In this document: one piece after another, positions 1-20,000 of the stretch
Layout of the letters: each line of letters starts with the position of its first letter
Position numbering within the stretch: the stretch's first letter is position 1
NCBI GenBank assembly: GCA_964490075.1
Contig: CAZBBK010000028.1
Span: 46,594-66,593 of the forward strand
DNA from: an uncultured Gemmatimonadota bacterium
GTDB taxonomy: Bacteria > GCA-2686955
Length of the DNA stretch: 20,000 bases
Reading direction: 5' to 3'
Translations under genes and position numbers: made by a program
Notes under the pieces: generated by a model
Seen by the model: only the letters and a program-made list of their open reading frames with translations
Database searches by the model: none
What the model was told of the DNA's origin: nothing

Positions 1-1113
1 GTGGGGCTGCTGGGCACTCTGCTCTACGACACCGGCAAGCGCCGCAGGGCCGCACCCCTGACAACACCCGATGCCCTGGAGCTGCAGAGCTTGCTGGCCG
101 AGATGGTGGAGGCCGGCTGTGACGCGGCGGTCCTGGAGGCCTCGTCGCACGGGCTCGATCTGCACCGGCTGGAAGGCTGCGACGTGCACGTCGGGGTCTA
201 TACCAACCTGAGTCGCGATCACCTGGACTACCACGGCTCCATGGAGCGCTACCGCGAGGTGAAGCTGCGACTGATCGACCAGGTGCGTCATTCCACCGGT
301 CCCTGGGACCGGGCGGTGGTCTACGATCGCGGCGTCGCCGCCTGGAGAACAATCCCCGAGCGTGCCGATCGGCTGCCCCTGGTGGTCTACGACTCGAGCG
401 CCGGGGAATGCTGCGAAGGGGCCTACTCGGTCTGCGCTCGGGGCGCCGACCTGCGGGGATCGACCTTCGCGCTGCACGGGCCCGATCTGCCGGCGGCCGG
501 GCTCGAGGGCCGTCTGCCGCTTCCGGGCCGCCACAATCTGGCCAATGCGCTGGCCGCCCTGAGCGCCTGCGTCGCCTGCGGACTCGATCCCGCGGCGTTG
601 GTCGCGGGCCTGGCCGAGTTCGGCGGCGTGCCGGGCCGGCTGGAGCCGGTGGCCGGGGGCGCCGGCACGCCGAGGGTGCTGGTCGACTACGCCCACACCC
701 CGGACGCCGTCGCCCGCGTGTTGCGCGAGCTGCGGCCCTTGGTGCCGGGTCGGCTGATCGCGGTATTCGGCTGCGGGGGAGACCGCGACCGCGGCAAGCG
801 GCCGGAGATGGGGCGCGCGGCGACCACCATCGCCGACCTCGCCATTCTCACCAACGACAATCCGCGCAGCGAGGATCCGCGGCGCATTGCAGACGATGTG
901 CTGGCGGGGGTGGAGGGAAGTTGCGAGCTGATCCTGGACCGTCGCGAGGCGATCGCCCGGGCGATCGACGCGGCGAGCCGGGAGGACGTCGTCGTGCTGC
1001 TCGGCAAGGGGCACGAGGACTACCAGATCGTGGGCAGCGAGCGGCGCGCCTTCGACGACCGCCAGGTCGCCGCGGCGCTGCTCGAGGCCCGCGCGGGGGA
1101 ATCGCAATCATGA
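1..1113 (+). CDS. murE: UDP-N-acetylmuramoyl-L-alanyl-D-glutamate:2,6-diaminopimelate ligase (5'-truncated by window edge)
   Basis: Motifs LTTPD, EASSHGL, TNLSRDHLDYH, VPGRLE, VDYAHTPDA, FGCGGDRDRGKRP, DNPRSEDP (DNPR = meso-DAP specificity motif) and GKGHEDYQ. The P-loop lies upstream of base 1. Confidence 0.97.
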   Translation: MGLLGTLLYDTGKRRRAAPLTTPDALELQSLLAEMVEAGCDAAVLEASSHGLDLHRLEGCDVHVGVYTNLSRDHLDYHGSMERYREVKLRLIDQVRHSTGPWDRAVVYDRGVAAWRTIPERADRLPLVVYDSSAGECCEGAYSVCARGADLRGSTFALHGPDLPAAGLEGRLPLPGRHNLANALAALSACVACGLDPAALVAGLAEFGGVPGRLEPVAGGAGTPRVLVDYAHTPDAVARVLRELRPLVPGRLIAVFGCGGDRDRGKRPEMGRAATTIADLAILTNDNPRSEDPRRIADDVLAGVEGSCELILDRREAIARAIDAASREDVVVLLGKGHEDYQIVGSERRAFDDRQVAAALLEARAGESQS

Positions 1114-1478
1114 TCGAGATCTTGATCGTTGACGACAGCCCGGAGATCCGCGCCTTCATGGGTGAATGCGTGGAGATGATGGGCATGCGGGCCACCGTGG
1201 CGGCGAGCGCCGGCGAGGCCCTGAGGCGGCTGGCGAGCCAGCCGGTCGACCTGGTCATCTCCGACCTGGCGATGCCCGGCATCGACGGCTGGGGACTGAT
1301 CGACCGCCTGCGCGGCGTGCATCCCGGTGTGCCGGTGGTGCTGATGAGCGGCTGGGATGTCGATCGCCGGCTGGCCCGCGCGCGCGGGGCCGCCGGTTGG
1401 CTCTCCAAGCCCTTTGGATACCGCGCGATGAAAGAGGCGATCCGTCCCTGGGTCGCCCTGGAGGAAGAGCTGGTATGA
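1110..1478 (+). CDS. Stand-alone CheY-like response regulator (single receiver domain, 122 aa)
   Basis: ATG at 1110 overlaps the murE stop (ATGA). ILIVDD acidic pocket (D8,D9), phosphoacceptor D52 in VISDLAMPGIDG, S80 in VVLMSG, K100 in WLSKPF. No output domain. Confidence 0.92.
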   Translation: MIEILIVDDSPEIRAFMGECVEMMGMRATVAASAGEALRRLASQPVDLVISDLAMPGIDGWGLIDRLRGVHPGVPVVLMSGWDVDRRLARARGAAGWLSKPFGYRAMKEAIRPWVALEEELV

Positions 1479-1684
1479 CCGCCGAACGATTCTACTGCGA
1501 CCGCAATGGACTGGTGGACCGGAGCGCCTGCGGGCTCTGCTTCGCGGCTGACGCGCAGCGCGCCGCCACCTACGTCACGCGAGCGATCTGCGCCTCGGCC
1601 CACGGCCGCTGGCTCGATGAAGGGCTCGTGACGCAACCGGCCCGAGTGCCGATCCTGATCCCGGTCGAGAGCCGGGTGGCCTGA
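1475..1684 (+). CDS. Small Cys-rich hypothetical protein (69 aa), possible Zn or Fe-S binder
   Basis: ATG at 1475 overlaps the regulator stop (ATGA), with SD-like GGAGGA at 1460-1465. Sequence MTAERFYCDRNGLVDRSACGLCF...AICASAHG... has pattern C8-x10-C19-x2-C22-x16-C39-x3-H43. The ORF exactly fills the gap up to the murF SD. Confidence 0.75.
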   Translation: MTAERFYCDRNGLVDRSACGLCFAADAQRAATYVTRAICASAHGRWLDEGLVTQPARVPILIPVESRVA

Positions 1685-1690
1685 GGAGGT
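1683..1690 (+). promoter_or_regulatory. Strong Shine-Dalgarno site for murF
   Basis: GAGGAGGT overlapping the stop of the Cys-rich ORF, 7 nt before GTG at 1698. Confidence 0.85.
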
Positions 1691-1697
1691 CGCGATC

Positions 1698-3092
1698 GTG
1701 GCCTGGACCGTCGCCGAGATCGCCGCCATCGCCAGGGGCGTGGTGCTGCGCGGGGACGCGTCCGCGACCCTCACCGGTGTCAGCATCGACAGCCGGCGCG
1801 TGACCCCCGGTGATCTCTTCGTGGCTTTGCCGGGGGAACAGAGCGACGGCCACGACCACGTCGACGCGGCTCTGGCCGCCGGCGCGGTCGCGGCGTGCGT
1901 GCGTCATTCCTGGACGTCTCCGCACGCCGTGGAGGGGACGCTGCTCGGTGTCTCCGACCCGCTGGCGGCGCTGCAGAGCTGGGCCGAGGCCCACCTGCTG
2001 AGCCTGACAGCGCGCACCGTCGGTGTGACCGGCAGCAACGGCAAGACCACCACCAAGGACCTGGCGCGCGTCGCTCTCGGGGGCGGGGCGCGGATCGGTG
2101 CCACCCTCGGCAACTACAACAACCAGATCGGCCTGCCGCTCTCGATCCTGGCCATGGGGCCCGAGGTGCGGATCGCGGTGCTGGAGATGGGGATGTCGAC
2201 TCCCGGCGAGATCGCGCGCCTGGTCGAGATCGCCCCGCCGGAGGTGGCGGTGATCACCAACGTGGGGCCGGCCCACCTGGAGAGCCTGGGAAGCATCGAG
2301 GCGATCGCCCGCGCCAAGCTGGAGATCCTGAACCGCGCTCCGGCGCTCGCGCTGCTGCCCTGTGGCGCGCCGCGGCTGCTGGAACCGGCCCGCGAGCGGC
2401 TCGCCGCGGGACAGAGCCTGCGCACCTTCGGCACCCAGCCCGAGGCCGACTACCGGGCCACCGACATCGAGGCGACGGGCGCCGGGGGCACGCGCTTCCT
2501 GGTCAACGGCAAGGGGCCGGTCGAGCTGCCGATCTTCGGCGTCCACAACGTGTTGAACGCTCTGGCGGCGATCGCCGTCGCGGAGCGCATGGGGCGCGCC
2601 TGGGACGAGATCCGCGCCGCCCTGGCGGCGGCCTCGCCGGCGCCGATGCGCTCGGAGTGGAGGCGGATCGGCGCCCTGCGTCTGATCAACGACGCCTACA
2701 ACGCCAACCCCGCCTCGATGGTCGCGGCGATCAAGTCCCTGGCCGCCACGCCGGCCCAGGGGCGGCGAGTGCTGGTGCTCGGCGACATGTTGGAGCTCGG
2801 GCCGCGCGCCGCTGAGCACCATCGCAGCGTCGGCCTGGCCGCCGATTCCGCCGGCATCGATCTGCTGCTGACGGTGGGAGAGCGGGCGGCCGAGATCAGC
2901 GCCGCGGCGAGCCGTCTGAGCGGCGCCGGACAGGCCCATCATTTCGCAGCAATAGGCGCGGCCGCCGAGTTTCTGGCCGGAGCCGGCGCGGCCGGCGACC
3001 TGGTGCTGATCAAGGCCTCGCGCGGCATGGCCCTGGAGGGGCTGATCGACGAGCTGGCGCTGATTCTGGGCGCCCGCGAGGGGGACGACTGA
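1698..3092 (+). CDS. murF: UDP-N-acetylmuramoyl-tripeptide:D-alanyl-D-alanine ligase
   Basis: Motifs SIDSR, DGHD, VTGSNGKTTTKD, NYNNQIGLPL, LEMGM, AHLE, INDAYNANPASM, LGDMLELG, KASRG. Confidence 0.97.
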   Translation: MAWTVAEIAAIARGVVLRGDASATLTGVSIDSRRVTPGDLFVALPGEQSDGHDHVDAALAAGAVAACVRHSWTSPHAVEGTLLGVSDPLAALQSWAEAHLLSLTARTVGVTGSNGKTTTKDLARVALGGGARIGATLGNYNNQIGLPLSILAMGPEVRIAVLEMGMSTPGEIARLVEIAPPEVAVITNVGPAHLESLGSIEAIARAKLEILNRAPALALLPCGAPRLLEPARERLAAGQSLRTFGTQPEADYRATDIEATGAGGTRFLVNGKGPVELPIFGVHNVLNALAAIAVAERMGRAWDEIRAALAAASPAPMRSEWRRIGALRLINDAYNANPASMVAAIKSLAATPAQGRRVLVLGDMLELGPRAAEHHRSVGLAADSAGIDLLLTVGERAAEISAAASRLSGAGQAHHFAAIGAAAEFLAGAGAAGDLVLIKASRGMALEGLIDELALILGAREGDD

Positions 3093-4186
3093 TGCTCTAC
3101 CACCTGCTGGCACCGCTGGCGCCGCATTTCGCGTTGTTCAACGTCTTTCGCTATATCACCTTCCGCGCCACCTACGCGGCCGTCACCGCGCTGGTGGTCA
3201 GTCTGCTGCTGGGGCCCTGGGTGATCGAGCGCCTGCGCCGCTCGAGCTATCGCGAGTCGATCCGCAGCGAGGGGCCGGAGTCGCACCGCAGCAAGGCCGG
3301 GACGCCGACCATGGGCGGCGTGCTGATCCTGATGGCGGTGCTCGGCTCGACCCTGCTCTGGGCCGACCTCACCAATCGCTCGGTGCTGCTGGTGCTGCTG
3401 GTCACATCCGTGCTCGGCGGCGTCGGCTTCCTCGACGACCATCTCAAGAACGTGCGCCGTCTGCCGGAGGGACTGATCGCTCGCTACAAGCTGGTGGCGC
3501 AGGTCGCCCTGGGGCTGATCGTCGGCGCCGCGCTCTACTTCTGGCCCGAGAACCCCGCGCTGCACGACGCGACCACCGTCCCCTTCTTCAAGGTCCAGAC
3601 CCTGACCCTGCACCTCTCCCTTCTCTATATCCCCTTCGTCACCTTCGTGATCACCGGCTCGTCCAACGCCGTCAACCTCACCGACGGACTGGACGGCCTG
3701 GCGATCGGCCTGGTGGCGATCGCCGCCACCGGCCTCGGGATCTTCGCCTACCTCACTGGTCACCAGGACTTCGCCGACTACCTCGGCCTGCATCACATCC
3801 CCAGCGCCGGCGAGCTGACGGTGTTCTGTTCGGCGCTGGCGGGGGCGTCGCTCGGCTTTCTCTACTACAACTGCCATCCCGCCGACGTCTTCATGGGCGA
3901 CACCGGCTCCTTGCCGATCGGTGGGGCGCTGGGGGCGATGGCGGTGCTGCTCAAGCGGGAGCTGGTCTGGGCGGTGATCGGCGGTGTGTTCTTCGTCGAG
4001 ACCCTGAGCGTGATCATCCAGGTCTGGTACTTCCGCCGCACAGGGGGCAAGCGTTTCTTTCGGATGGCGCCGATCCACCATCACTTCGAACAGCTCGGCT
4101 GGGCCGAGAATCGCGTCGTGGTGCGCTTCTGGCTGGCCGGCGTGTTGCTGCTCCTGGTGGCTCTCTCGACCCTCAAGGTGCAATGA
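3092..4186 (+). CDS. mraY: Phospho-N-acetylmuramoyl-pentapeptide transferase
   Basis: Motifs KAGTPTMGG, GFLDD, SNAVNLTDGLDGLA, VFMGDTGSL, ETLSVIIQV, MAPIHHHFE. Multi-TM protein; TGATG overlap with murF. Confidence 0.98.
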   Translation: MLYHLLAPLAPHFALFNVFRYITFRATYAAVTALVVSLLLGPWVIERLRRSSYRESIRSEGPESHRSKAGTPTMGGVLILMAVLGSTLLWADLTNRSVLLVLLVTSVLGGVGFLDDHLKNVRRLPEGLIARYKLVAQVALGLIVGAALYFWPENPALHDATTVPFFKVQTLTLHLSLLYIPFVTFVITGSSNAVNLTDGLDGLAIGLVAIAATGLGIFAYLTGHQDFADYLGLHHIPSAGELTVFCSALAGASLGFLYYNCHPADVFMGDTGSLPIGGALGAMAVLLKRELVWAVIGGVFFVETLSVIIQVWYFRRTGGKRFFRMAPIHHHFEQLGWAENRVVVRFWLAGVLLLLVALSTLKVQ

Positions 4187-5493
4187 CCGACACTTTCCCC
4201 CCCAGGTTCGATGGCCGGCGGGTCTGCATCGTCGGCGCGGCCCGCAGCGGGCTGGCGGCGGCGCGCGCGGTGGCGGCGTGCGGGGGCGTGCCTTTCGTGA
4301 CCGACTCGGCGCGCGGCGGGGAGCGGGAGCTCACGCGCTCCGGCTTCGAGTTCGAGCTCGGCGGGCATACGGCGGCGGCGCTGCGCGGCGTCGGTCTGGT
4401 GGTGGTCAGCCCCGGCGTGCCCTGGTCGGCCCCGCTGCTGGAGCGGGCCCGGGCGCGCGCCATCGAGGTGATCGCCGAGGTCGAGCTGGCCTGGCGCCTG
4501 ACCCGCGCCACACTGGTCGGCATCACCGGATCGAACGGCAAGTCGACCACCACCGCGCTGGCCGCCCATCTGCTGCGGGCTCTGGGCCGCGACGCCGAGG
4601 CCTGCGGCAACATCGGCCGCCCGCTCTGCGATCTGGCACTGGACGCACCGGCCGAGCGCATTCTGGTGGCGGAGCTCTCGAGCTTTCAGCTCGAAGGCGT
4701 GGTCGACTTCCGGCCACGGGTCTCGGCGCTGCTGAACCTGAGCCCCGATCACCTGGAGCGCCACGGCGGCTTCACCGGCTACGTCGAGGCCAAGACCGCC
4801 ATCTTCCGGCGCGCTCGGCTGGGCGACCACGTGGTGCTCTCGGCGGTCGATCCGGCCACCCGGGCGCTGGCCCGGAGAGTTCCACCGGGGGTGCGGATTC
4901 GCCTGGTCGGGGCCGAGTTCCCACCCGATCCGGCGCTCGACGCCCTGGCCCTGCCGGGGACCCACAACCGTGCCAACGCCGCGGCGGCGCTGGCCATCGT
5001 GCGCTGCCTGGTTCCGGCCGCCGCGACTCCGACGCTCGAGGCCGCCTGCGCCTCTTTCCGCGCCCTGCCGCACCGCCAGGAGACGCTGGGCGAGCGCCAG
5101 CGGGTGCTCTACGTCAACGACTCCAAGGCGACCAATGTCGACTCGACCTGCATGGCGCTACGCACTTACGCCAAGGGCGTGATCTGGATCGCTGGCGGCC
5201 GCGACAAGGGATCCGACCTGCGGCCTCTGGTGGAAGCGGCGCGCGGTCGGGTGCTGCGCGCACTGCTGATCGGTGAGGCGGCGCGGCGCCTGGCTGGGGC
5301 CCTGGAGGAAGCGATCGAGGTCGAGCAAGTCGGCACGCTCGACGCCGCGATCACCCGCGCCCGCGCCATCGCCCGGCCGGGAAATGTGGTGCTGCTTTCG
5401 CCCGCCTGCTCATCCTACGACCAGTTCGCCGACTTCGAGCAACGCGGCGAGGCCATGCGCACGTTGATCGGCGCCGCGGGAGAGGGCTCATGA
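4183..5493 (+). CDS. murD: UDP-N-acetylmuramoyl-L-alanine:D-glutamate ligase
   Basis: Motifs GAARSG, VSPGVP, ITGSNGKSTT, GNIG, ELSSFQL, LNLSPDHLERH, NDSKATN, GGRDKG, LLSPACSSYDQF. Confidence 0.97.
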   Translation: MTDTFPPRFDGRRVCIVGAARSGLAAARAVAACGGVPFVTDSARGGERELTRSGFEFELGGHTAAALRGVGLVVVSPGVPWSAPLLERARARAIEVIAEVELAWRLTRATLVGITGSNGKSTTTALAAHLLRALGRDAEACGNIGRPLCDLALDAPAERILVAELSSFQLEGVVDFRPRVSALLNLSPDHLERHGGFTGYVEAKTAIFRRARLGDHVVLSAVDPATRALARRVPPGVRIRLVGAEFPPDPALDALALPGTHNRANAAAALAIVRCLVPAAATPTLEAACASFRALPHRQETLGERQRVLYVNDSKATNVDSTCMALRTYAKGVIWIAGGRDKGSDLRPLVEAARGRVLRALLIGEAARRLAGALEEAIEVEQVGTLDAAITRARAIARPGNVVLLSPACSSYDQFADFEQRGEAMRTLIGAAGEGS

Positions 5494-6662
5494 GGGGATT
5501 GCACTCGTGGCTCGCCCGCACCCGGGATCAGCTGAGCGACCCGCTGGTGGGACGCATCTTCTTCGTCAGCGTGGTGCTCCTGCTGCTCGGTACGGGCTTC
5601 GTCTTCAGTGCCTCCTCCGCCCGCGCGGTGCGCGACTATGGGGACTCCTACTTCTTCGTGCGCGAGCATTTCTGGCGCGTGATCGCGGCGCTCGGGTTCT
5701 GCCTCGCGATCTCGGCGATCGACTATCACCATCTGAAGCGCGCCGGCAAGGCGGCGTGCGCATTGTCGCTGGTGGTCCTGGTGGCGATGTTGATGCTGCC
5801 CACCTCGGTGGTGCCGGAGATCAACGGCGCGCGGCGTTGGCTCGACCTGCAGATCGTGCCGCGCCTGCAGCCCTCGGAGTTCGCGCGGTTGGCGATTCTG
5901 CTCTACCTGGCGGAGTTCCTGTCGCGCAAGGGCGATTCGGTGCGGGACTTCTGGAACGGCGTGCTGCCGGCGATGGTGGCCGGAACGATGGTCGCCGCGG
6001 TGGTGCTGGCGGGACGCGATCTGGGCACCGCGATCACCCTCGGCGCGCTGGTCTGGAGCATGATCTGGCTCGGCGGCGCGCGCCACCGGCACATGCTGGC
6101 GGCCGGCGCGGTCGGCCTGGCGGCGGCGGCCTGCGCGATCTATCTCTCGCCCTACCGGCGTCTGCGCTGGACCGCCCATATCACGGGCGATGCCGACCCC
6201 CTGGGTGCCGGCTACCACGCCCACCAGTCGCTGATCGGCCTGGCCGGAGGGGGCTGGTTCGGCGAGGGGATCGGTCAGTCGTGGCAGAAGCATTTTTTCC
6301 TGCCGGAGGCCCACACCGATTTCGTGTTCGCGATCGTCGGCGAGGAGATCGGTTTCTTCGGCGCGACCGGTGTGCTGGTCCTCTACGGCTGGCTGGCCTG
6401 GCTCTGCCTGCAGGCCGCACGCCGCGCAAACGACGATTTCGGTCGCTATCTGGCGCTGGGCGCCGGGGTGTCGCTGGTTCTCAATACCCTGCTTCACGCC
6501 GCGGTGGTCTCGGCTCTGATCCCGCCCACCGGAGTGCCGATGCCGCTGCTCTCCTACGGTGGCTCCTCGCTGATCGCGACGATGATCTCGCTCGGCATGG
6601 TGATGAGTGTCGCGGCGCGGGGCAAGGTCGTTCCGGTCCCCGGCAAAGCGAGGAGCGGGTGA
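5490..6662 (+). CDS. ftsW: SEDS-family peptidoglycan polymerase FtsW
   Basis: Motifs INGARRW, LQPSEF, DLGT, LPEAHTDF, PPTGVPMPLLSYGGSS. Multi-TM protein located between murD and murG. Confidence 0.95.
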   Translation: MRGLHSWLARTRDQLSDPLVGRIFFVSVVLLLLGTGFVFSASSARAVRDYGDSYFFVREHFWRVIAALGFCLAISAIDYHHLKRAGKAACALSLVVLVAMLMLPTSVVPEINGARRWLDLQIVPRLQPSEFARLAILLYLAEFLSRKGDSVRDFWNGVLPAMVAGTMVAAVVLAGRDLGTAITLGALVWSMIWLGGARHRHMLAAGAVGLAAAACAIYLSPYRRLRWTAHITGDADPLGAGYHAHQSLIGLAGGGWFGEGIGQSWQKHFFLPEAHTDFVFAIVGEEIGFFGATGVLVLYGWLAWLCLQAARRANDDFGRYLALGAGVSLVLNTLLHAAVVSALIPPTGVPMPLLSYGGSSLIATMISLGMVMSVAARGKVVPVPGKARSG

Positions 6663-7825
6663 TGCGGGTGCTCTTCGCCGGCGGCGGTACCGGAGGACAT
6701 GTCTACCCGGCCCTGGCGGTCGCCGAGTTCATGGCCGGCGCCGAGATGCTCTTCGTCGGCTCGCAGCGCGGAATCGAGGAGGGGATCGTGCGCGGTGCCG
6801 GTCTGGAGTATCGGGGTCTGCCGATCGAGGGGCTGCACCGGCGCCTGACGGCCGAAAATCTGTTGTTTCCGGTGCGCCTGGCGACGGCCCTGGCGGCGGC
6901 CTGGGCCCTGGTGCGTGCTTTTCGGCCGCAGGTGGTGCTGGGGACCGGCGGATTCGCCAGCGCTCCGCCGGTGCTGGCGGCGCAGCTGCGCGGGGTGCCG
7001 ACGCTGCTCCAGGAACAGAATGCCTATCCCGGAGTGACCACGCGGCTGCTGGCGCGGCGCGCATGCGAGGTGCACATCGCCTTCCAGGAGGCGGCGGCAC
7101 GGTTGCCGCGCAGCGCCGAAGCACGCACCCGGCTGACCGGCAATCCGGTGCGCGGCTCGCTGGTCGAGCGCCTTGGCGCTGCCGGCTCCCGCGCGCAGGG
7201 AGCGGCGGAGCGGCGCGCCGCGCGGGCACGAATCGAGGGGCTCGATGCCGACCTGCCGGTGGTTCTGGTGTTCGGCGGCAGCCAGGGCTCGCGCCTGCTC
7301 AATACCGCGCTGGCGGCCTTCCTGGAGGCGGGTCCGGATGCCGTGACGATCCCGTTCCAGATCCTCTGGGCCACCGGGCGCAAGCTCCACCAGGAGGTAC
7401 TGGAGCGTCAGCTTCCGGCCGAGCCGGCGCTGCCCGTGCAAGTGCGTCCCTACCTGGAGGAGATCTCGGTGGCCTATGCCGCGGCCGACCTGGTGGTTTG
7501 TCGGGCAGGGGCGATCACCTGCGCGGAGCTGGCCCTGGTCGGCCGGCCGGCGCTGCTGGTGCCGCTGGCGTCGGCGGCCGGCGACCACCAGGGCCACAAC
7601 GCAGCCGCCCTCGCCGGGGCCGGGGCGGCACGGATGCTGGAAGAGCGCCGGCTGCGCGAGGGCGCCGCCGGAGGCCGCGAGCTGGGGCGGATGATCGGCG
7701 AGCTGATGGCCGACCGTGCCGCGTTGGAGAGGATGGCGGGCGCCGCACGCGCCCTGGCACGCCCCGATGCCGCACGCACCATCTCGGAGCGGCTGCGGGC
7801 GCTGGCCGGAGGAGCGCGATCATGA
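6662..7825 (+). CDS. murG: Lipid I N-acetylglucosamine transferase (387 aa)
   Basis: ATG at 6662 (TGATG overlap, SD GAGGAG upstream). Motifs AGGGTGGHVYPA, GTGGFAS, EQNAYPG, TGNPVR, FGGSQG, RAGA, HQ..NA. Confidence 0.97.
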   Translation: MRVLFAGGGTGGHVYPALAVAEFMAGAEMLFVGSQRGIEEGIVRGAGLEYRGLPIEGLHRRLTAENLLFPVRLATALAAAWALVRAFRPQVVLGTGGFASAPPVLAAQLRGVPTLLQEQNAYPGVTTRLLARRACEVHIAFQEAAARLPRSAEARTRLTGNPVRGSLVERLGAAGSRAQGAAERRAARARIEGLDADLPVVLVFGGSQGSRLLNTALAAFLEAGPDAVTIPFQILWATGRKLHQEVLERQLPAEPALPVQVRPYLEEISVAYAAADLVVCRAGAITCAELALVGRPALLVPLASAAGDHQGHNAAALAGAGAARMLEERRLREGAAGGRELGRMIGELMADRAALERMAGAARALARPDAARTISERLRALAGGARS

Positions 7826-10254
7826 CCAGGGCAAGGCCGCGGACCTCGCCGCGCTCGCAGCGCACCCGCGCCGAGCACTCGCTCTTCGGCAGCGTGCGCC
7901 GCATCCACCTGGTGGGGATCGGCGGCACCGGCATGTGCGGCATCGCCGAAGTGTTGCTGAACCTCGGCTTCACCGTGACCGGCACCGACCTCGGCTCCAC
8001 CGAGGTGACGAATCGTCTCGAGGCGCTGGGTGCTCGCATCGCCCACGACCACCACAGTCCCCTGGTGCTCGACGCCGACGTTGTGGTGGTCTCGACGGCG
8101 ATTGGGCCGGACAACCCGGAGCTGCGGGCCGCGCGCGAGCGCGCGCTGCCGGTGATTCGCCGTGCCGAGATGCTGGCGGAGCTGATGCGTATGAAGCGCG
8201 GCATCGCCGTCGGTGGTTCGCACGGCAAGACCACCGTCAGCTCCATGGCCGGCGGGGTGCTGATCGAAGGTGGGCTCGATCCGACCGTGGTGGTGGGGGG
8301 GCGGGTCAAGCGCCTGGGGTCGAACGCGCGGGTCGGCGCCGGCGACACCATGGTGGTGGAGGCCGACGAGTCGGACGGTACTTTTCTGCACCTACAGCCG
8401 ACGATCGCGATCGTCACCAACATCGACTGGGAGCACGTCGACTACTACGCCGACCTCGACCAGACCCTGGACGCCTTCGTCCACTTCGCCAACGGTGTTC
8501 CCTTCTACGGCGCCGTGGTCCTTTGCCTGGACGATCCCAACGCGCGGCTGGCGATTCCACGCATCACGCGCCGCATCCTGACCTACGGGCTGGAGCCGGG
8601 CGCCGACCTGGTGGCGACCAAGGTGCGCGCCATCGAGGGCGGCTCGCGTTTCGAGCTGGTGTGGCAGGGCGACACCCTGGGAAGCTGCGATCTGGCGGTT
8701 CCCGGAAGACACAATATCGCCAACGCGCTGGCCGCCGCCACCGTGGGGCTCGAGCTGGGCCTCGACGCCGCCGACATCTTTCGCGGGCTGGAGAGCTTCT
8801 CCGGAGTGGCGCGCCGCCTGGAGCGTCGCGGAGAGAGCCGAGGGGTGGTGGTCTACGACGACTATGCGCACCACCCGCGCGAAATCGAAGCGACGCTGCG
8901 GGCCCTTCGCGAGCAGTGGCCCGGACGCGTGGTGGCGGTGTTTCAGCCGCACCGTTACAGCCGGGCGGAAGCCCTGGCGGACGACTTCGGTCGCTCCTTC
9001 TACGGCGCCGACAGCCTGATCGTGGTGCCGATCTACCCCGCCGGCGAAGAGCCGCGAGAGGGGATCGACGCCTCGATGTTGGCCGGCAAGTGTCGCGCTT
9101 ATGGCCACAAAGACGTGCACCTGGCCGACGATCTCGAGGCCGCCGCGGCGACCTTGGCGGCCAGCGCTGCGGCCGGCGACCTGGTGATCACCTTGGGGGC
9201 CGGATCGGTGTGGCGGGTCGGGTCGACGCTCCTGGAGCTGCTCGCGCGCCAGCCGGCGGCGAGCGTCGCTTCCGGCGGCGAGGGAAGCGCCGCGGCACCC
9301 GCGGTGCATGCCCCTTCGGCCGACGCACGCGCCCTGGTGGCCGATCTCGAGGGAGAGGCGCTGCCAGAGCATTCTCTGGAACGGTGCACCTCGCTGCGCC
9401 TCGGGGGACCCGCCGAAGTGCTCTTCGTGCCGGCATCCGCCGCTGCCGCCGCCGAGGCGATCAGCCGCGCACTGGCCGCCGAGCTGCCGGTGACGACGAT
9501 CGGAGGCGGCACCAATCTGCTGATCGCCGAGCGCGGCGTGCGCGGCCTGGTTCTGTCGCTGGGTGGGGCATTCCGCGGCATCTCGATCGAAAGCGAGGCC
9601 CGGGTGCTATGTGGCGCCGCGGCGCCGCTGGCGAAGGTCATGCGCGACACTCTGCGCGCCGGACTGGTGGGCATGGAGCCACTGGCCGGAGTACCCGGTT
9701 CGCTGGGAGGGGCGCTGGTCATGAACGCCGGAACGCGCGACGGAGAGATCGGCGATCTGGTGGTGGCGGTGCGCGGTGTCGATGCCGCCGGTCGCCTGGT
9801 CGAGGTGGCCGGAAATGATCTCGCCTTCGGCTATCGTCGCTCCGCCGTGGCCGAGCTCGGTCTCACCCTGCTCGAAGTGGAGCTGGCACTGGAGGAGGGA
9901 GATTCGGCGGCGGCACTGGAGCGAGCCCGCGAGCTGCGCGATTATCGCAACGCCACCCAGCCGCACAAAGTGCGCTCCGCCGGCTCGGTGTTCAAGAATC
10001 CGCCCGGCGACGCCGCCGGCAGGTTGATCGATTCCTGTGGACTCAAGAGCTCGACCCTCGGCGGGGCGCGGGTATCGCCGGTCCATGCCAACTTCCTGGT
10101 GGCCGAGACGGGCTGCTCCTCGCGACACATGGCGCGCCTGATCGAACGCTGCCGGCGCGCGGTCTGGAAGCAGCACGGCATCGCCTTGGAGCTGGAGATC
10201 CGACCCCTGGGCTTCGCCGCCGGCGAGCTGCCCCCGACCTGGAGCGGGCGATGA
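7822..10254 (+). CDS. murC-murB: Fused UDP-N-acetylmuramate:L-alanine ligase (MurC) / UDP-N-acetylenolpyruvoylglucosamine reductase (MurB), 810 aa
   Basis: ATG at 7822 (ATGA overlap, SD GGAGGAG). MurC motifs GIGGTGM, GSHGKTT, EADESDGTF, TNIDWEH, DDYAHHP, FQPHRYSR, LGAG. An Ala/Gly/Pro/Ser linker at ~9250-9330 has no stop. MurB motifs follow: GGPA, GGGTNLL, GVPGSLGGALVMNAG, FGYR, QP...SAGSVFKNP, HANF, LELE. Confidence 0.93.
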   Translation: MTRARPRTSPRSQRTRAEHSLFGSVRRIHLVGIGGTGMCGIAEVLLNLGFTVTGTDLGSTEVTNRLEALGARIAHDHHSPLVLDADVVVVSTAIGPDNPELRAARERALPVIRRAEMLAELMRMKRGIAVGGSHGKTTVSSMAGGVLIEGGLDPTVVVGGRVKRLGSNARVGAGDTMVVEADESDGTFLHLQPTIAIVTNIDWEHVDYYADLDQTLDAFVHFANGVPFYGAVVLCLDDPNARLAIPRITRRILTYGLEPGADLVATKVRAIEGGSRFELVWQGDTLGSCDLAVPGRHNIANALAAATVGLELGLDAADIFRGLESFSGVARRLERRGESRGVVVYDDYAHHPREIEATLRALREQWPGRVVAVFQPHRYSRAEALADDFGRSFYGADSLIVVPIYPAGEEPREGIDASMLAGKCRAYGHKDVHLADDLEAAAATLAASAAAGDLVITLGAGSVWRVGSTLLELLARQPAASVASGGEGSAAAPAVHAPSADARALVADLEGEALPEHSLERCTSLRLGGPAEVLFVPASAAAAAEAISRALAAELPVTTIGGGTNLLIAERGVRGLVLSLGGAFRGISIESEARVLCGAAAPLAKVMRDTLRAGLVGMEPLAGVPGSLGGALVMNAGTRDGEIGDLVVAVRGVDAAGRLVEVAGNDLAFGYRRSAVAELGLTLLEVELALEEGDSAAALERARELRDYRNATQPHKVRSAGSVFKNPPGDAAGRLIDSCGLKSSTLGGARVSPVHANFLVAETGCSSRHMARLIERCRRAVWKQHGIALELEIRPLGFAAGELPPTWSGR

Positions 10255-11162
10255 GACGCGTCAAGAAAGCGCGGCGAACCATGCAGATGCAAACGATGGC
10301 GCGGCCGCGGCGCCCCGCGCGGCGCCGGATCTCTGCGCCGGCGAATCCCCTGCGGCGCCTCGCGCGACTCCCCGCGCGCCTGCCCCCAGCGCTGCGCAGG
10401 GCGGCGGCGGCGGCGTGCGCGCTCGTGCTGCTGGCGGCTGCTCTGGGAGCCGCGGCCGATGCCGCCTCCGAGCCTCTGCGGGCGGAGCTGCACGACGCAG
10501 CCTGGCTGAGGGTGCGCGGAATCGCGGTGCGCGGAACCTGCACTCTGAACCCGGAGCAAGTGCGGGCCGCCCTGCCCGGCGTGACCGGCACCCATATCTT
10601 CGTCGCCAACTGCGACAGTCTCGCGGAGCGGGTGGAAGGAATCGAGCGCGTGCTCAGTGCACGCGTGACTCGCAATCTGCTGCTTCGTAGAATCGATGTT
10701 TGCGTCGAGGAACGGACCGCGGTAGCATTGGCGCTCGATGCCGCGGGACGCCCGCAGGAAATCGACGCCACCGGAGTTTTTTTGCCGATCGATCCCGACC
10801 GAGTAGAACGAGATCTGGTGTTCCTCGTCGGCACCGCGGAAGGTGGTGTCGCCGGAATCGAGGCCGGTTTGGCGGTGATCCAGGCGCTGCGCGTGCGGGG
10901 ACTCGAAGTGTTGCTGAGTGAGCTCGACGTCTCCGATCCGGCCTTCCCGGTCGGTGTCGAAGTCGCGACCGGTACCCGGGTCGAGTTTTCCGATCGCTAC
11001 CCCGCCGCGCGCCAGGCCGAGCACCTGGCGGTGGTGCTGCAGACGATCGGAGAGAAGAACCTGATCCCCGAGCGAATCGATTTGCGTTTCCCGGGTCTGG
11101 TCGAGGTCATCCCGAAGAATCAGGCGGACGGGCCCCCGCCCGCGCGCCAGGAGAGGGGGTGA
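10251..11162 (+). CDS. ftsQ: Cell division protein FtsQ/DivIB
   Basis: Basic cytoplasmic N-terminus, one hydrophobic helix (AACALVLLAAALGA), a POTRA-like segment (LRVRGIAVRG...EQV), VEER and C-terminal IDLRF. Located before ftsA. The start could be a later ATG. Confidence 0.85.
   Translation: MRRVKKARRTMQMQTMARPRRPARRRISAPANPLRRLARLPARLPPALRRAAAAACALVLLAAALGAAADAASEPLRAELHDAAWLRVRGIAVRGTCTLNPEQVRAALPGVTGTHIFVANCDSLAERVEGIERVLSARVTRNLLLRRIDVCVEERTAVALALDAAGRPQEIDATGVFLPIDPDRVERDLVFLVGTAEGGVAGIEAGLAVIQALRVRGLEVLLSELDVSDPAFPVGVEVATGTRVEFSDRYPAARQAEHLAVVLQTIGEKNLIPERIDLRFPGLVEVIPKNQADGPPPARQERG
10665..10693 (+). promoter_or_regulatory. Candidate internal sigma70-type promoter within ftsQ (for ftsA-ftsZ)
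   Basis: GTGACT (10665-10670), 17-nt spacer, TAGAAT (10688-10693): 4/6 and 5/6 matches to TTGACA/TATAAT. Built from codons unusual for this GC-rich DNA (CTT CGT AGA). Confidence 0.45.
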
Positions 11163-12451
11163 AGATCGTGCCCCGAACAGAGAACGTCATCGTTGGCCTG
11201 GACATCGGAACGACCAAGATCTGTGCTTTGATCGGTGAGCTGATGGCCGATGGCCAGGTCAAGATCATCGGTGTCGGACGATCACCGTCCAAGGGCCTGA
11301 AACAGGGCGTGGTGGTGAATTTCGAGCACACCGTGGCGTCGATCCGCGCGGCGGTCGAGGAGGCGGAGGTAAAGGCCGATATGCGCGTCGACCGGCTCTT
11401 CGCGGGAATCGCCGGCGACCATATTCGCAGCTCAAACTCCCGGGGCGTGATCGCGGTGTCGAACGAAGACAACGAGATCTTGCGCCCCGATGTCGATCGC
11501 GTGGTCGCGGCAGCGCGTCAGATCGGTCTGCCGAGAGAGCAGCAGATCATCCATGCGATCCCCCAGGAGTTCATCATCGACGATCAGAGCGGGATTCGCG
11601 AGCCGGTGGGCCTCTCCGGAGTGCGCCTGGAAGCGATCGTGCACATCGTCACCGGTTCCGTCACATCGGTCGCCAACATCGTGAAATGTGTGCGCCGCGC
11701 CGGCTATGAAGTGGCCGACCTGGTGCTGGAGCCGATCGCTTCGTCCTACTCGGTGCTGGCGCCCGACGAGCAGGAGCTGGGAGTGATCCTGCTCGACATC
11801 GGCGGAGGAACCACCGATTTTTCGCTCTTCTACCAGGGCGCGGTGCGCCACTCCGGCGTGGTTGCCGTGGGCGGCGACTACGTCACCCGCGACCTGGCCT
11901 ACGGCCTGCGCACCTCGCACGCCAATGCCGAGGCGCTGAAACGCAAGGTCGGCTCCTGCCTGGTCGACGCGATCGATCCGGAGGAGACCGTACTGGTACC
12001 CAAGCTCGGCGTCGGCGGTGGCGAGCAGCTGCGCAACGGTACTTCCGAGCGCGCGGTGGGGCTCGAACGGATGATCCGCCAGCAGCTCCTGGTGGAGATC
12101 ATCACACCGCGCATGGACGAGATCTTGACGATGGTGCGCCGCGAGCTGCTGCGCTCGGAGCACTTCGAGCTGGCGGCCGGCGGCATGGTTCTCACCGGCG
12201 GCGCATCGCAGCTGCACGGCACGCCGGAGCTGGCCGAGCAGATCTTCGGGGTCCCGGTGCGGCGCGGAGTGCCGCGCGGCGTGATCGGATTGACCGACGG
12301 CTTGCTCGATCCGGCCAACGCCACCGGCATCGGGCTCCTGCAATACGGCGTGAGGCACCGCGATCACCACTTGGCCGCCGCAGACGATGACGACGGACTT
12401 CTCAAGGCGCTCTTCCACTGGACGAAGCGCGTCGTGGAGAATTGGTTTTGA
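11159..12451 (+). CDS. ftsA: Cell division protein FtsA
   Basis: GTG start overlapping the ftsQ stop. Motifs GLDIGTTKI, GLKQGVVVN, EPVGLSG, DIGGGTTD, VLTGG. C-terminal amphipathic helix LLKALFHWTKRVVENWF. Confidence 0.97.
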   Translation: MKIVPRTENVIVGLDIGTTKICALIGELMADGQVKIIGVGRSPSKGLKQGVVVNFEHTVASIRAAVEEAEVKADMRVDRLFAGIAGDHIRSSNSRGVIAVSNEDNEILRPDVDRVVAAARQIGLPREQQIIHAIPQEFIIDDQSGIREPVGLSGVRLEAIVHIVTGSVTSVANIVKCVRRAGYEVADLVLEPIASSYSVLAPDEQELGVILLDIGGGTTDFSLFYQGAVRHSGVVAVGGDYVTRDLAYGLRTSHANAEALKRKVGSCLVDAIDPEETVLVPKLGVGGGEQLRNGTSERAVGLERMIRQQLLVEIITPRMDEILTMVRRELLRSEHFELAAGGMVLTGGASQLHGTPELAEQIFGVPVRRGVPRGVIGLTDGLLDPANATGIGLLQYGVRHRDHHLAAADDDDGLLKALFHWTKRVVENWF

Positions 12452-12454
12452 ACC

Positions 12455-12499
12455 CATGCATCCCCGCACCGGGAGCAGGCGCTTCGGGGCGGATGCATG
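12455..12499 (+). other. Intergenic stem-loop between ftsA and ftsZ (no U-tract)
   Basis: CATGCATCC (12455-12463) is the exact reverse complement of GGATGCATG (12491-12499). Inner imperfect stem CCGGGAGC/GCTTCGG with an AGGC loop. Confidence 0.65.
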
Positions 12500-12517
12500 C
12501 CATGCGAGGAAAGCACC

Positions 12518-13834
12518 ATGTTTGAGGCAGCGCAGGAACAGATGCTGTTCCACTTCGAGGACGAAGACAAGCCCTTGGGAGCCGTCATCAAGGTCGTCGG
12601 AGTCGGCGGAGCGGGATGCAACGCCGTCGACCGGATGATCGAGGACGGACTCTCGGGAGTGGAGTTCATCGCTGTGAACACCGATGCTCAGGCCCTGATA
12701 AACTCGCGGGCCGACAACCGGATTCAGATCGGCGTCGATCTGACCCGGGGCCTGGGCGCGGGCGGCAATCCCAATCGAGGGTTGCTCTCCGCGGAAGAGA
12801 ATGAGGAGTCGTTGCGGACCGCGATGGACGGTGCCGACATGGTGTTCGTGACCTGCGGCGAAGGTGGCGGCACCGGAACCGGCGCGGCGCCGGTGGTGGC
12901 CAAGATCTCGCGCGAGCTCGGTGCCCTGACCGTCGGCGTGGTGACCACACCTTTCCGGATGGAAGGTGGGCGACGCGGCGCTCAGGCGGCCAAGGGCATC
13001 GCCTATCTGCGACAGCACGTAGACACCCTGATCGTGATTCCCAACGAGCGGCTGCTGGCGCTGGTCCCGGAGGATGTGACATTCCTCCAGGCCCTCAAGA
13101 TGGCCGACTCGGTCCTGCACCAGGCGACCAAAGGGATCGCCGACCTGATCACCATCCACGGCGTGATCAACGTCGACTTCGCCGACGTGCGCTCGGTGAT
13201 GCACGAGCGCGGCGATGCGCTGATGGGCACCGGGGCGCAGTCGGGCGAAAACCGGGCCCGGCGTGCGGCGGAAGAGGCGATCTCCAGCCCGCTCCTGGAG
13301 GATGTATCGATCACCGGGGCGCGCGGCGTGCTGGTCAACGTGACCGGATCGGAGACCATGACCCTGGCCGAGACCGCCGAGGCGCTGCGCGTGGTGCACG
13401 ACGCCGCGGGCGACGATGCCAACATCATTCTCGGCGCCGTGGTGCAGCCGACCATGGAAGATGCGATCCGAGTGACGGTGATCGCCACCGGGTTCAACGA
13501 CAGCGCCGACGTCGGCCGCGACGAGGAGCAGGACCTGATCGCCGAGCGGCTGGCGGCGGCCTCGATTCCCGTTCCGCAGGTCTGCGAGATACCGACCTAC
13601 ACGGCGCCGCGGCCGGCGGCGTGCGCCGTGAACGGTGCATCGCGCGAGCCGCGCTCCCACGACCTGGCGATCGTGCCCGGAGCCGCGGCGGCAGAGACCC
13701 GACAATCCGAATCGGTAGACACTCCGGCTTTCATTCGTGCCGGCGCGGCCGCCCCCGGCCGCGGGCTGGCTCGCAAAGACGCTTCCTCCGACGACCTCGA
13801 GGTTCCCACCTTCATCCGCCGCCAAATGGACTGA
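12518..13834 (+). CDS. ftsZ: Cell division protein FtsZ
   Basis: ATG at 12518 with SD GAGGA at 12506-12510. Motifs VVGVGGAG, NTDAQAL, GLGAG, tubulin signature GGGTGTG, T7 loop INVDFADV, VTVIATG. C-terminal peptide DLEVPTFIRRQMD. Confidence 0.98.
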   Translation: MFEAAQEQMLFHFEDEDKPLGAVIKVVGVGGAGCNAVDRMIEDGLSGVEFIAVNTDAQALINSRADNRIQIGVDLTRGLGAGGNPNRGLLSAEENEESLRTAMDGADMVFVTCGEGGGTGTGAAPVVAKISRELGALTVGVVTTPFRMEGGRRGAQAAKGIAYLRQHVDTLIVIPNERLLALVPEDVTFLQALKMADSVLHQATKGIADLITIHGVINVDFADVRSVMHERGDALMGTGAQSGENRARRAAEEAISSPLLEDVSITGARGVLVNVTGSETMTLAETAEALRVVHDAAGDDANIILGAVVQPTMEDAIRVTVIATGFNDSADVGRDEEQDLIAERLAAASIPVPQVCEIPTYTAPRPAACAVNGASREPRSHDLAIVPGAAAAETRQSESVDTPAFIRAGAAAPGRGLARKDASSDDLEVPTFIRRQMD

Positions 13835-13852
13835 TTCTGCATACTGGGGCCG

Positions 13853-14086
13853 ATGCCCGGAACGCGGACCAGCCGACCCCGACGCCTGCTCTTCGCTCTG
13901 CTCGCGATGCTCTCGAGCCTCGCGGCACTCGAAGGCGGGGCGCGGCTGGTCGCGCGGCGGATCCCCATCGCCGGTCTCGACGCCGATCCCTTCTTCGGCT
14001 TCTTCGGCTTCCAGACCTTCTTCGAGGCGCTGCCCTCCGCCGCTGACAGCCTGCGCACTCGCCCGGCCATGTCGACGATTCGATGA
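13853..14086 (+). CDS. 77-aa membrane-anchor ORF; probably the frameshift-separated N-terminus of the downstream SGNH protein
   Basis: Basic N-terminus, hydrophobic helix (LLFALLAMLSSLAALEGGARL) and DPFFGF, resembling the anchor segment that typically precedes RIxCLGxS in membrane-tethered SGNH proteins. Its stop overlaps the next ATG. Confidence 0.65.
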   Translation: MPGTRTSRPRRLLFALLAMLSSLAALEGGARLVARRIPIAGLDADPFFGFFGFQTFFEALPSAADSLRTRPAMSTIR

Positions 14087-16692
14087 TGCGCGACCTGCGC
14101 TTCGCGCGTCGGGCGCCCAAGGAGCGCATGCGCATCGTCTGCCTGGGCGGCTCGGTGACCCGCGCCGAGTACCCCTTCTACATGGCCGACTATCTCGGCG
14201 GTGAGGTGGGCCACCCGGGAGTCGATCCCCCGCCTCCCTTCGACTCGATCGAGCTCATCAACTCCGGCTTCGGCGGCATGGGATCGACCCGGGTGATGCT
14301 CCTGATGCGCGAGATCCTGGGCTACGACCCCGATCTGATCGTCCTCTCCTCGGGCCACAACGAGTTTCTCGAACGCAACTTCTACCGTCCCCTGCTGGAG
14401 CGCAGCCCCTGGCTTCTGCGCCTGCAGGCTCTCTTCTATCGCAGCACCGCCGCGCGCCTGGCGCGGGTCGCGCTGCGCGCCCTGCGCGACACCTACGGCG
14501 GCTTCGAGCACGAGTCGGTCTCGCCCCTCTATCTCGACATGGAGAACCGCCCCTTCGTGGATCCGCGGCCCACGGCGGACGCTTCTTTCTGCGATCCGGT
14601 GCTGCTCAACTACACACGCAATCTGCTGGCCATGGTCGAAATGGCCCGCGAGCGCGGCGTGGCGCTGGTGCTGGCCACCCTGCCGACCCACCTGGCGGTC
14701 AATTCCGGGTTTCTGCGTCCCTACTGGCCCGATCCCTCGCGGCCTCCGATCGAGACCCCCTGGGCGGGGGACCGCAACGCGATCGGCCACGAGGTCGACG
14801 TGGCGGTGGCTCTGAACCTGCTGGCCGAGGGCCGCGCCGCGCCGGCCCTGTCCCGGATCGACGCGCTGCCCGACGACCTGGCGCGGCATCCGATGGTGCC
14901 GGTGTGGCGGGCGGAATGCCTCGATTCGCTCGGGCGCGGCGACCGGGCCTGGGCCGCGCGCTTCGAAGCGCTGCGCCGGACCACTCCCGCCGGCGATCGC
15001 AGCCTCCAGAACATCGCCATCCGAATCGCCGCACGCCTCGGCGGCGCGCCGGTGATCGATGTGGTGCGCGGAATGCGCCGCGCCGGAGAGGCGATGGGCG
15101 ATCCACTGCACGAGTTTCTCTGGGGAGACAGTGTGCACCCGGCCTTCAGCGGCTACGCGACCATGGGGGAGGCGGCCGCTCGCGACATCGAGGCCTGGTG
15201 GGCAAGGGGCGGCACCATGCCGGCCGCCGGCTCCGGCTTCCGCCCCGGCCCGGAGCGAGACCGACGGCTGCGGGCCGCGCTGGCCGCGGCGATCGACCCC
15301 TGCGCGGAATCCGAGAGCTGGTTCGCCGATCCCGATCCGCTGATCCGCGAGGCCGCCGCCTGGGGAGCCGGCTCCCCGCTCTGCGCCTGCGGCGACCGCG
15401 TTCTCAGCCGGCTCGCGGCTGCCGAGGCCGATCCCGGAGTGCGGATCGCCCTGCTCACCAGCGCGGCGGTGCGCGCCCACCCCGCGGCCGCGGCTCTGGT
15501 GCTCGACGCCCTCGAATCGGATGTCGAAGCCCTACACCTGGCGGCGATCCGGGCCGCAGGACTGGCCCGGCTCGAAGAGCTGGCCCCCGAGCTTCACGCC
15601 CGGCTCGTCGCTCCGGATGCCAGCGCGGCCGAGCAGGCCGAGCTGCTCTGGGCACTGGGGAGGATCGGCAGCGCGCCCGATCCCGCCCCGCTGCGGGACT
15701 TCTGCCGCGCCCATCTCGATCGAGGCTGCGACGCCCAGGTGGCCGCCGCGGCCTGCTTCGCCCTGGGCCGCATCGCATGCGAAGACGCGGCGGTGTTGCT
15801 GGAAGCGATGCTCGATCATCCCCACCCCTCGGTGGTCACCAACGCCCTCTGGGCACTGGCGGTGCTCGCCGGGGACGGGCTCCGCGTGGTCCCCGGGGTG
15901 CTGAGCGCCGCCGCGCCGCAGAACTGCAACGCTCCCCCGCGTCGGGCGAGGCTCGAAGCGAACTGGCACCCTCAGCTCGCGACCCGCGTCGCAGGGCTGG
16001 TCGCCAACCCCTGGCCGCCGATCGCCAGCGCCGCGGTGTCGCTCCTGGCACGGCTGCCGCGGCGGGCCGGTCTGGAGGCGCTGCTGCGCCATCCCGAGCT
16101 CGCGTCCCGGGAAGGGGTCGTCGAGCTCTACCTGGCCGAGCTCGCCGATCTGGTCGGTCCGGCCGATGCGGATGCACTGCGGCGCCTTGCGCGCACCGCG
16201 CCGGCCCACTTCTTGCCCCTGTTGGCGCTGGTCGATCCAGAGGCCGCGCTCGCCCTGGGCGGCACCGAGGCGGTCTGGAACGAGTGGAGCGTCACCGTGT
16301 CCAGGGCCCGCGCCGGCGATCGCGATGCGCTCGAGCGGATCCACCGCGATCTGCGGGAGCAGACGACGCCCGGAGCCGCACCGGTCGGCTCCCATCGGCC
16401 CGAGACGGCCTGGCAGATCGAGGCGTTGGGGATCTGCGGCGCTGAATCACACGCCCAGGTGTTGCGCCGCATCCTGCGCGACTCCCGGGTGACGGTCGAC
16501 ATCCAGGAGCCGGCGGCGACCGCCCTGGGGCGCATCGGCGACCGCGCCTGGCTCTCCGACTTGCCGGCCGTGCTGCCGGAAGGCGGCTTGCACCTCAGGA
16601 TCGCGGTGGCGCGGGCGCTCCTGCGCAGGAACGACGAAACCGAGGTCCGAGACCTCTTCGAGCGCTCGCTCGGGGCCGGTCCGAGTCCATGA
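14083..16692 (+). CDS. SGNH/GDSL hydrolase-fold protein with TPR-like insertion and C-terminal HEAT/PBS-lyase-like repeats
   Basis: Block I RIVCLGGS, block II INSGFGG, block III DLIVLSSGHNEF, block V DSVHP. HEAT-like units follow, e.g. DPDPLIREAAAW, LLWALGRIG, ACFALGRIA, LDHPHPSVVTNALWAL, AATALGRIG. Confidence 0.8.
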   Translation: MMRDLRFARRAPKERMRIVCLGGSVTRAEYPFYMADYLGGEVGHPGVDPPPPFDSIELINSGFGGMGSTRVMLLMREILGYDPDLIVLSSGHNEFLERNFYRPLLERSPWLLRLQALFYRSTAARLARVALRALRDTYGGFEHESVSPLYLDMENRPFVDPRPTADASFCDPVLLNYTRNLLAMVEMARERGVALVLATLPTHLAVNSGFLRPYWPDPSRPPIETPWAGDRNAIGHEVDVAVALNLLAEGRAAPALSRIDALPDDLARHPMVPVWRAECLDSLGRGDRAWAARFEALRRTTPAGDRSLQNIAIRIAARLGGAPVIDVVRGMRRAGEAMGDPLHEFLWGDSVHPAFSGYATMGEAAARDIEAWWARGGTMPAAGSGFRPGPERDRRLRAALAAAIDPCAESESWFADPDPLIREAAAWGAGSPLCACGDRVLSRLAAAEADPGVRIALLTSAAVRAHPAAAALVLDALESDVEALHLAAIRAAGLARLEELAPELHARLVAPDASAAEQAELLWALGRIGSAPDPAPLRDFCRAHLDRGCDAQVAAAACFALGRIACEDAAVLLEAMLDHPHPSVVTNALWALAVLAGDGLRVVPGVLSAAAPQNCNAPPRRARLEANWHPQLATRVAGLVANPWPPIASAAVSLLARLPRRAGLEALLRHPELASREGVVELYLAELADLVGPADADALRRLARTAPAHFLPLLALVDPEAALALGGTEAVWNEWSVTVSRARAGDRDALERIHRDLREQTTPGAAPVGSHRPETAWQIEALGICGAESHAQVLRRILRDSRVTVDIQEPAATALGRIGDRAWLSDLPAVLPEGGLHLRIAVARALLRRNDETEVRDLFERSLGAGPSP
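15319..16630 (+). repeat. Degenerate protein-level HEAT/ARM-like helical repeat region
   Basis: Roughly 8-9 recurring L-x-D-x-x-x-x-V/I-R-x-x-A-x-x-A-L-G-R-I-like units in the translation. No DNA-level tandem identity. Confidence 0.7.
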
Positions 16693-19085
16693 GGTTGCAT
16701 CCCGGGGCCTCCCGAATCCTCGCGCACGCCACGTTCTTTCTGCTCTCGGCGCTCCTGGTGCTGGCGGCACCCGATCTGGTCGGCTGGGGCGACGCGCTCG
16801 CGCCCCGGACCCGGGCCGGCGACGTGGTCGACCCGGAGATCGAGGTGCGTGGCGAGGTCGGCTGGCGCAAGGGCCTCTTCGAGCTGAACGCCTCCAACAG
16901 CCTGGTGCACCAGGGCGGAATCGAGGCGCCGGGAGGCCTGCGCCTGCGCTTGGAGCGGGGCCGCGGGGCCGGTCAGCTGCGCGTCGAGTTCGCCGCCGGG
17001 GCGGCAACCCGCTACGCCTGTGTCCTGCACGCCGATCCCGAACAAGGCGGCGTGTTCGCCGGCGACGAGCGTCTGCTGGGACCCTTTCGCTTCGACTCGA
17101 TGCGCGATCCGGGTGGCACCGGCAAGCGCGCGCTCCGGTTTCGCCAGCTGGTCGTGGAGGTCTCCGAGGACGGGGTCGTGCGAGCCTCGGTCGACGGCCG
17201 GCCGGCCGGATCGGCGCCGGCGCCGCTGCCGATCGAGCGCGGGATCCTCGAGATCGAGGCGCCCCGCGACCCCCACTACAGCGGGTTCCACTTCGCCTCC
17301 GCGACCCTCGGCGACGGGCGGCAGGAGCTGCGCGTGGCGGCCGGATTCGCCCCGCTGATCGACCTGCGTTTCGGTCCCTGCGGAAGCTGGCAGCGGCCGA
17401 CCCAGTGGCTCGTCGCCCTCGCGCTCCTGGCGGTCTGGGCGGCGCTCCTCGAGTCGGCTCTGGACCGGGTCGCTGGAGCGCGCCGCGATCGCCGCCGGGC
17501 GCTGCGCTTCCTCCTGCTGCCGACGTTCTGGGCGCTGCTCTACGCCTTCGCCGAGCTCCTGGCGCTGCCGCGCAACATGGCGCTGGTCCATGGTGCCGTG
17601 ATCGGCGTCGCCCATCTGCTACGGGCCGTCGATCTCACCTTCGCGCGCGGTGCCCGGTCGCTCGGGGGGCCCGCGGCCGCGCTCGGCGGAGGATTGGCGC
17701 TGGCGGCCGCCACCCTCTGGCTGATGGCCCAGGGCTCGAGCTCGGTCTGGTACGAGCCGGCGATCCCCACCACGACCAGCCCATGGTGGACTCCGGCGCT
17801 GGCGCTGGTCGCCTGCGCCGGGTTGCTCGGCAGCCGGTCCTATCCGCTCGGGACCTTCGCGTTCTTCGCGCCACAGGGTCTGCACTGGCTGTGGCTCACG
17901 CGCCTGCATCCCGATCCCAACGCGACGATCTTCCTCGCGGTCGCGCTGCTGCCCTGGATCGCCTTCAGCGCGCTGCGCATCGCGGCCCGGCCGCGCCGGC
18001 CGCGTCTGTTGATGCTGCTGGTGGCGCTGGTTCCCATGGCGGTGGCGCTGGTGGCGTTCGAGCTCTGCCTCAGGCAGCCCTTCAAGCGCTTCGAGGAGCT
18101 GGAATACGATGCCTTCGCGGTCGCCAAGTCGTGGCGAATCCGCGAGCACACCAATCTGCTGGGATCTTGGGACGGCGTCCCCAGCGCACAGCTCCGCGGC
18201 CGCTGCCACCCTCTCGAGCCCGATCCCGAGGTGCCGCGCATCGTCTGCCTGGGCAGCTCGTCCACCGCCGCCTCGGGGCTTCCGCCGGCCTCGCCCGACG
18301 CCTACCCGGCCCAGCTCGAGGCTCGGCTGCGGGCGCGGCTGGGGCGTGAGGTCGAGGTGCTGAACGGCGGGATTCCCGGTGCCGGCCTCTACATGATCCG
18401 TGTCTACCTCGAGGAGGTGCTGCTGCGCTTCCGGCCCGACCTGGTGGTGCTCTACTTCGGCGCCAACCGCGAGCTGCCGGAGAACCGCCTCTTCTACTGG
18501 CGGATGCGGGAGCTCCTCCAGCGCCACCCGTGGATCGAGTCGGGGGAGGAGCTGGCCGCCGCGATGGAGCTGCGTTTCCTCTCCCCCTCGCTGCTGCACG
18601 CCTACATGGCCGGGCTGCGCTGGCGGGTGGTCTACGGCCTGCGGCTGCTGGTCAACGCCGCGCTCGATCGCGGCCAGCAAGGGCGGGGCGATCCTCGGGC
18701 GCGCGCGGCCGTCGAGGCCTTCCTGGGTGGGGACCGGGCCAAGCCCCACAAGAGCGCCGACGAGATCGCCGAGCATTGCCTGCTCGCCGGCGTGCCGCTG
18801 GTGCTGGTTCCCGAGATCACCTGGAGCAGTCAGACCGGCTCCGGCGACGGCCACGACTATCGCCCGATCTTCCTGCGGGTGGCCGATTCCCATGGCCCCG
18901 AGGTGGAGACGCTCTGGCCCATCGGGCTCTTCCCGCGCGACGCATTGGAGCGCTGCATGAACGACGAGGTCCACCTCTCGCCGCGGGGCTACGGCCTGTT
19001 GGCGGAGTGGCTGGCGGACGAGCTGATCGCGGGCGGTTGGATCGAGCTACAACCGATACGCGAGCCGCAGGCTCAGCTCCCGTGA
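16689..19085 (+). CDS. Multi-pass membrane protein with C-terminal SGNH/GDSL hydrolase domain
   Basis: ATGA overlap with the previous gene. N-terminal hydrophobic segment, a soluble beta-rich region, then about 8 hydrophobic helices, then SGNH blocks RIVCLGSS, VLNGGIPG, DLVVLYFGAN and DEVHLS. Confidence 0.8.
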   Translation: MRLHPGASRILAHATFFLLSALLVLAAPDLVGWGDALAPRTRAGDVVDPEIEVRGEVGWRKGLFELNASNSLVHQGGIEAPGGLRLRLERGRGAGQLRVEFAAGAATRYACVLHADPEQGGVFAGDERLLGPFRFDSMRDPGGTGKRALRFRQLVVEVSEDGVVRASVDGRPAGSAPAPLPIERGILEIEAPRDPHYSGFHFASATLGDGRQELRVAAGFAPLIDLRFGPCGSWQRPTQWLVALALLAVWAALLESALDRVAGARRDRRRALRFLLLPTFWALLYAFAELLALPRNMALVHGAVIGVAHLLRAVDLTFARGARSLGGPAAALGGGLALAAATLWLMAQGSSSVWYEPAIPTTTSPWWTPALALVACAGLLGSRSYPLGTFAFFAPQGLHWLWLTRLHPDPNATIFLAVALLPWIAFSALRIAARPRRPRLLMLLVALVPMAVALVAFELCLRQPFKRFEELEYDAFAVAKSWRIREHTNLLGSWDGVPSAQLRGRCHPLEPDPEVPRIVCLGSSSTAASGLPPASPDAYPAQLEARLRARLGREVEVLNGGIPGAGLYMIRVYLEEVLLRFRPDLVVLYFGANRELPENRLFYWRMRELLQRHPWIESGEELAAAMELRFLSPSLLHAYMAGLRWRVVYGLRLLVNAALDRGQQGRGDPRARAAVEAFLGGDRAKPHKSADEIAEHCLLAGVPLVLVPEITWSSQTGSGDGHDYRPIFLRVADSHGPEVETLWPIGLFPRDALERCMNDEVHLSPRGYGLLAEWLADELIAGGWIELQPIREPQAQLP

Positions 19086-20000
19086 GGGGCCGGGGATGGG
19101 GGCGTGGCCGCTGTCGTAGGGCTGGATAAAGGTGTGGCCGGAGTCGAGGAGGTCGTGAACGCCCAGGCCGAGGTCGAGGCCCGGCGCGAAGAGATCGCGA
19201 CGATTGACGAAGAGGTCGAGCAGCAGCAGCGAGGGCTGTGCTTCGAGCGCCGCGCCGCCCTGACCGTCGCCGTGCAGGAAGCCGTAGCGCTCGCTGAGCC
19301 AGACCGCGCTGGGATCGAGCGTCATATTGACGCCCTCGAGCCGGAGCTGGGCGCGCAGCGCGAGCTTGTGGGCCGGGAAGCCGAGCAGTAGCTCGGGATG
19401 GCCCGCGACCGTGTAGATCTCGGCGCGGTTCGCGCCGCGCGCGCTGTAGAACGAGTAGCCGAGGTCCGCGCGCAGCCAAGGCGCCTGAATCCGCCAGTCC
19501 AGCTCGAAGCCGCGCGACCCGGTACGCGCGAAGTTGCGGTAGGTGTCGGCGTCGTTCAGCTCGTCGTAGAAGTAGATGATCGGGTTGTCGATGCTGATGT
19601 CGAAGCCGGTGGCGGTGAACATCATCTCGCGACCCAGCTCGTAGGTCACCGCCAACTCGAAGACGCTGGTCCGCTCCGGCTCGATCTCCACCCCCGACAG
19701 GATGTTCTCGACACCCGGGGCGCGGAAGGCGCGGTTGTAGAACGCCTTCAGGTGCAGTCTCTCGATCGAGCGCGTGAGACCGATGCGCGGCACCAGGGAG
19801 GAGCCGGCCTGGCTGTTGACCTCGTGGCGCAGCCCCGCCGTCAGGTTGGCGAGTGGATGATCGAGGAGCAGCTCGGCGAAGGCGGCGGCGTTGTGGTAGC
19901 GCTCTTCGCCCGCCTCCACGAAGTGCTCCGCGCCGACCTCCCCCGCGGTGTCGCGCAGCTCGGCGCGATCGGTGAAGCCCTCGAAGCCCACGCTTAGCTG
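19047..20000 (-). CDS. TonB-dependent outer-membrane receptor, C-terminal beta-barrel part (5' end outside window)
   Basis: Frame is open to base 20000. Motifs LTAGLR, AFRAP, IEPERTSVFEL, SRGFELD, LGVHDLLD and a C-terminal beta-signal-like PGPSRELSLRLAYRL. Confidence 0.88.
   Translation of the reverse strand, partial: QLSVGFEGFTDRAELRDTAGEVGAEHFVEAGEERYHNAAAFAELLLDHPLANLTAGLRHEVNSQAGSSLVPRIGLTRSIERLHLKAFYNRAFRAPGVENILSGVEIEPERTSVFELAVTYELGREMMFTATGFDISIDNPIIYFYDELNDADTYRNFARTGSRGFELDWRIQAPWLRADLGYSFYSARGANRAEIYTVAGHPELLLGFPAHKLALRAQLRLEGVNMTLDPSAVWLSERYGFLHGDGQGGAALEAQPSLLLLDLFVNRRDLFAPGLDLGLGVHDLLDSGHTFIQPYDSGHAPIPGPSRELSLRLAYRL

Follow-up and report, generated by a model that had tools for sequence, protein, structure and literature searches.

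Between murE and murF in the dcw operon of an uncultured marine bacterium lies a vertically inherited insertion of two genes, restricted to one small phylum. The first gene encodes a stand-alone response regulator receiver (REC) and the second a small protein with four cysteines that, as judged by sequence searches, belongs to no described family. Few gene arrangements in bacteria are as conserved as the dcw cluster, in which murF normally follows murE without a gene between them. Within the lineage the small protein is constant, and the receiver is ancestral and can be lost. It is tentatively proposed here that the small protein binds a metal and partners a dcw-encoded enzyme, with the receiver as a losable phospho-input, a reading that we prefer to each alternative although it is somewhat less likely than not. 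The insertion was analysed in a 20,000-nucleotide stretch of DNA, called the window, and in its relatives.

Arrangement of the insertion in the dcw operon

The 3' part of murE occupies positions 1-1113 of the window (forward strand, as for all genes of the operon) and supplies 370 residues, with Pfam matches to Mur_ligase_M (E = 1.5e-31) and Mur_ligase_C (E = 1e-32). Its start lies some 400 nt before the window, as judged from upstream ORF starts that are visible in locus L031. The murE stop codon TGA (1111-1113) shares an ATGA overlap (1110-1113) with the start of the receiver gene (1110-1478), which encodes 122 residues of the PF00072 type. A second ATGA (1475-1478) joins the receiver stop to the start of the small ORF (1475-1684, 69 residues), which is defined by alignments and homologs; both junctions are the same in two related genomes, G002 and G003. 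The small ORF ends in TGA (1682-1684), and the GGAGG Shine-Dalgarno sequence of murF (1685-1689) begins on the next nucleotide, with a stop followed by GGGAGG being kept in G002 and G003. murF itself (1698-3092) starts with GTG at 1698 and encodes 464 residues, with Pfam matches to Mur_ligase_M (E = 3e-41), Mur_ligase_C (E = 2.5e-20) and Mur_ligase (E = 1e-09). Around the insertion the dcw order is canonical, with murE, murF, mraY, murD and ftsW followed by MurC and MurB domains that share one frame 3' of ftsW, and then by ftsQ, ftsA and ftsZ.

Ribosomes leaving murE can restart on the receiver gene and again on the small ORF before loading on murF. The initial annotation had described both genes as translationally coupled into the dcw operon, with the stop of the small ORF meeting the Shine-Dalgarno sequence of murF, and the coordinates, both ATGA overlaps and the abutting stop were all recovered from the sequence. 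Given this coupled placement, the receiver and the small protein are expected to be made from the murE-murF message. Simple consensus scans of positions 800-2000 detected neither a sigma-70-like promoter nor an intrinsic-terminator-like site, in agreement with the earlier statement that there is no room for a separate promoter or terminator, and the window gave no Rfam match.

The earlier claim that mobile-element scars are missing was likewise upheld. GC content is even (0.69-0.73 in the insertion versus 0.67-0.78 in its surroundings), and the sole flanking repeat is a direct repeat of 30 nt and 77% at 916-945 and 1685-1714, which is probably due to chance. A mobile element or recent transfer was considered and rejected on the even GC content, the single weak repeat and a gene order kept across two families. 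The lack of a GC anomaly and of promoter-like or terminator-like sites fits an old insertion integrated into the operon. A defence system was also considered and rejected, as PADLOC gave only generic receiver-level matches (E = 0.0013 or weaker).

Distribution within and outside the phylum

The lineage forms a tiny uncultured phylum known from marine metagenomes, and it was sampled through five species genomes (G000-G004). That the arrangement is known from these five alone, which are kin and not independent observations, tempers any functional reading. All five carry the small ORF in the murE-murF gap, directly upstream of murF, with one copy per genome and none found elsewhere. Four of the genomes also have the receiver, placed between murE and the small ORF, so that the order is murE-REC-small-murF in G000, G002, G003 and G004 and murE-small-murF in G001. 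G004 represents a different family within the class, and MurF is 41% identical between the two families; in this genome the receiver overlaps the end of murE by 26 nt and the small ORF is preceded by its own GGAGG. Scored with a receiver profile, the dcw copies of the family reach 238-257 bits. That of G004 reaches 101 bits and is the best match in its genome (the next has 70.5 bits), and the background of paralogs does not exceed about 76 bits.

A single contig of G001 shows murE running straight into the small ORF through an ATGA overlap. No receiver was found at the dcw locus of this genome, nor did the rest of its assembly (83% complete) yield one of ortholog level; the best profile match there, of 73 bits, is at the level of the paralog background. 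Within the family, MurF of G001 stands furthest apart (53% versus 67-68%). Because the receiver is present in G004 and in the other family members, and G001 has this divergent MurF, the simplest history is one ancestral insertion of both genes with a later loss of the receiver in the line of G001. It had been considered at the outset that the pair might be absent from the dcw clusters of relatives. The small ORF in five of five genomes and the receiver in four of five speak against such a one-off insertion. The description as a two-gene cassette stands in that the genes are paired in four genomes, and needs correction in that the pairing is not obligate. The retention of the small ORF alone in G001 means that the two proteins need not work together, an observation that counts against a linked function.

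Outside the phylum, 239 of 296 sampled genomes had a MurF match, and the best MurF matches gave 26 murF loci for comparison. Neither the receiver nor the small ORF had a match at E<=1e-3 in any of these 26 loci. murE is directly upstream of murF in 23 of them and other genes are upstream in the remaining three; where murE is adjacent, the murE and murF alignments are at most about 160 nt apart in 21 of 23 loci. The gap is about 340 nt in two loci, L040 and L061, and that of L040 holds an unrelated ORF of 112 residues. A single small protein used as query reached no better than E = 0.056 in 36 other genomes, and a scan of genome contigs returned only the three relatives already known. The window stretch itself was found in four DNA runs of one marine study, and no RNA run was listed among the runs containing it.

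These loci bear on a first alternative, in which both genes are hitch-hikers that entered the operon in one ancestral insertion and were kept for steady, growth-linked expression, with targets unrelated to cell wall or division. Gene position is indeed the sole tie of either protein to peptidoglycan synthesis or division. Insertions between murE and murF occur elsewhere too, as in L040 and L061, the genomes of the lineage are rich in receivers, and in G001 the operon remained when the receiver was lost. Mere hitch-hiking fits less well with a gene order and ATGA coupling kept across two families despite the low identity of MurF, with a small ORF that has kept its exact place in the murE-murF gap even in the genome that lost the receiver, and with its strict occurrence as a single copy at this place. 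Weighing both sides, we regard this explanation as somewhat unlikely, with an appreciable share of the probability left to it.

The receiver

The receiver matches PF00072 with an E value of 5.5e-23 and 81.7 bits (cut-off 30.2), residues 4-112 covering positions 1-111 of the 111-position profile, and gave no other match of note. The polypeptide of 122 residues, whose frame is delimited by the stops of murE and of the receiver gene, has no output domain, and the called orthologs are 122-125 residues long. All four orthologs share D8, D9, D52, K100 and P101, and at position 80 three of them carry serine and G004 carries threonine; D52 had been pointed out in the initial annotation. The roles of D8, D9, D52, S80 and K100 are presumed from motif positions and CheY numbering. 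By these residues, the receiver looks able to be phosphorylated. Single-domain response regulators act through protein-protein contacts, and without an output domain the receiver can act only in this way. Its GC3 of 0.87 (0.92 for murF) and its dN/dS of 0.16-0.26 within the family, a rough ratio since dS is near saturation, accompany the conclusion that it is a real gene under purifying selection.

Like CheY, DivK, CpdR and Spo0F, the protein consists of one domain of about 120 residues with a complete acid pocket, a phospho-accepting aspartate, a serine or threonine and a lysine, and lacks an output domain. It differs from them in having no specific family membership and in being encoded in the dcw operon between murE and murF. 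No NCBIfam model reaches its cut-off: the CpdR model NF046022 scores 52.3 bits against a required 180, the others fall far below theirs, and a DivK model is absent among the 25 best of 98 matches. The analogy to DivK and CpdR that had been drawn from the sequence was therefore left without sequence support by the CpdR score, and the host is not an alphaproteobacterium. The receiver is an ordinary member of the receiver superfamily and, by the tests run, neither a CpdR nor a DivK protein. Receivers are abundant in these genomes, with 47 matches at E<=1e-10 in G000. With dozens of receivers at hand, the chance landing and retention of one in an operon is not far-fetched, which counts against a function tied to the operon.

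Relatives in metagenomes were used to ask where else the two genes meet. A receiver search returned five strong clusters (175-224 bits), after which scores fall to 109 bits, and the longest contigs listed for these five match those of small-ORF clusters (17845, 27043, 58300 and 37371 nt); such matching of listed contigs is a weak substitute for seeing the gene neighbours. The receiver cluster P0022 and the small-ORF cluster P0017, both listing 37371 nt, are likely a further co-located pair. Another metagenomic receiver, P0035 (140 residues), has the dcw copy as its best match in G000, G002, G003 and G004, i.e., in four of the five genomes searched. P0035 and the small-ORF relative P0009 both list a longest contig of 1274 nt, but from different sources. 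Scans of metagenome contigs for the loci of the relatives yielded no confirmed locus.

A second alternative gives the two proteins independent functions, with the small protein constitutively serving a Mur ligase in its structure or assembly and the receiver, unrelated to it, forming a branch or phosphate sink of some two-component pathway. This would account for G001, which has the small ORF without the receiver, and it draws weak evidence from the receiver matches at E<=1e-20, none of which lists the longest contig of the small-ORF relatives P0005, P0006 and P0008. The adjacency and coupling of the genes in four of five genomes from two families argue in the other direction, as does the 37371-nt contig common to P0022 and P0017, and we consider independent functions unlikely.

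The small four-cysteine protein

The small protein has exactly four cysteines, C8, C19, C22 and C39, with the spacing C-x10-C-x2-C-x16-C, so that the count of four given by the initial annotation was correct. In an alignment of 11 family members, M1, F6, C8, G12, C19, C22, F23, R36 and C39 are invariant in all 11. A conserved domain of about 45 residues is followed by a variable tail, which ends in (R/K)-V-A in most members and in R-V-A in the window protein. In four genomes of the family, the last three residues of the tail are kept through synonymous codon changes, so that the constraint lies on the peptide and not on overlapping murF signals.

To find relatives, a profile of four homologs was scored against 1.84 billion representative proteins. 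Six small proteins of 66-81 residues were obtained at E<=1e-8, and the other matches were repetitive or long proteins matching by chance. Among 5.8 billion (5.8e9) proteins the family comprises 11 clusters, all of 66-81 residues, and is thus very rare. None of the 11 clusters has a Pfam domain, and the only name given to any of them is 'hypothetical protein'. Pfam gave only chance-level matches for the family (Barwin at E = 0.098, and RYYR-CCHC at E = 0.013 in one of the 11 members), NCBIfam and PADLOC hold no family for it, and the ESM Atlas gave no usable match. A sequence profile search of the PDB returned chance matches only (OspA and flavocytochrome c3, E = 0.003 or weaker). Screening 8000 candidates at E<=0.01 brought up neither a longer nor a fused form, though such evidence is weak. 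On these searches, the small protein is an orphan family.

An AlphaFold2 model built on the 11-row alignment has a mean pLDDT of 56, with values below 50 from residue 44 on. In this low-confidence model, a hairpin (residues 5-15) carries C8, a helix (16-24) carries C19 and C22, a second helix (36-42) carries C39, and the tail is disordered. Foldseek found no match for it in the PDB and the best wide VIA-align Z score was 2.3, results that, with a model of such confidence, do not make the fold new. A predicted complex of the receiver, zinc and the small protein scored 0.00 against a mark of 0.32; with the fold of the partner uncertain, this score bears on binding in neither direction.

For a domain of 45 residues that lacks another stabilising core, the simplest reading of the four invariant cysteines is that they are ligands of a metal. 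Classical zinc ribbons carry paired CxxC...CxxC motifs. Compared with such C4 ribbons and fingers, the family has all four candidate ligands invariant in 11 of 11 members, and only one CxxC (C19/C22). The departure of this spacing from the classical pairing, together with the poor model, counts against a metal-binding partner. A precedent for a cysteine-tetrad mini-domain at the interface of a Mur-ligase-type enzyme may be seen in MurT, which has a zinc-ribbon-like insertion of 50 residues with a Cys tetrad that contributes to the GatD interface (PMC6085368). The two are alike in being mini-domains of about 50 residues with four conserved cysteines and a tie to a Mur-ligase-type enzyme, which here is a tie of gene position. 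They differ in that the MurT tetrad lies in an in cis insertion with paired CxxC knuckles (205/208 and 227/230; PMC6085368), whereas the small protein is a separate chain of 69 residues with other spacing. Neither the PDB profile search nor Foldseek nor VIA-align revealed any sequence or fold similarity between the two.

The cysteines could instead serve redox or Fe-S sensing, forming a disulfide switch or a WhiB-like cluster through which precursor synthesis would follow the oxidative state. WhiB proteins have the pattern C-Xn-C-X2-C-X5-C. The last spacing in the small protein is x16 and not x5, the WhiB-like family (PF02467) gave no match at E<=10 in the 11 members, nor did Fe-S or thioredoxin-like families of Pfam at the same threshold, and no Fe-S assembly or thiol-redox genes occur among the window ORFs scanned against Pfam. 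In favour of such a sensor are the CxxC among the four invariant cysteines and the MurT tetrad, which was seen as two disulfides in crystals (PMC6085368). Taken together, a redox or Fe-S sensor appears very unlikely.

That the small ORF is no gene at all, being a chance frame or a spacer with translation signals for murF, is hardly credible: GC-rich DNA does yield long spurious ORFs here (e.g., 312 residues antisense at 848-1786 and 172 residues at 1166-1684), but homologs with invariant residues occur in all five genomes and in 11 database clusters, comparisons within the family give a dN/dS of 0.14-0.37 over the first 45 codons (rough values, with dS near saturation), well below 1, GC3 (0.84; 0.92 in murF) exceeds GC2 (0.57), the start is ATGA-coupled or, in G004, placed after GGAGG, and the C-terminal residues persist through synonymous changes. 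The small ORF is a real protein-coding gene under purifying selection.

Proposed function

In the preferred reading, that of a metal-binding partner with a losable phospho-input, the four invariant cysteines would hold a metal ion, most likely zinc, and thereby fold the 45-residue domain. This mini-domain would bind another product of the operon; MurE and MurF are the likeliest candidates, as both flank the small protein in every genome. Once bound, it may tune or scaffold the late cytoplasmic steps of peptidoglycan precursor synthesis, and the receiver, phosphorylated by a putative orphan kinase, would add a signal input to the precursor step. Phospho-, redox- or metal-sensing by the two genes, as first suggested, is conjecture.

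Concepts related to this reading are found in other bacteria. ReoM/IreB and CwlM are small cytoplasmic proteins that pass a phosphorylation signal from Ser/Thr kinases to MurA, an enzyme early in cell-wall synthesis. Their likeness to the present pair is one of concept only, as the proteins are not homologous and the genes for ReoM/IreB and CwlM lie outside the murE-murF gap. MurE-MurF fusions and Mur scaffolds, e.g., in Bordetella pertussis, are described as giving MurE and MurF the benefit of physical proximity (PMC6420597). A small linker or adaptor made between MurE and MurF could, by analogy, serve the same end as a fusion; unlike in the fusions, the ligases here are separate and spaced by two extra genes. 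In the literature searched, no receiver or small cysteine protein between murE and murF was found described, in keeping with the initial view of an undescribed module; the supplements of large dcw synteny surveys might record such insertions.

A more specific version would have two-component signalling plugged into precursor synthesis, where the small protein, acting stoichiometrically and depending on a metal, would regulate MurE or MurF or serve as its adaptor, and would be gated by the receiver. This version is distinctly unlikely on our assessment. One possible route of gating would be the stability of the small protein, as its conserved non-polar (R/K)-V-A tail recalls C-terminal protease tags. 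If true, receiver-gated control by a four-cysteine protein would add a new class to the known controls of Mur ligases, and the protein itself a new family to the small proteins.

To our knowledge, very little is known about post-translational regulation of the last cytoplasmic ligase steps. The retention of a receiver and a four-cysteine protein in the murE-murF gap across the phylum suggests a lineage-specific control of these steps. If the small protein does bind a Mur ligase, it would be a natural ligand or regulator of a class of enzymes that are antibiotic targets, and this would be the first function for a new protein family.

Receiver, flanking repeat and murE-murF spacing

In G001, a genome of the same family, murE is joined to the small Cys4 ORF by a direct ATGA junction (dcw locus L004, 1440-1760), and the receiver is absent between them. 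An ortholog-level receiver was not found elsewhere in this assembly, which is 83% complete. The receiver of the window (1110-1478) has a database variant, P0020, which is 99% identical and carries tyrosine rather than aspartate at residue 9, the position of one of the acid-pocket aspartates. The substitution may reflect variation within the population or a mistake in assembly.

The receiver and the small ORF lie between the two copies of an imperfect direct repeat of 30 nt (77% identity), the first within the 3' part of murE (916-945) and the second across the ribosome-binding site and start of murF (1685-1714); such a repeat is probably a chance occurrence in GC-rich DNA. A murE-murF gap of about 340 nt is also found in two unrelated genomes from outside the phylum. 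At locus L040 (genome G278; 2844-3249, minus strand) the gap holds an unrelated 112-aa ORF. In the gap at locus L061 (2871-3244), no ORF reaches 32 aa.

MurC-MurB and the distal part of the cluster

The MurC domains (Mur_ligase, _M and _C) and the MurB domains (FAD_binding_4 and MurB_C) are encoded on the plus strand in a single frame with no intervening stop (7825-10254), and this uninterrupted frame suggests a MurC-MurB fusion protein. The same frame is uninterrupted in the same-family genome G003, spanning residues 6-808 of 809 with zero stops; in G004, from another family of the class, murC and murB are on separate contigs. ftsQ (10251-11162) directly follows the MurB domain, with no Ddl domain reported between the two; ddl, a frequent occupant of the murB-ftsQ position, is not at that place in the window. 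After ftsZ, the same plus strand encodes two large proteins (14083-19085), 869 and 798 aa long, whose matches are to HEAT repeats and GDSL-like lipase/acylhydrolase, and a TonB-dependent receptor fragment is found on the minus strand (19047-19991).

C-terminus of the small Cys4 protein

The small Cys4 protein ends in R-V-A in the window (1676-1684) and at the family loci L002, L003 and L004, and this end is preserved despite synonymous codon changes (CGG/CGA, GTG/GTC/GTT and GCC/GCA). Among metagenomic relatives, P0005 and P0006 also end in R-V-A and P0009 in K-V-A. R-V-A may be a functional C-terminal tag of the small protein.

Follow-up and report, generated by a model that had tools for sequence, protein, structure and literature searches.

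A four-cysteine mini-protein family at the murE–murF junction of a poorly sampled bacterial lineage

The open reading frame at positions 1475–1684 of the window, the 20,000-nucleotide stretch of DNA from an uncultured Gemmatimonadota bacterium that was analysed here, is a genuine conserved gene under purifying selection. Its product, which we refer to as the Cys4 protein, is a member of an unclassified and very narrowly distributed family of mini-proteins that is fixed at the murE–murF junction of its lineage. The features of the region, in window coordinates, are as follows.

1–1113 (+): murE, 3' part, the gene beginning 5' of the window (Pfam Mur_ligase_M, 1.5e-31; Mur_ligase_C, 1e-32)
1110–1478 (+): receiver-only response regulator P0002, 122 residues (Pfam Response_reg, E 5.5e-23)
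1460–1464 (+): Shine–Dalgarno-like GGAGG, 10 nt before the Cys4 ATG (from the sequence)
1475–1684 (+): gene of the Cys4 mini-protein P0001, 69 residues, stop codon included (translation, frame conservation, pN/pS, dN/dS, GC3)
1475–1606 (+): conserved N-terminal domain, residues 1–44 (nine-row alignment)
1496–1498, 1529–1531, 1538–1540 and 1589–1591 (+): codons of the four cysteines
1601–1603 (+): codon of His43
1607–1672 (+): variable linker, residues 45–66, probably disordered (unalignable, of varying length; AF2 pLDDT)
1673–1681 (+): C-terminal Arg-Val-Ala (RVA), residues 67–69 (alignment)
1685–1689 (+): GGAGG abutting the 3' side of the Cys4 stop codon, 8 nt ahead of the murF GTG (from the sequence)
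1698–3092 (+): murF (Pfam Mur_ligase_M, 3e-41; Mur_ligase_C, 2.5e-20; Mur_ligase, 1e-9)

Translation of 1475–1684 yields the 69-residue protein with a C-x10-C-x2-C-x16-C-x3-H pattern reported in the initial annotation; the pattern is formed by Cys8, Cys19, Cys22, Cys39 and His43 and is followed by a tail that makes up the C-terminal end of the protein, PARVPILIPVESRVA. The good ribosome-binding site and coupled start that had been described are also present: the GGAGG at 1460–1464 precedes an ATG (1475–1477) that overlaps the receiver TGA (1476–1478) as ATGA, and the murE/receiver junction is an ATGA overlap of the same kind. A GGAG is found 7–12 nt 5' of the Cys4 start in all five genomes in which the locus was compared. 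The choice of start is supported by the conserved M-T-[AS] N-terminus, by one relative (G001) in which the open frame at the locus spans just 78 residues and by public gene calls for the relatives, which are 66–81 residues long. In the mechanical list of open reading frames the gene lies hidden, as had been noted, within a 172-residue call, the frame being open upstream to an ATG at 1166. This longer call is an artefact of stop-poor, G+C-rich sequence, since its 5' part overlaps the receiver gene, which lies in another frame.

Several measures place selection in the Cys4 frame. Over the first 44 codons, taken ungapped, it is the sole open frame of the six in all four orthologues of the GTDB family; it has the lowest mean pN/pS among them (0.42, compared with 0.57–2.40 in the other five frames) and the highest residue identity (0.58 versus 0.26–0.48). 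Where dS was defined, in four pairs within the family, Nei–Gojobori dN/dS came to 0.24, 0.19, 0.37 and 0.14. Two other within-family pairs were saturated, as were all pairs involving G004, the most distant member, the values of which (0.93, 0.52, 0.21 and one undefined) are uninformative. GC3 (0.84) exceeds GC1 (0.69) and GC2 (0.57) and is highest in this frame. In an antisense ORF of 312 residues (848–1786) the first codon positions fall on the wobble positions of the sense frame, and its frame ('- 0') gives a pN/pS of 1.27. The occurrence of four cysteines within 44 residues is unlikely to be due to chance: cysteine accounts for 34 of 3021 residues (1.1%) in eight neighbouring genes, and against this background the binomial probability of at least four is 0.0015. 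The identical cysteine spacing in all nine family sequences is more telling than this probability. Cysteine conservation and dN/dS among homologs had been named in the initial annotation as checks on the gene, and both speak for it, with the four cysteines kept at fixed spacing in 9/9 sequences and dN/dS at 0.14–0.37 within the family.

The three further genomes of this GTDB family each contain an orthologue (E values of 4e-18, 3e-17 and 1e-8), and a single-sequence query gave no significant match in 36 more distant genomes (best E value 0.056). The GTDB phylum comprises five species genomes, each of which contains exactly one match to a Cys4 profile, and in all five this match sits between murE and murF; the weakest of these matches (E 1.3e-6) is that of G004, which belongs to another family. 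GTDB thus recognizes a phylum of just five species genomes; in NCBI three relatives are Gemmatimonadota or Gemmatimonadetes MAGs, and the lineage seems to be classed differently by the two resources. An exhaustive phmmer search over 1.84 billion representative proteins gave six matches at E ≤ 0.001, five of which carry the cysteine pattern (P0003–P0007); the other, P0008, an internally repetitive protein of 230 residues, lacks it and was not counted as a member. When 5.8 billion clustered proteins were searched with a profile, only eight came up, of 66–81 residues and all unnamed or annotated as 'hypothetical protein'; P0009 is the protein from G002 and P0010 that from G001. A locus on a metagenome contig (L012) that matched residues 1–25 only, without the cysteine pattern and antisense in a flagellin neighbourhood, was discarded as a false positive. 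None of 8000 candidates scored was a longer or fused relative at E ≤ 0.01, a result that argues only weakly against such forms. The family as defined here consists of nine distinct sequences, G004 included, from one small lineage together with four metagenome proteins (P0004–P0007), and conservation was therefore measured over a limited depth.

Within these nine sequences M1, F6, C8, G12, C19, C22, F23, R36 and C39 are invariant and the spacing of the cysteines is constant. The block [TS]RAICAS occurs in eight of them, the ninth (G004) having SRVQCKAS. The only conserved histidine follows C39 and is replaced by asparagine in two of the nine (G001 and G004), so that the motif is C4 rather than the C4H originally described, the four cysteines alone being kept throughout. 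AF2 predicts, at low confidence, a β-hairpin (residues 5–8 and 12–15) followed by short helices that carry C19/C22 and C39, with a disordered tail; the pLDDT is 59.6 over the full length and 64.9 for residues 1–47, both in the low-confidence range. Past residue ∼45 no alignment of the sequences is possible, their lengths vary, and the pLDDT falls below 50 at residues 50–54, 57–59 and 61–65. The proline-rich and hydrophobic tail pointed out in the initial annotation is present; its conservation is confined to the final three residues, RVA, which end six of the nine sequences (as [ST]RVA in five of these) and are absent from P0006, P0007 and G004. The codons for RVA are CGG GTG GCC, CGG GTG GCA, CGA GTC GCC and CGG GTT GCC in four genomes of the family. 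Because these codons vary synonymously and the murF Shine–Dalgarno sequence lies 3' of the stop codon, selection on RVA is exerted at the level of the protein, not of the DNA, and conservation of the 3' end for the sake of a murF ribosome-binding site was rejected on the same grounds.

Assignment to known families was sought at several levels. Pfam and NCBIfam scans of the Cys4 protein gave nothing above noise, in keeping with the earlier remark that the family was not a recognized one. In an hmmscan of eight members against Pfam-A at E ≤ 10 no match was common to the family; three members gave one weak match each, to the unrelated families Barwin, PSI_Plexin-B and DUF6986. The matches in a profile search of the PDB were engineered OspA chains, in which no stretch passed on its own, and were judged to be spurious; neither FhuF nor any Fe–S protein was returned. 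A search of the ESM Atlas gave no usable match. Foldseek against the PDB, run twice with two AF2 models of low confidence, found nothing at E ≤ 0.001, and VIA-align wide, also with a low-confidence AF2 model, placed none of 48,161 chains at Z ≥ 2. The fold and profile searches for which the initial annotation had called have thus produced no family, PDB or fold match, with AF2 models that are themselves of low confidence. The full-text literature that was searched described no such gene between murE and murF and no protein with the whole cysteine spacing, and passages of PMC8871954 likewise contained nothing relevant.

The genomic setting is the canonical dcw cluster, as judged from Pfam scans of the ORFs in the window and in the 12 kb upstream of it. 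The order of genes is mraZ, rsmH, an ORF at the ftsL position, ftsI, murE, the receiver gene, the Cys4 gene, murF, mraY, murD, ftsW, murG, murC–murB, an ORF at the ftsQ position, ftsA and ftsZ. The ORFs at the ftsQ (window, 10251–11162, +) and ftsL (L019, 9003–9650, +) positions have no Pfam match at E ≤ 1e-5 and may encode divergent FtsQ-like and FtsL-like proteins. The murF start lies 13 nt past the Cys4 stop codon, the GGAGG after this stop recurs at the corresponding position in G002 and G003, and no promoter-like or terminator-like sites were found in 900–2000. A RiPP precursor or secreted peptide was considered and rejected, as the protein lacks a signal peptide and maturase genes are absent from the window and the 12 kb upstream.

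Other features of the cluster deserve mention in their own right. The FtsI-type transpeptidase just upstream of the window (L019, 9647–11578, on contig G000:C28) has two C-terminal PASTA matches (Pfam, 8.3e-18); such domains are commonly seen in Gram-positive enzymes of the PBP2x type and in PknB kinases. The two large tandem ORFs right after ftsZ (869 and 798 residues; 14083–19085, +) match GDSL-like lipases/acylhydrolases, and one of them also contains HEAT repeats. The murC and murB genes share one uninterrupted 810-codon frame (7822–10254, +) in which Mur ligase domains are followed by FAD_binding_4 and MurB_C (Pfam) with no intervening stop, a MurC–MurB chimera of the type mentioned in passages of one source as reported mainly from Verrucomicrobia (PMC10214165). 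The same passages place the dcw cluster among the most conserved bacterial gene arrays and murE–murF as its most often fused pair (PMC10214165). They also describe a physical association between MurE and MurF and, in many Proteobacteria, fusions of the two, some of which contain linkers of 200–300 residues with no recognizable fold (PMC10214165). Given this association and these fusions, the murE–murF junction can tolerate or make use of additional polypeptide and is a plausible place for an accessory one.

We infer, with somewhat less than even confidence, that the Cys4 protein combines a metal-binding mini-domain, with zinc as the favoured metal, a linker and a docking tip, and that it serves as an accessory or regulatory subunit together with MurE, MurF or the division machinery. 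The invariant cysteines fit either a zinc or an Fe–S site, between which sequence alone cannot distinguish. Metal binding is probable and, given the substitutions at His43, plausible as C4 and not as C4H; zinc is favoured because the ligand set would consist of four cysteines with no Fe–S family signature. In the domain of ∼44 residues the four cysteines would most likely hold one metal ion (Zn2+ favoured), and this site would fold the β-hairpin and the short helices. The variable and probably disordered linker of ∼20 residues would tether the C-terminal [S/T]-R-V-A tip, which may act as a short docking motif in those members that possess it, RVA being missing from three of the nine sequences. 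The Cys4 gene shares its polycistronic message with those of MurE, the stand-alone receiver and MurF, and translational coupling would keep its product in step with MurE and MurF. The protein therefore most likely works with the Mur ligases that make peptidoglycan precursors in the cytoplasm, or with the division machinery, to which it would be a small accessory or regulatory subunit. Gene neighbourhood alone lends such a link, whether physical or functional, little weight.

A rather unlikely alternative is that the protein is an Fe–S or thiol-redox sensor in which a [2Fe–2S] or [4Fe–4S] cluster, or a redox-labile zinc–thiolate centre, ties cell-wall synthesis to redox or iron status, so that loss or oxidation of the centre would alter the activity of the protein. 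The invariance of the four cysteines would suit such a sensor, and WhiB-like proteins, which are small four-cysteine Fe–S proteins, act in actinobacterial cell division. The C-x10-C-x2-C spacing moreover equals that of the last three ligands in the C-C-x10-C-x2-C motif given for FhuF in part of one source (10.1101/2023.07.04.547673). However, none of the nine sequences has a cysteine before C8, and the fourth ligand lies 16 residues downstream, unlike the single loop of FhuF. The weak Pfam matches, each to a different family, and the PDB profile search, with its lack of any Fe–S protein, also argue against this reading.

The neighbouring receiver is a clear response-regulator domain, scoring 81.7 bits against a Response_reg gathering cutoff of 30.2. 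The acidic pocket, the phospho-acceptor Asp and the Ser/Thr and Lys of such domains are all represented: across the four orthologues D8, D9, D52 and K100 do not vary, and position 80 is always serine or threonine. Identity is 61–63% for G002 and G003 and 43% for G004. The order murE–receiver–Cys4–murF recurs in G002, G003 and G004, so that a receiver stands at the site in four of the five genomes. In G001 the Cys4 gene, with its RVA codons, follows murE immediately and overlaps its stop codon; the 3 kb flanking it on each side contain no receiver gene, and the genome (83% complete) has no clear receiver orthologue, the best match, at 40% identity, being at the level of a paralogue. Conversely, the receiver is present and RVA absent in G004. 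An association with the receiver is therefore not obligatory: the five genomes have in common the C4 domain and its location between murE and murF, while the receiver (4/5) and RVA (4/5) are dispensable and uncoupled from one another. The initial annotation had suggested an adaptor for the neighbouring receiver, for which no positive evidence emerged and against which the case of G001 stands. A predicted complex of the receiver (four-row alignment), zinc and the Cys4 protein (eight-row alignment) scored 0.00 in both of two runs made without controls, which speaks neither for nor against an interaction. No histidine kinase was seen among the ORFs scanned in the dcw cluster.

In most members the Cys4 protein may pass on the state of the receiver next to it. 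A bolder form of this idea, which we consider quite improbable, is that the receiver and the Cys4 protein constitute a lineage-specific checkpoint in the Mur pathway that gates the hand-over from tripeptide to pentapeptide according to receiver phosphorylation; a metal-loaded or redox-sensitive mini-protein would then dock on MurE and/or MurF through its domain and the RVA tip. If this were true, it would amount to post-translational two-component control of cytoplasmic peptidoglycan precursor synthesis, for which there is no described counterpart.

A proteolysis module, in which the receiver would be a CpdR-like ClpXP adaptor and RVA a ClpX-type degron, appears very doubtful. CpdR is a single-domain regulator that serves as a ClpXP adaptor. 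The Cys4 protein would then be an unstable inhibitor or activator subject to regulation, or else would tether a bound partner for delivery to the protease. The C-terminus is indeed free and nonpolar and its residues are conserved, the tmRNA tag of the genome, ADNQLAMAA, also ends in a small nonpolar pair, and the receiver is stand-alone with all phospho-acceptor residues present. CpdR is among its NCBIfam matches (5e-14), yet at 52.3 bits this match is far under the model cutoff of 180 and no better than those to two dozen other receiver models. RVA, moreover, is unlike the MAA end of the genome's own tag, and its independence from the receiver in G001 and G004 runs counter to a shared degradation pathway.

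That the frame is non-functional, either open by chance in G+C-rich DNA or translated merely to couple ribosomes to murF, is disfavoured to the point of being scarcely credible: long spurious ORFs are common here (the 172-residue frame and the antisense frame at 848–1786) and the gene is tightly coupled on both sides, but residue-level purifying selection is specific to the Cys4 frame, the cysteine pattern is invariant across sequences that are only 23–66% identical, RVA is kept through synonymous changes and the start and stop positions are retained in 5/5 genomes.

Returning to the favoured reading of a metal-binding accessory subunit, the presence of a conserved, selected signalling domain and a Cys4 mini-protein between murE and murF points to an accessory or control step in precursor synthesis. 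The family is an addition to the small proteins where automatic annotation gives 'hypothetical protein', in a poorly sampled lineage of five species genomes. Were it to prove a structural zinc mini-protein with a lineage-specific role, its value would be modest and mainly one of cataloguing. The protein is of a size suited to NMR and to simple assays of bound metal.

Among known systems, zinc ribbons and treble clefs resemble the Cys4 protein in being small, cytoplasmic four-cysteine units, and in the predicted model the CxxC likewise stands at a helix start after a β-hairpin. They differ in that the Cys4 protein has one CxxC, with single cysteines 10 residues before and 16 residues after it; the two CxxC/CxxH knuckles and the structural similarity that characterize these folds were not found, the models being of low confidence. 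The zinc-binding anti-sigma (ZAS) motif is H-x3-C-x2-C, but where this motif has its histidine, four residues ahead of the first cysteine of the CxxC (C19), the nine sequences have D, T, T, S, S, S, D, S and T. WhiB-like (Wbl) proteins, which are found in Actinobacteria, are small and cytoplasmic, with four invariant cysteines, and some are tied to septation. Their cysteines are spaced C-x(14–22)-C-x2-C-x5-C and they contain a G[VI]WGG turn, whereas the Cys4 family has x10, x2 and x16 in 9/9 sequences and no such turn, and the Pfam Whib model matched none of eight members at E ≤ 10. The initial annotation was thus right to set the spacing apart from that of WhiB and from the CxxCxxC pattern.

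The [2Fe–2S] protein FhuF shares the C-x10-C-x2-C spacing exactly. According to part of the source cited above, consecutive cysteines of its motif bind different Fe atoms, with the ligands in one loop (10.1101/2023.07.04.547673). The Cys-Cys pair is absent from the Cys4 family in 9/9 sequences (position 7 is Y, Q, H, F, V, F, I, R and E), the fourth Cys4 cysteine lies beyond the CxxC and FhuF, unlike this mini-protein, is a large reductase. Neither the PDB profile search nor the Pfam scan of eight members revealed sequence similarity to FhuF.

The linkers described for MurE–MurF chimeras in passages of PMC10214165 offer a likeness of another sort, in that an extra polypeptide with no recognizable fold occurs at the murE–murF junction. 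Here, in contrast, the junction holds two separate, translationally coupled genes, those of the receiver and the Cys4 protein, in place of a fused linker. In FtsZ and SSB a variable linker joins a folded domain to a short C-terminal motif, which is conserved and serves for docking on partners. By analogy, and with no implication of homology, the Cys4 protein may be viewed as having the same core–linker–tip design.
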